Origin: a virus
Taxonomy: Duplodnaviria; Caudoviricetes
Virus record (IMG/VR): IMGVR_UViG_3300032075_000002
Location: 1-61,050 of that record
Strand: one strand, 5' to 3'
DNA: 61,050 bases
Within the stretch, counting starts at the first letter, position 1. Each line of letters starts with the position of its first letter. The notes under the pieces are model-generated. The model worked only from the letters and a program-made list of their open reading frames with translations. It was not told the origin of the DNA and did not search any database. The position numbers and the translations under genes are program-made. Positions 1 to 61,050 of the stretch are shown in pieces.

Positions 1-127
1 GCGACCTAGCCGACATCCTGCCTATTGGAAGACAGACCATCACACGAAACCCCCAGTCGGATGGACCGCTGACCGCCGTGGTGGTCTAAGCCCAACTCGC
101 TGGGGGTTCGTGTAGCTCGACTACTCC
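1..127. repeat. Terminal direct repeat (identical to 60924-61050); circular assembly overlap
   Basis: First 127 nt match the last 127 nt exactly; 127 is a common assembler k-mer, so the genome is about 60,923 bp, circularly permuted or circularised. Confidence 0.95.
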
Positions 128-194
128 CCTGGTTTTCGGTGCCATGGTGGACACGTACTCACGCTGGTTTCGGCGAGGGATCCAGACTAACACA

Positions 195-3167
195 TCACGC
201 GACGAGGATGTCCTCGAACAGCGGCGTGGTGTTCGCCACAGTCACCGACCCCGGGCTGACGTGCCAGAACTTGTTGTTCCGGTACGTCGTGTCCGACGTG
301 CTGGCCACGAAGGGGGCGCCGACGCCGTCCAGCCGGGTGCAGGTGATCGTGGTCGGCGAGACCGCGACCTCGAAGTCCATCTTCGCTCCGGCGATGGGCG
401 TCACCGTGGAGACCGATGCAAGCTGCACACCAGTGGTCACGCCCGCGTCGTGGCGGAAAATCTGCATCGTTCCGTTGTTGCGGAAGACGATGTGGTATCC
501 GCCGGTCGGGTTCGCCGCCGAGAAGATGTACGCCCGGTCATCGCTCTTCTCGAAGGCGATGCCGGAGTGGAGGTTGGTTCCCGGGATCGACGCCCACGTG
601 AAGCTGAACCTGATGGTGTACGTGGTGCTGGCGGCGGGGATCTTGTGCTTCCCCATCAGCACCGCGTTGTTCGGGATCTGGCTGATGTACGCCCGCGCGC
701 TCGCGTCGTACTTCAGCGAGTAGTTCGGGTTCGTCGCATCGACACCGATGTACCCGCCGGTGTTGATCTTCGTGTGGAACTGGTCGGCCGGGACGTTGTT
801 GTTGCTGACGTTCAGATAGCCCCACCGCGACTGCATGAGACCACGCACACCCAGGCCGGTGAACCGGGTGACGTCGTAGAAGCGGTGGACCTCCCAGACC
901 ATGACGGCCTTGCCACCCGGACGCGCGATGACCTCCAGGATCTTGGCGTCGGTCGCCGTGTGCGGGACACCCCAGAAGTCGGTGTTCGCATCGTGCGGGT
1001 CCATCTGGAGCATCGTGGTCGTCGCGTCGATGTACGACCAGACGCGCATCCCCTTGCTCTGTGCCCACGCCTTCGTGGTGTTGGTGTAGTACACCTTCCA
1101 GATCACCTGGTCGGCGATGTCCGGGTACTTGTCCTCCAGCCACCCGCCGGTCAGCTTGGCGCTGGCCGCGTTGGTCTTGGGCTCCAGGAAGATGACGACC
1201 TTGCCCATGAAGGCGTCGAGCACGTCACCCAGCTTGGGGATCGTGACGTACGGCCAGCCGTCACCGAGGTGGTCCTTGCCGTTGACCTTGACGATGTTCG
1301 AAAGCTGCGCGTACGTGTAGTCCTGGCAGCTTCCCGAATAGTCGGTCATGCGGTCGAGGCTGGTGTCGTGGAAGCACACCAGGATGCCGTCGCTGGTGAT
1401 GTCGCACGACACCTCGATCGCCGGAGCACCAGCGGCCACCGCCTGGCTGTACGCCTCCATGGTGTGCTCGGGACCGAAGTCCGAGCCAGCACCTCGGTGG
1501 GCACAGGTGAACGGGTTGAGATTCAGGTAGTCGGTGACGGATGCCGTCGGCCGCTCCACCTGCCTGCCGTCGATGGTCAGGTCGCCGAAGTCCCAGGTGT
1601 CCGGGCTCGTCATGTGTCCGACGCCATCACGCTCAAGGCGCACGTCGGTGGTGACGTTGCCGTCACCCCACTCCAGCCCGCCGCCCGCGTCCACCTGGAA
1701 CCGCTCGAAGCTGTCCAGGTCCACGTGGACCCCGATGGCCTTCAGGCCGCTCGTGAGCCGCTCGAAGGTGACCGGCCCGGTGAAGTCCGCCCCGGCCAGC
1801 AGCGCGTACTGTGCGAGCGCGTCAGCCGTGTTGGTGGGGCCGGTGCCGAACTTCGCGGCGGGCACGAACCGCGCGTCCGAGGACAGCGTCAGGTTGGTGG
1901 CCGTCCGGCGGACCGCGATGTAGCCGACCAGGACGGCCGACGTACCCAGCGCCGGGTTGGAGATGTGGTTCTCCAGGGTGATCGCCGCAGCAGCCTGGTC
2001 CAGCGTGGTGTAGACCGTCTGTCCGTACTCGATGAACATCTGGTCCTGCGCGACGTTGCTGGGGAACATCCACACGCGCTGGATCGTGCTGGAGTTAGCG
2101 CCGCCGCCCACGTTGGTGAGCACGCCGTTGTTGTCGTACTGCGCCACGTTCAGCGTGTTCACGACCGTACCGATGAGGGAGGTCGTGTTGCGCAGGAGGT
2201 ACCGGAACTGGCAGGGGTCCTGTGCAAAGCTGGCCGAGACGTGGGGATCGGCCGTCAGCACGTCGTCCGCGAAGCGGTTGAAGCCTCGCGAGAAGATGTG
2301 ACCGGCGGTGTTCTTGATCTGGAGGTTGCCCGGCGTGTGTGCGGAGATCCGGTTGCCGTCGATGGAGAAGGCACCCAGCGCGTCCATCAGGTCCACGAGC
2401 TGGTTCCCCGTGTGGGGAAGGATGACCGGGATGGACTGGCAGGCGAAGATGACGCCCGTCGCCTGTGCCGTCACACCGAGGACGATGTTCTCGCGGCGCT
2501 GCGAGTTGGTCGGCCGCGAGTGCTGCTGAACGACATCACCATTGATGTCCACCATCCACCACGTGATAGCGGCGGCGGTGCTGGTCAGCGCCACCGTCTG
2601 CGGCAGCAGGTTGATCTGAGTGATCTCCGGGTTGAACGGGTCGGTGATGTAGTCAGCGATGACACCGTGGAGTTCGCCGATGTCCACGGACAGCGGGTCG
2701 CCGACGTTCACGTTCATCTCGCCGCCGGTCAGGATGCCGGTGGTGAATCCCACCAGCTCCGCACCAAGACCGGGGTCACCCTGCGGTCCTTCCGGCCCCG
2801 GCACAGGGACGTACAGGACGTCGCTCACCAGGACAGGCTGGATGTCCGACAGCTCCAGGGTGCCGACGCCTTCCGGCACCTCGAACATGTAGGAGTTCCA
2901 GTCACCGTTGATGAACTCCTTGATGCACCACAGGCGTCCATCGGCAGGCAGGACTCCGTCGGCATCCGTGCACACGAGGGTGACGGTGACCTCACCGGTG
3001 GAGTTCAGTGCGAACTGACCACCTCCCGTGAGGATTTGGTCGTTGTTCGTATCGGTCCAGCGGGCCGGTACGGGCTCCAGGATGACGAAGTCATCGGCGG
3101 TGTACGGAGCACCAGTTGCCGGGTTGACCCACTTTCCGTGGATCACCCGCGTGGTGGGCAGTGCCAT
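195..3167 (-). CDS. Fibre/minor structural protein with glycerophosphodiester phosphodiesterase (GDPD) domain
   Basis: 990 aa, RBS AAAGGAGG. Phage structural-type N-terminus with a short GPxGPxG collagen-like stretch. GDPD motifs AHRG...PEHT, IEVSC-DITSDG-LVCFHD and FLEPK. Beta-rich C-terminal domain. Confidence 0.8.
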   Translation of the reverse strand: MALPTTRVIHGKWVNPATGAPYTADDFVILEPVPARWTDTNNDQILTGGGQFALNSTGEVTVTLVCTDADGVLPADGRLWCIKEFINGDWNSYMFEVPEGVGTLELSDIQPVLVSDVLYVPVPGPEGPQGDPGLGAELVGFTTGILTGGEMNVNVGDPLSVDIGELHGVIADYITDPFNPEITQINLLPQTVALTSTAAAITWWMVDINGDVVQQHSRPTNSQRRENIVLGVTAQATGVIFACQSIPVILPHTGNQLVDLMDALGAFSIDGNRISAHTPGNLQIKNTAGHIFSRGFNRFADDVLTADPHVSASFAQDPCQFRYLLRNTTSLIGTVVNTLNVAQYDNNGVLTNVGGGANSSTIQRVWMFPSNVAQDQMFIEYGQTVYTTLDQAAAAITLENHISNPALGTSAVLVGYIAVRRTATNLTLSSDARFVPAAKFGTGPTNTADALAQYALLAGADFTGPVTFERLTSGLKAIGVHVDLDSFERFQVDAGGGLEWGDGNVTTDVRLERDGVGHMTSPDTWDFGDLTIDGRQVERPTASVTDYLNLNPFTCAHRGAGSDFGPEHTMEAYSQAVAAGAPAIEVSCDITSDGILVCFHDTSLDRMTDYSGSCQDYTYAQLSNIVKVNGKDHLGDGWPYVTIPKLGDVLDAFMGKVVIFLEPKTNAASAKLTGGWLEDKYPDIADQVIWKVYYTNTTKAWAQSKGMRVWSYIDATTTMLQMDPHDANTDFWGVPHTATDAKILEVIARPGGKAVMVWEVHRFYDVTRFTGLGVRGLMQSRWGYLNVSNNNVPADQFHTKINTGGYIGVDATNPNYSLKYDASARAYISQIPNNAVLMGKHKIPAASTTYTIRFSFTWASIPGTNLHSGIAFEKSDDRAYIFSAANPTGGYHIVFRNNGTMQIFRHDAGVTTGVQLASVSTVTPIAGAKMDFEVAVSPTTITCTRLDGVGAPFVASTSDTTYRNNKFWHVSPGSVTVANTTPLFEDILVA

Positions 3168-3327
3168 GTGGCCTCCTTTGTCCAGGTCATCGTATCTTCC
3201 TGGCCAAGCCGACCGCGACGATCAGCAACCTTTACCAATTCGTTACCAACGGGGTGTACTCATTTCACCTCGCAAGGTACGAACATTCTCCCACGATGTA
3301 CCATGAAGTCCGTTTTGATCGGTATGG

Positions 3328-3400
3328 TAGACTCAGAGCGTCTGGACCCGTCCAGATGAGGCGCCCAGGCGCCTCACCGCTTCGCGGCGCTCAGAGTCTA
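3328..3400. repeat. Spacer-less four-way palindromic (cloverleaf) structure
   Basis: Outer inverted repeat TAGACTCAGAGCG / CGCTCAGAGTCTA (1 mismatch) encloses three abutting hairpins: TCTGGAC-CC-GTCCAGA, TGAGGCGC-CCAG-GCGCCTCA, CCGC-TTC-GCGG. Confidence 0.85.
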
Positions 3401-3404
3401 ACGA

Positions 3405-3565
3405 TACGAGCGCAACAAAGTGGGGTAAATCGGACAGGGATTTAGGGCCAAATCTAAGATTCTGGATCCTATTTCAAGGGTATTGAATTAGCTAATTCAA
3501 CCCCCAGGCAATCACAATTCAACTTCGCCGATCCGAAATCATCACCCGCCACAGTGAATTAGCGC
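3405..3565. other. AT-rich non-coding island with GAATTAG/CTAATTC motifs
   Basis: Visible AT enrichment; TGAATTAG-CTAATTCA palindrome at ~3484-3499; motifs shared with 48270-49160. Confidence 0.7.
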
Positions 3566-3702
3566 CGATTCACTGGAGGATTTCGGATTGGCCTCCGGCT
3601 CACGGAGGGCGACCTGGCCGTTTGCTCCGGCGGCCGGTAGCCTGGCCCCCATCGCAACCTCCCCGGTCGCGGTGGCCGCCCTTGTCCGTGGGCATCCGAC
3701 AG

Positions 3703-3749
3703 AGAGCCCCTCCTGTGCCGTTCCCGAGGCCGCACAGGAGGGGCTTTCT
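3703..3749 (+). terminator. Intrinsic terminator-like hairpin
   Basis: AGCCCCTCCTGTGC...GCACAGGAGGGGCT followed by TTCT. Confidence 0.6.
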
Positions 3750-3792
3750 GCTGCCCAGGATGTACGCTGTCATCAACCGAAGGAGGTGTGCT

Positions 3793-4275
3793 ATGGCCGA
3801 CGTCAGCCCGCCGAACTACAGCACAGCAGTGGGCAGGGTGCGCGCCCTGATCCCCGATATCGAGCAGGTGGACTGGGAGTCCGACGGCAATCCGTCGTAC
3901 ATGTTCAGCGACAGCCACCTCGCCGGATTCCTCGCGCTGTACGGCGCGGACCCCGGGACCTGCGGAGCCACGGCCGGAGTCGAGCTGACGGCGAAGATCC
4001 GTCACGCTGCGGCCGACGCGGTTGAGGCCATCGCGGTGTCCGAGGCACTGATCTCCAAGGTCGTCAAGACCGAAGACCTCCAAACAGATGGCGCGAAGAC
4101 CGCCAACGCTCTCCTCGGACGGGCCGGACTGCTTCGTCGGCAGGCTGCCAAGGAAGAGGAGCAGGAGGACCTGGAGACCGCGTTCACCGTGGTGGACTTC
4201 CACCCGTCGCGGAACCACTGCGAGCCCCCGCGAGTACCGAACACCCCCGAGTACCTCTACTGGCGCAACGTCTAA
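3793..4275 (+). CDS. Head-to-tail adaptor
   Basis: RBS AGGAGG; N-terminal NYSTAVGRVRALIPD and xTEDLQTDG motifs typical of actinophage adaptors; synteny after capsid. Confidence 0.75.
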   Translation: MADVSPPNYSTAVGRVRALIPDIEQVDWESDGNPSYMFSDSHLAGFLALYGADPGTCGATAGVELTAKIRHAAADAVEAIAVSEALISKVVKTEDLQTDGAKTANALLGRAGLLRRQAAKEEEQEDLETAFTVVDFHPSRNHCEPPRVPNTPEYLYWRNV

Positions 4276-4284
4276 GGGATCACC

Positions 4285-4905
4285 ATGGCGAACATGCAGG
4301 ACATCATCGACTCGTGGAACGTGGCTGCCGTCAAGGAACCCGAGGCCATCCACCCCTTCCGCAACGTCAGTGAGCTGGCGTACTGGGAGAGCGGTCGTCT
4401 CCAGGCTCAGTCCATGGGGCACCTGGTCAACAAGGACGACGTCATCCTGGACATGGGATGCGGCGACGGCCGGGTGGCTCACGCCTTCCACGAGCGCGGG
4501 GTCAGCATCATCGGTGCTGACTCCTCGGAGAAGATGCTGGAGCGTCTCCAGAAGAAGTGCCCGGGGATGGAGACCATCATCTCCAACGGCGCCGATCTCC
4601 CCGAGGTGCTGGAGAACACCGGCCTCCCCAAGGTGGACATGCTGTACTGCCTGGCGGTACTCATCCATCACGACTGGAAGTCCGGGGTCGCGATGATCCA
4701 GGGCATGGCCGAAGCGGTCAAGCCTGGTGGTTACCTGGTGCTCGACTGGCCGACGGCGACCGACACCCTCGCTCGCGAGCGTACGTGGTGGTGCGACGTG
4801 ACCACCTGGGACGCCAAGGCGCAGGCCGCCATCGCCGAGCACTGCGGGCTGGTTCGCTGCGACGACGAACTCATGTGGGCCGTGTACCGGAAGGTGGGGA
4901 AGTAA
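4285..4905 (+). CDS. Class I SAM-dependent methyltransferase
   Basis: Motif I ILDMGCGDGR, GADSSEKML, VLIHH, KPGGYLVL. Confidence 0.85.
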   Translation: MANMQDIIDSWNVAAVKEPEAIHPFRNVSELAYWESGRLQAQSMGHLVNKDDVILDMGCGDGRVAHAFHERGVSIIGADSSEKMLERLQKKCPGMETIISNGADLPEVLENTGLPKVDMLYCLAVLIHHDWKSGVAMIQGMAEAVKPGGYLVLDWPTATDTLARERTWWCDVTTWDAKAQAAIAEHCGLVRCDDELMWAVYRKVGK

Positions 4906-5453
4906 TGCCGACGTCGATCGAAGAGGGCAAGGACTGGCTCACCGCGTTCTTCATGGCCAAGCAGCCATGGACCGTCTGCGACGTGGGCCCGGGAGAGGGC
5001 ACCTACGCCAAGCGGTGGCGGCCTCTGCACAAGGGGCTGTGGTGGACCGGCATCGAGGTGTGGAAGCCGTACATCGCCAAGTACAAGCTGAAGTCCACGA
5101 AGACCCGCGTCGCCTACGACGAGATCCACAACATCAACGCGCTCGATGCGCCGCTCCATCTTTTCCACCGGGACCTCGTGATCCTGGGGGACGTGCTGGA
5201 GCACATGAGCAAGGAGGACGCCGTCCGCCTGCTCAACCGCGTACACGAGGGCGGCGCGTGGAACATCGCGGTCTCTGTGCCGATCATCCACGCTCCCCAG
5301 GGCGCCGTGGAAGGCAACCCACACGAGGAGCACGTCCACCACTACACGGTCGAAGAGATGACCGAGATGCTGCTGGACTGCCTGCCCGGCGGAACCCTGC
5401 ACAAGGAGCCGCAGACGACCGTGGGTGTCTGGTGGTGGACGCGGTGGCACTGA
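4905..5453 (+). CDS. Class I SAM-dependent methyltransferase (second)
   Basis: TAATG coupling to previous gene; DVGPGEGTY, GIEVW, LVILGDVLEHM, NPHEEHV. Confidence 0.8.
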   Translation: MPTSIEEGKDWLTAFFMAKQPWTVCDVGPGEGTYAKRWRPLHKGLWWTGIEVWKPYIAKYKLKSTKTRVAYDEIHNINALDAPLHLFHRDLVILGDVLEHMSKEDAVRLLNRVHEGGAWNIAVSVPIIHAPQGAVEGNPHEEHVHHYTVEEMTEMLLDCLPGGTLHKEPQTTVGVWWWTRWH

Positions 5454-5467
5454 ACACCAGGGGTTCC

Positions 5468-5944
5468 ATGGATCCCCGCTGGCCGCTGCACCACCGCTCT
5501 GTGCCAGAGGGCTTCCAGGCGGCACAGGTGCTGATCGTCCGGCGTAGCGGCGGGGATCCGGTCTGGAACCCGATCACCGGCGAAGTGACTGGTGACAGCC
5601 TGACCACCATCTACTTCGGTCAAGCTCGCTGCCAGCCCAACAAGGACTGGCGAGCCCGGCGCCGCAACGGCGAGAACTCCCCGATGGTGCAGCACGCCAT
5701 GCGCGTGCAGATGCCTTCGAAGGAGTGCCCGCCGGTTCTGTGGGGCGACATCATCGCCACGTTCACCGATCCGTTCAACGACGACGGTGACCTGGAGCGC
5801 TACGTCATGCACGTCCGCAACCCCACCGAGTCCAGCAACACCTGGGGCCGGTCCGTCCTTTGCGACATGGACCTCACCGAGAACCGGCTGCTCTGGACTC
5901 AGCTCACTGCACTGGCAATCGCGGCAGGATGGGAGGGCCCCTGA
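5468..5944 (+). CDS. Head-to-tail stopper (head closure protein)
   Basis: MDPRW..., WNPITG, IYFGQARCQP pattern; neck-module position. Confidence 0.65.
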   Translation: MDPRWPLHHRSVPEGFQAAQVLIVRRSGGDPVWNPITGEVTGDSLTTIYFGQARCQPNKDWRARRRNGENSPMVQHAMRVQMPSKECPPVLWGDIIATFTDPFNDDGDLERYVMHVRNPTESSNTWGRSVLCDMDLTENRLLWTQLTALAIAAGWEGP

Positions 5945-6354
5945 TGGCAAGGATCAACTGGAACTACAACTACACCAGCAGGCTCGCCCCCGCCTCGAAG
6001 ATGTACTACAACAACCGAGGCGGCCGGGACGATGTCCGTCTGACCGCGTTCGTCATCGACCACCTGAACCGCTCGCGGTCCCAGGTGGAGAGGAACATGT
6101 CCAACATCCTCGGCGTTGCCGTGGTGGACGTGAAGGCCAGGTCCCGAGTGGACACCGGCCGGATGCGCCGACTGGTCCACGGCACCAAGGACTTCAAGTC
6201 GGACATCATCAAGATCAGCTTCGGCTGGAAAGAGTGGGCGCCGTTCTACGCTCCGTTCCAGGAGTTCGGAACGAGCAACGGGATCACCCCGATGCGCGCC
6301 GTCCACACCGCGTACAGGCGAGCCCTGGCATCGACAAGGAGTGCCATCAAATGA
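5944..6354 (+). CDS. HK97 gp10-like neck/tail completion protein
   Basis: RVDTGRMRR and YAPFQEFGT motifs; TGATG coupling. Confidence 0.75.
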   Translation: MARINWNYNYTSRLAPASKMYYNNRGGRDDVRLTAFVIDHLNRSRSQVERNMSNILGVAVVDVKARSRVDTGRMRRLVHGTKDFKSDIIKISFGWKEWAPFYAPFQEFGTSNGITPMRAVHTAYRRALASTRSAIK

Positions 6355-6794
6355 GGCTTCTCCCTTGGCAGGACAGCGTCATGGCCCGCCTGAACGCGGT
6401 GCTGCCGGATCACATCCCGATCAAAGATGGCGGCTACGACGAGCCGGACGCGACCAGCAAGCTGACCAACGGCATGATTGCGCCGTACGTGCTGGTCTGG
6501 TTCGGTGGATCCATCGACGCCGGTCCTGGCCACGCGGGCATCTGCGGAGTCAACAAGGCCACCCGGCTGGGGCTCATCCACATCGAGTGTGTGGGAACCC
6601 TCATGAACCACGCCCGAGTCCTCGGAGATGAGGTAAGGGAAGCACTGGTCGGCTTCATACCGACTGGTGGCGGAGAGCTGGAAGAGGATGGAGCACCGAC
6701 TATCCGGAACCCCATCAGCACGACGACCGGCGTTGACGTCCGGTACTCGTACCCGCTCGCCTTCACCGGGATCGTGAACACCACGACCGCGTGA
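6351..6794 (+). CDS. Tail terminator
   Basis: PYVLVW motif, size and position before major tail; ATGA overlap. Confidence 0.65.
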   Translation: MRLLPWQDSVMARLNAVLPDHIPIKDGGYDEPDATSKLTNGMIAPYVLVWFGGSIDAGPGHAGICGVNKATRLGLIHIECVGTLMNHARVLGDEVREALVGFIPTGGGELEEDGAPTIRNPISTTTGVDVRYSYPLAFTGIVNTTTA

Positions 6795-6871
6795 TACCGA
6801 GTACGATGGCCCAAAGAGGAGCCCCCGCAGCCGGTGACACGGCTCGGGGGCGCGGACGAAGGAGTCTCGTC

Positions 6872-7306
6872 ATGAGGAAGCGTACCCTAGCCGAACGGCT
6901 GTGGGAGAAGGTCAACAAGACCGACACCTGCTGGCTCTGGACGGCCAGCACGAACAGCGCAGGCTACGGCCACATCAAGGACGAGGAGGACCGGCTCGTG
7001 CGAGCACACCGGGTTGCCTACGCCCTTGAGGTCGGGCCCATTCCGGAAGGACTGGATCTCGACCACCTGTGCCGCGTACGCCACTGTGTCCGGCCGTCTC
7101 ACCTGGAGCCGGTCACCCGCAGGGAGAACACGCTACGTGGGGAAACCCTCGCGGCAGCGAACGCCCAGAAGACCCAATGTTCCAAGGGTCATGAGTACGA
7201 CGAGGCCAACACCATCGTCCAGGGTGATGGCAAGCGGCGCTGCCGCAAGTGCAGGAACATACAGCGACGGGCCCGTCGCTCCTACAAGGTAAGCGAGGAA
7301 CGCTAA
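6872..7306 (+). CDS. Free-standing HNH homing endonuclease
   Basis: CWLWT...GYG...AHRVAY...LDHLC...CVRPSHLEPVT.REN plus C-terminal CSKGH...CRKC zinc motif. Confidence 0.9.
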   Translation: MRKRTLAERLWEKVNKTDTCWLWTASTNSAGYGHIKDEEDRLVRAHRVAYALEVGPIPEGLDLDHLCRVRHCVRPSHLEPVTRRENTLRGETLAAANAQKTQCSKGHEYDEANTIVQGDGKRRCRKCRNIQRRARRSYKVSEER

Positions 7307-7824
7307 TGCCCACGAAGATGCTCCCTCCCAATGTCTCGGTATGGTGGGTGCCGAGCACCCCGGGGATCGATGACATCGACGCGCCGACGGCCGCCGAGAT
7401 CAACGCGGGGACGAACATCTCCTGCGCGATCGTGGACCCCTACACCCTCGGGTGGACGGACCGCGACACCGACGACTCGGCCTCGATCTGCGACGACTCC
7501 AACGTCGAGACCCCGACCCGCAAGAACTACGAGGGCGACCTCACGTTCTTCCGCGACGCCAACATGAGCGATGTGGCCTCGGTGTTCAACATCGCGGCCG
7601 ACCTCTTCAAGACGCCGCTTCAGCAGGGCTACCTGGTGCAGCGCATCGGCAAGAACCCGAACACCTTCCCGACCGCCGCAGCGGGCGATGAGGTGTCCGT
7701 GTTCCTCTTCCTGTCCGGCGACCCCAACATCGTCAAGGACAACGACGCGCCGGTCCAGATGCAGGTCCGCTTCTACGCCCAGGGCCAGTCGTCCAACGGC
7801 CTGGTCGACGTCGTCGCCTCCTGA
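7306..7824 (+). CDS. Major tail protein
   Basis: VWWV...APTAAEINAG.NISCAI, NYEGDLTFFRD, GYLVQRIGK motifs. Confidence 0.85.
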   Translation: MPTKMLPPNVSVWWVPSTPGIDDIDAPTAAEINAGTNISCAIVDPYTLGWTDRDTDDSASICDDSNVETPTRKNYEGDLTFFRDANMSDVASVFNIAADLFKTPLQQGYLVQRIGKNPNTFPTAAAGDEVSVFLFLSGDPNIVKDNDAPVQMQVRFYAQGQSSNGLVDVVAS

Positions 7825-7859
7825 CCCACCAACCACCAACCAGCTAGGGGATCACCAGC

Positions 7860-8552
7860 ATGGCAGAGAACGGACTGGTCGTCGGCACCGCCGAAGGCCA
7901 CAAGGTCGAGAACGACAAGCACATCGAGGTACCTTCCTCCGCGCCGGTCGCCGGTACCTTCTCGCTCACGGACTTCGTCCAGGAGAAGGCCACGACGCCG
8001 GTCGTCAAGGTCACCGTCTTCCTGGACGCTGACGGCGGTAAGCAGCTCTTCGCCGCCGAGCAGCGCAAGGAGGCCACGGAGAACCGGCTGAACGAACTCC
8101 GTGGTCTTCCCAAGGAGAAGCTCGCCGTCGGCGAGGTCTCCAGCCGGATGGCGGAGGCGGAGAAGCTGGAGGCGGAACTCCTCGTTGCGCTGGAGAACAT
8201 CAACGTCCTCCAGCAGCGGGTCGCGTCCTCTGCCCTGCTGGTGCAGCTCCAGGTCAAGGACACCCACGCCAGCGAGAAGGTGCGGGCGGAGGTCGAGGAA
8301 GCCCTCGGTCCGAACCCCGACCCCAACGAGCTGGAAGAGCGGTTCATGACGCTCTTCATCGCGACCACGTGTGTAAGCATCACGCGGTCCAACGGAGACG
8401 TCATCCAGGGCCCTGTGCCGTACGAGGACATGGCCGCTCTGCGCGGCGGGCTCATCGTCACCGAGAACGCCAAGCTGGTCCAGGGTGCGTACGAGGCCCT
8501 GAACCTCAACAGCGAATGGCTCGCCAACGTCGATGCCGGGTTTCCTGGCTGA
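7860..8552 (+). CDS. Tail assembly chaperone (gpG-like)
   Basis: Between major tail and tape measure; ends DAGFPG at GGG TTT CCT. Confidence 0.75.
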   Translation: MAENGLVVGTAEGHKVENDKHIEVPSSAPVAGTFSLTDFVQEKATTPVVKVTVFLDADGGKQLFAAEQRKEATENRLNELRGLPKEKLAVGEVSSRMAEAEKLEAELLVALENINVLQQRVASSALLVQLQVKDTHASEKVRAEVEEALGPNPDPNELEERFMTLFIATTCVSITRSNGDVIQGPVPYEDMAALRGGLIVTENAKLVQGAYEALNLNSEWLANVDAGFPG

Positions 8553-8940
8553 GTCTCTGACGTGGCCGGAGAACCGGCACTTCGTCACAGCACTCAAGAC
8601 CGCTCGAAGCTGGGGCGTACCACCCCTGACCATCATGACTGGTGATGAGCAGGGGTGGACGTCTATCAATAGGAAGTTGGCGCAGTCGCTCACCGTCCTC
8701 GAAGAAGAGGCGTGCGGATCCTGCAAGACCCCGCTGTGGTACGCGTACTCCACCAACAACCATATCCAGTTCGAAGTCAAGACCAGTCACTGCTACTCAT
8801 GCGCCGCCCTTGAGAAGTACAGGGAGGAGCACAAGAAGGAAGCGAAGCCGGGGCAGATCCACTACGTCAAGCCGACGAACATCTTCCCCGAGGAGCCTCT
8901 GCCAAGTAGGTACGAGTCCTACATGAGGGAATCTAGATGA
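8533..8940 (+). CDS. Tail assembly chaperone, second ORF (gpT-like; probably reached by frameshift)
   Basis: Overlaps the 3' end of the chaperone with no obvious RBS; CGSC...CYSC motif; ATGA-coupled to tape measure. Confidence 0.65.
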   Translation: MPGFLAESLTWPENRHFVTALKTARSWGVPPLTIMTGDEQGWTSINRKLAQSLTVLEEEACGSCKTPLWYAYSTNNHIQFEVKTSHCYSCAALEKYREEHKKEAKPGQIHYVKPTNIFPEEPLPSRYESYMRESR

Positions 8941-11900
8941 GCCAGTTCGACGCCACCGCGCGGATCAACGTAGACATGTCCGGGTTCGCGCGGGCTGCTT
9001 CACAGTCCACGTCCGCCGGTGGCGCGTTCACTGCGTCGATCCGCAGTCTCCAGACTGCTATGACGAACTTCGAGGGCGTGGACAAGCGCACCGCCACTCG
9101 ACTTCAGAACGAGCTGAACCTCTACAAGACCCTTGCTACCACGGTTGCCAGCTACGCCAACGCCATCACCAAGCTGGGATCCATCAACACCCAGACGGCC
9201 ACCAACCAGAAGCGGCTCAACACCGCGATGGAGGCCATGGGCAACGTACTGTCCAAGGTCACCGGCCTGACGGCGAAGGAAGCCGAAGCCAAGGCCCGAG
9301 AGCTGCGGTTGTACCAGCAGCTCGCCACGGCTGTATCGACGTACGCCAACGCGCTCGTCAAGATGGCCAGCCTTCAGCAGCGCTCCGTGGACGCGGCCAA
9401 CAAGGCAGCACAGGCAGAGCAGCGGCTCGCCAACCAGCGCGAGAAGCTGGCCAACGAGACCGTCAAGCTCGCTCAGCAGCAGCAGCGGCTGGACCAGCAG
9501 GCACAGAGCCTGATCCTCAAGCAGCAGGCTCTCCAGCAGGCGACGGCCAACACCAACCGCGCGATGCAGCAGACATCCAGCGGGATGGGCAACCTGTCGT
9601 CCTCCTCCTTCGCCCTCCGAAACACCCTGGGTGAGCTGGAGTCGACGTTCTCCGGCCTGCTCAAAATCATCTCCGCTGTGCCGACAGCGATGGCACAGGC
9701 GGCCATCAGCCAGGAAGCGGCCTTCGCTCAGGTCACCCGCGTCGTCGGCAAGACCGAGGCGGCGGCGGCCGGACTGCTGGAGCGCTTCCAGGACATCGCG
9801 CAGACTGCTCCGATCTCCTTCGAGGAGGTCGCTCGTATCGGTCAGCTCGGTGCACAGATCGGCATCACGGCCAGCGAGCTGGGCGACTTCACCGACACCA
9901 TCGTGAAGTTCAGCATCACCACCGGAGTGTCCGCCGACGAGGCGGCCATCCTCCTTGGTCGTATCGCCGAGATGCAGAACGTCCCGATCACGGAGATGGA
10001 GAACCTCGGTTCCGCCATCCTCGCCCTCGGTACGGCATCCGCCGCGACGGACCAGGAAATCATCCGGGTCAACGAGTCGATCGCCACGGTCTCCAACATC
10101 TTCGGCCTCACCACACAGGCGACGGCCGGTCTGTCTGCTGCACTGGCAACCCTGCGAGTCCGGCCTGAGCTGGCTCGTGGTTCGCTGACCCGAGTGTTCG
10201 GTGAACTCCGCGACGCGGTAGAGCAGGGTGGTGACCAGCTTACTCGCCTTGCTAAGGTGATGGGGCTGACCAACGTCGAGGTCGTCAAGCTCTTCCAGGC
10301 AAGTCCGGATGAGTTCTTCAAGAAGTTCATCAAGGGTCTGGCCGATGGTGCCGCCAACGGTGAGTCTTTCCGAGGAGTCCTGGCAGAGCTGGGCATCCGC
10401 GCGGTTCGCGACGTCGACACCATCAGCCGTCTCGGTAACAACTACGACGTGCTGGCCAACTCCATCGACACCGCGTTCGTGGAGTACGCCAAGGGTACGG
10501 AACTCCAGCGCCAGTCCAAGGGCATCTACGAGACCACCAAGAACGAGGTCCAGAACCTCGTTGACACCTTCAGCAACTTCCTGGCCACGGCCGGTGGGCC
10601 GCTGGCCAAGGCGGTCGGCATCCTCGCCAGCGCCCTGTCCGGAGTCGTCGGATTCATCACCGACCTCGGTCCGATCGTCCCGCTTCTCGGTGCGATCGTG
10701 GCAACGGTGGCCGTCGGTGCTGCTGGATGGGCTGCGTACCAGGTCGTCCTGGCGAAGACCATCACGAACATCATCGCGATGCGTGAACTCCAGAAGAACC
10801 TCGGAGTCACCACGCTCGGTCTGACCACAGCCATCAGCACGTGGCGGAACACCACCGCTGCGGCTGCGACGTCGTCGGCTGCGGCCGGTCGCGCCATGCA
10901 GAGCCAGGCAGTATCGGCGCAGCAGCTCGCTACGGCCATGACGGCCAGCGGAGTTGCGTCTTCGCGCGTGGTGGCCAGCAATGCCAGCCTGTCCACCTCT
11001 ACTGCACAGGTGGCTACGGGATTCAAGGCGCAGTCCGCCGCGATGCAAGGTGCTACCAACAACGCGGCAGCCTTCTCCATCGCCAACGCCCGCGTCGCGA
11101 CCACGAACGAGGCCGTGGCCATCAGCGGGGCGCAGGCCGCCGCCGGTAGCCGCGCCATGGGGTCTGCGCTGGCGCTCACGGGCTCCTCAGCCAACGTGGC
11201 GGCCGTGGGACTCACCGCCGCCGGAACGGCCGCCACGCGGGCGTCTCTGGGCATGAGGGCGCTGACCCTGGCGACCGGCCCGTGGGGTATCGCGCTCTCC
11301 GCCGTCGCGCTCGTGCTCGGGCCTCTCCTGTTCGACATGGACCTGTGGACCAGCAAGGCCGACAAGATGGCCAACTCTGCGTTCGAGGCTGCTGGCGGAC
11401 AGGAAGCTCTGGCGAAGGCCATCAAGGCCGACACAGAGGCAGCGAAGACCGGCGGTACGGTCTTCCGCGAGATCACCACCTCGTACAGCGACTTCGACCA
11501 GGCTGCCCGGAAGAACCTGGAGACCACCAGGGACGCAGCGCAGGCCCGCATCCGCGAGATCACCCTCCTGAACGGCAGTGTCGAGAAGCTGCGCGAGCAG
11601 GCCAAGGGATCCGACTCCGCAGGTGCGGCTGCCCGCCGGTACCTGGCCGAGATCGAAGCCGCTGGTAAGACCGTCGACAAGACCAACGAGGCTCTGACTG
11701 AGAGCGTCCAGGTCTTCGGTGAGCAGGCTGCGGCGATGCGCCGTACTGCACTGGAAGCCCTGATTACTGAGTCGGCGATCGGCAAGAACAAGCTGGCCTT
11801 CGACAAGCTCAAGGAATCCGGCATCAACGTCGGTGCGACTCTGAAGAAGTCGTTTACCGACCCCCAGGGCGCGTCCAAGGACCTGGATGAAGCCATCAAG

Positions 11901-13616
11901 GGCCTCAACCGGGAAGCCACCCAGCTCACGCAGTGGAAGGGCATCGACCCGGCCACGCACAAGAGTCTGGAGAAGAACCGCGACGCCGCCAAGGGAGCCC
12001 AGGACTTCCTCAAGGCGTTCAAGGAAGAGATCAAGAAGACCGGCGACGAGGCCGTCACCGGCGCTCGTGTGCTCCAGCTCCTCGGTGAGGCAGAGGACTC
12101 CCTCGGTGCGAAGACCGAGGCGGTCGGTGGTGCTGTCAAGCTCACCAAGGAGAACCTCGAAGACCTGGACACCACGGCCGAAGAGGCACAGGAGTCCATC
12201 GACGAGCTGGCCAAGTCGATGGAAGGCTTCGGCACATTCGCCACAGCCTTCCAGGCAGCAGCCGAAAAGGCGTCGGGTGGTGTCAAGAACAGCACCGACG
12301 ACGCTGCAAAGGCCGTCGACAACTTCAGCCTGAAGACCAAGAAGGGCTTCGAGGCATACCTGACCGAGCTGGAGTCGATCGCCAAGGCTCAGCGCGAGTG
12401 GGCAGTCAACCTGATCAAGATTTCGGCCACTCTTGGACCGGAAATCGCGGCGAAGTTCCGTGAAGCGGGTCCGGATGCCGCAAAGGCCGTCTCCGAGATC
12501 GCAAATCTCTCCACAGAGGAGCTTGCGAAGCTCAAGCCGCGCCTGGAAGCGACCATGGGCGACAATGTGGCCGGACTTTCGGCCGCAATCCTCAAGGCGC
12601 AGATCCCGATCACCAATGCGACGGCTTCGACGGCTCGAATCGTCAACGAAACCTTCGTCCGCGAGCTGAACAGTGCCAAGACGGCCGCCGAAATCCAGGC
12701 AGTGGTCGATAAGTACGGCGCGATCATCTCCGGGATCAAGAATTCCAAGGGTGAAGTCAACATTGACAACACCAAGGCGTTCCAGAACCTCAATGAGCTG
12801 GACAGGTACCTCAAGGCGAAGGAAGCTACGAAGAACTGGGACGTCAACGCCGTCGCACAGATGGATGACAGCCCGTTCCGTACTCACCTGCTCGAAATGT
12901 TCAAGCTGGTGCAGTCCTACGAGGCCGGAAAGAAGCTGGACCCCGATGGACGGGCCGATGTAGAGACCAACACCTTCCTCAACAAGATCGAGGAGATGAA
13001 GAACCGCGTCGCAGCAGGCGAGGCGCGGCAGTCCTTCTCCCCCGACGGCAGGGCGAACGTCGAGACTGCCCAGTTCAACAACGACCTGAGCAACATCGAG
13101 TCGCGGTCGTCGCGAACCGGCAGCAACGTGCGACGGAACCTCTCCGTACACGCCAACGCCTTCCTCTCGGTGGCCTCGAACATCCGGGACATCCTCGGAT
13201 TCGCCGATGGTGGCTGGATCAAGGGTCGCGGTGGTCCTCGCGAGGACAACATCCCGATCGCAGCGTCCTCCGGCGAGTTCGTGGTCAACGCCAAGAGCGC
13301 CAGGAAGTACGGGCCGCTGCTGGAGCAGATCAACAACGACGCGGGCGGCGCCGTCGGTCCCCAGCGGACCCCCGGCATCAACCAGGACAACCCGGCGACG
13401 GCCTCTGTGCCGAGCCTGGGCATCCGCGCCAGCTCCGCTCACGCCAAGGAGGCCCGCGTACCGCAGTCGGCGATGGCTCTGACCCAGCAGGCCGTCGGTC
13501 GGCAGGGACCGAGTACCGTCATCAACGTGACCAACTACTACCCGGTGGCCGAAGCCACCTCGAAGACTGTGAACCGCGTCCTCGCCCAAGCCGCATACCT
13601 GGACGGTACGTCATGA
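8937..13616 (+). CDS. Tape measure protein
   Basis: 1559 aa, Ala-rich helical; TP901-like core; C-terminal FADGG..G.GGPRED.IP...SSGEFVVNA motif. Confidence 0.93.
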   Translation: MSQFDATARINVDMSGFARAASQSTSAGGAFTASIRSLQTAMTNFEGVDKRTATRLQNELNLYKTLATTVASYANAITKLGSINTQTATNQKRLNTAMEAMGNVLSKVTGLTAKEAEAKARELRLYQQLATAVSTYANALVKMASLQQRSVDAANKAAQAEQRLANQREKLANETVKLAQQQQRLDQQAQSLILKQQALQQATANTNRAMQQTSSGMGNLSSSSFALRNTLGELESTFSGLLKIISAVPTAMAQAAISQEAAFAQVTRVVGKTEAAAAGLLERFQDIAQTAPISFEEVARIGQLGAQIGITASELGDFTDTIVKFSITTGVSADEAAILLGRIAEMQNVPITEMENLGSAILALGTASAATDQEIIRVNESIATVSNIFGLTTQATAGLSAALATLRVRPELARGSLTRVFGELRDAVEQGGDQLTRLAKVMGLTNVEVVKLFQASPDEFFKKFIKGLADGAANGESFRGVLAELGIRAVRDVDTISRLGNNYDVLANSIDTAFVEYAKGTELQRQSKGIYETTKNEVQNLVDTFSNFLATAGGPLAKAVGILASALSGVVGFITDLGPIVPLLGAIVATVAVGAAGWAAYQVVLAKTITNIIAMRELQKNLGVTTLGLTTAISTWRNTTAAAATSSAAAGRAMQSQAVSAQQLATAMTASGVASSRVVASNASLSTSTAQVATGFKAQSAAMQGATNNAAAFSIANARVATTNEAVAISGAQAAAGSRAMGSALALTGSSANVAAVGLTAAGTAATRASLGMRALTLATGPWGIALSAVALVLGPLLFDMDLWTSKADKMANSAFEAAGGQEALAKAIKADTEAAKTGGTVFREITTSYSDFDQAARKNLETTRDAAQARIREITLLNGSVEKLREQAKGSDSAGAAARRYLAEIEAAGKTVDKTNEALTESVQVFGEQAAAMRRTALEALITESAIGKNKLAFDKLKESGINVGATLKKSFTDPQGASKDLDEAIKGLNREATQLTQWKGIDPATHKSLEKNRDAAKGAQDFLKAFKEEIKKTGDEAVTGARVLQLLGEAEDSLGAKTEAVGGAVKLTKENLEDLDTTAEEAQESIDELAKSMEGFGTFATAFQAAAEKASGGVKNSTDDAAKAVDNFSLKTKKGFEAYLTELESIAKAQREWAVNLIKISATLGPEIAAKFREAGPDAAKAVSEIANLSTEELAKLKPRLEATMGDNVAGLSAAILKAQIPITNATASTARIVNETFVRELNSAKTAAEIQAVVDKYGAIISGIKNSKGEVNIDNTKAFQNLNELDRYLKAKEATKNWDVNAVAQMDDSPFRTHLLEMFKLVQSYEAGKKLDPDGRADVETNTFLNKIEEMKNRVAAGEARQSFSPDGRANVETAQFNNDLSNIESRSSRTGSNVRRNLSVHANAFLSVASNIRDILGFADGGWIKGRGGPREDNIPIAASSGEFVVNAKSARKYGPLLEQINNDAGGAVGPQRTPGINQDNPATASVPSLGIRASSAHAKEARVPQSAMALTQQAVGRQGPSTVINVTNYYPVAEATSKTVNRVLAQAAYLDGTS

Positions 13617-14461
13617 CCCTTATGTACTCGGTGAACGGGCTGGCCCTCCAGAACAAGGCTGCTGGATACCAGCTCATGGATGCCACGCAGTACGGTGGCG
13701 CCCTCACGATGCGCAACACCCAGCTCCAGCCGCCGAACTTCCACGGACATGTTCCTGTGTGGAATGCGCCCATGGACAGCGGTCAGATCCAGTTCCGCAT
13801 TCGAATCACTGGAACGGACCAGGACACCCTCAACACCAGGTGGAACGGCCTGGTCCGCAGGCTCGGTGTCGGAACCAACCAGCCGGTCACGCTGACCAGG
13901 AGTCGATCCACCGGCGGCTCCACCAACGGCCGCTTCACCACGGTCGCCGGTCAGCTGATCGGTCTGGAGGCTCCTGACTTCTCTTGCCCCGCGAACTACG
14001 TGGAGGCCACGCTGACCTTCAGCATCCCTGAAGGTCGGTGGTTCGCGGCGGAAGCTGAGGAGATCCTCACCATCCCCGGGCAGAACCAGGTGGTGGATCT
14101 GGCGGCAGAAGGAACTCTCCCGATCACCGCCATGCAGTTCAAGGTCAAGGGTCCAGTGTCGTCCTTCTCCGTGACGGACAACGTGAGCCAGACCGGGTTC
14201 GCCTGGTCCGGCGCCAACATCCTCAGTACGCAGTGGCTGGTGGTGGACCTCGCTACCTTCACTGCATGGCAGAAGACCACCAACGACTACGACAACACCG
14301 GAACCAACGTCTCTGCCAACCTGCGGATGACCAACCTGGGATGGCTGTCCCTGGTGCCCGGCATCGCGCCGGGGCACAGCACCTCGGACGTGACGATTTC
14401 CGCCTCGGGCACGACCGGGGCCACCACCTGTACCCTGAGGGCTCGACCCGCTTACCACTGA
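13613..14461 (+). CDS. Minor tail protein (distal tail-like)
   Basis: Directly after tape measure; beta-rich; WLSLVPG motif. Confidence 0.75.
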   Translation: MTLMYSVNGLALQNKAAGYQLMDATQYGGALTMRNTQLQPPNFHGHVPVWNAPMDSGQIQFRIRITGTDQDTLNTRWNGLVRRLGVGTNQPVTLTRSRSTGGSTNGRFTTVAGQLIGLEAPDFSCPANYVEATLTFSIPEGRWFAAEAEEILTIPGQNQVVDLAAEGTLPITAMQFKVKGPVSSFSVTDNVSQTGFAWSGANILSTQWLVVDLATFTAWQKTTNDYDNTGTNVSANLRMTNLGWLSLVPGIAPGHSTSDVTISASGTTGATTCTLRARPAYH

Positions 14462-14471
14462 GGAGCACACG

Positions 14472-14822
14472 ATGGCGCTGACCAACGCACTGTTCAACAT
14501 CGGCCTGACTGCGCAGGGTGGCGCCGCCGTACTGGCCTCGCTGCACAGCGCCAACCCGGGAACGACCGGAACCAACGAGCTGACCGGCGGCGCCTACGGC
14601 CGCCAGTCGGTGACCTGGGGAACCGCGTCCTCGGGCTCGATCCAGACCAACGCCGCGATGGACTTCTCTGTGCCGGGAGGCTCCACCGTCGCGTGGGTCG
14701 GCCTGTGGGCGTCCGGCGGAACCACCTTCCTCGGCGGTATCCAGCTCGCCAGCTCCGAGGTCTTCGCGGCCGACGGTACGTACACCGTGACCTCCATCAA
14801 CCTGACCCAGACGAACGCCTGA
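14472..14822 (+). CDS. Minor tail protein
   Basis: SLHSANPGTTGTNELTGGAYGRQSVTW family of small phage tail proteins. Confidence 0.75.
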   Translation: MALTNALFNIGLTAQGGAAVLASLHSANPGTTGTNELTGGAYGRQSVTWGTASSGSIQTNAAMDFSVPGGSTVAWVGLWASGGTTFLGGIQLASSEVFAADGTYTVTSINLTQTNA

Positions 14823-14825
14823 TCC

Positions 14826-17800
14826 ATGCCTCTGGTCCCGATCAACCCGAACCCGGACTTCTCCACCAACCTCACGGGGTGGTCCGCGTTCGGAGGAGCG
14901 ATCACGCGTATTGATGTGTCGGCCGATCCTCCGCCGGTCGGCGACACCTGGGCGATGCGGCTGACGCCGGATGGCGTCACCAACACTCCCCGAGCCTTCA
15001 CCAGCCTGACCCAGATCGTGGGAATCGTACCTGGTGACAACTACTACGCCAGGATGGTGGCGAAGTGCAACGTCGAGCGCGACGTCTTCCTCTCCGTCAC
15101 CTGGTACACAGCGGCTAACGCCGTCATCAGCACTGCGACCCTGTTCAACAGCTTCGAGGTCGATACCTGGGACTACTGGGAAGGCCGTGTCGTCGCTCCG
15201 GCGAACGCCGCCAAGGCTCAGCTCGTCCCGCGTATGCCCGGCGTGGTGCCGGGTACTGACCTGCTCGACATCGCGTGGTGCGGGTTTGGTACGGACTTCA
15301 CGTCCTCCGGCCCGCTCACCGCCGCGTCCGAGATCGCGTCCACGGTGGACGGCGTCGGTGACCGAATCGCCGACACCTTCATCACCGCCGGAACGTTCGC
15401 CGAAGGTGGCAAGAACACCAGCGGGTCCGGCTCCGCCGACATGGACGTGAGCCACAACGCCGCCGGTACGAAGATCGCTTCGTCCGCCGGTCTCGTCTTC
15501 GTGCCCAGCGCTAACCCGCATGTGGAGGAGAACACCACAGGCTGGGCGCCGGACGGTGGAACCATGGACTGGGTGGCCACTCCGGCCGGTCATCCGTTCC
15601 CGTCTTCGCTGAGCCTCAAGCTCACCCCTGATGGGGTGAGCGCGACACCGCACCTGAACGGTCCCCGACTCCAGGGGATCCTCCCCGGCCACCGGTACAA
15701 GATCAAGGGATACGCCTGGTCGCCGGTCAGTCAGCAGGTGCGATACCGGCTGACCTTCTACGACGCTCCTACCGGCGATGGACAGATTGCCATCGGTGCG
15801 TCCGACGTCACCATCAACGTCAGCTCGATCACCTGGACGTACTTCGAGGGCACCTTCACCGCTCCTGCTGGCGCGGTGTCTGCTCGTGTGAAGTGCCGCA
15901 TCCTCAACACTCCTCCGTCGGCGAACTACGTCATCTTCGATGAGGCAGTGATCTGGCCGGAAGACGCGGTACTGACCGGCGGATCCATCGTCGGTGGCAA
16001 GGACATGTCCTCCGGTCCGAACTCCGCAGGCATGAAGATCACCGCGACCGCGCAGGGTCTTGCTGTGCCGGACACCGTCACCTTCTCCGACTTCCCCCCG
16101 CTGCGCGCGCGCCTGCGGGTGTACGAGCCGGACGGTGTGCTCCGTGGACAGCTTCCCCTGCCGCTGCTGTGGAACGCAGCCTTCCCGCTGGATGATGTGC
16201 CGTCGCTGACCCTGGAGTACCTGACCAAGGCGCCCGGCATCGCGCTGCTCGAAGCTCCGTGCGAAGTGGCGCTCGAACTGTCCGACGAGACCAACCTGTT
16301 CCAGGAGTACCCGAACTGCCGGTTCATCAACATCCGGCAGAGCCAAGACCTGACTGACCCGAGCAAGCCGACATCCATCGCGATGCCCGGCTACGGCTGG
16401 ATGCTCAGCAAGGTCCGCAACATCAACACGGCTGCGCTCAACACCGAGGGCAACCGCATCTTCACGAACGTCACCGTCGGCCACATCCTCTCCACGTTCC
16501 TCACCGAGGCCCACAGCCGGGGCAACGTGCCCTTCCTGGTGGCCGACTTCAACGGGACCGTGGACTCCGCCGGAAACAACTGGACCAAGACGCTGTCCAT
16601 GGGGTTCCCGGCTGGACAGGATCTAATGTCCATCCTGCGCGCGCTGACCGATCAAGGTCAGTGCGACTGGCGGTTCAGTGGTCGTACGCTCCAGGTCTAC
16701 AACGTGGATCAGTTCCTGGACAGGAACCTCACGGCCAACCCGACCGCCGTCATCCTGCACCCGCAGCGCGACGTCGTCGTGGCGCCGGACGAGCGCAGCT
16801 ACGAGGAGATCGCCAACACCATCCTGGTCCAGGGTGACGAGAACAAGTACGTCACCGTCGAGCAGGCCAGCAACCCGTCGCCGTGGGGCGACTGGGAAAC
16901 CTTCATGCAGCAAGGCGGTGTCACCGACACCACCGTTATGGCCGAGCTGGCACAGAGGGCTCTGAGTCTGGCGAACGCTCCGCGTACGCAGATGACCCGC
17001 GAGCTGATGTTCCGCTCGCAGTCGCCGCTGCCTCTGATCGACTATCGGCCGGGCGACCGCATCTTCGCCAAGGATGAACTGGACACCTACGACACCCTTC
17101 GGGTTCGCCAGATCACCCTCCAGATGAACGGCGAAGAGTTCTCCGGCAACGTCGTACTCGGCGACAAGTTCACCGAGCAGGACATCCGCACCAAGCGCCG
17201 GATCGCCGCGCTGTCCAACAACACCCCGATCATCGGTGGATCGGGTACTCCGTCGGAAGGTATTCCGCCGAACCAGGAAGACACCCGAGTCCCCAATCAG
17301 GTCACCAACCTGGCGCTGGGATCGTCCACCTTCGTGGACACCCAGGGTGTCACCCGAGGCATGATCGGTGCGTCGTGGTCCGCAGTCACCACCGCAACCA
17401 GCGGTGAGACCGTCGGCATCCAGCAGTACCGGATTCGGTTCCGCGTCCTCGCCTCCAGCGAGAACTGGCGCCAGGTCACCGTGGACGGCACACAGACCGA
17501 CGCGCTGTGGGGCGACGGCATCAACGTGCTGACCAACTACACGGTCCAGGTCGCCGCCGTTGCGGAGAACGGCCGTCAGGGTGCGTGGTCGCAGGCGGTC
17601 AGCATCTTCGTGGCCGCCGACGCGGTTGCTCCTCCTGTGCCGAGCAACCCGACCGCGACCACCAGGCTCGGAACCATCCGTGTCCGGTGGAACGGCCGCG
17701 ATGCCGACAACCTGCCGATGCCGCCCGACTTCCGCCACGTAGAGGTGGAGATCAGCAGCACGGCCAGCGGACCGTGGACTCCGATCGGTGTGATCCCAGG

Positions 17801-19484
17801 CGGCGGGCTGGACCTCGTCATCGTGGACCAGCCGTACAACCAGGCCAGGTTCTTCCGCCTGCGCTCGGTAGACCGCAGTGGTAACACCAGTGCGTACACC
17901 ACGGCGACTGTCCAGGTTACCACCACACCGCTGGTTCAGACCGACATCATCGGTCAGATCCTCAACGGTGCGAATATCGTACCCAACTCCATCAACGCGG
18001 CCGACAAGGTCGTGGCGAACACCATCACCGGTGGCCTGATCCAGGCACTCACCATCACCGGTGACAAAATCGCCGCGAACTCCATCACGGCCGACAAGAT
18101 CGTGGCTGGCTCGGTCACCGCCGAGAAGATCGCTGCCTACTCCATCGACGCCAGCCGTCTGGCCATCGGTGGTAACGGTCGTAACCTGATCGCCGATGCC
18201 AATGCGTCGGACCCCGAACTGAACGCGCTCCGCGTCGTCCAGTCCAATGGGTCTCCGAACTCGAACAGCGCGCTCATCTGGTCGGACCCTGGCGCAGGGT
18301 TCTGGCGCATGAAGCCCAACGTGACTATCGCTTCCAGCGTCGCGCGGCTGAATCTGCTGGCCTACTCCGCACAGAAGCCGGACCTGGCGGGCGGTACGAT
18401 CTCGATCGCCCCGAAGTTCGCCTTCCCCTACGATCCCCAGCAGGGATCGCTGTCGGCATCCTTCAACATCCGTACGTCGCTGACCACAGGAACATGGCCG
18501 GTTGGCGCCACGGTGGGTGCTCGTATGTATGTGCGCTGGGTGCTCAAGGACGGCAGCAACTCCGGCATCAGCCAGCTCGTCAGCACCGTCACCATCAGCT
18601 CTGTGCAGGACTGGGTGACGCTGCGGTCGAACAACTTCGTCATCGCCCCGGTCGGTGCGGTGGCGGTCATCCCGTACGTGTACCTCACGTGCGCCAACGT
18701 GACGGCAACCATCCAGGTGGACATCGCCAACGTCTTCCTGGCCCAGAAGAACGGCACCGTCCTCATCGAGAACGGCGCTGTCACTGCTGACCAGATCGCT
18801 GCGAACACCATCACCGCAGCGGAGATCGCGGCCGACGCCATCACCACCGACAAGCTCGATGCGACGGCCATCACCTCGAAGCACACCATCACGGGCCCGC
18901 TCATCCAGACCGGGACCAGCGGGCACAGGGTCCAGCTCTCGCCGAACGCCAACTTCCTGGCGATGCCCGGCGTGACCTGGTTCTCCGGCGGCTCCGGCGG
19001 GCGCAACGCGTACGCGTTCATCGACTCCGGCGCCAACGAGGGTGAGTGGGGCGCGTACAACTTCGCCATCGTCGGCCCCGAGGTGACCACGAACTCCAGC
19101 GGCCGGGCCGACCTGTCGCTGAAGATCGGTGGAGGTCTCTACCTCCAGAAGCAGTACGTCAACACCGCGCACTCGTGGGCGGGCCTGGTCACGTCGGACA
19201 CCAACAACGAGCTGCTGCTCGGTGGTACGTTCCCCCGGTTCGCACCGCTGCCGGACACGTATGCGATGATGCGCTTCCAGACCTGGAGCTTCCAGAGTGC
19301 CACGATCACGTGGGGCGTGGACATCGGCTGGGTGTTCCGAGGCTCGATCGCTCCGAACCACTCGGGTACTACACCGAGGTACGGGTCGGTCGAATTCTCC
19401 AGCAACACCGCCTTCGGCTACCAGTGCAACGGGTCTGTCGATACCGTATACACCATGATGTGGCGAGGTGGTTCCATTGGCTGA
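14826..19484 (+). CDS. Large minor tail/baseplate hub protein with CBM-like and fibronectin-III-like domains
   Basis: 1552 aa; two NPxF/V...GW carbohydrate-binding-like repeats, hub-like middle, FN3-like segments, ITADKI repeats. Confidence 0.8.
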   Translation: MPLVPINPNPDFSTNLTGWSAFGGAITRIDVSADPPPVGDTWAMRLTPDGVTNTPRAFTSLTQIVGIVPGDNYYARMVAKCNVERDVFLSVTWYTAANAVISTATLFNSFEVDTWDYWEGRVVAPANAAKAQLVPRMPGVVPGTDLLDIAWCGFGTDFTSSGPLTAASEIASTVDGVGDRIADTFITAGTFAEGGKNTSGSGSADMDVSHNAAGTKIASSAGLVFVPSANPHVEENTTGWAPDGGTMDWVATPAGHPFPSSLSLKLTPDGVSATPHLNGPRLQGILPGHRYKIKGYAWSPVSQQVRYRLTFYDAPTGDGQIAIGASDVTINVSSITWTYFEGTFTAPAGAVSARVKCRILNTPPSANYVIFDEAVIWPEDAVLTGGSIVGGKDMSSGPNSAGMKITATAQGLAVPDTVTFSDFPPLRARLRVYEPDGVLRGQLPLPLLWNAAFPLDDVPSLTLEYLTKAPGIALLEAPCEVALELSDETNLFQEYPNCRFINIRQSQDLTDPSKPTSIAMPGYGWMLSKVRNINTAALNTEGNRIFTNVTVGHILSTFLTEAHSRGNVPFLVADFNGTVDSAGNNWTKTLSMGFPAGQDLMSILRALTDQGQCDWRFSGRTLQVYNVDQFLDRNLTANPTAVILHPQRDVVVAPDERSYEEIANTILVQGDENKYVTVEQASNPSPWGDWETFMQQGGVTDTTVMAELAQRALSLANAPRTQMTRELMFRSQSPLPLIDYRPGDRIFAKDELDTYDTLRVRQITLQMNGEEFSGNVVLGDKFTEQDIRTKRRIAALSNNTPIIGGSGTPSEGIPPNQEDTRVPNQVTNLALGSSTFVDTQGVTRGMIGASWSAVTTATSGETVGIQQYRIRFRVLASSENWRQVTVDGTQTDALWGDGINVLTNYTVQVAAVAENGRQGAWSQAVSIFVAADAVAPPVPSNPTATTRLGTIRVRWNGRDADNLPMPPDFRHVEVEISSTASGPWTPIGVIPGGGLDLVIVDQPYNQARFFRLRSVDRSGNTSAYTTATVQVTTTPLVQTDIIGQILNGANIVPNSINAADKVVANTITGGLIQALTITGDKIAANSITADKIVAGSVTAEKIAAYSIDASRLAIGGNGRNLIADANASDPELNALRVVQSNGSPNSNSALIWSDPGAGFWRMKPNVTIASSVARLNLLAYSAQKPDLAGGTISIAPKFAFPYDPQQGSLSASFNIRTSLTTGTWPVGATVGARMYVRWVLKDGSNSGISQLVSTVTISSVQDWVTLRSNNFVIAPVGAVAVIPYVYLTCANVTATIQVDIANVFLAQKNGTVLIENGAVTADQIAANTITAAEIAADAITTDKLDATAITSKHTITGPLIQTGTSGHRVQLSPNANFLAMPGVTWFSGGSGGRNAYAFIDSGANEGEWGAYNFAIVGPEVTTNSSGRADLSLKIGGGLYLQKQYVNTAHSWAGLVTSDTNNELLLGGTFPRFAPLPDTYAMMRFQTWSFQSATITWGVDIGWVFRGSIAPNHSGTTPRYGSVEFSSNTAFGYQCNGSVDTVYTMMWRGGSIG

Positions 19485-20211
19485 GATCGACATCATCAAG
19501 TCGGATGCCCGGCGGTTCACGCTGGACGACCACGGTGCGCGGGCGGGCGACCGCTTCTACGTGCTGCGGTACGACGTACCTGGGCAGCCCGGACTGGTCG
19601 ATCATCACCACGTGATCCCGATCTACTGGAACGCCAACCACAAAATCGACACCGGCACTGAAGACCCGATGATGGCCATCGAGTACGCGCTGTCCGATGC
19701 GATGGCGGCGAGGCAGGCAACGATCGCACTCGGCCAGGTGAAGGCTCTCCAGCTCAAGGAGAGCCCGATCGTCATCCGAGGCCGGGAGCACAGGAAAGCC
19801 ATGCAGGCACTGGAGACCGGCGTCAAGTCGCTGGCCGACGTGGTGCCCGGCAAGACCGTCGGCGAAGTCCTCGAAGGCGTCCGCGACGTGGTGCTCGCGC
19901 CGCCGGAGCCCGCGAAGCTGCGGGCGCTCCGCGCCTCTGTGCCGCCCGAACTGGAGTCGGTGCAGGAGAAGGTCGAGCAGGCCCATGAACGGCTGGGAGA
20001 GGCCCGCCAGGACTTCACCTCGGCCGTCTGGGACGCGGTCGGCCAGCACCCGGTCAACACCAACGCGAACGCGTGGGAGCACCTGGTGGAGATGGTGGCC
20101 AACGACTACGACGAGCTGGCTTCCCAGCGAGTACAGTGGTTCGACCACCGTTTCAAGGAAACGGTGCGTTCACGGGCATGGCTGCGATCAAGAGGAGCAA
20201 TTCGAGGATGA
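19477..20211 (+). CDS. Hypothetical protein (tail module)
   Basis: RBS GAGGTGG and TTG start overlapping the previous stop; phage-like codon usage. Confidence 0.6.
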   Translation: MAEIDIIKSDARRFTLDDHGARAGDRFYVLRYDVPGQPGLVDHHHVIPIYWNANHKIDTGTEDPMMAIEYALSDAMAARQATIALGQVKALQLKESPIVIRGREHRKAMQALETGVKSLADVVPGKTVGEVLEGVRDVVLAPPEPAKLRALRASVPPELESVQEKVEQAHERLGEARQDFTSAVWDAVGQHPVNTNANAWEHLVEMVANDYDELASQRVQWFDHRFKETVRSRAWLRSRGAIRG

Positions 20212-20369
20212 ACGTCAAGAGCGAGCTGGTCATCAAGAGCCTGCAACGGCAGCTCTCCGAGGCCAACATGCAGGTCGCCATGCTGGAGGCACAGATCCTC
20301 CAGATGCAGGAGGAGCGGGCATCTGCTCCGCCGGAGTCCTTCAATGAGGACTCTCCGATCAACCTGTAG
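20208..20369 (+). CDS. Small coiled-coil protein
   Basis: RBS GAGGAG; MNVKSELVIKSLQRQL... Confidence 0.6.
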   Translation: MNVKSELVIKSLQRQLSEANMQVAMLEAQILQMQEERASAPPESFNEDSPINL

Positions 20370-20380
20370 CAGAACGCAGC

Positions 20381-20413
20381 GAAGCCCGGGACGTCATCGT
20401 CCCGGGCTTTGTT
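20381..20413. terminator. Bidirectional terminator between converging arms
   Basis: GAAGCCCGGGACG-TCAT-CGTCCCGGGCTTT. Confidence 0.85.
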
Positions 20414-20420
20414 GTGTGTA

Positions 20421-20945
20421 TCAGCAGCCGTCGAACTCGGCGTCGTCGTCGTCCGGCAGGTCGTCTTCGGCCTCGATCTCCGGGCGCTCTCCGAGGACCC
20501 AGTCACCGATGTGCTTGGGCAGCTTGTTCGCCGCTCGCAGCAGCTCCAGCACTTCCTGGCACTTGGCCAGCTCTTCGCGGAGAGCCTGGTTCTCCGCGCC
20601 CATGATGTGCAGCGAGGTCTCGACGTGGTAGTCGTTCTTCGCCCGGTTCGCGGCCTCGGTCTTGAACTTGGCGTTCTCCTGGCGCAGTTCCACGTTCGCG
20701 GCGACCGCGTCGTTGTACCGCTTCTGCCAGACCTGGTTGGCGTTGTCCAGCCGGTTCGCCTCGGCGACCACCCCGTCCCAGGTGGTGTTCGATCGGCGGT
20801 ACTTGATCTCCTCGAACTGGAGGCACACGCACTGGATCACGCCGCACTGTCGCTTGTAGTAGGTGCCGCCGTGGGCACCGCGCTTGTGCTTGCAGTCCGG
20901 GTTGGAGCACTCGCGCTCCATGTCGATCAGGTCATTGATCGCCAT
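20421..20945 (-). CDS. Hypothetical protein (Cys/His N-terminus, coiled coil, acidic tail)
   Basis: RBS GAGGAG; coherent ORF. Confidence 0.65.
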   Translation of the reverse strand: MAINDLIDMERECSNPDCKHKRGAHGGTYYKRQCGVIQCVCLQFEEIKYRRSNTTWDGVVAEANRLDNANQVWQKRYNDAVAANVELRQENAKFKTEAANRAKNDYHVETSLHIMGAENQALREELAKCQEVLELLRAANKLPKHIGDWVLGERPEIEAEDDLPDDDDAEFDGC

Positions 20946-21104
20946 CGTTCTCCTCAGGTTCAGGGAGGTAGATGTCTACCACCCTCTTGTGGCGCCATGC
21001 AGGACAGTCGCACATGTAGCAGATGCTCTTGCGCTTCCCGTCCTTCCAGCGTGTGTTGTGTTGACTACTTCGGTGCCCGCACTTGCACAGGACCGGGCCG
21101 GTGG

Positions 21105-21317
21105 CTACTGCTGGTGCCACGGCTTGCCGTCCCAGTCGAACCGGCGGCCGATCGTGACCGCGTCGCCCGTTCTCTGGTCCAGCAGCATGTTGCCGTCGGA
21201 CGTCTTGACGTACGCCACGATCATCACGTGCGCGTTCTCGAACGTGACGCTCTGCACGTCCTCGCTGCGGTACCCGCAGATCGTGAGGAAGGCGTCGATC
21301 GTGGTACGGCTGATCAT
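21105..21317 (-). CDS. Hypothetical protein
   Basis: MISRTTIDAF...; ATGA overlap with upstream gene. Confidence 0.55.
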   Translation of the reverse strand: MISRTTIDAFLTICGYRSEDVQSVTFENAHVMIVAYVKTSDGNMLLDQRTGDAVTIGRRFDWDGKPWHQQ

Positions 21318-21820
21318 GACGGCTCCCCGAAGCAGGCGATGGCGGTACCCCGATGCTTCTGTGCCATGAGGTGGCCGATGCCGTGGCGCGTAGCGTCGTT
21401 GATGTGGCGGTTGGCGTGGCCCGGGGTGTGAACCCCGGCGGCTCGCAGTACGTCGTCGGTCACCATGAACTTCCCCTGGACCGGCATGTGCTCGACGTAC
21501 TTGCTGTCGATCTTGTGGCCTTCCTTGGCCCACCACGCCTCGGCTATGCCCATGACCTTCAGGGCCGTCGTCTCGATCGGCTTGCCGGTCCTGGCCACGA
21601 ACTTCTCCATGACCACGTCCACCGCGTATCCGTGGCCGACGCGGGCCATGTAGTACCACGCCGACATCTGGTCGTAGATGTCGATGGCGCGATACGGCAC
21701 AGAGCCGACGGCCATGAGGACCGGCTTGCGCGACTCCTCGTCCACACGCAGCAGGGAGAAGCCGGTGACCTTGCCGGGGTCGATGTTGATGCAGGCGTAC
21801 GGGTATCTCTCCACCCTCAC
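21314..21820 (-). CDS. RuvC-like Holliday junction resolvase
   Basis: INIDPGKVTG, VVMEKF and HINDATRH catalytic pattern; GTGA coupling. Confidence 0.8.
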   Translation of the reverse strand: MRVERYPYACINIDPGKVTGFSLLRVDEESRKPVLMAVGSVPYRAIDIYDQMSAWYYMARVGHGYAVDVVMEKFVARTGKPIETTALKVMGIAEAWWAKEGHKIDSKYVEHMPVQGKFMVTDDVLRAAGVHTPGHANRHINDATRHGIGHLMAQKHRGTAIACFGEPS

Positions 21821-22062
21821 AGCGCCACCTCCGTGAAGTTCGAGTCGTCGTCCAGATCGCCGTCCCTGTGCCGGACGGCGAGGACCATGGTCGGCTGGCA
21901 TTCGTGCTGGCTCGACGTCATGGACTTCTTCGCGATCTGTCGGGCGACCTCGATGTCAGCCGCGTCCATCAGCATCTCGAAGTAGTTGGCCCCGTCGCAT
22001 CCGTTGAGCTTGATGCGCATGGCGACCATGTTGTCGTCAGCCCACTCCTCGATCTTGCTCAC
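21817..22062 (-). CDS. Hypothetical protein
   Basis: GTG start with overlap; fills gap. Confidence 0.5.
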   Translation of the reverse strand: MSKIEEWADDNMVAMRIKLNGCDGANYFEMLMDAADIEVARQIAKKSMTSSQHECQPTMVLAVRHRDGDLDDDSNFTEVAL

Positions 22063-22113
22063 TTCGTCGTGTCCCTTCGGATGTCGCACCATGCACAACC
22101 CTTGTCCTTGCAG

Positions 22114-22332
22114 TTAACGCAGTTCATCAGCCATGTCCTCCTCTCGGATGTATCGAAGGGATTCGTCACCACCGCCGCAGACCTCTTCGTCCGGGTCCTC
22201 CGGGACCGGGTCGCCGTGTTCCGGGCAGTCCGGGTGGGCGTAGGCCACCACATCCCCATACTCCGGCAGACCAATGTCCGCCGCGTACAAGCAGATGCCG
22301 TTGCATTCCGCCTCTTCCTGTTCTCCGCTCAC
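22114..22332 (-). CDS. Small acidic Cys/His hypothetical protein
   Basis: GTGA overlap with polymerase stop; HPDCPEHG. Confidence 0.45.
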   Translation of the reverse strand: MSGEQEEAECNGICLYAADIGLPEYGDVVAYAHPDCPEHGDPVPEDPDEEVCGGGDESLRYIREEDMADELR

Positions 22333-24134
22333 GTCTTCTCCCATGAGACAGCGTGGGTACCTTCGGCCTTGAAGTGCACCTCGGGGAACCACTTCTCCGC
22401 GCTCGCCACCAGGAACTGGCGAGTCATGTGGCTGGCCTCCTCGGCCTCCTTCTCCGGTACATCCAGAGTGATGGAGTCGTGGACCAGCGCCATGAGCTGC
22501 CAGTTCTTGTTGTTCTCCTCGATCCAGTCGAAGAGGTCCATGTAGGCAAGGAAGCAGCAGTCCGAGCTGGACGACTGCGGCTCGAACGAGAGCGCTGAGC
22601 GCTCCACGTTGTCCTTGTTCTTGTTGGTGATGACGTCGTTCTGGAAGTACCGGCCGAACCTGGTGACGATGCCGGTACCCGCGTGGAGCCTGGAGTACAC
22701 CGACTGACGCCACGCCGCGAGCCCCTGTGCCGCGTTGAGGAAGTTGTCGATGATCGCCTGAGCTTCCGGCGGTCGCATCCCCAGCTCCAGCGCGATGGCC
22801 CGCGCCTGCCGCCCGTAGGCGAGTCCGTAGATGACGCCCTTGAGCGCGGCGCGCATCTCCTTCTTCTCCTCCTTGTTCCGGGGAACACGGTGGGGGAAGG
22901 CCATCGGCAGCATCCCTTCGAAGATGTCGTTCTCGTCATCCGCGAAGAGTTCGATCAGCCAGGCATCGTTGCCCAGCGCTGCCATCACCCGGAGTTCTGC
23001 CTGCGAGTAGTCAGCTTGCATCAGTACCCGGCCGAAGCCGGAGCTGACGAACTGACGCTTGATCCTCTCCTCGCGAGGCTGGTTCTGGATGTTCTTGCCG
23101 TCGGCCGACAGGCGACCGGTGACAGTCCCGAACAGCTTGTAGCTCGGGAACATCCGGTCACCGGGAAGGATCTCCTTGCTCATGGTGAGCGGAGGTACTT
23201 CGATGTTGGGCTGGACGTATGTCCCGATCGTCTTCTGCGCTTTGCGGAAGTTGATGAGGACAGGGGCGAACTCGTCGCCCTTCGCCTCCAGCTTGTCCAT
23301 CGCCTTCTCGTCGGTGGTCTTCAGCTCCACGCCTTGCAGGCCGTAGAGCTTCTTGATTTGCGCCGGAGAGCCGGGGTTGAAGGTGTGGACCCACACCGGC
23401 TTGCCCCGCACAGAGCCCGGCCCGTGGCTGCGGGGCCAGAGGTCCGCCGGGGAGGCTCCGAGGCCCTCCACGATGGCGTCAGCCTTGTCCTGGACGCTCG
23501 CCAGGGCGAGGTTCAGCTCAGCCGTCACGGTGGCCAGCAGCTCCTTGGCGTACGGGGTGTCGATGCACACCCCGTACCACTCATCCTTGGACAGGCGGTT
23601 GGTACCGCGCATCAGGATGTTCTCCATGACGAAGGTGGCGTTCTCGCTGGCCTTCACCATCGGCGCCAAGTCGGCAGCCAGAGCCCCTGTGCCCTGCACG
23701 TCCTTCGCGAGGTACGTGTAGAGCTGGGACAGGGGCACAGAGCGCATGTCCCGGTACTGCGCCTGCTCCAGTGACCAGGACTCCCAGCCGTAGAACTTCT
23801 CCACCACGATGTCCAGCGCGTGGTTCTGCGACGCCGGGTAGAGCACGTAGTGGGCGAGCTGGGTGTCGAACCACACCTTCAGCGGAGCGTGTACTCCGAG
23901 GAGGTACCAGCTCAGCGTAACGGTGTCGAACTTGCCGTTGTGGGCGACCAGGTAGCACTGCGCGAGCGCGTGGTACAACGGCTTCCACAGCTCCGAGAAC
24001 TGGTCTTCAGGTACGACCAGGGTCTCGCGGCCGTCGAACAGCCCGAGGCACAGGAGTTCGCGCTTGGCCGGGTGACGCTTGAGTCCGCCCGCTGTCTCGA
24101 TGTCGAAGACGATCCGGCGTCCTCGCCGGGCCAT
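22329..24134 (-). CDS. DNA polymerase, family A, with 3'-5' exonuclease
   Basis: ExoI FDIET, ExoII HNGKFD, TGRLS...NIQNQP, motif A DYSQAELR, motif B RAALKGVIYGLAYG, motif C VHDS. Confidence 0.95.
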   Translation of the reverse strand: MARRGRRIVFDIETAGGLKRHPAKRELLCLGLFDGRETLVVPEDQFSELWKPLYHALAQCYLVAHNGKFDTVTLSWYLLGVHAPLKVWFDTQLAHYVLYPASQNHALDIVVEKFYGWESWSLEQAQYRDMRSVPLSQLYTYLAKDVQGTGALAADLAPMVKASENATFVMENILMRGTNRLSKDEWYGVCIDTPYAKELLATVTAELNLALASVQDKADAIVEGLGASPADLWPRSHGPGSVRGKPVWVHTFNPGSPAQIKKLYGLQGVELKTTDEKAMDKLEAKGDEFAPVLINFRKAQKTIGTYVQPNIEVPPLTMSKEILPGDRMFPSYKLFGTVTGRLSADGKNIQNQPREERIKRQFVSSGFGRVLMQADYSQAELRVMAALGNDAWLIELFADDENDIFEGMLPMAFPHRVPRNKEEKKEMRAALKGVIYGLAYGRQARAIALELGMRPPEAQAIIDNFLNAAQGLAAWRQSVYSRLHAGTGIVTRFGRYFQNDVITNKNKDNVERSALSFEPQSSSSDCCFLAYMDLFDWIEENNKNWQLMALVHDSITLDVPEKEAEEASHMTRQFLVASAEKWFPEVHFKAEGTHAVSWEKT

Positions 24135-24153
24135 CACCCACGACAGCGTCTCC

Positions 24154-25104
24154 TCACGGCTGGAGGAAAGGGTGTGTTCCCCGGTCGGCGCCGCCTTCGC
24201 GTTCCCGCTGATCGCCTTCGAAGCCCGCAAAAAAGCCAGCCTCAAGTGCGTCAGGCTGTCCGGCATCGCCAGCATCTGCTTCATGCTGGGCAAGGAGATC
24301 GGCGGCAGACTTGTAGGCGTCCCCGCCATCGACAGATGCGGGGACAAGCCGGAATTCGGCCTCGTCGCCGAAGCCAGCGAAATCGTTGTGGGCACCACTC
24401 TGGCGGCGGTCTTCAGTACGTCCACCAGCGTCGGACTCGGTGCTTCCGGCAGAACCACCGTGATTGATGGGGATGACAAAGTCCGGCTCCTTCTCCTTGG
24501 TTTCTGCCGACTTCTTGGCAGCAGCCACCGTCCGAGCGGTGAACCGCGCGACGACCGGCCAGTCCGCACCCTTGTCCACGGCGCTCTGGATCAGGCGTCC
24601 GTGTGCCGACGTGGGCTCGTCCTGGCGCAGCTTCCACCACTCGATCAGCGAGCCGACCGCGTCCAGCGGCAGGTCGCCACCGAGTCGCTTCAGGGGGAAG
24701 CGGCCGGGCTTGGGGATCTTCATGGACTGGACGGTGCTCCGGCCCACGTTGAAGAGGTAGGTCAGGTTCGACAGGTTGACCAGGCCGGTGGCCACCAGCA
24801 CAGTGGCAGCGGCCCGCTTCTCGTGGCGGTCCATCTGACCACGGCGGTGGTAGGTCTCCACGTACAGCTTCAGCACCTCGATGTAGAGGTTGCTGGGGTA
24901 GTTGAACGTGATCTGCTGGCCGGTGCCGTTGCGGCGCAGGTTGTAGAGCTTGGTGACGTCGTCGTCATCCAGCCACTGCTTGACCACACCGATCAGCGTG
25001 GGGTAGAGCTGGCGGTTGATGGAGGCCAGCGCCACCTTGATGTACGGCTCACCCTCAAGCAGGGATGTCGTCGACGCTGAGGAAGCTTCGGGGGGCATTA
25101 CCAT
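24154..25104 (-). CDS. Hypothetical protein (possible HTH, acidic C-terminus)
   Basis: RBS AAGGAGA; LSNLTYLFNVGRSTVQ helix-turn-helix-like segment. Confidence 0.6.
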   Translation of the reverse strand: MVMPPEASSASTTSLLEGEPYIKVALASINRQLYPTLIGVVKQWLDDDDVTKLYNLRRNGTGQQITFNYPSNLYIEVLKLYVETYHRRGQMDRHEKRAAATVLVATGLVNLSNLTYLFNVGRSTVQSMKIPKPGRFPLKRLGGDLPLDAVGSLIEWWKLRQDEPTSAHGRLIQSAVDKGADWPVVARFTARTVAAAKKSAETKEKEPDFVIPINHGGSAGSTESDAGGRTEDRRQSGAHNDFAGFGDEAEFRLVPASVDGGDAYKSAADLLAQHEADAGDAGQPDALEAGFFAGFEGDQREREGGADRGTHPFLQP

Positions 25105-27445
25105 TCTCCTTCGGTGTGTTGGCAGCGGTATTACCACCGCCAGATCCGTATGCAGGGATGACTCCGGGGGCAACTTCATTGTCATTGACCAGCGTCCTGT
25201 AGATGACCCGTCCCCGGCCTTCAATCCGGAAGGTTACCTCTCCGGCCTCGGACAGTGCGGTGATGATTTCCTCGAACTGCTTCGGCCGCAGCTTACCCCG
25301 GAACTTCTTGTAGATCATCGTCCAGGTCATACGTCCATTGGCAGCATCCAGGACAGCGATAACCTCGTCCTGTTCGCGCTTCCAGGTGGACTCACGGATC
25401 TTGCTGGCAACGACCATCATGTGCAGGAACCACTCCTCGGCCAGCTCGATGGCCTTGAGGAGGTGGTCCATACGAACCCGGCTCGAACGCTCGACCATCG
25501 CCAGCAGGCAGGTGGCCTTGATGATGGACTTCGCCATGCGGTCCACCACCGGCTCGATCATGGCGGCCATCTCGGTCTCCGCTGCGGCGGATCCCAGGTC
25601 CCATGCCAGGTCGTTCAGCCGGTCCCAGGCGTCCTCGTCCCAGGGGATTCGGACCGGGTCTCCGCGCTTCACGTGCTTCGCCCAGAGTTCTCGGGCATCC
25701 TTCAGCTCCTGGACCATGGCGTTGTAGACCAGGTCCTCGGTCTTGACGGAGCCTCGGGTGAACTGCTCCATCCTCTCCGACTCGCGGGTGCGCTTCGGCG
25801 GCTCCGCGTGGCAGTAGATGAAGCGAGCCAGGTATCCGGACGCGAAGTCCGCTGCCGTCAGGGCGTTGGTCACGTGCTCCGTGACACCGGAGAAGTTGAC
25901 GATGAAGTTGGTGGTCTCTGCCGTTCCCAGCTTCTTCTTCTCTCCGCTGCCAACACGCTTACGCATACGAACATGGCCATCGTACAGCTCGGTCATGTTC
26001 TCCTGGAGGCCGGACAGGTATCCCTTGCTGGCCTGCTCACCGAGCAGACCGTGGACCTCGTCTCGGTGGAAGACGCTGGAGTAGCCGGGCTTGTGGCTCA
26101 GCTCCTCGGCCAGCGCTTCCGGCGTCACGTCCGAGCCGATGTCGTAGTCGTAGGTACCATCCTGGAGATCCTTCAGCAGCCTGCGCCACATACCTCGGGC
26201 GGTGGACTTGCGTGATCTCGTGGTGCTACCGAGGACCAGGAACCAGAGGTTCAGGCGGCCCATGTAGAACTTCGTGGGAGGAAGACCGAACTCTCCGAAC
26301 ACTGCGGAGATGACGGTCATGATGCCCGCCCGGTGGTATTGCGGAGCAGCGTCGGTAATGGTGCCCGCCCACTCCACGTACCTGTCTACGATGGTGTCCC
26401 GAGGGAGGTCCGCCCGCTCGACCGGCGTCAGGAACCCCCGGGCACGGGGCCTCGCCCCTCCGTCGGCCAGCTCGGCTTCCTGTGCCCGCAGGCGGAGGTA
26501 CGCCTCGATCTCCGCCTCGGACTTCGGAGCCGAATTTTCCGGCTGCTCGTACGCCTTGCACATCTCTCGCCAGAGATCCTCGAACGGGCGGTCGTCCATG
26601 CGGTACTTGCAGCAGGACGCGTTCCACGCGATCGTCAGGGCCAGCGGCTTCGGTGCCTCACGACGAGCCAGCTCCGAGAGCAGGCGCCACATGCGGTCGG
26701 AGCGGTCACCAGGAGGACCACCGTAGAGCGAGAGCAGATCAGGGTTGATGTTCAGCCATGCCTCGGCCTCCGTGATGGATGCCCATGACTTGGGATCCGG
26801 CATCGGACCGAACAGGCTGCTGTCGATGACAGCTTCGAGCTGGGGGTACTTCTCCTGGATCTCTTCCAGTTCGTACACCAGCCCGGTCGTGTATGCCTTC
26901 ACGACGAACGGCCCTGTGCCGCGAGGCTTGTTGTTGGTGGAGCCCGGGATACGGAGGAGCTGTCCCTGGTCCCACCCGCCCTTGTCGCAGCCTTGGTGGC
27001 TGTGCGCATGGGCGATCGAGCGGCCGGTGAGGCACAGCTCGGGGGAGTTGTTGGTCATGGTCTTCCAGAGCAGGTGGTACCGCTGCGGAGAAGTCTCCAT
27101 GATGATCGTGGGTTCGACGTGGAACAGGCTCGGATCGGCGCTGTCCGCATCTGCGTACACCACGGTCTGGTGCAGGATGTTGCTGGCCTTGTTGGACGAC
27201 TGGTCCTTGAACAGAGCCGGGATGATGTAGAGGTCGTACCCGGGGTTACCGAGGACCGCCGCGATCATCGTCTCGCGCTGCTCCGGCCACTTGAACCAGT
27301 GCCTCTGCACAGGGGCGCCGGGCTTCGGTACGAACGTACCTGTCTTGAAGGTGCGAATGCAGGCGTAGCCCTCCGCCTCTCCGAACAGCAGGTCGAAGTA
27401 CGCTCCTGCCAGGAGTGGCGTACCCTGCGCTATCTTCATGTGCAT
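25055..27445 (-). CDS. Primase-helicase (RepB'-like primase fused to DUF3987-like P-loop domain)
   Basis: VYADAD...ETSPQRYHLLW...QLLRIPGSTNNK primase motifs; DRSD; GSTTRSRKST, TPEAL, DEVHG, SGYLARF. Confidence 0.85.
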   Translation of the reverse strand: MHMKIAQGTPLLAGAYFDLLFGEAEGYACIRTFKTGTFVPKPGAPVQRHWFKWPEQRETMIAAVLGNPGYDLYIIPALFKDQSSNKASNILHQTVVYADADSADPSLFHVEPTIIMETSPQRYHLLWKTMTNNSPELCLTGRSIAHAHSHQGCDKGGWDQGQLLRIPGSTNNKPRGTGPFVVKAYTTGLVYELEEIQEKYPQLEAVIDSSLFGPMPDPKSWASITEAEAWLNINPDLLSLYGGPPGDRSDRMWRLLSELARREAPKPLALTIAWNASCCKYRMDDRPFEDLWREMCKAYEQPENSAPKSEAEIEAYLRLRAQEAELADGGARPRARGFLTPVERADLPRDTIVDRYVEWAGTITDAAPQYHRAGIMTVISAVFGEFGLPPTKFYMGRLNLWFLVLGSTTRSRKSTARGMWRRLLKDLQDGTYDYDIGSDVTPEALAEELSHKPGYSSVFHRDEVHGLLGEQASKGYLSGLQENMTELYDGHVRMRKRVGSGEKKKLGTAETTNFIVNFSGVTEHVTNALTAADFASGYLARFIYCHAEPPKRTRESERMEQFTRGSVKTEDLVYNAMVQELKDARELWAKHVKRGDPVRIPWDEDAWDRLNDLAWDLGSAAAETEMAAMIEPVVDRMAKSIIKATCLLAMVERSSRVRMDHLLKAIELAEEWFLHMMVVASKIRESTWKREQDEVIAVLDAANGRMTWTMIYKKFRGKLRPKQFEEIITALSEAGEVTFRIEGRGRVIYRTLVNDNEVAPGVIPAYGSGGGNTAANTPKENGNAPRSFLSVDDIPA

Positions 27446-27469
27446 CTCCTGGTAGAAACTGGGTAGTGC

Positions 27470-27502
27470 GAACGGGAGCCGGTGTAGTACCGACTCCCGT
27501 CC
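27470..27502 (-). terminator. Intergenic hairpin (terminator-like)
   Basis: ACGGGAGTCGGT-loop-ACCGGCTCCCGT then TCG. Confidence 0.5.
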
Positions 27503-27533
27503 TCACTTCATCTACTGCCGGTGGTGCTGGGTG

Positions 27534-28268
27534 TTACTCCCCGAGGAAGCCGCCCTTGTTGGGGGCCTCGCCGCCACCGGCGAACTTCTCGGCGTACTCC
27601 TCCACCGACATGTACGCACCGAGGTTGGCGAACGCCCGCGTCTCCAGCGGGTTGGCCTGGAGCGCCTGCTCCTCGGAGTTGTACTTCTTGTACTTGTTCT
27701 CGCCGCCGCCCGGGGAGTAGTGGGTGACCTTGGCCATGAAGACCAGGCCGGTCAGTTCCTTCGGCGACGGCATGACGAAGGCACCCTTGGGGATGTCCTT
27801 GTCGGCGGTGAAGATGTAGTCCGGCCCCGGAGTGGTGAGGCCGACCGGGAAGCCCTCGTCGATGTAGCGGTCCGAGAAGAACGCGCCCTTCTTGAGCATG
27901 TCCGCCGTCGGCGCCAGGCCGGTGGCCTTCAGCACGTCGAACATGGTGAAGAACGCGCCGCCCCAGAGGTTGCAGAAGACGTTGAACTTCCGGCCGTTGC
28001 CCCACTCCGAGGAGTTCGCCGTGGTCTTCACGGTGATCCGGTAGTTCGGCTTGCCGTAGTTGGCCTGGCTCTTGGTCTGCCCCGGCAGCACCTCGTACGC
28101 CGAGACCTCCAGCCACGTGCCGACGGGGATGGACTTGTACTCCGTCTGGCCCGACAGGTCGTCGGCCGTCAGGTCCAGCGAGAACCCGCCACCGGCCGCC
28201 GCTTCACCCGGCGCGGCGACCGCGTCGGACCCGAAGAAGTCAGCGTCGTCGGCGAAGTTGTCCGTCAT
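27534..28268 (-). CDS. Probable ssDNA-binding protein (DUF669-like)
   Basis: YKSIPVGTW, GRKF, aromatic/acidic termini; between nuclease and primase. Confidence 0.5.
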   Translation of the reverse strand: MTDNFADDADFFGSDAVAAPGEAAAGGGFSLDLTADDLSGQTEYKSIPVGTWLEVSAYEVLPGQTKSQANYGKPNYRITVKTTANSSEWGNGRKFNVFCNLWGGAFFTMFDVLKATGLAPTADMLKKGAFFSDRYIDEGFPVGLTTPGPDYIFTADKDIPKGAFVMPSPKELTGLVFMAKVTHYSPGGGENKYKKYNSEEQALQANPLETRAFANLGAYMSVEEYAEKFAGGGEAPNKGGFLGE

Positions 28269-28308
28269 GTGTTTTCTCCATCTGTGTGCTTGATTGTTTG
28301 GTCGGTGT

Positions 28309-29004
28309 TCATCGACCCATCATCCGGATCACTACCATCTTACAGACGTAGCAGTCCGAGTGTGATTCGAAGTTGTTGTCGCCCGCCTGGACTCGCGTCC
28401 AGATGTCCTCGGCCCTCTTGAGGCTGGCCAAGGCCACATCCCGCTGGTACGGCGCCACCATGACATAGATGTCATCGGGGTTGTTGCTGTCCCTGGGGAT
28501 GTAGATGATCGCGACGTACTTGACTTCGCGCCCGCTCTTTTCAACACCCAGACCATACATCATGATCTGCTTCTGGTGCCCAAGCGGAGGGCCTTCCAGC
28601 TTGATCTTCTTGAGCTTGGCCATGTCCACGGTCTTGTAGTCACCGACGATGCCCATCAACAGGTACTGAATGTCGATGTGCCCGTAGATGTCGCCGTAGT
28701 CGGCGATGGTGTGGATGTAGACCTTCTCCTCCAGAGCGCGGAACTCCTCGGGGAGGATCTGCTCGCGCTCCAGCTTCTCGTGGGCGGCGGTGCCGAACCA
28801 CGCCTTCAGCGAGAACCCGCTGTCGCGGGGCCTCACGTTGGGCTGGAGCGTCTTCCGGCGCAGGGATGCGGCCAGACATGCATCGCAGGGATCTCCGAGG
28901 TCAGAGGGCCCGGCAGAGCGTTGCTGGTCGCGTTCGGACTCCTGCATGATCGTCCTGCGGGTGGTGTCCAGGACGAACTGCCGTGCGTAGTCGAGCGGGT
29001 CCAT
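28309..29004 (-). CDS. Cas4-like PD-(D/E)XK exonuclease
   Basis: GPSDLGDPC, FGTAAHE, GHID, DYKT, QIMMYG, C-terminal CYVC. Confidence 0.85.
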   Translation of the reverse strand: MDPLDYARQFVLDTTRRTIMQESERDQQRSAGPSDLGDPCDACLAASLRRKTLQPNVRPRDSGFSLKAWFGTAAHEKLEREQILPEEFRALEEKVYIHTIADYGDIYGHIDIQYLLMGIVGDYKTVDMAKLKKIKLEGPPLGHQKQIMMYGLGVEKSGREVKYVAIIYIPRDSNNPDDIYVMVAPYQRDVALASLKRAEDIWTRVQAGDNNFESHSDCYVCKMVVIRMMGR

Positions 29005-29029
29005 GCGTCTCCTTCAACGTCCGTCCAAG

Positions 29030-29065
29030 GAGACTAACACCCGTCACTGACAGACGCACACGGCC
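29030..29065 (-). promoter_or_regulatory. Putative internal promoter (extended -10 TGT-TAGTCT)
   Basis: GTGTTAGTCT upstream of the Cas4-like gene; same decamer at 184-193; TGGTAGTCT at ~38420. Confidence 0.45.
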
Positions 29066-29080
29066 CTGTGCCGACACCCG

Positions 29081-29124
29081 AAAAGCCCCCGGCGCTCCGC
29101 CGTCGTCGGCAGGCACAGGGGGCT
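29081..29124 (-). terminator. Intrinsic terminator
   Basis: AGCCCCC...GGGGGCT followed by TTT on the minus strand. Confidence 0.6.
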
Positions 29125-29129
29125 GGGTA

Positions 29130-29429
29130 CTACGTAGCGTTGTCGAGCATCATGACGTACGACCGGCCGCCGTACTTCATGTGGATGACCGGGGGCTTGC
29201 CTTCCTCCGGGTCCATGATGGTGCACTCCTCCATCATCAGCATGGCGGAGAGCTGCCGGACGATCTGCTTCGCATGATCGAGGCGTTGGTAGTTGGACAT
29301 GAACTCCACAACTTCATCGTACGAAGCCAGCGGAGTACGGATGCCGTCGCGGTGACGAGTGAACTGCTCGACGTACCGGCGCAGCATGGGCTGGCCGAAC
29401 TTGTCCTCGTCGTCCTCGAAGGCACTCAC
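29130..29429 (-). CDS. Hypothetical protein
   Basis: GTGA-coupled ORF. Confidence 0.6.
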   Translation of the reverse strand: MSAFEDDEDKFGQPMLRRYVEQFTRHRDGIRTPLASYDEVVEFMSNYQRLDHAKQIVRQLSAMLMMEECTIMDPEEGKPPVIHMKYGGRSYVMMLDNAT

Positions 29430-30064
29430 GGGCGGAACAGGCTGATCATGGCCTTGGGCCAGGGCCCGGCCTTCTCGGCCTCGGCGACGAAGTTGTAGGT
29501 GCAGTTCCGAATGCCTTCAGCACTCGGACCACAGCCCATCGTGTTCGCCTCCATCCGTACCTGACGAGCGAACTCACCGACGACCCTTCCTCCGATGGCC
29601 TGGAGGAGTCGCAGCGTGTTCCCCTTGCCGTACTGTGCTTCGATCTGTCGCAGCATGTCGGCCGGGTAGACATCCTTGTCATCGTTCGGCTGGATCTCCA
29701 GCTCGAACCCCGGCCAGCAGTCGCATCCCCACTGGACCATGGGGTTGCAGTTGCACTGGTGAGAACTGACCTTCACCAGCGGCTGCACGTTCAGGCTGAT
29801 GGTCTCCTGGGCGTCGTCGCCCACGAAGGCCGGGACCTTACCGCAGTCCCGGCACAGGAACCGCGCGTCGCCGTCGCTGATCTCCAGCTTGAAGACGTCG
29901 GTGTCCTTGGAGTTGTAGCAGAAGTCCCACCCCTTCGCCTCCGGCGACATGTGATCCGGAGGGTTCAGCGGATCGTTGGCCAGCTCGGCCTCCGCCGCCT
30001 CGAAGGGGTTGTACGGGTCCTCGTTCGAGTGGTGCTTGTCCGCGATCTCATCGAAGATGCTCAC
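29426..30064 (-). CDS. Hypothetical Cys-rich protein
   Basis: RBS GGAGG; CRDC, CNC, CDC. Confidence 0.6.
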   Translation of the reverse strand: MSIFDEIADKHHSNEDPYNPFEAAEAELANDPLNPPDHMSPEAKGWDFCYNSKDTDVFKLEISDGDARFLCRDCGKVPAFVGDDAQETISLNVQPLVKVSSHQCNCNPMVQWGCDCWPGFELEIQPNDDKDVYPADMLRQIEAQYGKGNTLRLLQAIGGRVVGEFARQVRMEANTMGCGPSAEGIRNCTYNFVAEAEKAGPWPKAMISLFRP

Positions 30065-30468
30065 GGTTGTACCTCCGGGTGGAGAAGCGCGATGTCGGTC
30101 GCCTCCTCCGTGCTCGGGTCAAGGAGCACTTCGCCCACCGGCATGTACTTCGCCGTGAGCATCCGCTCCCATCGCTGGGGAAGACTCAGGTCTTCCCATG
30201 CCTTGTCGCGGGCCCGCTCGTACAGCGGCGAGTCCCACTTGTGACGCGTCTGGCCCTCGCTGCCGTCCTTCTTGACGTTCGGGCCATGCATGTAGAACTC
30301 GATGGGGTGCCACACCCCGCCGCCCCGGTAGCTGTACTTGATGACAGCCTGGTCCGGCCGGATGTTCTTGGTGCAATAGCTGGCCTTGATGACCAGCGCG
30401 TTGGCCAAGGCCACCGTCACCGTAGCGATGACGGAGGACTTGTTGGCCTGCTTGTGGAGCATGACCAT
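30061..30468 (-). CDS. Hypothetical protein
   Basis: TGATG coupling; RBS GGAG. Confidence 0.55.
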   Translation of the reverse strand: MVMLHKQANKSSVIATVTVALANALVIKASYCTKNIRPDQAVIKYSYRGGGVWHPIEFYMHGPNVKKDGSEGQTRHKWDSPLYERARDKAWEDLSLPQRWERMLTAKYMPVGEVLLDPSTEEATDIALLHPEVQP

Positions 30469-30851
30469 CAGTTCTTCTCCTCCGGCATGGTCACCGTGAT
30501 GACCAGCCCGTAGGTCTTCTGGGTGAGCTTGTACTCCGCCGGGCTCAGGAACTCCTTCGCCTTGGTGGAGTTGGCGGTCATCAGGCTCACCTGCTTGAGC
30601 TTGGCCGCCGACAGGTTCTCCTGTGCCGTGGCCGCGTCGAACCGGCGGTTCCACCGGATGCCGACCTTCAGCCCGTTGTCCAGGGTCGGCGCCTTCGGCA
30701 CCGCCATGGCCTCGTACCGGCGGGCCAGCTCCGCCTTGGCGGCCTTGACGATCGCCTCCTTCTCCGCCACCTCGGCGGACAGGAGGAAGATGACCCGGGC
30801 CAGCACCTCGTTCGGCTCGCCCGAGAAGTCGGTCTCGCTCAGCTCGCTCAT
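30468..30851 (-). CDS. Hypothetical protein
   Basis: RBS AAGGAG; strong codon bias. Confidence 0.65.
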   Translation of the reverse strand: MSELSETDFSGEPNEVLARVIFLLSAEVAEKEAIVKAAKAELARRYEAMAVPKAPTLDNGLKVGIRWNRRFDAATAQENLSAAKLKQVSLMTANSTKAKEFLSPAEYKLTQKTYGLVITVTMPEEKN

Positions 30852-30876
30852 GTTGTTGCTCTCCTTGGTTGGTGGA

Positions 30877-31395
30877 TCAGTAGGACGGGGAGGCCATCAG
30901 AGCCTCGTTGGACCAGCGCGTACCGCCCTCGCCGTCGCTGACCTGGTGGCTCAGGTACAGGGTGTCGATGGCGAACATGACCGGGGCCTCCACGGTCGGC
31001 GGCCGGAGCGGGGTGTCGCTGAACTTCTTGGTGATGTGCGGGACGAAGGGGTAGGTGTCGTCCAGCTTGATCTTGTTCTTCAGCAGCGACGACTCGATCC
31101 GCGCCCGCTCGTCGTAGATGCTGTGGCGGCTGATGGTCTTGGCCACCGGCTGCACCAGCAGCACGGAGACGAAGGCGCCGTCGTTGTTCAGCCACTGCGC
31201 GGAGCCGTGGACGTTGGACAGGATCGGCGACGTCGGCCAGCCCCGGTACAGGTCCGTGTTCATGGCCTCGTGGACCGCGTCGATCTCGACGTCCTTGAGG
31301 TAGGCCAGCGTGATGTGGACCTCGTCCACCCTGCTGTCGATGATGCCGGGGATGTGGAGCTGCGGGCGGGCGGCGATGAACGCGTTGGTCTTCAT
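30877..31395 (-). CDS. 2H phosphoesterase (2'-5' RNA ligase/Acb1-like fold)
   Basis: Two HxT motifs: VHITLAY and FVPHITK. Confidence 0.8.
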   Translation of the reverse strand: MKTNAFIAARPQLHIPGIIDSRVDEVHITLAYLKDVEIDAVHEAMNTDLYRGWPTSPILSNVHGSAQWLNNDGAFVSVLLVQPVAKTISRHSIYDERARIESSLLKNKIKLDDTYPFVPHITKKFSDTPLRPPTVEAPVMFAIDTLYLSHQVSDGEGGTRWSNEALMASPSY

Positions 31396-31641
31396 TTAGA
31401 TGCTCTCCTGTGCGCCGATGAACTTGGTATAGCGGGTGCAGACGTTGACCTCGATGCGTCCGATGGTGCTGGCGATCGGGGTGTCCTCGTCGTTTTCGAT
31501 GGCCATCATGGCCAGGCTGACCGAGCTGGCCCGCACCAGGTACGTCTGCACCTGGTTGTTGGGGTGCAGCGCTCCTCGCTTGAGAGCCGGTTCGTCCTCG
31601 CCCTTCAGGAACAGGCGGACCTCGTACAGGGTCTTACTCAC
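31396..31641 (-). CDS. Hypothetical protein
   Basis: RBS AAGGAG; coupled ORF. Confidence 0.55.
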   Translation of the reverse strand: MSKTLYEVRLFLKGEDEPALKRGALHPNNQVQTYLVRASSVSLAMMAIENDEDTPIASTIGRIEVNVCTRYTKFIGAQESI

Positions 31642-32182
31642 CGTCGGTCTCCTTGGTCTCGAACAGCGGCTTGGGCATGATGCCCTTGACGATGGTGTCG
31701 ATGGCCTCGCTCGCCGACGGGACCAGCGACCGACCGGTGATGGTCAGGCTGGGGTGGCGCTCCACCACGTCGGCCGCCTCCACCATCTTCCTGGCCTCGC
31801 GGAGCTTGAACTCGTACCGGGTCTGCCGGTCGATCTCGTTGCTCACCGAGGTGGCCGCCTCCTCCAGCCGCTTGGCGTACTGGATGGCGGTACCGGCGGA
31901 CAGCTCCAGGACCGGCGTACCGATCTGCTCGAACAGCTCCTGGATCTTCGCCGCTGCGCTCGTGTCCTGTGCCGACAGGCCCCGGCCTTCGAGCTGACCG
32001 AGCACGTGGATGTCCACGAGCTGGTCGGCCAGCCATGCCGCGTCACCCCGGTTGGCCACGTGCGCCAGGGCCATGATGATGGACGACACCACGTCGGTGC
32101 AGTCCATGTAGATCGGCGCCTCGTTGCCCTGGACGGTGATCTCGGGGATCTGGACCGACCGGTGCTGACGGTTAGGCTCCAC
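31634..32182 (-). CDS. Hypothetical protein
   Basis: RBS AAGGAG; coupled ORF. Confidence 0.6.
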   Translation of the reverse strand: MEPNRQHRSVQIPEITVQGNEAPIYMDCTDVVSSIIMALAHVANRGDAAWLADQLVDIHVLGQLEGRGLSAQDTSAAAKIQELFEQIGTPVLELSAGTAIQYAKRLEEAATSVSNEIDRQTRYEFKLREARKMVEAADVVERHPSLTITGRSLVPSASEAIDTIVKGIMPKPLFETKETDGE

Positions 32183-33722
32183 GGTAGAACTCCTTCATCG
32201 TGATCGTGTTCTCCTCGGTGCGTACGTACACACCTTGGTCGATGGTGTCCCGACTCTCGATGTACCAGCGGTTCACCGGCCGCTCCTGTCCACTGCGGAC
32301 CAAGCGGGCCTTGCACTGCTCATTGAGCAGGTTGTTCTCGTCCTTGCTCAGCCAAATCTCATTGGCACAGACGAGCTGGAGTCCGTCCGTCCCTTCCGAG
32401 ATCGCTGCGATGACGGCCACGATGATACGCGGCCCGCCCTTGCGGCCGAACGTTTGCAGGATGCGTCGTCGCTCCTCCTGCTTGGTCTCGCCGGTCCACG
32501 CTACAGCATTCTTGCCAAGCTGGTGGACCACGGGCTCAACGAACCGGCGGCTGTGAGTGTAGATCATGACCGGCTCGTTCTCGGCGAGGTCGGAGATGAT
32601 CTCCTTGACTGCGGTGATCTTGTTCGACGTCGTCGTCGGCTTGAAGAACACCTCCAGCTTCTCCTCGTCGTACTCCTCTTCCTGCTGCTCGGTGTCCCAC
32701 ACCCAGTCGGTGGTGCCCTCGTCGTCGAGGATTACCTCCTTCCGTACAGTGCGCTCGAACGTGCGCTTCTTCGTCTTGACGACGATGCCCGCGTTCGGGT
32801 TACCGAGCGCCACCTGCCGCAGGCGGATCCGCTGGGTGATGGGCAGTGGTGTATCCACCGGCTGCTCATCCAACCATGCGAACGCCTGGTCCAGGAAGTT
32901 CCTGTAAATCTTGGCCTGCGTGGGCAGCATGTCCACTTCCACCCGACGCTCGATGACGTCAGGCAGATCGAGGACCACGTCCGCCAGCTCGACCCGGCTG
33001 TAGCTGGGGATGTCGGCGATCGTTGCCCCAGGCTCCTTCTCACCCACGATCTTGATGTGAGCGTACGGGCAAGGCTCGGTGACCATGGTGTCGTTGACCC
33101 ACGGCCAGTAGTGCGGGTACTTCCCGGGCCACAGCCAGTGCAGCGTGGACCAGATGCCCTCCGGCTTGTTGCCCGCAGGGGTACCCGACATGGCCAGCTT
33201 GCGCTCGGCCTGGATGATGTTCATGACCTTGGCTGCCAAGCTCCGGCGGTTCTGCATCCGGTGGCACTCGTCGGCGACGACCAGGTCCCACGTACCCGTC
33301 TTGGACCACGGCGGAATGTGGCTGATCTCGCTGATGACTTCCTTGGTGTTCGGGTCCTTGACCTTCTCGACCCGCCCGGCCATCGCTTCCCAGCCGATGA
33401 TGAACACCCCGGGCAGCTTGAACGTACCGACCATGCGGGACCAGTTCTCCGGGTCCGCCTGCGGTGTGCCCACCGTGTAGATGGCCACCTCTTCCCCGAG
33501 CTGTCGGCGGAGGGTGGACTCCCAACCAGGGTGGGTGTTGAGCGGGGCCACGATCAGGGCACGGAGCCGGGGGTTCTCCTTGGCTTCCCGGATCTGCCTG
33601 CCCAGCTCGACCGCGACCAGCGTCTTCCCTGTGCCCATGTCCCAGGCCACGAGGCTCGACCTGTTCTTGACGAACTGGTCGAATCCTTCCTGCTGGTAAC
33701 CACGTAGCGTGTATCGCTTCAC
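32172..33722 (-). CDS. SF2 (SNF2-like) DNA helicase
   Basis: LRGYQ, DMGTGKT, DECH, SGTP, EGTDGLQ, QCKARLVRSGQ. Confidence 0.92.
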   Translation of the reverse strand: MKRYTLRGYQQEGFDQFVKNRSSLVAWDMGTGKTLVAVELGRQIREAKENPRLRALIVAPLNTHPGWESTLRRQLGEEVAIYTVGTPQADPENWSRMVGTFKLPGVFIIGWEAMAGRVEKVKDPNTKEVISEISHIPPWSKTGTWDLVVADECHRMQNRRSLAAKVMNIIQAERKLAMSGTPAGNKPEGIWSTLHWLWPGKYPHYWPWVNDTMVTEPCPYAHIKIVGEKEPGATIADIPSYSRVELADVVLDLPDVIERRVEVDMLPTQAKIYRNFLDQAFAWLDEQPVDTPLPITQRIRLRQVALGNPNAGIVVKTKKRTFERTVRKEVILDDEGTTDWVWDTEQQEEEYDEEKLEVFFKPTTTSNKITAVKEIISDLAENEPVMIYTHSRRFVEPVVHQLGKNAVAWTGETKQEERRRILQTFGRKGGPRIIVAVIAAISEGTDGLQLVCANEIWLSKDENNLLNEQCKARLVRSGQERPVNRWYIESRDTIDQGVYVRTEENTITMKEFYRGA

Positions 33723-34084
33723 TGCACGTGCCTCCATGACTCTCTACGTACGATCTTCTTGATCGCACCCGGGGTGATCTTGTACCAAGCAGCCAAGGTG
33801 TTCACTCCCACCGGGGTCGGACTCGCCCACATCTCGCGGATGTCTCGGATGTCCTGCTCCTTCAGGTGGGTACCATAGTGCTTGCTGCCGACCGGCGGGC
33901 CGTTCTTCGGACGACCGGGCGAACCGTAGCTGTGCTCCGGGCACCAGTCCTTGACCTTGTTCTTGTCTCTGGACCAGCCCTTGGCGAACGCCGCCTTCCT
34001 CGCTTCGACGGCGGTTCCGGTGCTGCGGAACTTCTTCTTGCAGTCCTCTCCGTCGCAGCGAATGATGCGGACGATCTCCAACAT
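33719..34084 (-). CDS. Zn-binding/HTH DNA-binding protein
   Basis: CDGEDC...WCPEH and C-terminal LAAWYKITPGAIKKIVRRESW (HTH tail like those of HNH proteins). Confidence 0.6.
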   Translation of the reverse strand: MLEIVRIIRCDGEDCKKKFRSTGTAVEARKAAFAKGWSRDKNKVKDWCPEHSYGSPGRPKNGPPVGSKHYGTHLKEQDIRDIREMWASPTPVGVNTLAAWYKITPGAIKKIVRRESWRHVQ

Positions 34085-34100
34085 GCTGTACCTCCTAACA

Positions 34101-34130
34101 CCAAAACCCCGCCTCACATGAGACGGGGTA
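34101..34130 (-). terminator. Intrinsic terminator
   Basis: ACCCCGTCTCA-TG-TGAGGCGGGGT followed by TTT. Confidence 0.75.
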
Positions 34131-34227
34131 GTGGTGCATGTTCAGTGCCGTAGACAGGGGTACTCCGCCCCGCACCAGCAGTGACCGTTGGTGATCCTGT
34201 GGATCAGTCGAAGCAGTCTGTCCATGG

Positions 34228-34545
34228 CTACTCCTTACTGTGCTTGGCCGCGATCCTCGCGTCCACTTCCTTCCACCGCGACGCTGCGGTGTCCGCACCC
34301 CACCCCTTCAGGGTGGCGTACCACTCGCGGAACCTGGGCAGGTCGGACGGCGCCCAGCCGTAGCTGAACTTCTGTCCGGCGCCCCTGGCCAGGCTCTGCG
34401 TGATCCGGGTGACCGGCGCGGGCAGCGGGGTCTTGCTGTCCGTCCCCGGTCCATGACGGTAGATCCACTGGTGGACGGCCGTCGGGTTCGCACCGCAGTA
34501 TTCAGCTATCGCGCTGACACCGAGTGCGTCGATGGTGGTGTTCAT
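34228..34545 (-). CDS. Helix-turn-helix DNA-binding protein
   Basis: GVSAIAEYCGANPTAVHQWIYR...PLPAP. Confidence 0.65.
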   Translation of the reverse strand: MNTTIDALGVSAIAEYCGANPTAVHQWIYRHGPGTDSKTPLPAPVTRITQSLARGAGQKFSYGWAPSDLPRFREWYATLKGWGADTAASRWKEVDARIAAKHSKE

Positions 34546-34553
34546 GTATCTCC

Positions 34554-35570
34554 CTATCGAGTAAGTCGGGTCACCTTGGACCTGGTGGCAAGAGGTAGTC
34601 CCTCATGCCCAACCCAGTGAGCAGGTATCCAGATCGGGTGCTCCCTCATTTCGGGGGAGAACCTTTCGCTCTTGTACTCCCGCCAATGGCCACGGCGATC
34701 GTACCGCACCGAGAGCACCCGTGAAGAGGGCGACTCCCCACCTTCATTGGTCGGGTTTCGCTTGACGTCGCGCTTGTCGATCACCGTGACCGACTTGCCC
34801 AACTGCGGGTTGATCGAGTTGATCCGCCGCCACGAGGAGCGCGGCGCATCTACCACGGACCGGGCCGTCACCGTCTGCTTGAGCATGAGGACGGCACAGA
34901 GCAGGACCCGGAGCGGGTGGCGCGGGTCGTCCTCGTCCCGCACGTGCCCCATCAGACCGCTCACGGACGACACGAAGGACGCGCAGACGATGAGCGGGCC
35001 GACGGCCGCGACCACCTTCCGGACGTCCCTGAGGGGCACAGGGCGCTCCCCGAGAGCGTCGGGGATGACCTTGGCCGTGAGTCCCAGGAACTTGGACGTG
35101 TCCGCCCATGCCGTCACTCGCATCATGTCTCCGTAGATCATCCAGGAGATGGCTGCGATGGGGGTGGTCTGCTGTGTCTCGGCCGTCTTCGAGAAGGCGT
35201 TCATGAGGATCGGCTTCTCGAAGAACATGATGCCGTGATCGGTGTGGAACCAGTGGCGTTGGGCCACCATGTCCAGCGGCAGCTCACCGGCTGCCTCCAG
35301 TACGTCCTTGACCTTGTGCTTGGCGATGATGAACAGCTCGGCGATCCCGATGCTGGCCGCCATCCTCCGTGCTGCCGCTGCTGCGGCCAGCTTCTCCCTC
35401 TCCGACGGACCGAAGGCGCGCAGTGCGCCGTAGTCCTCGCCACTGTCCAGCCAGGACAGCATGTTTGCTCCCCCGCATGGACCATCGGCCTTGAGGAAGT
35501 TCACCACTTCCGCTCGGAGTTCGGGGCAGTGCTTGGGGTAGATCACATCCAATGCCATTGACTCTCCCAT
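34554..35570 (-). CDS. Conserved phage hypothetical protein
   Basis: C-terminal RRGHWR...IWIPAHWVG motif common in phage proteins. Confidence 0.7.
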   Translation of the reverse strand: MGESMALDVIYPKHCPELRAEVVNFLKADGPCGGANMLSWLDSGEDYGALRAFGPSEREKLAAAAAARRMAASIGIAELFIIAKHKVKDVLEAAGELPLDMVAQRHWFHTDHGIMFFEKPILMNAFSKTAETQQTTPIAAISWMIYGDMMRVTAWADTSKFLGLTAKVIPDALGERPVPLRDVRKVVAAVGPLIVCASFVSSVSGLMGHVRDEDDPRHPLRVLLCAVLMLKQTVTARSVVDAPRSSWRRINSINPQLGKSVTVIDKRDVKRNPTNEGGESPSSRVLSVRYDRRGHWREYKSERFSPEMREHPIWIPAHWVGHEGLPLATRSKVTRLTR

Positions 35571-35585
35571 GTTGATGTACCTGCG

Positions 35586-35680
35586 TGGGGTGGACGGGAT
35601 TCGAACCCGCAGCCTCTTGCCTGCCTAGTCATCAGGCTGACCACTAAGCGTGGTGCGCTCTTCCGTTGAGCTACCACCCC
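35586..35680 (-). ncRNA. tRNA-like element with aberrant anticodon/variable region
   Basis: GGGGTGG/CCACCCC-A acceptor; TA; D-arm GCTC-AACGGAA-GAGC; T-arm GCGGG-TTCGAAT-CCCGT; ~45 nt non-canonical central region. Confidence 0.85.
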
Positions 35681-36032
35681 CGGCCTTCTCCCCGGCTCTG
35701 TGCCGGGGGAAGGGTCCTACTTGGTGCGCTGCGGCGGGATGTAGACGACGCTGTACGTTGCCGTCTTCTCCTTGCCGGACATGCATGTTGGTGCATGAGC
35801 GCGGACCTTCAGCTCTCCGCACTCGTCACAGCGGAAAGCCAGCGGGCCGCGCCCCCTCACTCGTGTCCTCCACGGCTGTCCTGCTCGCCGCCGTCTTCGG
35901 AGCGCTCGTGCTCCCCGCCCTGTGCCTCCAGGACCACACCCGCCGGGCACCCACACCACGGCGGGAAGTGCGGCGGCTTGGAGCAGCCGTTCATGATCTG
36001 TCCGGGGAGCGTACGCTTCCTCATGTTCGCCA

Positions 36033-36947
36033 TCAGAGCACCTCGTTCTCGTGAATGGATACGACTTCAGCGTCGACGACTTCGAGCTGCCCGCCCTCGT
36101 CGTCATCCGCCTCGTCCGTGTGGTCGGCTCCGAGGTTGACCTCGTAGCCCTGCTTGGCCTTCTCCTCGGGGATCCGGAGCTTGGCCTGCTCTTCCGCCTC
36201 CCTGGCAGCCTGCTTGAACTGCCGCATCTTGGCGTTGAGCATGTCCTTAATGGTCATGGTCTGACCCTTGGGGATGGTGTTGAGCAGGCCGGAGGTGAGG
36301 GCCATCTTGTGGACCTCCACCAGCGTGCTCTCGACCGTGGCATCCTCGATGTGCATCATGAGGATGTCCTCCGGGGGGATGCGCTCCATCTGTTCAGCGC
36401 GGATCGGCATCCCGTCCCCGTTGACTATGGCTCCCATCTCCTCCGGCGTGTAGAGCAGGCCCATCAGAGCCTCCTCCGCACCGTCGCGGCAGACCTGGCT
36501 GATCGCCCGCCACTTCAGCAGGCTGGCCGGGTAGTTCCGCCACGTGTCCTTGCCCAGGAGCCCGGCGTCCTCCGCGTTCGGGTTGCCCTCCGGGTTGCGC
36601 TTGAGTTCCCACGTGACCTCGTACTCGAAGTCGGGGTCGTCGGCCCTGATCAGCCACGCCGTGGCCTTCAGTCCGTTCCCCTTGACGCGGAGCTTGTGGC
36701 CTGCCCGCCGTACCAGCGCGGACATGAGCGCGGCCGATGCGGTCGGCTTGCCGTTGATCACGTACATCGCCGTGATCGCGGTGATCGGGTGGAGGTTCAG
36801 GCTCTTCGCCATCTCCGCCGCCATGATCAGGTTGCCCGGCCGTCCCCGATACTGCGCGGGGAGGAGGTCAGCAGCGGCCAACTGATTGGCCCACTGTGCC
36901 CGCTCCAGGATCCCGTTCGGCTCTTGACGAGCCAGCTCGCTACCCAT
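36033..36947 (-). CDS. RecT/ERF-like single-strand annealing recombinase
   Basis: YVINGKP...LMSALVRRAGH...W..YPASLLKWRA.SQ..RD. Confidence 0.75.
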   Translation of the reverse strand: MGSELARQEPNGILERAQWANQLAAADLLPAQYRGRPGNLIMAAEMAKSLNLHPITAITAMYVINGKPTASAALMSALVRRAGHKLRVKGNGLKATAWLIRADDPDFEYEVTWELKRNPEGNPNAEDAGLLGKDTWRNYPASLLKWRAISQVCRDGAEEALMGLLYTPEEMGAIVNGDGMPIRAEQMERIPPEDILMMHIEDATVESTLVEVHKMALTSGLLNTIPKGQTMTIKDMLNAKMRQFKQAAREAEEQAKLRIPEEKAKQGYEVNLGADHTDEADDDEGGQLEVVDAEVVSIHENEVL

Positions 36948-36969
36948 AGCCACCTTCCTGTTGTCCGAG

Positions 36970-37060
36970 TGCATCCGGGTGGATTCGAACCACCGTACCC
37001 AAGAGGCGGGGAGAGTCGGGCCGCCCTGCTTGGTGCTTTTCCGGCCTAAGCTACGGATGC
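36970..37060 (-). ncRNA. tRNA-like element with elongated anticodon arm
   Basis: GCATCCG/CGGATGC-A; D-arm GCTT...AAGC; CCAAG/CTTGG stem enclosing 25 nt (further GGGCGG/CCGCCT pairing); T-arm GGTGG-TTCGAAT-CCACC. Confidence 0.88.
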
Positions 37061-37065
37061 CGGTT

Positions 37066-37100
37066 GGCACAGGGGCGGTTGCTTAGGCCGCCCCTGTGCC
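37066..37100. repeat. Strong hairpin immediately 5' of tRNA-like element
   Basis: GGCACAGGGGCGG...CCGCCCCTGTGCC, 13-bp perfect stem. Confidence 0.75.
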
Positions 37101-37104
37101 GGTC

Positions 37105-37479
37105 TCATTCGCCGATGCGCGGGCGGCCTTGGTAGTGCCGCTGCTTGACCACGCCGACGTACCGCTCTTCCATGCCCACGTCCATGCCCCGCTCAGCCAT
37201 GTCGCTGATCAGTGAGACGTTGGCGTACACCATGGTACCCACCTTGTCCCACTCCTTGACGGTCAGGATGTGGATGCGAGTCTGCTCCTCACCCGGCAGT
37301 TGCAGGGGGATGTGCACGAGGAGTCGGCACCGCATGTGCTTGTCCCTCATGCCGTTGATGGAGTCCCGGGCGTACGTCCACTCGCCCCGCTCCACCGCCG
37401 TCATCCACTTGCCCTTGCCCTTGTTCATCACGGGGTTGAACCACTGCGTGGTGAACGTCCCCCTGAACTGCGGGGCCAT
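37105..37479 (-). CDS. Hypothetical protein
   Basis: MAPQFRG..., TGATG coupling. Confidence 0.55.
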   Translation of the reverse strand: MAPQFRGTFTTQWFNPVMNKGKGKWMTAVERGEWTYARDSINGMRDKHMRCRLLVHIPLQLPGEEQTRIHILTVKEWDKVGTMVYANVSLISDMAERGMDVGMEERYVGVVKQRHYQGRPRIGE

Positions 37480-37655
37480 CAGCCGTTGGCCGGGTTGTCT
37501 CGGTCGGCGGCGATCTCCTGCCGTCCGGCGACGTACTCGTCCACCTTCTGCTGAAGAGTGGGCGCAGGCTTGGCCGCCGCTACCGTGGCGGAGTGCTCCC
37601 ACTGAGCGTCGAACACTTCGCCGCTGGTACCCGGCTTGCTGTGCTTCCCGTCCAT
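37479..37655 (-). CDS. Small hypothetical protein
   Basis: RBS GAGGAG; MDGKHSKPG... Confidence 0.5.
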   Translation of the reverse strand: MDGKHSKPGTSGEVFDAQWEHSATVAAAKPAPTLQQKVDEYVAGRQEIAADRDNPANG

Positions 37656-37656
37656 G

Positions 37657-37887
37657 CTACTGCTCCTCGATCTTGACGGTGATCTTGTGGGTCTTGAGCA
37701 GCCGGATGACCGCACCCGACTCGGGGTTGCGGGCGACGTTCTCGACGTTGATCTTGTCGACCTCGTCGTCCACCCACCCCTTCTCGTTGGAGCTGATGAA
37801 GTCAGTACCGTACTTGACGTTCTGCTCCCACCTCCAGGCCGCTTCGAGTTCGGACGTTGCCCCGACGTAGAACACCTTGGTGCTCAC
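37657..37887 (-). CDS. Hypothetical protein
   Basis: RBS GGAGG, GTG start. Confidence 0.55.
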   Translation of the reverse strand: MSTKVFYVGATSELEAAWRWEQNVKYGTDFISSNEKGWVDDEVDKINVENVARNPESGAVIRLLKTHKITVKIEEQ

Positions 37888-37921
37888 TACGTACCTCCCT
37901 GGTCTGTACCCTACAACGCGG

Positions 37922-37946
37922 AAAGCCCCCACCAATGGTGAGGGCT
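37922..37946 (-). terminator. Intrinsic terminator
   Basis: AGCCCTCACCA-T-TGGTGGGGGCT followed by TT. Confidence 0.6.
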
Positions 37947-38029
37947 AACCGGCGTCAGGCTCCGGGCGCTACCCGCGAGGGCGCGGTATCCGGTCTCAGC
38001 CCTGCCTGCTGGGGCTGTACGGGGCCGAC

Positions 38030-38371
38030 TTACTCGAAGTCGGGGGCGTCCACGGCCGCGACGGCCGGGGCCACGTAGCGGGCGTACACGAGGTGCTTGT
38101 CGTTGGCCTCGTCGCCGTTCTCGTCGCCGATGGTGCGGGCCTGCGCCTCGAACTTGCCGCCCGCCGCCTCGGCGGCCTTGGCGTACGCGGACTGCTTGCC
38201 CTTGTTGATGTCACCGGCGAGCGAGGTGGCGGTGGCGCGCTTCGAGTAGTCGCCGACCTCGGCCCACAGGCCCGGGTTGTCGATCAGCTCGGCCGCGTTC
38301 GCCTTGTGCTGGCTCCGCGCCTGGACCTCGTCCTCGGGCAGGTCAGCGGAGGTGATGAAGTTGAGCGCCAT
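38030..38371 (-). CDS. Hypothetical protein (highly biased codon usage)
   Basis: RBS GAGGAG; NPGLWAEV...VYARYV. Confidence 0.7.
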   Translation of the reverse strand: MALNFITSADLPEDEVQARSQHKANAAELIDNPGLWAEVGDYSKRATATSLAGDINKGKQSAYAKAAEAAGGKFEAQARTIGDENGDEANDKHLVYARYVAPAVAAVDAPDFE

Positions 38372-38432
38372 GTCCGTGTCTCCTCTTGGGGTACTGCTGC
38401 GGTTGTTGTCCTGCGCGGTGTAGGTCTACAGA

Positions 38433-38693
38433 CTACCAGACTTCACCGTGGTTGCGTACGTAGGCGTGGTGCCAATACCTACGGTGACCGGTGTCACGCT
38501 TGTGCTGCACGTCCCAGGGCACAGGGTCCTGGTCGCTGTACTTCCGGACGCGGTACCGGTCGATCCGCACCCACTCTCCGTTGTTCTCCCCGCACTCCTT
38601 GCACTGGATACAGCGGTACTCAGTGCTCCGGATGCCATCGTTGGCGATCTCCGGCAGTGCGGGCAGCGGCTTGACCTCGGCCATCGGGATCAC
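38433..38693 (-). CDS. Small Zn-finger-like protein
   Basis: CKEC...QHKRDTGH. Confidence 0.55.
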   Translation of the reverse strand: MIPMAEVKPLPALPEIANDGIRSTEYRCIQCKECGENNGEWVRIDRYRVRKYSDQDPVPWDVQHKRDTGHRRYWHHAYVRNHGEVW

Positions 38694-39079
38694 TCCCCGA
38701 CGAACTTGTCCGCCTCGTTCATGGCGGCCAGCTCGCCCTTGGCCAGCTTGCGAGCCGTCTTCGGCTCCTCCTTGTAGTTGTTGACGATGTTGTGCAGGCG
38801 GGGCGCGGCGACGAAGGTCACCCGCTTGTGTGCCCGGACCCTGGTCAGCTCGCCACGCTCGCGGCCGTCGATGTCCCGGACGTCCACCTCCGAGAGCTGG
38901 AACGTACCGAAGTTGTTGAAGTTGACCGGCTGACCGCCCGCGATGCAGGCGAACAGGGTCTCGACCACCCGGGTGACCTCCACGAGGGCCCCGTCCTTGG
39001 TCAGGTCGTGCAGTTCGGCGTGAGCCTCCACGAAAGCGCCCTTACCCAGCCGTCCGTCGATGCGGATCACCGTGGCCAT
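38690..39079 (-). CDS. HU/IHF-like DNA-binding protein
   Basis: GQPVNFNNFGTFQL...RAHKRVTFVAAPRLHNIVN signature. Confidence 0.85.
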   Translation of the reverse strand: MATVIRIDGRLGKGAFVEAHAELHDLTKDGALVEVTRVVETLFACIAGGQPVNFNNFGTFQLSEVDVRDIDGRERGELTRVRAHKRVTFVAAPRLHNIVNNYKEEPKTARKLAKGELAAMNEADKFVGE

Positions 39080-39127
39080 GTTCTCTCCCTGCTTGTCCGT
39101 GTGCCGGTTAGGGACCGGCGGCCCGAG

Positions 39128-39174
39128 TGCCTGCGCCCGACTCGAACGGGACTGCCACCCTGTATGGGGCAGGC
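39128..39174 (-). ncRNA. Minimal tRNA-like element (acceptor + T-arm)
   Basis: GCCTGC/GCAGGC-ACTC; CCCG-TTCGAGT-CGGG; short CCC-ATACA-GGG insert. Confidence 0.7.
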
Positions 39175-39180
39175 TGTGGA

Positions 39181-39507
39181 TCAGGCGCGGTACTCGCGAT
39201 CGATGGTGACCAGGTCGAAGCCGGGCGAGCCGACGTCAATGCCACCATCGAACAGCTTGTCCATGTACTGCGCCTCGTCCATCATCTTGGCGACCTTGGC
39301 GACGCGCTGCTTGTGCCAGAACTCCAGCCCGGCGAGCAGCACGACGACCCCGGCCACCACGGCGGGCGACACCCATCCGTTCGGGTTGTTGCCCATGCGG
39401 GCCATGCCCGCCGTTGTACCGAGGAAGAGCCCGGTGATCAGCCCGTGTGCCCACGACGTCGTCAGCAGGAGCGGCGTATAGGTACGGCTGATCTTGGGGA
39501 GCTTCAT
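39181..39507 (-). CDS. Membrane protein
   Basis: Two hydrophobic segments; RBS GAGG. Confidence 0.6.
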   Translation of the reverse strand: MKLPKISRTYTPLLLTTSWAHGLITGLFLGTTAGMARMGNNPNGWVSPAVVAGVVVLLAGLEFWHKQRVAKVAKMMDEAQYMDKLFDGGIDVGSPGFDLVTIDREYRA

Positions 39508-39676
39508 GTCTACCTCTTTCCGGGGCAGTCTTTGGTCTGCCCTTGTTTGGTGACCTCGGGTATGCAGTAGGACCCGTTACGTACCTGCTTAACGAATCCG
39601 TACATCACAATCGCCACGATGACTCCCATGAGTAGGAGGATGATGGCGATTGAGCTTTTGGGTGGGGTGTTGTCCT

Positions 39677-40003
39677 TCACGGCATCTCCGTGACCGAGTA
39701 CACACGTCCGCCGATCCGGACCGCCAGGTCTCGCGGGTGCTGTGCCCGCTTGGCGCTGTCGAAGATGAGCGCGGCACCCTGGTACATCAGGGACTCGTTG
39801 CTGCGGACGATGCCCTCGTAGGTGGAGAACTCCCGCAGCTTCTCCGCGACTACGTCGCACGCGTTCTCGTACGTGGCGTGGCGGGCCCACGTGTGGCCCA
39901 TCGCCATCCCGTACGCCTCGTCGGTCCGCTCGTGCTGTGCCTCCACGCCCTTGAGCACCTCGTAGTCGGGGCGGTCCTGCGCGATGTAGGCGACCTTCTG
40001 CAT
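39677..40003 (-). CDS. Hypothetical protein
   Basis: RBS AAGGAG; MQKVAYIAQD... Confidence 0.6.
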   Translation of the reverse strand: MQKVAYIAQDRPDYEVLKGVEAQHERTDEAYGMAMGHTWARHATYENACDVVAEKLREFSTYEGIVRSNESLMYQGAALIFDSAKRAQHPRDLAVRIGGRVYSVTEMP

Positions 40004-40046
40004 GTTGACTCTCCTTGATGGATGTTGTCCGGCATCGTTGCCAGCA

Positions 40047-40095
40047 TGGTCCCTCCGCCCGTCTCGAACGGGCTGTGTGCCTGGCACAGGGAGGG
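40047..40095 (-). ncRNA. Minimal tRNA-like element ending in encoded ACCA
   Basis: CCCTCC/GGAGGG-ACCA; GCCCG-TTCGAGA-CGGGC; insert hairpin TGTGC-CAG-GCACA. Confidence 0.8.
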
Positions 40096-40196
40096 TGGGG
40101 ACTAGTCCCCGAGCAGCCACTGAAGCGTGATGAAGTAGACGAACCCGTCTACCAGTGCTTCGAAGAACGTGCGCCGGTATCCCCGTCGCCGTCGGC

Positions 40197-40454
40197 TCAT
40201 CTGCCTCGCCTCTTCCGGTCGATGCTGTGCTTCCTTGCACCCGACTCGAAGCCTCGTATGTAGGCCGACTCCGTCTCGGGAGTACCGTTCCCCTTGACCC
40301 TGCCTGTCTCATCAGGGTGGGGCTTGGCGTATCTCCAGGGGACGACGATGTCCGTCACGTCCCCGCCATGGGTGGAGCGCTCGTACCCGGCGGCGAAGCC
40401 CTTACCGTGGGCCTCCTGGACCTTGGCGCGTCCCCCGCTGGTGAACCTACCCAT
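40197..40454 (-). CDS. Hypothetical protein
   Basis: RBS AAGGAG; GF..GY and AYIRGFESG repeats. Confidence 0.5.
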   Translation of the reverse strand: MGRFTSGGRAKVQEAHGKGFAAGYERSTHGGDVTDIVVPWRYAKPHPDETGRVKGNGTPETESAYIRGFESGARKHSIDRKRRGR

Positions 40455-40725
40455 CGGGGTGCTCCTTGCGGTACTGCCGGACACCGGCCTGCCATCCCTG
40501 CTTGTAGGCATGGGCACTCGCGTACGTACCCCCGCCCGTGGGCCTGCCGTTGGCGTAGAGCTTGTTCCTGTACTTCCACGGCATGGTCTTGGCCATGACT
40601 CCAGGGGTACCCGGCGCCTGCTTGGGTGCCTTGCCGTACGCGGCCTCGTAGTTGGCGTGGTCCCATCCGTGGGACCGCCCAACCCGCTTGGCTTCCTCGC
40701 ACAGCGCTTGCTCTTCCTCGGTCAT
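40447..40725 (-). CDS. Hypothetical protein
   Basis: RBS GGAGA; AYKQGWQAG, similar in style to its neighbour. Confidence 0.5.
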   Translation of the reverse strand: MTEEEQALCEEAKRVGRSHGWDHANYEAAYGKAPKQAPGTPGVMAKTMPWKYRNKLYANGRPTGGGTYASAHAYKQGWQAGVRQYRKEHPDG

Positions 40726-41111
40726 ACGATCTCTCCGATCATCCAGAGCACCGCGAGTGCACCGGCCAGCATGATTGCCAGCGCGATGAACGTGCACCCG
40801 TAGCAGAACCACCGGACACCACGTTCCGGGTCGTACTTGCTCACAGCATTCCCACCATGACGTAGCAGGCGAACATTAGGGCACCCACCACGGCGACACC
40901 TACCAGCAGGCAGATACCCAGGAAGGTGTACCAGAGCGTGGCCATGATCCAGATCGGCAGCCAGCGGGTATCCCCGTTCAGGATGCTCTTGCCCATTAGC
41001 TCATCCTCCATGCGGTGACCACGGCGACGAGCACGACGTACCCGACTACCCCGTACAGGATCGCGGCCAGCAGGTACAGCGGCCAGTACGTACGGAACTC
41101 GAACCGGCTCA

Positions 41112-41372
41112 TCAGTAGACCTCCACTTCCGTACCGTCGCCCGCGTCCGCGTCGATGATCTCGACCTCGCACCCGTCGTCCCCGACCGCGACGCTGTCCA
41201 CGCTGTCCGCCACACGGTGGCAGTGGATGGCGATCAGGGTCACGTCGCTGTCCTCTCGGATCAGCGAGCGGACCAGGTTGACCACCTGCGCGGCAGTCAG
41301 GTTGGTCTCGCGGCTGATGTCCAGTCGGGCGAACGGCTCACCCTTGGCGGTGTCCACGTTGAAGACCATCAT
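41112..41372 (-). CDS. Hypothetical protein
   Basis: ATGA coupling; RBS AGGAG. Confidence 0.55.
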   Translation of the reverse strand: MMVFNVDTAKGEPFARLDISRETNLTAAQVVNLVRSLIREDSDVTLIAIHCHRVADSVDSVAVGDDGCEVEIIDADAGDGTEVEVY

Positions 41373-41797
41373 GCCGGGTTCTCCTGGTCTCGGTAGATGT
41401 CGCACGTCTCGATGTTCCCGTGTGCCCCGGCCACGTTGGTGATCCAGAAGACCACCGGCGCACCCGTCGGCGGGGTGTGATGGTAGGTGTAACCACCGTC
41501 GCGGATGAACTCGTGCAACACGTCGTGTTCCACGGCGCGAATCCCGCTGATGACCGTCTGCATGGACCAATATTCGGCGCACCATGCACAGCAGGCGGAT
41601 CCCATGTCCTGCGAGTCGGGGGTCTCGCCCTCGCCCTCGCAGTTCTCGGCCATCATTTCCTGCGACCGCTCGATCTCATCGGCCAGGTACTGACCGGCGA
41701 GTTCCAGGTTCTCGGCGCAGAACACATCGGTCTCGGGGAGGTATCCGGGCATGTTGCTTCCGACGTGGAAGTGTCCGGTTACGGCGGCGAAGTTCAC
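41369..41797 (-). CDS. Hypothetical protein
   Basis: HVGSNMPGYLPE motif; RBS GGAGG. Confidence 0.6.
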   Translation of the reverse strand: MNFAAVTGHFHVGSNMPGYLPETDVFCAENLELAGQYLADEIERSQEMMAENCEGEGETPDSQDMGSACCAWCAEYWSMQTVISGIRAVEHDVLHEFIRDGGYTYHHTPPTGAPVVFWITNVAGAHGNIETCDIYRDQENPA

Positions 41798-42057
41798 TGT
41801 GTTTCCCTCCATGCCAGCTCTCGGCTGTGCTCGTGGTAGGTGATGACGTTGATGGTTCCGATCATGAGTGCCACCACTCCGAGGTACCCGGCTATGATCA
41901 TGGTCACGACCATGTCCCAACCGTCCTGCACCCCGTAGCTGACACCCATCCCGACCGTGCTGCCGTAGACGAACGTTCGGCACCACATCAACGTGCTCTG
42001 TAGATCCGCCCGCATCGTTGCCAGCGTCTCCCGGTCAAGCTGTATGTCCTCGGTCAT
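41794..42057 (-). CDS. Membrane protein
   Basis: Hydrophobic helices; RBS GAGGGG. Confidence 0.55.
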   Translation of the reverse strand: MTEDIQLDRETLATMRADLQSTLMWCRTFVYGSTVGMGVSYGVQDGWDMVVTMIIAGYLGVVALMIGTINVITYHEHSRELAWRETQ

Positions 42058-42097
42058 GTCCCCTCACTCTGTGCCTTGGACCGTCGTCGGTCCTGAG

Positions 42098-42178
42098 TGC
42101 TCCGGCAGGGTCTCGAACCCTGCTGCCAGCCGCACCCCGCCGGACGGCACAGGGCCGCCCGTACGGGTCTGTCGGAGC
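42098..42178 (-). ncRNA. tRNA-like element (acceptor + T-arm with branched insert)
   Basis: GCTCCG/CGGAGC-ACTC; GCAGGG-TTCGAGA-CCCTGC; ~50 nt GC-rich insert including CCCG-TA-CGGG. Confidence 0.75.
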
Positions 42179-42361
42179 CGTGGTGCTACCGGCGCTTACG
42201 CCGGGCGGACAAGGCCAGCACGAGCCCGAGAGCGGCCGTCACAGCGGCCGTTCCCTCGGCTCCCGAGTTGGTGCCCGGGGTGGTGACTGCCTGATACATG
42301 ACCATGCATCCGGCAGCCATCATGACTAACCCTGCCCAGAGTACGACGATGCGGATCATCG

Positions 42362-42568
42362 CTATCCCTTCAGTCGCTTGGCGAAGTTCAGCAGTGCGGT
42401 ACCCGCCTGTACCGCACCATCCAGGGTCTTGGCCTCACCCCCGTCATCAAAGTGCCACTTGACCGGGCCGGTCTCCACGTGCTTGATCAGGTCCCGGTCG
42501 GTGACGTCTGCGTACTCAGCCTCCAGACGTTCGAGCTGCTGGCGCTGGCTTTCGTTGTGGACGCTCAT
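42362..42568 (-). CDS. Hypothetical protein
   Basis: RBS AAGGAGG. Confidence 0.55.
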   Translation of the reverse strand: MSVHNESQRQQLERLEAEYADVTDRDLIKHVETGPVKWHFDDGGEAKTLDGAVQAGTALLNFAKRLKG

Positions 42569-42577
42569 GTGTCCTCC

Positions 42578-43402
42578 TTAGATGTCGAAGATGGTGAGCT
42601 GTTGTACCGGCTCAGGGATGTCGGAGAAGAGGTTGTGCTTACGGATCAAGAGGATGTCCTCCGCGCTCGCGTCGATCCAGGTACCGCACCCGTCGGCGGA
42701 GCAGTACCACTGCCACGTGTCGGTACGGTCGTGCTGGTAGTTGTCGAGGGTGTAGACACCTTCCGCGCGATACCCGTACTCCTCGTGCTCCTCCTCCACG
42801 TCGTTACCCTCGAAGGAGCGCCATCCGGGCGCATCCTGGCTTTCCAGGGATCCGGCGAGCCACGCACGGCATCCCTTGTGCTCCTCCTGATGGTTCAGGC
42901 GGTCGTGCTCGCCGTCGGCACAGGAGCAGCAATCCCCGTAGCACTTCCCGCCCCCGGGGTGGTTGGCGTTCCACTCGCGCTCGGAGAAGTCGTCATCGTC
43001 AAGGATCGGGTAGTTGGCGAGCGCGTTGACGATGTCCATTGCGGCCTTGATGGCAACCGCGTCATCCTTCCGCACCTGCACCGCTTCCGCCCATCCGACC
43101 AGGCATGAGCCCTCACGGTGGTAGATCACGGAGTCGTACTCCGAGAAGGTACCGAAGTGGTTGACCTTGTCCATCTCGCGGGTGATGACGTCCCAGTTCG
43201 ATTCCATCATCGCATCCGCGTCGCGGTGCGTACCGAGAGGGGTGGTGATGTAGGGGATGGAGTCGGAGTACCCGAATCCACCCGACCACGTGCGTCGGAA
43301 CGTGTCCTGCTGCTCGCCGTACTGCTCGCACTCCCGGATGAAGTCTCCGAGCGAGCTGTCCATGATCCGCTTGATGCGGCGAGCGCGGGTGCCCTTAGCC
43401 AT
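42578..43402 (-). CDS. Hypothetical protein (acidic, Cys-rich)
   Basis: RBS AGGAG; HRDADAMMESNW...YPILDDDDFSERE. Confidence 0.65.
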   Translation of the reverse strand: MAKGTRARRIKRIMDSSLGDFIRECEQYGEQQDTFRRTWSGGFGYSDSIPYITTPLGTHRDADAMMESNWDVITREMDKVNHFGTFSEYDSVIYHREGSCLVGWAEAVQVRKDDAVAIKAAMDIVNALANYPILDDDDFSEREWNANHPGGGKCYGDCCSCADGEHDRLNHQEEHKGCRAWLAGSLESQDAPGWRSFEGNDVEEEHEEYGYRAEGVYTLDNYQHDRTDTWQWYCSADGCGTWIDASAEDILLIRKHNLFSDIPEPVQQLTIFDI

Positions 43403-43456
43403 GATGACTCTCCTGTGATCTACGTGCACTCGACTGACTAGCGTGTTCGCTGGTCA

Positions 43457-43505
43457 TGGTGGGCACCCTGGGCTTGCACCAGGGTCGGGGCTCATCCCCT
43501 TGCCC
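43457..43505 (-). ncRNA. Minimal tRNA-like element ending in ACCA (variant T-loop)
   Basis: GGGCA/TGCCC-ACCA; CCTGG-TGCAAGC-CCAGG; insert GGGG-ATGAG-CCCC. Confidence 0.7.
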
Positions 43506-43510
43506 TTGCC

Positions 43511-43810
43511 TCACTTGGCGTTCAGCATCATCCGTACGTGCTGCATGGTCGCGGTACTGCGGGACATGGTCCGGATCGCACTCTCGGTCATGTCCCCCAG
43601 GATCACGATCCTGTTGGTCTTGCGGTACCCGCCCGGCGGCATGTGGAGCGGTCCCTCACCCTGATAGGTGATGTGGTGAGGGATCCGGTTGTTCCCTGTG
43701 CCGCTGGCCTTGACCAGGACCCATGACGAGGTATCGAACCCGAGGGCCGCCGCCTCCTCCTCGTATACCCGGTACGTGGCCTCAAGTCGCATGTCTCCGA
43801 TGGTTGCCAT
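43511..43810 (-). CDS. Hypothetical protein
   Basis: TGATG coupling; RBS AAGGAG. Confidence 0.55.
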   Translation of the reverse strand: MATIGDMRLEATYRVYEEEAAALGFDTSSWVLVKASGTGNNRIPHHITYQGEGPLHMPPGGYRKTNRIVILGDMTESAIRTMSRSTATMQHVRMMLNAK

Positions 43811-44181
43811 CAGTACTGAAGCTCCTTCACGGTGACCATGAAGTCGTTGGCGGGGCCGGAGTTGTACCCGCTGGTGTAGTGCACGTTGACCAATCCGCCG
43901 TTGGTCGCGGTCACCTTCACCTTGCGGCCGAAGTAGTGGAACAGGTTCCCGCGTCCCACGTGCTTGGGGTTGACGGTCTCGCCGAGTGCGCAGGCGGTCA
44001 TGAAGGTGTTCCAGTTGAATCGGGAGTTGTCCTCCCGGAACATCTGCGCCATGCCGGATGCCGTCGCACGAATGGTCTGCTCGGCGGTCAGCTTGCGGAC
44101 CGGGGTCATGTCCTGGATGTTGCGCATCTGCTCCGCGAACACGGCGGCGGCGGCAATGTAGTGCTTCTTGGACATGCTCAT
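43810..44181 (-). CDS. Hypothetical protein
   Basis: MSKKHY...MFREDNSRFNWNTFMTAC motif typical of phage early genes. Confidence 0.65.
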   Translation of the reverse strand: MSMSKKHYIAAAAVFAEQMRNIQDMTPVRKLTAEQTIRATASGMAQMFREDNSRFNWNTFMTACALGETVNPKHVGRGNLFHYFGRKVKVTATNGGLVNVHYTSGYNSGPANDFMVTVKELQY

Positions 44182-44230
44182 GGTGTTGCCTCTCTACGTG
44201 CTTGCTACTGCCCGGCATGGTTGCCGGTCA

Positions 44231-44275
44231 TGGTGCGCGCCCGGGACTCGAACCCGGTGTGTATGCCATCCGCGC
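44231..44275 (-). ncRNA. Minimal tRNA-like element ending in ACCA
   Basis: GCGCG/CGCGC-ACCA; CCGGG-TTCGAGT-CCCGG; ~13 nt linker. Confidence 0.78.
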
Positions 44276-44301
44276 GGGTGTTCAGCGGTGTTCAGCGGTG
44301 T

Positions 44302-44553
44302 TCAGATGTGCGTACTATGATGGATCTTGATGAGCGAGACCTCCCGGACGATGAACCCGCCGTTCGGGTCGTGCCATGCGTCCATCTTGCTCACGGTGTC
44401 CCGCATGTGGTCGTACTGCGTACCGGTGAGCCCGTTGTACGCGACCCTGTTGGTCATGTGGTGCGTGCGGATGTTGACGTCTCGTACCTCGATGTCGTAC
44501 GTCGTGAGGACGATACGGGCGACGTCGGTGGGCTTGCGGAGCGTGATGGACAT
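44302..44553 (-). CDS. Hypothetical protein
   Basis: RBS GGGAG. Confidence 0.55.
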   Translation of the reverse strand: MSITLRKPTDVARIVLTTYDIEVRDVNIRTHHMTNRVAYNGLTGTQYDHMRDTVSKMDAWHDPNGGFIVREVSLIKIHHSTHI

Positions 44554-44587
44554 GGACTCTCCCTCTACGTGCTTGGGTGGTGCGGAG

Positions 44588-44634
44588 TGGACCGGGCGGG
44601 ATTCGATCCCGCAGCGTCTCGCCTTGACCGGTCC
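44588..44634 (-). ncRNA. Minimal tRNA-like element
   Basis: GGACCGG/CCGGTCC-ACTC, perfect 7-bp acceptor; GCGGG-ATCGAAT-CCCGC; insert GCG-AGA-CGC. Confidence 0.8.
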
Positions 44635-44641
44635 TGATGTG

Positions 44642-45019
44642 CTACGGGCAGATGGCCTTGACCTCTACCAGCTTGGGACCGCCCTCTACCCCGTCCACAT
44701 CCTTGGGGTTGATTTCGTACCAGCAGTCGGTACCGGGCAGCGCGGCGACGTCGATGGGGACGACCGTTCCCGGGTCGTACAGGGTGACGCTGACCGACGA
44801 TCCCAGGGTCTCAGGGACGTTCGGGGCCTTGACCTTGGCCGGGGCCGACTTCTTGGCCATCGGTCCGGGCTTGGGCTCACTGGTGGACTTGCATCCCGAC
44901 GTGAAGACCAGGACAGCGGCGACCATGAGCAGCATGATCCCGATGCTCATCCGCAGCTTCCACGGGCGAGGCTTGCGGGTCTCAGCCTTGCCGTACAGCC
45001 ATTCCGGGCGAGTGGTCAT
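44642..45019 (-). CDS. Putative lipoprotein
   Basis: Basic N-terminus, hydrophobic stretch, lipobox-like FTSG-C. Confidence 0.55.
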   Translation of the reverse strand: MTTRPEWLYGKAETRKPRPWKLRMSIGIMLLMVAAVLVFTSGCKSTSEPKPGPMAKKSAPAKVKAPNVPETLGSSVSVTLYDPGTVVPIDVAALPGTDCWYEINPKDVDGVEGGPKLVEVKAICP

Positions 45020-45060
45020 GGTGACTCTCCTTGCGTTGATGTGCAGTGGGTAGGACCAGG

Positions 45061-45100
45061 GACCAGGGGAGGAGGTTGGGCCGACACTCCTCCCCTGGCC
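45061..45100. repeat. Long intergenic hairpin without U-tail
   Basis: CCAGGGGAGGAG...CTCCTCCCCTGG. Confidence 0.7.
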
Positions 45101-45110
45101 GTATGTGGGG

Positions 45111-46262
45111 TTACTTGCCCTCGGACTCGCGCAGAGCCTTGGCAGCGGCGGCGGTACGGGCCTTCTTCACCTTGTCCCAGTACCGGCGCTTGGCCGTCCG
45201 GGAGAGCTTGGCGAACTCCGCACCGTTCAGGTACCCGAACTTGCCACCGACGCGGTCGGTCACGATCTTCGCACCATCAGCAGTGGCGACGATCTTGCGG
45301 TCGGTCCGGGCACTCGCGTCCAGACGTTCCCGGCCAAGCGGCATGTCCATGGTGGTGCGGACCGGCTTGGTACCACCGTTGAGCTTGTCCTCCTTGCGCT
45401 CCCTCGGCACAGCACCGGTCATGTCGCGGCCGGAGGTGAGAGAGGTGTGGCCACGGTACGTACCAGCCTGCGCACCGCCGACCATGTCGTCTGCGCTGGG
45501 GTTCTGCCGGTCCTCCGTGTGCACCGCTCCCGAGACGTCACCGAACAGCTTGGGCTCCGTCAGCGGCTTGTGGACCTTAGGCTTGCTGATCTTGCGGGGG
45601 GCCGGGGTCTTGCTGTCCTTGGGCGTGTGCCGGGTGTGTCCGGGCAGGATGGTGGCGCCGTCGGCGGACTTCACCGCTTCCACCTTGACGACCTCCACCG
45701 ACGGACCGTCGGCCTGCGCCGGGGACTCCTCCCGGTGCTCCACGGTCAGCATGGTGGGCAGGGTGATGACCGGGGCCACGCGGGGGCATCCGCAGTCCAT
45801 GCAGTCCTGGTCGTGCTCGCACTCCTTCGCACCCTTGCAGGTGCAGTCGGGGGCGAAGATCATGGCGACCGCGTCGTCCACGGCCTTGGCGGACTCCTCC
45901 ACCTCACGCTGGGCAGCGGCCAGCTCTCCCAGCGCTTCGATCTTCTCGTACGAGTTGTCCCACTTCGCCTGCCGCGCGGCCTCACCCATGAGGTCGAAGA
46001 GCTTGGCGCAGTTCTTGCACATCGCGGAGTCGTCGTACTTCCGCTCGACAGGGGTGTCCTGTCCCTTCGAGTTGGTGGTGGTGAAGACACCGCCGCACGC
46101 CTTGACGTACGTGTTGTCTTCCGTGGTCCACGCCAGCGGGTCGTTGAAGAATCCGGGGTCGATCATGATCCCGTGCGCCATCCCGTTGTGGTAACCGGCG
46201 CGGTACATCTGGTCATCCTCGTTCAGTGCGAGGAACAGGTTCGAGCGGTCGATCTTGGACAT
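45111..46262 (-). CDS. Hypothetical protein, first gene of the early operon (Cys clusters, basic C-terminus)
   Basis: RBS AGGA; CKNC and CTC..CMDCGC. Confidence 0.7.
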   Translation of the reverse strand: MSKIDRSNLFLALNEDDQMYRAGYHNGMAHGIMIDPGFFNDPLAWTTEDNTYVKACGGVFTTTNSKGQDTPVERKYDDSAMCKNCAKLFDLMGEAARQAKWDNSYEKIEALGELAAAQREVEESAKAVDDAVAMIFAPDCTCKGAKECEHDQDCMDCGCPRVAPVITLPTMLTVEHREESPAQADGPSVEVVKVEAVKSADGATILPGHTRHTPKDSKTPAPRKISKPKVHKPLTEPKLFGDVSGAVHTEDRQNPSADDMVGGAQAGTYRGHTSLTSGRDMTGAVPRERKEDKLNGGTKPVRTTMDMPLGRERLDASARTDRKIVATADGAKIVTDRVGGKFGYLNGAEFAKLSRTAKRRYWDKVKKARTAAAAKALRESEGK

Positions 46263-46269
46263 GGTTGTC

Positions 46270-46900
46270 CTACCATTCTTGGTTGTGTGTACTGCGGAGT
46301 GTGGGGGAGGAGCCGGGGCTTAGGCATAGCGCAACAGAGCGTTACCACCGCGTTCCGGCATCCTCGTACTTAGCCTGCACTCCTGGCATCTCAGAGCGCA
46401 GCGCTAGCCCCATCGTTCCCCCCGGCCGATTTGATCGGTACTACCACGTTCGTAGCGGGGGAAGATTTCCCAGCATGATTGCCAGGGTGGAGCTTGCCCG
46501 CAGGACTGTCCCCTTGTCTGACCGAGTTGGATGGCGATCCGTCCGATGGCTTGCTAGTGCTCGCCCCGTATCGTCCGTTCGCAGCTATTAAGGCTAGTAC
46601 GGGGTCCGGCGCCGCTTACGGTGGCCGGGTTGGTCCGTACGTCCAGTGTGGGGAGTGGACATAGTTGTCCGTCGGGCGCCGCTAACGGTGGCCCTATCTC
46701 CCAGGGTGCTTCACTCGGCAGGTTCTTTGTCCTGCGGCACTCGGTACTTGCATCGGTTCCCATCCTAGCGGCTTCTCGGCGCACTCCAGGCATGATTGCC
46801 CGGCATGACTTACCCTACTCGCCTACCCTTACTGACCAGCTTGCTAGGCTGCGATCTTGGGCGATTCAGGAGACCGGAGCTTTCCCGGTGTGAATCTCAT
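46270..46900 (-). ncRNA. Candidate long structured leader/ncRNA
   Basis: No ORF with phage codon bias; many hairpins; internal repeats GGCCACCGT(A/T)AGCGGCGCC x2 and GGCAATCATGC x2. Confidence 0.5.
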
Positions 46901-46906
46901 TTCGTC

Positions 46907-46929
46907 CACTGTTGAGTTCTCAAGGAGCA
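46907..46929 (-). promoter_or_regulatory. rrn-leader boxA/antitermination-like element
   Basis: Minus strand TGCTCCTTGAGAACTCAACAGTG matches the conserved actinobacterial 16S leader (TTGAGAACTCAA) with boxA-like TGCTCCTTGA. Confidence 0.75.
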
Positions 46930-47110
46930 TCCGGCTTGCGTAAAGCTCTCTCGCAGGATCTCACCGGCATTCTTGCCAGCTTCCCCCACTTAGCCCCCGC
47001 CGACGTAGTCGTCAGCAGTCGCATCCGGGTCAAGCGCTTTGGTGCGTGTGCCCCGCCGTAGTCGGCAGGTCCTGCCCCGGTCACCGTGTGTCCGGGTCTT
47101 GCTGGGCTTA

Positions 47111-47139
47111 ACCTTACCGGCTTCGAGTGAGTCTGTCAA
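47111..47139 (-). promoter_or_regulatory. Housekeeping-sigma promoter P1
   Basis: TTGACA-17nt-TAAGGT. Confidence 0.85.
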
Positions 47140-47200
47140 CTCCCTGCGTTTCCGGCGGTTGGGGCGATCAAGCTGCCCCGCCCTGGTCTTGCTGGGCTAG

Positions 47201-47229
47201 AACCTAGCGGGTTTCGGTGAGTCTGTCAA
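47201..47229 (-). promoter_or_regulatory. Housekeeping-sigma promoter P2 (tandem duplicate, 90 bp upstream)
   Basis: TTGACA-17nt-TAGGTT; shares GAGTTGACAGACTCAC and downstream AGCCCAGCAAGACC with P1. Confidence 0.85.
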
Positions 47230-48008
47230 CTCACTGCCTTCCCTCGGTTGCTGCGGATCACCGTTGTTGCTGGGATCGTTGGCGTTGCCCGGCGGACCGT
47301 CCCGCACTTCCCTGTGTAAGCGGAGCGGATCGGGTGGAACGTGTGGAGCGTGTGGAGCGTGTGTGCCTGTGTGTAAGGAGCGTGTCCCGACGCTGCGTGG
47401 CGTTGGATCGGGCGTATCACGCTCGCTACACGATGGCCGCTCGTACGTACCGAGTGATCCTGTGCAGTGCGGGTTAGGACCGCTTCGCCGTGCCTGCCGT
47501 TGTCGGCGGGCTGTGCTGCTTGGCGATGACCGAAGACTGACAGAGTCGAGTGAAGATCACAACCCCAGATCGCAAGCGGAAGGGTGTTTTCGGCTCATCG
47601 TGCCTGGTCAGAGCGCTGTAAATATTTTTCTGGAGGATCGTGGACGGGGTGAAGGATGTCCTAGTTTGGCATGGTTCTGAGTCTTGTTACTGGCGGGTCA
47701 CATAATGTGGAGAAAATAGGACATGTGGGGTGTGTGACGGGTCGTCAGAAGTGGTTTGGATCATGGAAATTAGACGGTTGTCAGCCAAAGATGTCCTGGT
47801 TTGCCTGGTACAAAGCGTGGTACAGAAAGGCCGGCGATCGGGGGTTGGTACAAAGCGCGGTACAAACAGGTGTTCGAGCGAGATACGGGTACGGGGTAGG
47901 GGTATACGAGGGGAGCGTCAACCTGAAGTTGACAGTGGCTGTCGGCATGGCTACGCCCCATGGCTACGGGGAGCACATGGGGCGCGGCATTGCTGGCGAA
48001 TGCGGGTG

Positions 48009-48230
48009 TCAGTACGTCATGCCACTTGCGGGCGTAGTGGATACGTCATCGCGAGATATCGCGGTAACGGCCGGAACATCGTGGTCAGTGCGAATGTCCT
48101 GAAGTGCTGACGTGAGAAGTACACACACAGCGGCATTCATGGATATGCCGTGGTCTGCCGCATAAGCACGCAGCTTTTCGCGGAGTACAGGAGGAACACG
48201 GGAAGGCAGATTTACACGCTCTGTAGTCAT
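48009..48230 (-). CDS. Ribbon-helix-helix (Arc-like) DNA-binding protein
   Basis: NLPSRVPPVLREKLRAYAADHGISMNAAVCVLL. Confidence 0.75.
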   Translation of the reverse strand: MTTERVNLPSRVPPVLREKLRAYAADHGISMNAAVCVLLTSALQDIRTDHDVPAVTAISRDDVSTTPASGMTY

Positions 48231-48439
48231 GTCCCAATGCTCGCAGAATGCAAGCACATTGCATAGATATTGAATTAGGACTAGCGAGCGCGGGCGTGCA
48301 TCGGCACAGGAGGTGCCGACGCGTAGCGAGGCTGAGAAGCGATTCTTTGGGGTGCTGTGGAGCCTGCCAGCGTGAGGGTGGGGAAGAGTGCCGGATTGCG
48401 GGTGCTGGGCTGTGAGGGGCGTACAGGGACGGTAAGAGG

Positions 48440-49560
48440 ATGTGAGCCCAATTCAAGGATTGGGCCTAATTCACTGATGTCCGGTTTGAACCACACATGA
48501 TTTTAATATCAAGAGTGAATATATAAACAAGATGAAATAGGTACAGTGGTACTAATTCCATCACTACCTAAAACAGAAAGTAGGAAAGCTAAGAGTCGGT
48601 CGAAAAACACATGATCAACAGCACTAATTCACTGATCCTGTAGTGGATATAGGACTACGACTAGGGCTAAAACAACTCCTGACCTGGGCTTATAACACAT
48701 GGGGGTAGTGGTGGAATTAGGTGGGAATAGGGGTGGAATTAGGGTTGGTGATGGGGGTGGATATCGGATGGGGATAGGGGTGGAAATAGGTAGGGGTAGG
48801 GGTAGTGAAATGGGGTTGATAGAGGGCGTGTAGTAGGGCTAATTCAAGGGTGATTTTCAAGCCTAAATCTAAGATGACTAGGGCTAATTCAGGGGCTCTG
48901 AAATGGGATCGAAGGTGGTGGATATCGGCTCATGATCAAAGTGGTTTTAGGATTGAGGGTATTGAATTAGGTGTGAGAGAGGTAGTGAAATGAGTAGGTG
49001 GTGGAAATAGGAAGGGGTAGTGATTAAGGCCCTGTGCCGAGGGGGTGGAAATAGGGCTAGTAGGGATATGGGGTTAGGTGATATCGGTTTGGTGTAGTGG
49101 AATTAAGCATGGATAGCGCAGTGAATTAGCACAGTGCACTAATTCAAGGGTAGTGGAATTAATGCAGGGGATATCGGTAGTGGTGGATATAGCACAGTGG
49201 GGATATAGGCATGGCACTATCACAGGGTAGTGATATAGCCCTAGTGCAGGATAGGTGTATGTTACACACATCATAGTGTTATGAGTATGTATTCATAACA
49301 CATGTAGATAACAGAGAGTAATGATGAGGTGATGAGTAATGATGAAGAAAGAGGCGAGGTGATGGGCGCTGTGCCGATGAAGTCATGAATGCAATTGAAT
49401 GCAGCGAGCGAGGTAGTTGAATGGAAAACCATCGGGGAGGGGGGAATAGAAAACCAAATTACCCATGAATTCTGATAAAGGCAGGGGAGGTAATACGTAT
49501 ACGTACATCAACCCCAGAAATTCCGGCCGCTGTCCCAGGTAATGCCGATTAATCCTGTAT
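48440..49560. other. AT-rich, strand-skewed non-coding region with short repeats (candidate origin or pac region)
   Basis: No credible ORF; G/A-rich + strand; repeated CTAATTC/GAATTAG, GTGGAAATAGG and GATATCGG. Confidence 0.75.
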
Positions 49561-49602
49561 AGCCCCTAGATGTCCCATTTGTCGTGTGGTACATTCACGC
49601 GC

Positions 49603-50355
49603 ATGGCCACCAAACGAGGACCCGGGCGCGAAGTCGAGCGCATCATCGCCGCAGGCGGCGCACCTACGCCGCCCAACCAGAACCAGAGCATGGGACACCC
49701 CATCGCGGACCCGCGCTACACCGAGGAAGGTCACCTGCTCACGGAAGAGCTGGTGAACCTCCGAGCTAAGGGCCGGACCTGGATGCAGATCCAGATGGAA
49801 ACCGGTATTCCTGCACAGAGCGCAGCGGTGCGCGTGAGCGACTACCTCAACGGGCAGTACGCCAGCACCAGCATCGAAGAGGCGCGGCAGCTCCAGATCC
49901 GCCGACTTGAGATGATCATGGGCTACCTGTACGAGCAGGTGGCGGCGGGCGACTTCCTGACGCAGGGCAGGCACACGACCAACCTGATCGCGACGATCCA
50001 GCAAGTCACCGAGCTGCTGGACCTCAAGAAGGACCGCCTGAAGGACGAGCAGGTCCGCCTGACGCAGGAGCAGACCGGCCTGATCGGGATCATCCTGGAC
50101 GAGGTGCGCGCGGCAGTGCTGGACGCGGTGATGGGACTGCTGACCGAGCGCAGCCAGTACCACGCCGACACCGGCAAGCGCAGCGTGGACGACGTCGCCG
50201 GACTGCGCGCGGTGCTCGAACGCGACTGGGGCGGCTGGTTCGCGACAGCGGCGGCGAACGCGCTGGAGATGGCGAGCCCCGACAACAACAGCGCGGCCGG
50301 GCCGGTCACCGCGCAGACCACCCGGACCACCGTGATCAAGGGAGAACGCGCATGA
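49603..50355 (+). CDS. Terminase small subunit (HTH)
   Basis: LRAKGRTWMQIQMETG HTH, RQLQIRRLE; upstream of TerL; TGTGG-TACATT-7nt-ATG suggests a leaderless start. Confidence 0.7.
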   Translation: MATKRGPGREVERIIAAGGAPTPPNQNQSMGHPIADPRYTEEGHLLTEELVNLRAKGRTWMQIQMETGIPAQSAAVRVSDYLNGQYASTSIEEARQLQIRRLEMIMGYLYEQVAAGDFLTQGRHTTNLIATIQQVTELLDLKKDRLKDEQVRLTQEQTGLIGIILDEVRAAVLDAVMGLLTERSQYHADTGKRSVDDVAGLRAVLERDWGGWFATAAANALEMASPDNNSAAGPVTAQTTRTTVIKGERA

Positions 50356-50678
50356 GCAGCAGGAGCAGAGGCGGGAAGTTCCTGGAGACCGCGCACGTCC
50401 ACGAGAAGGAGCGGGTCAAGCGCGGGATCGGCTCGAAGTTCCCCGAGCTGGGAGCGATGCAGCCGGAGCGCGACGACTGCGCGCCGCCGCTGGTCGTATG
50501 CGGGCGCTGTGCCGTGTGCGGGGACGCGGCGGCCCGGCAGCTCGCGGTGCTGGCCACGCGGCTCCCCAGCAAGGAAGCGAGCGCCGGGCTGCGCACGTCC
50601 CTGCTCGCGCTGGGCATACTGGCTCCGGAGGACGACGGAGACAGCAGCGGCGCGGCACAGGAGGAGCGGACGGCATGA
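50352..50678 (+). CDS. Hypothetical protein (CxxC-xC)
   Basis: ATGA overlaps on both sides. Confidence 0.55.
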   Translation: MSSRSRGGKFLETAHVHEKERVKRGIGSKFPELGAMQPERDDCAPPLVVCGRCAVCGDAAARQLAVLATRLPSKEASAGLRTSLLALGILAPEDDGDSSGAAQEERTA

Positions 50679-53206
50679 ACGAAGTCAGCCAGGACGTACG
50701 GGCAGCACTGCTTGCGCGGTTCGAGGGCCAGAAGCGGGCGGCCGACTACGCCGTGGACCCACGAGCATGGGCAAAGGACAAGCTCGGGGTACACCTGTGG
50801 TCGAAGCAGGTGGAGATCACCAACAGTGTGCGAGACCACAAGCGCACTGTGGTGGCAAGCTGCCACGGTTCTGGCAAGGCTCTGGAACTCTCCACCAAGC
50901 TCCGTACGCCGACGGGGTACACGACCATGGGTGAGGTGCAGGTAGGGGACTGGCTGCTCGATGAGAGCTACCGACCTACGCGTGTTGTGGCGATGACGCC
51001 GGAGCACAGGAAGAACGGGGCCACGTTCGGGTTCCAGCTCTGGGACCAGCGCAAGCAGGTATACCGCCGAGAGGTCATCAGCAGCAGCTACGAGCACGAG
51101 TGGCAGGTGATATCGCCCGCGCAGCAGGCGGTTATCCGGGTCCTGTGCAGTCGGAACGGGATCCGCGAGAATCCGGACTGGTCGTACTGGATGCACAGGT
51201 CCGAGACCATTACGACGCTCGACATGTACGGCGAGTACATCAGTGCGGGCAAGCAGTGGGAGTTCGTGGAGAAGGCGGTGATCCCGGCTGCGCGCGAGAT
51301 CCCGACCGCGCTCCAGCTCAACCTGGACCTGGCCACCATGGAGAGCGCCGGGTTCGCGCAGATGGCACAGGACCACGGGACGGTGGACGACGAGGGCCGC
51401 CTCTGCATGAAGATGACGGCGATACAGCACCCGAGCATCCGGCAGATGATGCCGCCGCCGGACCTCGTGGACGCGCGCAGGTACGCGGAGGAGAAGCTGG
51501 ACATCCGCACCGTGCTCGTGAAGACCCGCAAGGGCTACGTAGCCACCTACGATCTGGTCTTCCGCTGCGACCCCATGGAGCTGCTGCGCAACTTCGTGTT
51601 CGGCGCGGAGAAGACCAGGGACATCAACGGCCTCTGTGCCGGTGACGTACAGGCCATCGCGCTCCAGAAGTACGACATCGACCGTCGTGTCTGCCGATTC
51701 GGTGGCTGGACGCTGGGTGGAGCCGAGCCGTTCAAGGAGAAGGTCGTCAAGTGCGTGGAGGTGGACAGCGAGAACCATGTCTACCTGGCCGGGCAGAACG
51801 ACGTGCCCACCCACAACAGCATGATCGCCTCGGTCATCGCCGCGTGGTGGATCGACGTGCACCCTCCGGGGTCCGCCATCGTCGTCAGCACCGCTCCGAC
51901 GTACGCGCAGGTCCACGCGATCCTCTGGGAAGAGATCCGGAAGCACCACGCGAGCGCCAAGGAGCGCGGTGTACCGCTGCCGGGCTCCATCACCATGGCC
52001 GACAACTGGAACCTGGACAATGGCAGCCTGGTCGGATTCGGCCGCAAACCGAAGGATGGCGACCGCCACGCCTTCCAGGGCATCCACCGCCGGTTCGTGC
52101 TGGCGATCCTGGACGAAGCGTGTGGTGTACCGGAAGAACTGTGGACCGGTGCAGAGGCCATCACCACCAACGAAGGCTGCCGCATCCTGGCGATCGGTAA
52201 CCCTGACGACCGAGACACCGAGTTCGGCAAGAACTACTGCGACCCCACCACTGCGCAGGACTGGAACCGCATCAGTATCCCTGCCTTCTCGACACCCAAC
52301 CTGACCGGCGAGATCGTGCCTCCACTGCTGAACGAGGTGCTGGTCGCCCGAGCGTGGGTGGACGAGCGCAAGCGTGGTTGGGGTGAGGACGACCCCAGGT
52401 ACATCTCCAAGGTGCTGGCCGAGTTCCCTGAGCAGAACCAGGCTTCCCTGTTCTCGCCGGTCGTCATCGCGACCGCGTTCGAGCAAGAGGGCCGTAAGCG
52501 GGCAGAGCGGCCGACCACCCTGTACTTCGGACTCGACGTCGCGCGCTACGGTGGTGACCTCTCCGTGCTCTGCATGTTCGACGGGGTCCGAGCCAAGGTA
52601 CTCGACTCGTGGTCCGGCATGGATACGGTCTCCACAGCGAACCGCGCACTGCTCCGCATAGGCGAGGAAGTCAAGGATCGCAAGGCAGTCTTCGCAGACA
52701 TCCGCGTTGACGCCGTCGGCCTCGGTGCCGGTGTGGTGGACACCATGGCGGCCACCCGCGCGAACCTGGAGCAGGAGCTGGCGCCGCTCGGACGGGAGCC
52801 GTGGTTCGTCGTGCGCGAGATGCACGGCAGCGCGGCGGCCCCGAAGGACGTCGGCGGCTCTGTGCAGGGCTACGGCAACGCCAGGGCCTGGTGGTTCGAC
52901 CAGCTCAAGCACCTCATGCGCTCGGGCACCATCGAGATCGAGGAGCACGAGAAGCTCAAGGGTGAGCTGGGAGGCGTCCGGTACGACTACCGGAACGGCA
53001 AGCTCTACATCGAGAGCAAGGAGGAGATGCGCAAGGACGGCCGCAAGTCCCCTGACTATGCTGATGCGTTGGTCTACGCGACGGCGCCGGTACACGAGGG
53101 GCTGGCCATGGGTGACACAGTGTCAGAGACCGCTCACAACATGGCACAGGCCGCCGAGCTGGAGGAAGCCCTCATGCTCGCGGAGATGTCTATTTCACCG
53201 TTCTAA
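50675..53206 (+). CDS. Terminase large subunit containing an intein
   Basis: Walker A SCHGSGK|S split by intein; STAPT..QV, FQGIH, ILDEA, IGNP, FGLDVAR, SPDYADA. Confidence 0.93.
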   Translation: MNEVSQDVRAALLARFEGQKRAADYAVDPRAWAKDKLGVHLWSKQVEITNSVRDHKRTVVASCHGSGKALELSTKLRTPTGYTTMGEVQVGDWLLDESYRPTRVVAMTPEHRKNGATFGFQLWDQRKQVYRREVISSSYEHEWQVISPAQQAVIRVLCSRNGIRENPDWSYWMHRSETITTLDMYGEYISAGKQWEFVEKAVIPAAREIPTALQLNLDLATMESAGFAQMAQDHGTVDDEGRLCMKMTAIQHPSIRQMMPPPDLVDARRYAEEKLDIRTVLVKTRKGYVATYDLVFRCDPMELLRNFVFGAEKTRDINGLCAGDVQAIALQKYDIDRRVCRFGGWTLGGAEPFKEKVVKCVEVDSENHVYLAGQNDVPTHNSMIASVIAAWWIDVHPPGSAIVVSTAPTYAQVHAILWEEIRKHHASAKERGVPLPGSITMADNWNLDNGSLVGFGRKPKDGDRHAFQGIHRRFVLAILDEACGVPEELWTGAEAITTNEGCRILAIGNPDDRDTEFGKNYCDPTTAQDWNRISIPAFSTPNLTGEIVPPLLNEVLVARAWVDERKRGWGEDDPRYISKVLAEFPEQNQASLFSPVVIATAFEQEGRKRAERPTTLYFGLDVARYGGDLSVLCMFDGVRAKVLDSWSGMDTVSTANRALLRIGEEVKDRKAVFADIRVDAVGLGAGVVDTMAATRANLEQELAPLGREPWFVVREMHGSAAAPKDVGGSVQGYGNARAWWFDQLKHLMRSGTIEIEEHEKLKGELGGVRYDYRNGKLYIESKEEMRKDGRKSPDYADALVYATAPVHEGLAMGDTVSETAHNMAQAAELEEALMLAEMSISPF
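50879..51817 (+). mobile_element. Class 3 intein (313 aa) in the terminase P-loop
   Basis: Starts ALELSTKLRTPTG (Ala1); block B HEW; block F VKCVEVD; ends PTHN followed by Ser. Confidence 0.88.
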
Positions 53207-53282
53207 GCGCGTAGCTACCCCGGGTCATGGTGCTGTCCCCGGTATGATGCAATAGTGAACCAGGCGAGCAGGAAGGGATCCT

Positions 53283-54047
53283 ATGGCAACGCCTCCGAGC
53301 CACACCGCTGTAGTTGAGGCCATGCGCAAGTTCGGCGTAGAGGTCGTCACCTACCCGGGGTGGGAGAACCACAACCGCAACCAGGTTGGTAAGTGGGGTG
53401 GCGTCAACGGCGTCATGATCCACCACACTGTGACGCGTGGTCACGACAACACGCTGAACATCCTGAAGCGAGGCTACTCGGGTCTCCCGGGTCCGCTCTC
53501 GCAGTTCGCGGGCATGAAGGACGGCAAGGTCTACGGTATCGGGTGGGGGCGCTGCAACCACGCCGGTAAGGGCGACAGCGACGTGCACTCCGCCGTCGTG
53601 GCCGAGAACTACGGGGACTACCCGCCCCGGTGCGACGAAGCCGACATGGACGGCAACCCGCACTACATCGGGTTCGAGTGCGAGAACATGGGCGACGGCG
53701 AGGACCCGTGGCCCGAGATCCAGACCGACGCGGTCATCCGCGCCGCCGCCGCGATCTGCTACCTGATGGGCTGGAGCGCCGACTCCATCATCGGGCACAA
53801 GGAGTGGCAGCCCGGCAAGGTGGACCCGCGTGGGCCCGGTATGCCGAGCATGGCTGAGTTCCGCCGCCGCGCTCAGGCGTACATCGACAACCCGCCGAAC
53901 ACCAAGAAGTTCTACACGGTGGTGGCGGGGGACACCTTCTGGGCCATCGCCCGGAAGCACGGGATCAGCGTGGAAGCCCTGGTGGCTCTGAACCCCAGCG
54001 TCTCGCCGAGTCTCATCCACCCGGGCGACAACATCCGCGTCAAGTAG
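53283..54047 (+). CDS. Endolysin: N-acetylmuramoyl-L-alanine amidase + LysM
   Basis: IHHT, NHAG, IGFECEN, IGHKEWQPGKVDP; C-terminal YTVVAGDTFWAIA...IHPGDNIRV. Confidence 0.92.
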   Translation: MATPPSHTAVVEAMRKFGVEVVTYPGWENHNRNQVGKWGGVNGVMIHHTVTRGHDNTLNILKRGYSGLPGPLSQFAGMKDGKVYGIGWGRCNHAGKGDSDVHSAVVAENYGDYPPRCDEADMDGNPHYIGFECENMGDGEDPWPEIQTDAVIRAAAAICYLMGWSADSIIGHKEWQPGKVDPRGPGMPSMAEFRRRAQAYIDNPPNTKKFYTVVAGDTFWAIARKHGISVEALVALNPSVSPSLIHPGDNIRVK

Positions 54048-54057
54048 GAGGAAGCAC

Positions 54058-54315
54058 ATGTCCCTGTACGAATACCTCGCGTCCCTGTGGCGGACCTTCG
54101 TGCCCGTGGTCGTCGGCATCGTGTCGGCGTACCTGGCGAAGATCGGCCTGGACCTGGATGAGCAGGCGGTCGAGCTGTGGCTGGCGGGCTCCTTCACCAC
54201 CGTGTACTACGGCCTGTTCCGCTACCTCGAAGCCCGCTTCGGGGCGAAGTGGGGCTGGCTGCTCGGTCTGGCTCGTGCGCCGCAGTACGCGGCCAAGGGG
54301 GAGGTCGAGCGCTGA
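54058..54315 (+). CDS. Holin
   Basis: Two TM helices; RTFVP...YY...LE...GWLLG after lysin. Confidence 0.75.
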   Translation: MSLYEYLASLWRTFVPVVVGIVSAYLAKIGLDLDEQAVELWLAGSFTTVYYGLFRYLEARFGAKWGWLLGLARAPQYAAKGEVER

Positions 54316-54581
54316 TGACCCCTGGAGCCAACGACCACAACGACGAGGAAGTGGTCACGCTCCGGGATATCTACAACGTGGTCATGCAGACCAGTGTTAC
54401 AGTCGCTCGCATGGACGAGCGGGTGAAGGACCTGGAGAAGCTGCCACAGGATATCGAAAAGGTCACCGACCGAGTGTCGGTCCTGGAGCGGGGCCACTCC
54501 AGGATGATCGGGATCGCGTTCGGCGGGGCTACCGTCACCGCCACCGCAGTCACCATCATCGGCTGGACGATCGGCAAGTAA
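54315..54581 (+). CDS. Lysis-module membrane protein (coiled coil + C-terminal TM)
   Basis: TGATG coupling; RVSVLE then a hydrophobic tail. Confidence 0.65.
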   Translation: MTPGANDHNDEEVVTLRDIYNVVMQTSVTVARMDERVKDLEKLPQDIEKVTDRVSVLERGHSRMIGIAFGGATVTATAVTIIGWTIGK

Positions 54582-54623
54582 GACGGCGAAGCCCCCGGTA
54601 CCGGAAGGTGCCGGGGGCGTCGT
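54582..54623. terminator. Terminator hairpin between converging genes
   Basis: GACGGCGAAGCCCCCGGTACC-GGAA-GGTGCCGGGGCGTCGTC. Confidence 0.7.
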
Positions 54624-54628
54624 CATGT

Positions 54629-56509
54629 TCAGAGACCGCGCTTGGTCTCCTCCTGGACAGCGAGCGCGATGAGCGCCGTCGTCTGGTGGGTGATCGTGCG
54701 GGGCACAGGGACCTGGAGACTGGCCAGGTACGTCAGCCAGCGCTCAGCCGGTTCGTGGCGCTCCGGCCGTACGACGGGTCCTGTGCCGACGGACGGCACA
54801 GGGATCCCGAGGAACTCCGCCATCGCGCCGGGGTTGTGCATCCTGCGCTCGTACTGCATCTGCCGACCGTGGTTGTCGCCGTACGACGGGTGCACCGTAC
54901 GGAGACCAGGGTCGTGGAACAGGTGCACCAGCGGTACGTGGTGGTACCGGACATGCGGGCCGAAGAAGGTATCGGCCGCCATGCCGAAGGAAGTGTCCTC
55001 ACCTCCCCAACCTACGAACTTCTCATCGAAGCCACCCATGGCCAGGAACTTCTCCTTGGACATGGCGAAGGCGCCGCCGCCCGCGACCCCGGTGTACGGC
55101 GTCCGCAGGACCGGCGTGTGGGGGACCGCGACCACGTCGGCCGGGTAGGCCGCCAGCAGCCGCTGGGTGGGCTCGGGACGGAGCCGGTGGACCTTCCCGT
55201 GCGGAACGACCCACGGGGCCCGCTCAGCCTCGCGTACGGCCGCGCGGAGCGAGCCCGGGTTGATCAGAACGTCGGCATCCATCACCAGCAAGGTCCCGGT
55301 GGTGGCCAACCTGGCGCCTTCGTTCACTGCCCGGCACTTGTTCCACTCGCCGGGAACGTCGGCTTCGATCAGCTCCCACTCGGGGTGGTAGTGGTTGTAC
55401 CACGACCTGAGCCAACGCCAGTTCTCTTCGCGATCCGGCGTCTCCCTCCACGGGACGATGACGGAAGCCTCGGGCCGGGTGTTCGTCGGCTTGATGATGG
55501 TCCTACGCGCTCGACGGACTCGGGTACCGATGTTCGGGAACTGCGGCTTCTCCAGCTCGCTGACCTTCTGTGCCCAGAGGTCGAGATCGTTGCGAGTCTG
55601 CATGAGCAGCTCCGCGCTGCGCTCCTTCGCCAGCGAGGACCACTGACCCCACCCGACCTTCATGGTCATGGTGCGGATGGCAGCCACCCATCGGTCGAAG
55701 TCGTCGCGCGGCGTGAAGCACCCAGCATCGCCCAGCGACTCCCGCAAACCCGGGGTCGGGTTGGCGATGACCGGGATGCCGGAGGCGAGAGCCTCAACCC
55801 CAGCCATTCCATAGGATTCGTAAATGGACGGCATGAGCAGGATGCCGGTGCGAGACCAGACGTCCTCCTTCATGTTCGTCGTGTTCGGGATGATCTCCAC
55901 GTTCGGCAGATCGTGGCGGATGAGCTGCTTGCCGTGTGCGCCGGTCACCCCGAGGAACTTGAGGTTGGGGAAGTGTTCCGCCAGCCGGTAGAAGATGCGT
56001 GAACCCTTGTCTTCGTTCAGGTTCACCAAGGTGATGTGGCTACCCGGCGTCGTCGCATGGGCGTCCGGGTAGACCGGCGGATGTACGACGATGCCGTCGA
56101 CATCGTGCTGCCGGTACACCTCACGCAGCCATTCGGTGTTGAAGACCAGGAGATCCCACTCCTGCCTGGCGAAGTCGATGCCAGCACCGAGATCGTTGTG
56201 GATGATGAGTGCTCGCTTGGATCGAGCCTGCTGTGCCAGGCTGTGCGCCAGCATGGTGTTCTGGTGGTGCGTGATGATGAGGTCCGGCTTCTCATCCAGC
56301 ACGAGACGAGAGGCAGCCAGGCCGCGCCGGGCCTTGTACTGCACAGAGCCGTGGACGTAGTCCTTGTTCTGGAACTCCTTCATCTCGTTGACCACGACGA
56401 CTACGTCATGGCCAGCTTCGACTAGCTTCTCCATCATGGCGTGCGCCATGGTCTCGCTGCCCGCCATCCTGTACGGGACTGCGAAGTGCAGCAGTGCCAC
56501 GATCTTCAT
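54629..56509 (-). CDS. Bifunctional glycosyltransferase (GT-B/GT4-like + GT-A/GT2-like)
   Basis: N-half AGSE...MPSIYESYGMAGVEALASGIPVI; C-half SVIVPWR, WNKCRAVNEG, MDADV, GGFDEKFVGWGGED. Confidence 0.9.
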   Translation of the reverse strand: MKIVALLHFAVPYRMAGSETMAHAMMEKLVEAGHDVVVVVNEMKEFQNKDYVHGSVQYKARRGLAASRLVLDEKPDLIITHHQNTMLAHSLAQQARSKRALIIHNDLGAGIDFARQEWDLLVFNTEWLREVYRQHDVDGIVVHPPVYPDAHATTPGSHITLVNLNEDKGSRIFYRLAEHFPNLKFLGVTGAHGKQLIRHDLPNVEIIPNTTNMKEDVWSRTGILLMPSIYESYGMAGVEALASGIPVIANPTPGLRESLGDAGCFTPRDDFDRWVAAIRTMTMKVGWGQWSSLAKERSAELLMQTRNDLDLWAQKVSELEKPQFPNIGTRVRRARRTIIKPTNTRPEASVIVPWRETPDREENWRWLRSWYNHYHPEWELIEADVPGEWNKCRAVNEGARLATTGTLLVMDADVLINPGSLRAAVREAERAPWVVPHGKVHRLRPEPTQRLLAAYPADVVAVPHTPVLRTPYTGVAGGGAFAMSKEKFLAMGGFDEKFVGWGGEDTSFGMAADTFFGPHVRYHHVPLVHLFHDPGLRTVHPSYGDNHGRQMQYERRMHNPGAMAEFLGIPVPSVGTGPVVRPERHEPAERWLTYLASLQVPVPRTITHQTTALIALAVQEETKRGL

Positions 56510-56550
56510 GGGTTCCCCTTTCCGTGAGTTCGAGCGCTATTATTCAGCAT

Positions 56551-58161
56551 ATGGAGAACCTTACGGAACAGGGATCGGGGGAACTGGCGGATCTTCGCCG
56601 GTCCATCGAAGACCTGGAACTCAAGAACGAGGACCTTCTGCTCCGTGTGCAGGAGTCCATGGCCGACGTCAGCATCGCCATTGATGACCAGGGATGGTCG
56701 CCTCTCGGTGGCATGAACGAGGGCAACCACGAGATCCCGCTCAGCAAGGTCAAGAAGACCGCCGAGCTGTGCAGGGCGCTGGTCACCGTCAACCCCCTGG
56801 TCAAGCAGGGCGTCAACGTACGTACGTCGTTCATCTGGGGCGACGGCGTCAAGATTTCTGTGGACGGCTCATCACGAGGTCGGAAGCGGTCCACCAACAA
56901 GACTCTGCCGCCTTCGCTGGAGAGGGTGTTCGGATCCACGCTGGCACAGGCAGAACTGGAGCGTTCCGCAGCTTCGGACGGGAACTGGTTCTTCCTGTGC
57001 GACACCCGGACCAAGACGGTGACCCGCCTGCCTTTCTGGCAGATCAGTGGCGCCGTCACCCAGAACGGCGACTCCGAGAACATCCTCTACATCCGGCGTA
57101 CGTGGGATGACACCGAGACCGACCTGGACACCGGTACCAATTCCGGTGACCTGACGGACAAGTGGTACCCCACCTCGAACCACACCGGTCCGGTCGCGAC
57201 GAAGATCATGAACGTCGAGGTCGAGTCTTCGTGCAGGATCGTGCACGTTCCCTTCAACCGCATCGTCGGCTGGCGTTGGGGTATCCCCGACACCTTCACG
57301 GCCATCTTCTGGTCCAAGGCGTACAAGGAGTTCCTTGAGAACTGCGCGACGCTCACCAAGGCGTACGCCAGGTTCGCGTGGAAGGTGACCAGTGCGTCCG
57401 GCAAGGGCACCGCGCGGGTAGCCAGCCAGCTCGCCAGCGAGCCCGGCCGCGACCCGATCACCGGCCAGAGCCGCGCCGTGGGCGCCTCGGTCGCGCTGGG
57501 CGCCGGGCAAGACCTGACCGCGATCTCCCGCTCCACCTCGGTAGACTTCAACGCAGGGCGCCCGCTCGCCGCGATGGTCGCTGCCGGTCTGGGTGTACCG
57601 CTGCCCATGCTGACCAGCGACCCGGGTGAAGGTTCGCGCTCCACAGCGGAGACGCTGGACGAGCCGACCAAGAAGTCCATGAAGGCCAGGCAGCGTATGG
57701 CTGACTGGGCTATCAAGGAATGCGCCCGGATGATCCGGATGGAAGTCACGATCGAGTGGCCGGACATCGACCCCGAGCCGACGCACCGACTGATCCAGGC
57801 GATCGACATGGCCGGTCGTTCTGGCGTCCTCTTCCCGAAGGAATGGCGAGAGATGCTTCTCGAAGCCCTCGGTGAGAAGTGGCTGGAGAAGTTCCCCGAG
57901 CGTGTTCCCAACGAGGAGCAGGTGCCGCTGATCCTGAAGAACAGCGTCCCCAAGAGCGAGGCCGAGCAAGAGAAGGAAGACCAGCGGCAGATCGATCTGC
58001 TGAAGGCGAAGGCCGATGCCGCGCCGCCGCCGGTCGCTCCGGCACAGGGAGGCAAGCCTGGAGCACCGAGTCAGACCGGTGGCCCGAAGCAGCCGGACCC
58101 GCCCTCTCGCGGTGACAAGACTCTCCGAGACCAGGGTGGGCAGGCGCACACAGATCGCTGA
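56551..58161 (+). CDS. Portal protein
   Basis: GWSPL, NPLVKQGVNVR..IWG, SDGNWF, WGIPD, MVAAGLGVP; TATTAT-7nt-ATG suggests a leaderless start. Confidence 0.85.
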   Translation: MENLTEQGSGELADLRRSIEDLELKNEDLLLRVQESMADVSIAIDDQGWSPLGGMNEGNHEIPLSKVKKTAELCRALVTVNPLVKQGVNVRTSFIWGDGVKISVDGSSRGRKRSTNKTLPPSLERVFGSTLAQAELERSAASDGNWFFLCDTRTKTVTRLPFWQISGAVTQNGDSENILYIRRTWDDTETDLDTGTNSGDLTDKWYPTSNHTGPVATKIMNVEVESSCRIVHVPFNRIVGWRWGIPDTFTAIFWSKAYKEFLENCATLTKAYARFAWKVTSASGKGTARVASQLASEPGRDPITGQSRAVGASVALGAGQDLTAISRSTSVDFNAGRPLAAMVAAGLGVPLPMLTSDPGEGSRSTAETLDEPTKKSMKARQRMADWAIKECARMIRMEVTIEWPDIDPEPTHRLIQAIDMAGRSGVLFPKEWREMLLEALGEKWLEKFPERVPNEEQVPLILKNSVPKSEAEQEKEDQRQIDLLKAKADAAPPPVAPAQGGKPGAPSQTGGPKQPDPPSRGDKTLRDQGGQAHTDR

Positions 58162-58205
58162 CGGGATCGGGTATGGTAACAGGGACTAGCCAGAAGGGAG
58201 GCAGC

Positions 58206-59162
58206 ATGACGAGCACACTGTTCCTCGAATCGACCACCGTCACCCCCAGCAAGAGCAAGGGGATTTGGCGGGTCCGGCTGATCGAGGCCGACGTCATGGG
58301 GTCCAGCGGGTACTACAGCGCTGAAGTGCTGCGACGCGACGGGGCGACTGCCTTCCCCGAGGGCACCCACGTGTACTTCGACCACGCCACCGAGTCCGAG
58401 ACGTACGAGCGCCCGGAGCGCTCGGTCAAGGATCTCGCGGGCATGATGATCGAGGCGGCGAAGTACGAGGACGGGCCCGACGGCCGTGGCCTCTTCGCCC
58501 GGGTCCAGTTCTTCCCGGACCACAAGGAACGCGTAGAGGCGATGCACAGCGTGGTCGGCATGTCGATCCGTGCTGCCGGTACGATCGAAGAGTCCGAGTC
58601 GGGCCGCGTCGTGACCAGCATCGTCAAGGGCATATCCGTAGACATCGTCACCCACGCGGGTGCCGGAGGAAGGCTGATCAAGATGACCGAGTCCGCGAAG
58701 CCTGTACCGCAGGTGGCGCAGCTCAGCGAGGCCGACAAGGCCACGATGTCCGGACTCGCGTCCGGCATCGCCACGCTGAACACCACGATGTCCACGTTCC
58801 TGGAGAAGCTGGCCGAGAGCCAGACCAAGCAGGACGAGGTCGAGAAGCTCACCGTCGGCCAGCTCACGGCGAAGCTCGCCGAGTCCGGTCTCCCTGTGCC
58901 GAGCCAGACCCGCATCGCTGCGGCGTACGTGGACGGCCAGGACATCGACGCGGTGATCGAGGCGGAGAAGGCGTACGTCGCCGAGATCGCCGAAGCCAGC
59001 AAGGGCAGCTACACCGCCAACAACAAGAAGTCGCCGGTCGCCGGAACAGTTCCCGGCAAGGTCGAGGTGGATGACGACGAGGACGACACGAAGAAGGAGA
59101 AGACCGTCAAGGAGTCCTTCTCCGCCTTCTCGTCCCTCTTCGGCACCAAGCTCTCCGGCTGA
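58206..59162 (+). CDS. Capsid maturation protease/scaffold fusion
   Basis: GSSGYYS.EVL, YFDH, ERSVKDLAG, GMSIRA, SVDIVTHAGAGG; helical C-terminus. Confidence 0.85.
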   Translation: MTSTLFLESTTVTPSKSKGIWRVRLIEADVMGSSGYYSAEVLRRDGATAFPEGTHVYFDHATESETYERPERSVKDLAGMMIEAAKYEDGPDGRGLFARVQFFPDHKERVEAMHSVVGMSIRAAGTIEESESGRVVTSIVKGISVDIVTHAGAGGRLIKMTESAKPVPQVAQLSEADKATMSGLASGIATLNTTMSTFLEKLAESQTKQDEVEKLTVGQLTAKLAESGLPVPSQTRIAAAYVDGQDIDAVIEAEKAYVAEIAEASKGSYTANNKKSPVAGTVPGKVEVDDDEDDTKKEKTVKESFSAFSSLFGTKLSG

Positions 59163-59181
59163 GAACAGGAAGGAGTGACTG

Positions 59182-59601
59182 ATGGCTACGAACGAAGTTT
59201 TCAAGCACAGCGACTGGATCGCACTGCCGATCGATCCGTCCGACCTCAAGGTCGTCAACGGCGACCCGGTGAAGGTCAACGGTCTGGTCGGTGTGGCGCA
59301 GGTGGTCGGCGGGCAGCAGCTCACCTACACCATCGGCACCATGACCGTCACCCACGAGGAGGGGTCGACCTCCCTGGAGGACGGCTACATGTCGGTGGCC
59401 CTCACCGGTGCCTTCGCCTTCGCGGTCACCGGCGCCACCGGCTCCACCGAGATGGGCACTCCGGTGTACTTCACGGTGGGCAACAGCAGCACCTCGTCCA
59501 CGCTGACCACCACGTCCGGCGCGGGCCTCGGCTTCGGCCACATCGTCAACCGTACGTCCGACGGACGCTTCGTCGTCCGCCTCGCGGGGGTGGCTTTCTG
59601 A
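59182..59601 (+). CDS. Capsid decoration/cement protein (DUF2190-like)
   Basis: MATN...GDPVKVNGLVGVA...GAFAFAV; directly before capsid. Confidence 0.7.
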   Translation: MATNEVFKHSDWIALPIDPSDLKVVNGDPVKVNGLVGVAQVVGGQQLTYTIGTMTVTHEEGSTSLEDGYMSVALTGAFAFAVTGATGSTEMGTPVYFTVGNSSTSSTLTTTSGAGLGFGHIVNRTSDGRFVVRLAGVAF

Positions 59602-60812
59602 TGAACGTGAACATCCCCGAGCACAAGCAGCGCCTGCTCGCCAAGCTCACCGCCAAGACCGAGTCCTACCTCCGCGAGTCCGCCAAGGGCGCGAAGCTGG
59701 TCACCGATCTGCGCAATGCCATCGACGGCAACCAGCGCAGCATGGCCTACCTGAAGGAAGCCGTGGCCTCCACGGACTTCCCGATGCTCTTCGGCCAGGT
59801 CACCCAGATCGCCATGCAGGGCCAGTACGCCCGGCTGCCGCAGCAGTGGACCGCCTGGTCCTCACGCTACGTGGTGAGCAACCTGAAGAACCAGCGCGTG
59901 ATGGACTGGAACATCACCCGCGACCAGCTCCTGCTCAGCAACGGCGGCGCCACCCGGCACGACATGGCACTGCCCCGTGTCCCCGAGCTGACCGAGTACC
60001 CCACGTTCTCCCTGGAGAGCCGTGGTCAGGAGTGGGGCATCCAGAAGTTCGGTGCCCGGTTCCCGTTCTCCTTCGAGGCGTTCCTGAACGACGAGTTCCA
60101 GGTCATCCAGGACATGCCCGGCGAGATGGCCGCCATGGGCAGCGACACCGAGGACGTGCTCACGACCTCCGTCATCGCCGACTCCACCGGCCCCAACCCG
60201 ACGTACTTCAACACGTCGTGGGACTTCGGCACACAGGCCGACGCGGGCAACATCCTGGACGGCAACCCCGAGCTGTCCGTCGAGGCCCTCGAACTGGCCA
60301 TGCAGCAGATCGGCCTGCGCCAGGTCAACGGTCGCCAGGTGACGGTGCCGAACGGCTGGGTCCTCGTGGTCCCGCCCGCGCTCAGCATCCGTGCCAACGA
60401 GATCGCCGCGATCGACCGCGAGGAGATCGTGGAGGGCGACCCGGTCACTGGACGGCAGCGCCGGTTCCAGCGGGCGAACCAGGCCCGTGGCCGGTTCACC
60501 GTCCAGGTCAACCAGTGGCTGCCGCTGATCGACACCTCGGTCACCAGTGCCACCACTTGGTACCTGCTGCCCGCCGGGGGTACCACTGGTACCCGACGCG
60601 CCATCATCACCGGCTTCCTGGCCGGTCACGAGGCGCCGGAGCTGCGGATCAAGGGCGACGGCGGTTCGAGCATCGGCGGCGGGGACATCTCGCCGTTCGA
60701 GGGTTCGTTCTCGCACGACGACATCCAGTACCGCGTCCGCCACTTCGTCGGTGCTTCCGGCATCGACCCGTCGCCGTCGATGGCGTCGCGTGGCACCAAC
60801 ACGGACTCCTGA
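59601..60812 (+). CDS. Major capsid protein
   Basis: EAVASTDFP, LPRVPELTEYP, KFGARF, WYLLP, DIQYRVRH. Confidence 0.88.
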   Translation: MNVNIPEHKQRLLAKLTAKTESYLRESAKGAKLVTDLRNAIDGNQRSMAYLKEAVASTDFPMLFGQVTQIAMQGQYARLPQQWTAWSSRYVVSNLKNQRVMDWNITRDQLLLSNGGATRHDMALPRVPELTEYPTFSLESRGQEWGIQKFGARFPFSFEAFLNDEFQVIQDMPGEMAAMGSDTEDVLTTSVIADSTGPNPTYFNTSWDFGTQADAGNILDGNPELSVEALELAMQQIGLRQVNGRQVTVPNGWVLVVPPALSIRANEIAAIDREEIVEGDPVTGRQRRFQRANQARGRFTVQVNQWLPLIDTSVTSATTWYLLPAGGTTGTRRAIITGFLAGHEAPELRIKGDGGSSIGGGDISPFEGSFSHDDIQYRVRHFVGASGIDPSPSMASRGTNTDS

Positions 60813-60833
60813 TCTAGGAGCCCGTCCATGACG

Positions 60834-60875
60834 GAGGCCCCACCCCGGCTGATCCCCTGGGGTGGGGCCTCTTCA
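60834..60875. terminator. Terminator after capsid gene
   Basis: GAGGCCCCACCCC...GGGGTGGGGCCTC followed by TTC. Confidence 0.8.
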
Positions 60876-60883
60876 TGTGCTTG

Positions 60884-60962
60884 CTGGTCTGGATGGATTC
60901 GAACCATCGTCTCCGGCGTAGGGGCGACCTAGCCGACATCCTGCCTATTGGAAGACAGACCA
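60884..60962 (-). ncRNA. tRNA-like element with extended anticodon arm
   Basis: TGGTCTG/CAGACCA acceptor; D-loop AATAGGCA; TCGGC/GCCGG stem enclosing 14 nt (TAGG-TCGCC-CCTA); T-arm GATGG-TTCGAAT-CCATC. Confidence 0.82.
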
Positions 60963-61050
60963 TCACACGAAACCCCCAGTCGGATGGACCGCTGACCGCC
61001 GTGGTGGTCTAAGCCCAACTCGCTGGGGGTTCGTGTAGCTCGACTACTCC

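Follow-up and report, generated by a model that had tools for sequence, protein, structure and literature searches.

Background

In the pL-nutL-N leader of phage lambda and in the T7 early leader with RNase III site R0.3, one or more early promoters, a boxA-containing antitermination signal and a long hairpin precede the first early gene; host RNase III cleaves this hairpin and so sets the translation and stability of the first gene's message. Processive antitermination by boxA and Nus factors operates in lambda nut and in rrn operons, and phages commonly use hairpin operators whose loops are invariant. Early-operon leaders decide the take-off of an infection, and almost nothing is known about them for uncultured soil phages.

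The put RNA of HK022 is reported to be a protein-free, cis-acting element of the phage early leader (PMC9378689). Candidate structured RNAs have also been collected by comparative genomics, with 224 motifs reported in PMC5737381 and 10,006 csRNAs from IMG/VR in PMC10690425.

The window, by which we mean the whole 61,050-nt stretch of DNA analyzed here, is the 61-kb genome of a phage and has direct terminal repeats; the phage is uncultured and its source habitat is soil. On the minus strand, positions 46263 to ~47195 form the untranslated leader of a leftward early/replication operon of ~26 kb. The parts of this leader follow the same order as in the lambda and T7 leaders, but 560 nt separate boxA from the hairpin and a boxB/N system is lacking. 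Unlike RNase III sites, the hairpin has a near-invariant tip of 24 nt that is common to unrelated phages, and its cleavage is only proposed; set against the RNase III criterion of about two turns of double-stranded RNA, the family has a median of 29 interrupted base pairs and the window copy, 88 nt overall, only 12 bp within the ladder. The Actinomycetota rrn leader (boxB-boxA-boxC) is similar in that tandem promoters and a structured segment precede a boxA that matches at 14 of 15 bases, whereas boxA in the window is followed by an unconserved spacer and protein genes rather than a stable RNA, and NusB/NusE binding is putative. The likeness to put is that of a cis-acting early-leader RNA without a phage protein, compared by position; put is promoter-proximal, whereas the window motif is proximal to the start codon. 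As in the csRNA catalogues, a covarying motif is found consistently upstream of genes in uncultured phages; unlike the GP20 and GP32 motifs, however, this one follows operon position and not a gene family. The reading that best explains the whole, and one that we consider rather probable, is a modular leader made up of tandem promoter-like repeats of the sigma-70 type, a structured segment with boxA, a spacer and an 88-nt hairpin (Table 1).

Table 1 Features of the early-operon leader and its first gene, listed from the gene toward the promoter-like repeats
Feature	Position	Strand	Basis or detail
First gene of the leftward operon, 383 aa	45111..46262	-	GC3 0.88
Shine-Dalgarno-like GGUAGGA, before ATG 46262	46268..46274	-	putative, read from sequence
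Conserved long hairpin, 88 nt, 34 nt upstream of first gene	46296..46383	-	MFE and covariance model
Apical core GGUAACGCUCUGUUGCGCUAUGCC	46323..46346	-	sole leader block conserved with relative L097
Unconserved, fast-evolving leader spacer (~520 nt) with local repeats (46608-46626 and 46675-46693; 46470-46485 and 46787-46802)	46384..46908	-	no alignment to relative L097
rrn-type boxA TTGAGAACTCAACAG	46909..46923	-	exact match in window
Promoter-proximal structured segment, upstream of boxA	46941..47100	-	folding z-scores
Promoter-like repeat P1: -35 TTGACA (47134-47139), 17-nt spacer, -10 TAAGGT (47111-47116)	47111..47139	-	sequence
Promoter-like repeat P2: -35 TTGACA (47224-47229), 17-nt spacer, -10 TAGGTT (47201-47206)	47201..47229	-	sequence

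Results

The leftward operon, as traced by a strand map and Pfam matches, runs on to ~20421 and contains an SNF2 helicase, a primase (DUF3987/RepB) and DNA polymerase A, while its first gene has no Pfam or PHROG family. An earlier note on this DNA had placed a stretch lacking any ORF with the genome's codon bias between a boxA and the first early gene. The coordinates agree with that placement, and all 20 ORFs of at least 25 aa within 46200-47720 have a third-position GC of 0.52-0.76 without periodicity, compared to 0.75-0.98 for a comparison set of 60 ORFs called genes by a GC3 rule. The leader stretch is genuinely non-coding DNA. A 53-aa ORF at 47039-47200 (+), with a GC3 of 0.76, passes the crude filter yet overlaps the promoter repeats. 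The note used plus-strand coordinates; the RNA of interest reads from the minus strand. A 3.3-kb non-coding region with iteron-like repeats adjoins the hairpin element.

The promoter-like repeats P1 and P2 are 62-nt direct repeats with 79% identity that both fit TTGACA-17-TANNNT, and on these sequence grounds they are candidate promoters. A scan for E. coli-type promoters and terminators listed none of the leader sites discussed here, P2 being missed because its -10 fits TANNNT only. RNA-library contigs of runs X14 and X17 extend to 47204 and 47178, a weak hint only. A conserved block, TTAAGCCCAGCAAGAC, directly follows P1, and the block TTGACAGACTC...GCCGG.AAG.TTAAGCCCAGCAAGA, together with its spacing to boxA, is common to the viral contigs L035 and L058. 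In the structured segment, the 120-nt folding windows 47100-46981 and 47060-46941 gave minus-strand z-scores of -3.35 and -2.76 (plus strand, -2.33 and 0.03); we take its position to recall that of the boxB hairpin preceding boxA in rrn leaders.

The boxA reported in the note was recovered, as TTGAGAACTCAACAG matches 14 of the 15 bases of TTGAAAACTCAACAG, an element upstream of 16S rRNA, and it lies 190-300 nt downstream of the promoter-like repeats. With one mismatch, the 15-mer occurs once each in 14 of the 61 genomes belonging to the same class as a Solirubrobacteraceae MAG. In all three places checked in Actinomycetota-class genomes the rrn element is found ~150-215 nt upstream of 16S rRNA. 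The boxA 16-mer was present in 95 viral contigs, 64 of these with a GC of at least 0.55, and rrn-type boxA is in wide use among high-GC phage leaders; boxA antitermination in actinobacteriophages had no match among the best-ranked literature matches listed. By analogy with rrn operons and lambda nut, boxA and the structured segment probably recruit host Nus factors for processive antitermination.

In this stretch, the note had seen dense hairpins, two sets of duplicated hairpins and T-loop-like motifs. Over the whole 668 nt, the folding z-score was -0.46 on the minus strand and -0.55 on the plus strand (20 shuffles each). Among 18 sliding 120-nt minus-strand windows, the outliers were the two in the structured segment given above and 46420-46301 (-2.55); the remaining 15 were between -1.57 and +1.21, and the 13 wholly or mostly inside the spacer between -1.41 and +1.21. 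Folding energy is ordinary except just past the promoters and in the last ~120 nt, and a density of hairpins beyond chance was not confirmed. Both duplications are real. The 19-mer stem-loop at 46608-46626 and 46675-46693 was seen as a 23-nt repeat with 91% identity (46604-46626 and 46671-46693), either copy folds into a small hairpin (-10 to -13 kcal/mol), and its pattern occurred in 0 viral contigs. The duplicated GGCAATCATGC hairpins, found at 46468-46486 and 46785-46803 (19 nt, 84%), are members of a dispersed CYGGCA-N4-TGCYGG family with seven matches in the window against 0.54 in shuffles; since further copies lie at 40029, 40766, 44212 and 46964, these hairpins are not particular to the leader. 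The T-loop-like motifs corresponded to no tRNA-like gene by ARAGORN and to no Rfam match at E ≤ 10, and neither ARAGORN nor the Rfam tRNA model found a tRNA-like element in the leader, the nearest tRNA-like genes being at 35585-35680 and 36969-37060, ~9-10 kb away.

Conservation of the leader is modular. Against L097, the sole syntenic relative found, whose terminase is 63-64% identical, the leader has one shared block of 42 nt (46315-46356) and is otherwise unalignable, a lack of conservation that is read from L097 alone. The leader does contain a conserved structured RNA. The earlier note's reading was that the whole ~630 nt may be a single large, abundant structured ncRNA, comparable to GOLLD or ROOL, in the place that rRNA holds in an rrn operon. 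The stretch is indeed non-coding, lies downstream of boxA and is represented by a 718-nt contig in RNA libraries, but only 42 of ~640 nt align with the relative, the overall z-score is -0.46 with no excess folding in the middle 500 nt, the repeats are local or dispersed, Rfam gives no match at E ≤ 10 and the tRNAs are ~9-10 kb off. We consider a single large RNA very unlikely, and the idea of a giant GOLLD-like RNA should be given up, although the unconserved leader could nonetheless be abundant. What is conserved is an 88-nt element at the leader's 3' end, not the entire leader.

Contigs 99% identical over the leader occur in four soil metatranscriptome runs (X8, X14, X17 and X19), and one RNA-library contig of 718 nt covers 46348-47066; such contigs inform on presence, not on strand, ends or abundance. 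One contig of run X8 ends at 46348, 2 nt before the core, and no RNA-library contig lies on 47606-49807 and almost none on 49808-52000; contig ends and gaps carry no weight.

The 88-nt hairpin has a minimum free energy of -36.9 kcal/mol (z -2.78, 300 shuffles) and scores 58 bits with covariance model R1 (E 1.4e-10). Its core folds into P3 (GGUA/UGCC, with a U.G wobble), an A bulge, P4 (CGC/GCG), a hexaloop UCUGUU and a CUA bulge. A fuzzy 24-mer search allowing up to 5 substitutions found no further copy of the core in the window or in 95 boxA loci, and in a search for a pseudoknot, hexamers complementary to the tip were not enriched within 250 nt on either side. No riboswitch-type expression platform accompanies the hairpin, as no U-tract follows it, the Shine-Dalgarno sequence is not sequestered and the tip is not complementary to its flanks. 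Pairing of the tip with 16S rRNA was considered and rejected, the best duplex having -21.1 kcal/mol compared to -18.1 +/- 2.0 kcal/mol for shuffled cores, 7-9% of which do as well. The note had claimed no family match, and positions 46200-47400 gave 0 Rfam matches at E ≤ 10. The sole match of the whole window to Rfam 15 (4,227 models) at gathering thresholds was a tRNA at 35586-35680, and on 55 further motif loci no Rfam match overlapped the motif.

The core proved to be widespread. An 18-mer scan of viral contigs gave 12 loci, 11 of them with the full 24-mer; a 16-mer scan gave 18 loci, 13 of them true, including two with ACUA/UGGU; and a metagenome scan gave 80 loci. Of 96 core instances examined, ~10 were due to chance and 86, on phage or metagenome stretches, were kept, 67 of them distinct. 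The core is near-invariant across contigs with a GC of 0.43-0.70; positions 4-21 were fixed by the search patterns, and invariance there rests on two relaxed viral-contig scans, in which P4, when left free, was CGC/GCG in 11 of 11 and the loop, when left free, was UCUGUU in 11 and UCCGUU in two. The motif is missing from 50,697 isolated phage records. Searches of the isolated-phage collection with the leader and the first gene by megablast, blastn and tblastn gave no relatives, and the 61-nt hairpin centre gave four rows only, at chance level (E 5); a search for loci related to the 383-aa first gene also yielded none. In bacterial genomes, the core or its complement had 2 matches among 185,579 species, one being the motif itself and the other due to chance. 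Core 13-mers or their complement had no match in the literature text searched. The tip of the hairpin defines an RNA family that is widespread in uncultured soil phages; no description of this family was found, and it may sit unnamed among the csRNAs of PMC10690425.

Covariation of the RNA type is clear in the closing helix. Across 60 distinct rows, P3 is 99.2% paired; pair 2-23 of the core (alignment 36-57) is GC in 40, CG in 13, AU in four, UA in two and GU in one, and alignment pair 35-58 is GC in 49, AU in nine and other in two. The covariation score of 0.310 compares with 0.108 in shuffles, 0 of 500 reaching it, and with at most 0.121 when slid. Below P3, the median hairpin length is 29 bp (n=59); it falls to 2 bp when the 3' flank is shuffled (n=177) and to 1 bp elsewhere in the same loci (n=156; p 1e-22 vs controls). 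These stems are variable in sequence and broken by bulges and internal loops. Compensatory changes are present in 13 of 22 predicted pairs of subtype A (13 sequences), and subtype B (5 sequences) has a side hairpin with 3 compensatory pairs; one subtype forms a three-way junction, and both scaffold subtypes bear additional conserved nucleotides in internal loops or junctions.

Fold energy and mismatch counts of the flanks do not decide the strand: in 43 of 61 cases the more stable fold is that of the antisense strand, which is however richer in G+U, and the interior A.C mismatches number 16 with the sense strand folded and 25 with the antisense strand folded, the latter being sense G.U pairs. 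A sense reading is preferred because the wobble U3.G22 is kept in 59 of 60 rows, variant L117 (GGC..GUC) retains P3 in the sense strand only, and the motif is constantly co-oriented with the operon. G.U pairs are also present in stem P2.

By pattern search, the motif is single-copy in 10 of 10 phage records, in each case at or near the head of a replication-gene operon, and the covariance model gave one match per genome in 735,210 nt, with the next best at E 4.2; G008 (181 kb) was covered by the pattern search and lay outside the BLASTP and covariance-model analyses. Four genomes (G000, G003, G004, G005) have the motif at the divergent switch, and three more (G006, G007, G010) have it nearby. 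In genomes with a leader of at least 1 kb, it adjoins the first start codon and not the promoter. The median distance to the start codon is 81.5 nt from the core (IQR 64-143, n=42) and 44 nt from the hairpin 3' end (n=35 with at least 10 bp), and 24 of the 67 instances lie between co-directional genes inside an operon. A boxA with up to two mismatches in a plausible place was found in 0 of the 9 other motif genomes. Genes flanking the motif are unrelated from phage to phage. In an all-vs-all BLASTP of 10 genomes, the sole widespread protein was the SNF2 helicase, in seven, and the ORF next to the motif fell in none of the 13 clusters spanning at least three genomes. No protein family was common to the 10 motif genomes at BLASTP E 1e-5, a threshold insensitive to small or fast-evolving proteins; this lack of a common phage protein points to a conserved host partner. 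In locus L188, a Pistol self-cleaving ribozyme (RF02679; 41.7 bits vs a gathering score of 34.5) starts 17 nt after the core as a separate RNA directly 3' of the motif. Such a neighbor, lacking in the window, was seen at 1 of 55 motif loci scanned and may be a coincidence.

Discussion

The hairpin is a concrete, testable element of ~90-130 nt with 67 distinct natural variants and clear covariation. Its presence in phages with almost no shared genes implies either that the host target is conserved or that the RNA has an activity of its own. We tentatively read it as a signal for RNA processing, stability or translation entry that is recognized by a conserved host factor. The invariant tip would dock this factor, which may be an endoribonuclease or another RNA-binding machine; the docked factor would separate the early mRNA from the long leader, or from an upstream cistron, by cutting or by insulation, and this would set the fate of the first gene's message. 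The Pistol ribozyme in L188 was counted as a hint for processing, but RNase III-type processing neither needs nor explains an invariant 20-nt tip. If the hairpin were a portable processing or antitermination signal, it would offer a new means of acting on gene expression in Actinomycetota and would mark early-operon starts in viromes.

A new protein-independent class of leader RNA, whose tip grips a universal host machine at the entrance of the early/replication operon, is rather unlikely in our estimate; its most exciting form would be a put-like, polymerase-binding RNA, a self-cleaving ribozyme being less likely. As a leader signal of the put, EAR or LoaP kind, the tip would bind host RNA polymerase or a NusG-type factor and resist pausing or termination over an operon of 25-40 kb. 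A single copy co-oriented with the operon at or near its head in 10 of 10 genomes, the lack of a common phage protein and hence a host partner, and near-invariance over a GC of 0.43-0.70, which suits a universal target, all speak for such a signal; we nevertheless hold it to be unlikely, as in leaders of 1-4 kb the motif keeps close to the first start codon and not to the promoter, the ribozyme in L188 would cut the RNA just behind it, no Rfam family is like it in sequence, and a boxA is already at hand in the window, though in none of the other nine motif genomes. Proximity to the start codon, tens of nucleotides upstream of a Shine-Dalgarno sequence in most instances, would instead suit an operator for a phage-encoded RNA-binding protein that represses or activates translation of the first early gene or times the shut-off of early genes, and invariant-loop hairpin operators are common in other phages. 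Such an operator is quite unlikely, given an RNA that is near-invariant in phages sharing almost nothing, a Shine-Dalgarno sequence that the hairpin does not sequester, and no common protein family in 10 genomes at BLASTP E 1e-5, which small or fast-evolving proteins would escape.

The L188 locus bears on two further readings. Pistol directly 3' of the hairpin would release a hairpin-ended RNA, as expected if the leader or its 3' hairpin were freed as a stand-alone small RNA or decoy acting in trans on a host target, and this is the closest surviving form of the earlier note's idea. Leader sequence in four RNA libraries is compatible with it, and the tip, lacking complementarity to its own flanks, is therefore free to interact; it is decidedly unlikely, however, with a ribozyme at 1 of 55 loci only, with 16S rRNA pairing by the tip no better than that of shuffled cores, and with the exact core and its complement lacking in host genomes (185,579 species, with one true motif and one chance match). 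The same adjacency could be taken to suggest that the motif cleaves itself, as a new small ribozyme, since ribozymes of different classes are said by Weinberg et al. in 2015 to tend to neighbor each other. Conserved nucleotides in bulges and loops amid variable helices, and in internal loops or junctions of the two scaffold subtypes, would agree with this, but a single adjacency in 55 loci and an invariant terminal hairpin loop, atypical of known small ribozymes, make it extremely improbable. Finally, we give scarcely any credence to an element working as DNA, such as a hairpin of single-stranded DNA at an origin of replication or some other protein site in the large non-coding region. In its favor are the single copy, the position beside the 3.3-kb iteron-like non-coding region and next to the replication operon, and an antisense strand that folds no worse than the sense strand; on the other side, no shared Rep or primase was found, 24 of 67 instances lie between co-directional genes within an operon, and the U.G wobble is kept in 59 of 60 rows, together with the G.U pairs in stem P2.

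Organization of the leader region

The 61,050-bp window, which is the whole IMG/VR virus record, carries direct terminal repeats at its ends, has a GC content of 64%, and contains about 60 genes called by a third-position-GC rule. An almost gene-free interval of 3.3 kb (46263–49569) separates the plus- and minus-strand gene blocks, and the stretch under study is the left part of this gap, lying upstream of the first leftward gene, so that its sense is the minus strand. All 20 open-reading frames of at least 25 aa within 46200–47720 had a GC3 of 0.52–0.76 compared to 0.75–0.98 in called genes, and on this basis the stretch is indeed non-coding, as the earlier note had proposed. We conclude that it is a modular early-operon leader, in which putative tandem promoters are followed by a structured start with an rrn-type boxA, a fast-evolving spacer, and finally an 88-nt hairpin.

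Features of the window referred to in the text
Feature	Position	Strand	Remarks
Plus-strand gene block	from 49570 round to ~20200	+	includes terminase, endolysin
Terminase	50498–53206	+
Endolysin	53283–54047	+
Leftward gene block	46262 down to ~20421	−	includes SNF2 helicase, DUF3987/RepB-type primase, DNA polymerase A
First leftward gene	45111–46262	−	383 aa, no family match
Promoter-like repeats, 62 nt	47092–47153, 47182–47243	−
rrn-type boxA	46909–46923	−	TTGAGAACTCAACAG
Hairpin	46296–46383 (core 46323–46346)	−	−36.9 kcal/mol, z −2.78
CYGGCA-N4-TGCYGG	40029–40044, 40766–40781, 44212–44227, 46470–46485, 46787–46802, 46964–46979	−
CYGGCA-N4-TGCYGG	21895–21910	+

The dense hairpins described in the earlier note, which had proposed a single large RNA of ~630 nt, showed no excess over chance across the region (z −0.46 on the minus and −0.55 on the plus strand). 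Among 18 sliding windows, only those covering the first ~160 nt after the promoter-like repeat P1 (z −3.35 and −2.76) and the one at the final ~120 nt (z −2.55) stood out. Rfam returned no match in 46200–47400 even at E ≤ 10, and similarity searches of an isolated-phage collection found no phage similar to the region. One syntenic relative, the 60.6-kb contig L097, was reached via its terminase (63–64% identical) and has the same layout of leftward first gene, long gap, and rightward terminase. BLASTN over the whole gap gave a single block, window 46315–46356 against L097 6466–6507, and global alignment of the two leaders recovered this block and no other. The ~630 nt are therefore not conserved as a unit in the one relative compared, and a large structured non-coding RNA spanning the whole stretch is very improbable.

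Both duplications described in the earlier note are real. The GGCAATCATGC hairpins, while duplicated, are not special to the stretch, being members of a dispersed family of 16-nt inverted repeats, CYGGCA-N4-TGCYGG, with seven strict matches in the window compared to 0.54 in shuffles; besides the GGCAATCATGC pair the repeat has four further sites, of which two fall within called operon genes. Nearly all copies point the same way along the early operon. Operator sites in one orientation are known as stoperators, and the dispersed repeat recalls such sites or small RNA hairpins. The L097 leader (6615–7230) has its own repeated word, GGCCATGT, with at least six copies by eye, and the repeats of the window differ; around a single conserved hairpin, each of the two leaders seems to evolve repeats peculiar to its own lineage.

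Promoter-like repeats and boxA

Upstream of boxA, the two 62-nt direct repeats each contain TTGACA, a 17-nt spacing, and TANNNT on the minus strand, and the first repeat and its distance to boxA are common to other viral contigs. The promoter-like block TTGACAGACTC...TTAAGCCCAGCAAGA is kept across unrelated contigs (the window, L035, L058, and L061), with conservation extending ~15 nt past the presumed −10, and may encode more than a plain sigma-70 promoter.

The boxA noticed earlier proved genuine. With one mismatch allowed, 14 of 61 genomes from the class of a Solirubrobacteraceae MAG had a single copy of the 15-mer, and it lay 150–215 nt upstream of 16S rRNA at all three places checked with Rfam. 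The 16-mer CTTGAGAACTCAACAG (window 46908–46923) was present in 95 viral contigs (L002–L096), and 64 of the 95 have a GC content of at least 0.55, representing 57 distinct contexts. These high-GC contigs mostly carry CCTTGAGAACTCAACAGTG in non-coding DNA, often ~600–700 nt from a locus end, and a host-like boxA seems to be widely used in leaders of high-GC phages. By analogy, we infer that the boxA segment would serve Nus-factor antitermination. Among the ten motif-bearing genomes, boxA was found in the window's phage and not in the other nine, indicating that boxA and hairpin are independent modules; the L097 leader also lacks boxA.

A conserved hairpin family

Public collections were queried with the centre of the conserved block. 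Twelve viral contigs matched, 11 of them carrying the full 24-mer GGTAACGCTCTGTTGCGCTATGCC, the core that tops the hairpin; a 16-mer query gave 18 viral contigs, of which 13 were true, two with ACTA...TGGT ends. At least 80 metagenome contigs were recovered, and among prokaryotes (one genome for each of 185,579 species) there were only two matches, one a true copy of the motif, carried by a 5-kb MAG contig, and the other chance. From at least 96 instances, ~10 with non-pairing ends were set aside as likely chance, leaving at least 86, at least 67 of them distinct.

The flanks of the core are unrelated in sequence between instances, yet the two sides are complementary, forming a hairpin with a median of 29 bp (n = 59) compared to 2 bp with the 3′ flank shuffled (n = 177) and 1 bp elsewhere in the same loci (n = 156; Mann–Whitney p 1e-22). 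The core-closing helix covaries, with 99.2% of cells paired in 60 distinct rows: pair 2–23 was GC in 40, CG in 13, AU in four, UA in two, and GU in one, pair 1–24 was GC in 49, AU in nine, and other in two, and a U3·G22 wobble was present in 59 with C–G in one. The covariation score of 0.310 was reached in none of 500 shuffles (0.108) and fell to at most 0.121 when partner columns were slid. Core positions 4–21 were preset by the search patterns and were freed in two extra scans of viral contigs, which returned CGC/GCG in the P4 stem in 11 of 11 and, for the hexaloop, UCUGUU in 11 and UCCGUU in two. Both UCCGUU variants form complete hairpins, with a Shine-Dalgarno sequence and ATG downstream.

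Scaffolds fall into subtypes. In subtype A, compensatory changes affect 13 of the 22 predicted pairs, and GA[A/C]GCU facing ACUC makes up a further conserved internal loop; subtype B resembles a three-way junction, with conserved junction letters and a side hairpin (loop CGAAUGGA, three compensatory pairs). The flanks do not discriminate between the strands; the antisense strand, which is the richer in G+U, gives the better fold in 43 of 61 cases. The sense reading is adopted because the U·G wobble is conserved, because of the variant in contig L117, and because the operon's own transcript must contain the motif.

No Rfam 15 family matches the motif, it was not found in isolated phages, and the core sequence was not found printed in the literature searched. 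The family itself was not found described, and the motif may be listed in the supplements of an IMG/VR-based catalogue from 2023 (PMC10690425), which comprises 10,006 candidate structured RNAs.

Genomic placement and possible function of the hairpin

Ten phage records of 48–181 kb bear the motif (CheckV completeness 95–100% in eight, 84% and 32% in two); nine were analysed whole and the 181-kb G008 by pattern only. Pattern search found exactly one copy in each of the ten, always co-oriented with the following genes, and a covariance model likewise gave a single hit per genome in a set of 10 made up of the window and the nine whole records (735,210 nt in total), the next-best match having an E value of 4.2. 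The motif lies at a divergent strand switch in G000, G003, G004, and G005, and near one in G006, G007, and G010; in G009 it is found ~3 kb inside the operon. In leaders of 1–4 kb it occupies the gene-proximal end, and downstream of the core there is a start codon with its Shine-Dalgarno sequence at a median distance of 81.5 nt (IQR 64–143, n = 42). A co-directional ORF ends 54–183 nt upstream in 24 of 67 instances; these ORFs belong to 18 families, the largest (six members) being ArdC-like, as confirmed in two of two tested, and are as varied as the genes following the motif.

The metagenome contig L188 (49% GC) has a Pistol self-cleaving ribozyme (RF02679; 1884–1933, plus strand) that begins 17 nt after the core and matches the full model at 41.7 bits against a gathering score of 34.5. 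Given this neighbour and the proximity of the motif to start codons, we tentatively favour a putative signal for processing, stability, or translation entry that a conserved host factor would read. In layout, this is analogous to the lambda N leader and to T7 R0.3. That the hairpin is itself a new ribozyme is extremely improbable; among the remaining 54 loci scanned, none had a ribozyme beside the motif. A DNA-level site, against which the conserved wobble speaks, deserves equally little credence.

A put-like antiterminator that binds polymerase, a role in keeping with an element always co-oriented with its downstream genes but less so with its placement at the gene-proximal end of long leaders, is doubtful. 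An operator for a phage protein is unlikely: the window and nine phages share almost no proteins, only an SNF2 helicase being common to seven, and the motif-adjacent ORF is in none of the 13 clusters spanning at least three of these genomes. A released small RNA or decoy is improbable. The complement of the tip was not found in the motif flanks, which would leave the tip free to interact, but against 16S rRNA the tip had no significant complement. As for transcription, four soil metatranscriptome runs contain 99%-identical contigs over early genes and leader, one of which (718 nt, 46348–47066) runs through boxA and spans most of the leader; such contigs establish that the sequence is present in RNA libraries, and do not bear on strand, ends, or level.

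Other features of the genomes

PHROG matches to the 902-aa terminase are split (residues ~101–179 and 441–868), and the ~270 unmatched residues between them, an arrangement also seen in L097, could be an inserted domain or intein-like element. A tRNA-like gene of an odd 95–96 nt (35585–35680, minus strand) was called tRNA by Rfam (48 bits) and "tRNA-???" with a two-letter anticodon by ARAGORN, and may contain an intron or have an unusual loop at the anticodon. A further call, tRNA-Cys (36969–37060), falls within the GC3-called gene at 36033–37070. In the motif-bearing phage contig L098 (6006–6295, plus strand), an 80-nt match to the tmRNA model comes after a tRNA and, at 47.2 bits, lies right at the gathering score.

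A low-GC (50%) stretch at 48500–49300 (plus strand) is dense in one-strand iteron-like words (GTGGAAWTAGG five times, GATATCGG four times, and TAATTCA five times) and may represent an origin, partition, or packaging region. It adjoins a small ribbon-helix-helix/Arc-like ORF (48009–48257, minus strand) with weak Pfam FitA/Arc matches, and the equivalent place in L097 (7800–8960) holds another repeated word, GTGAATA....
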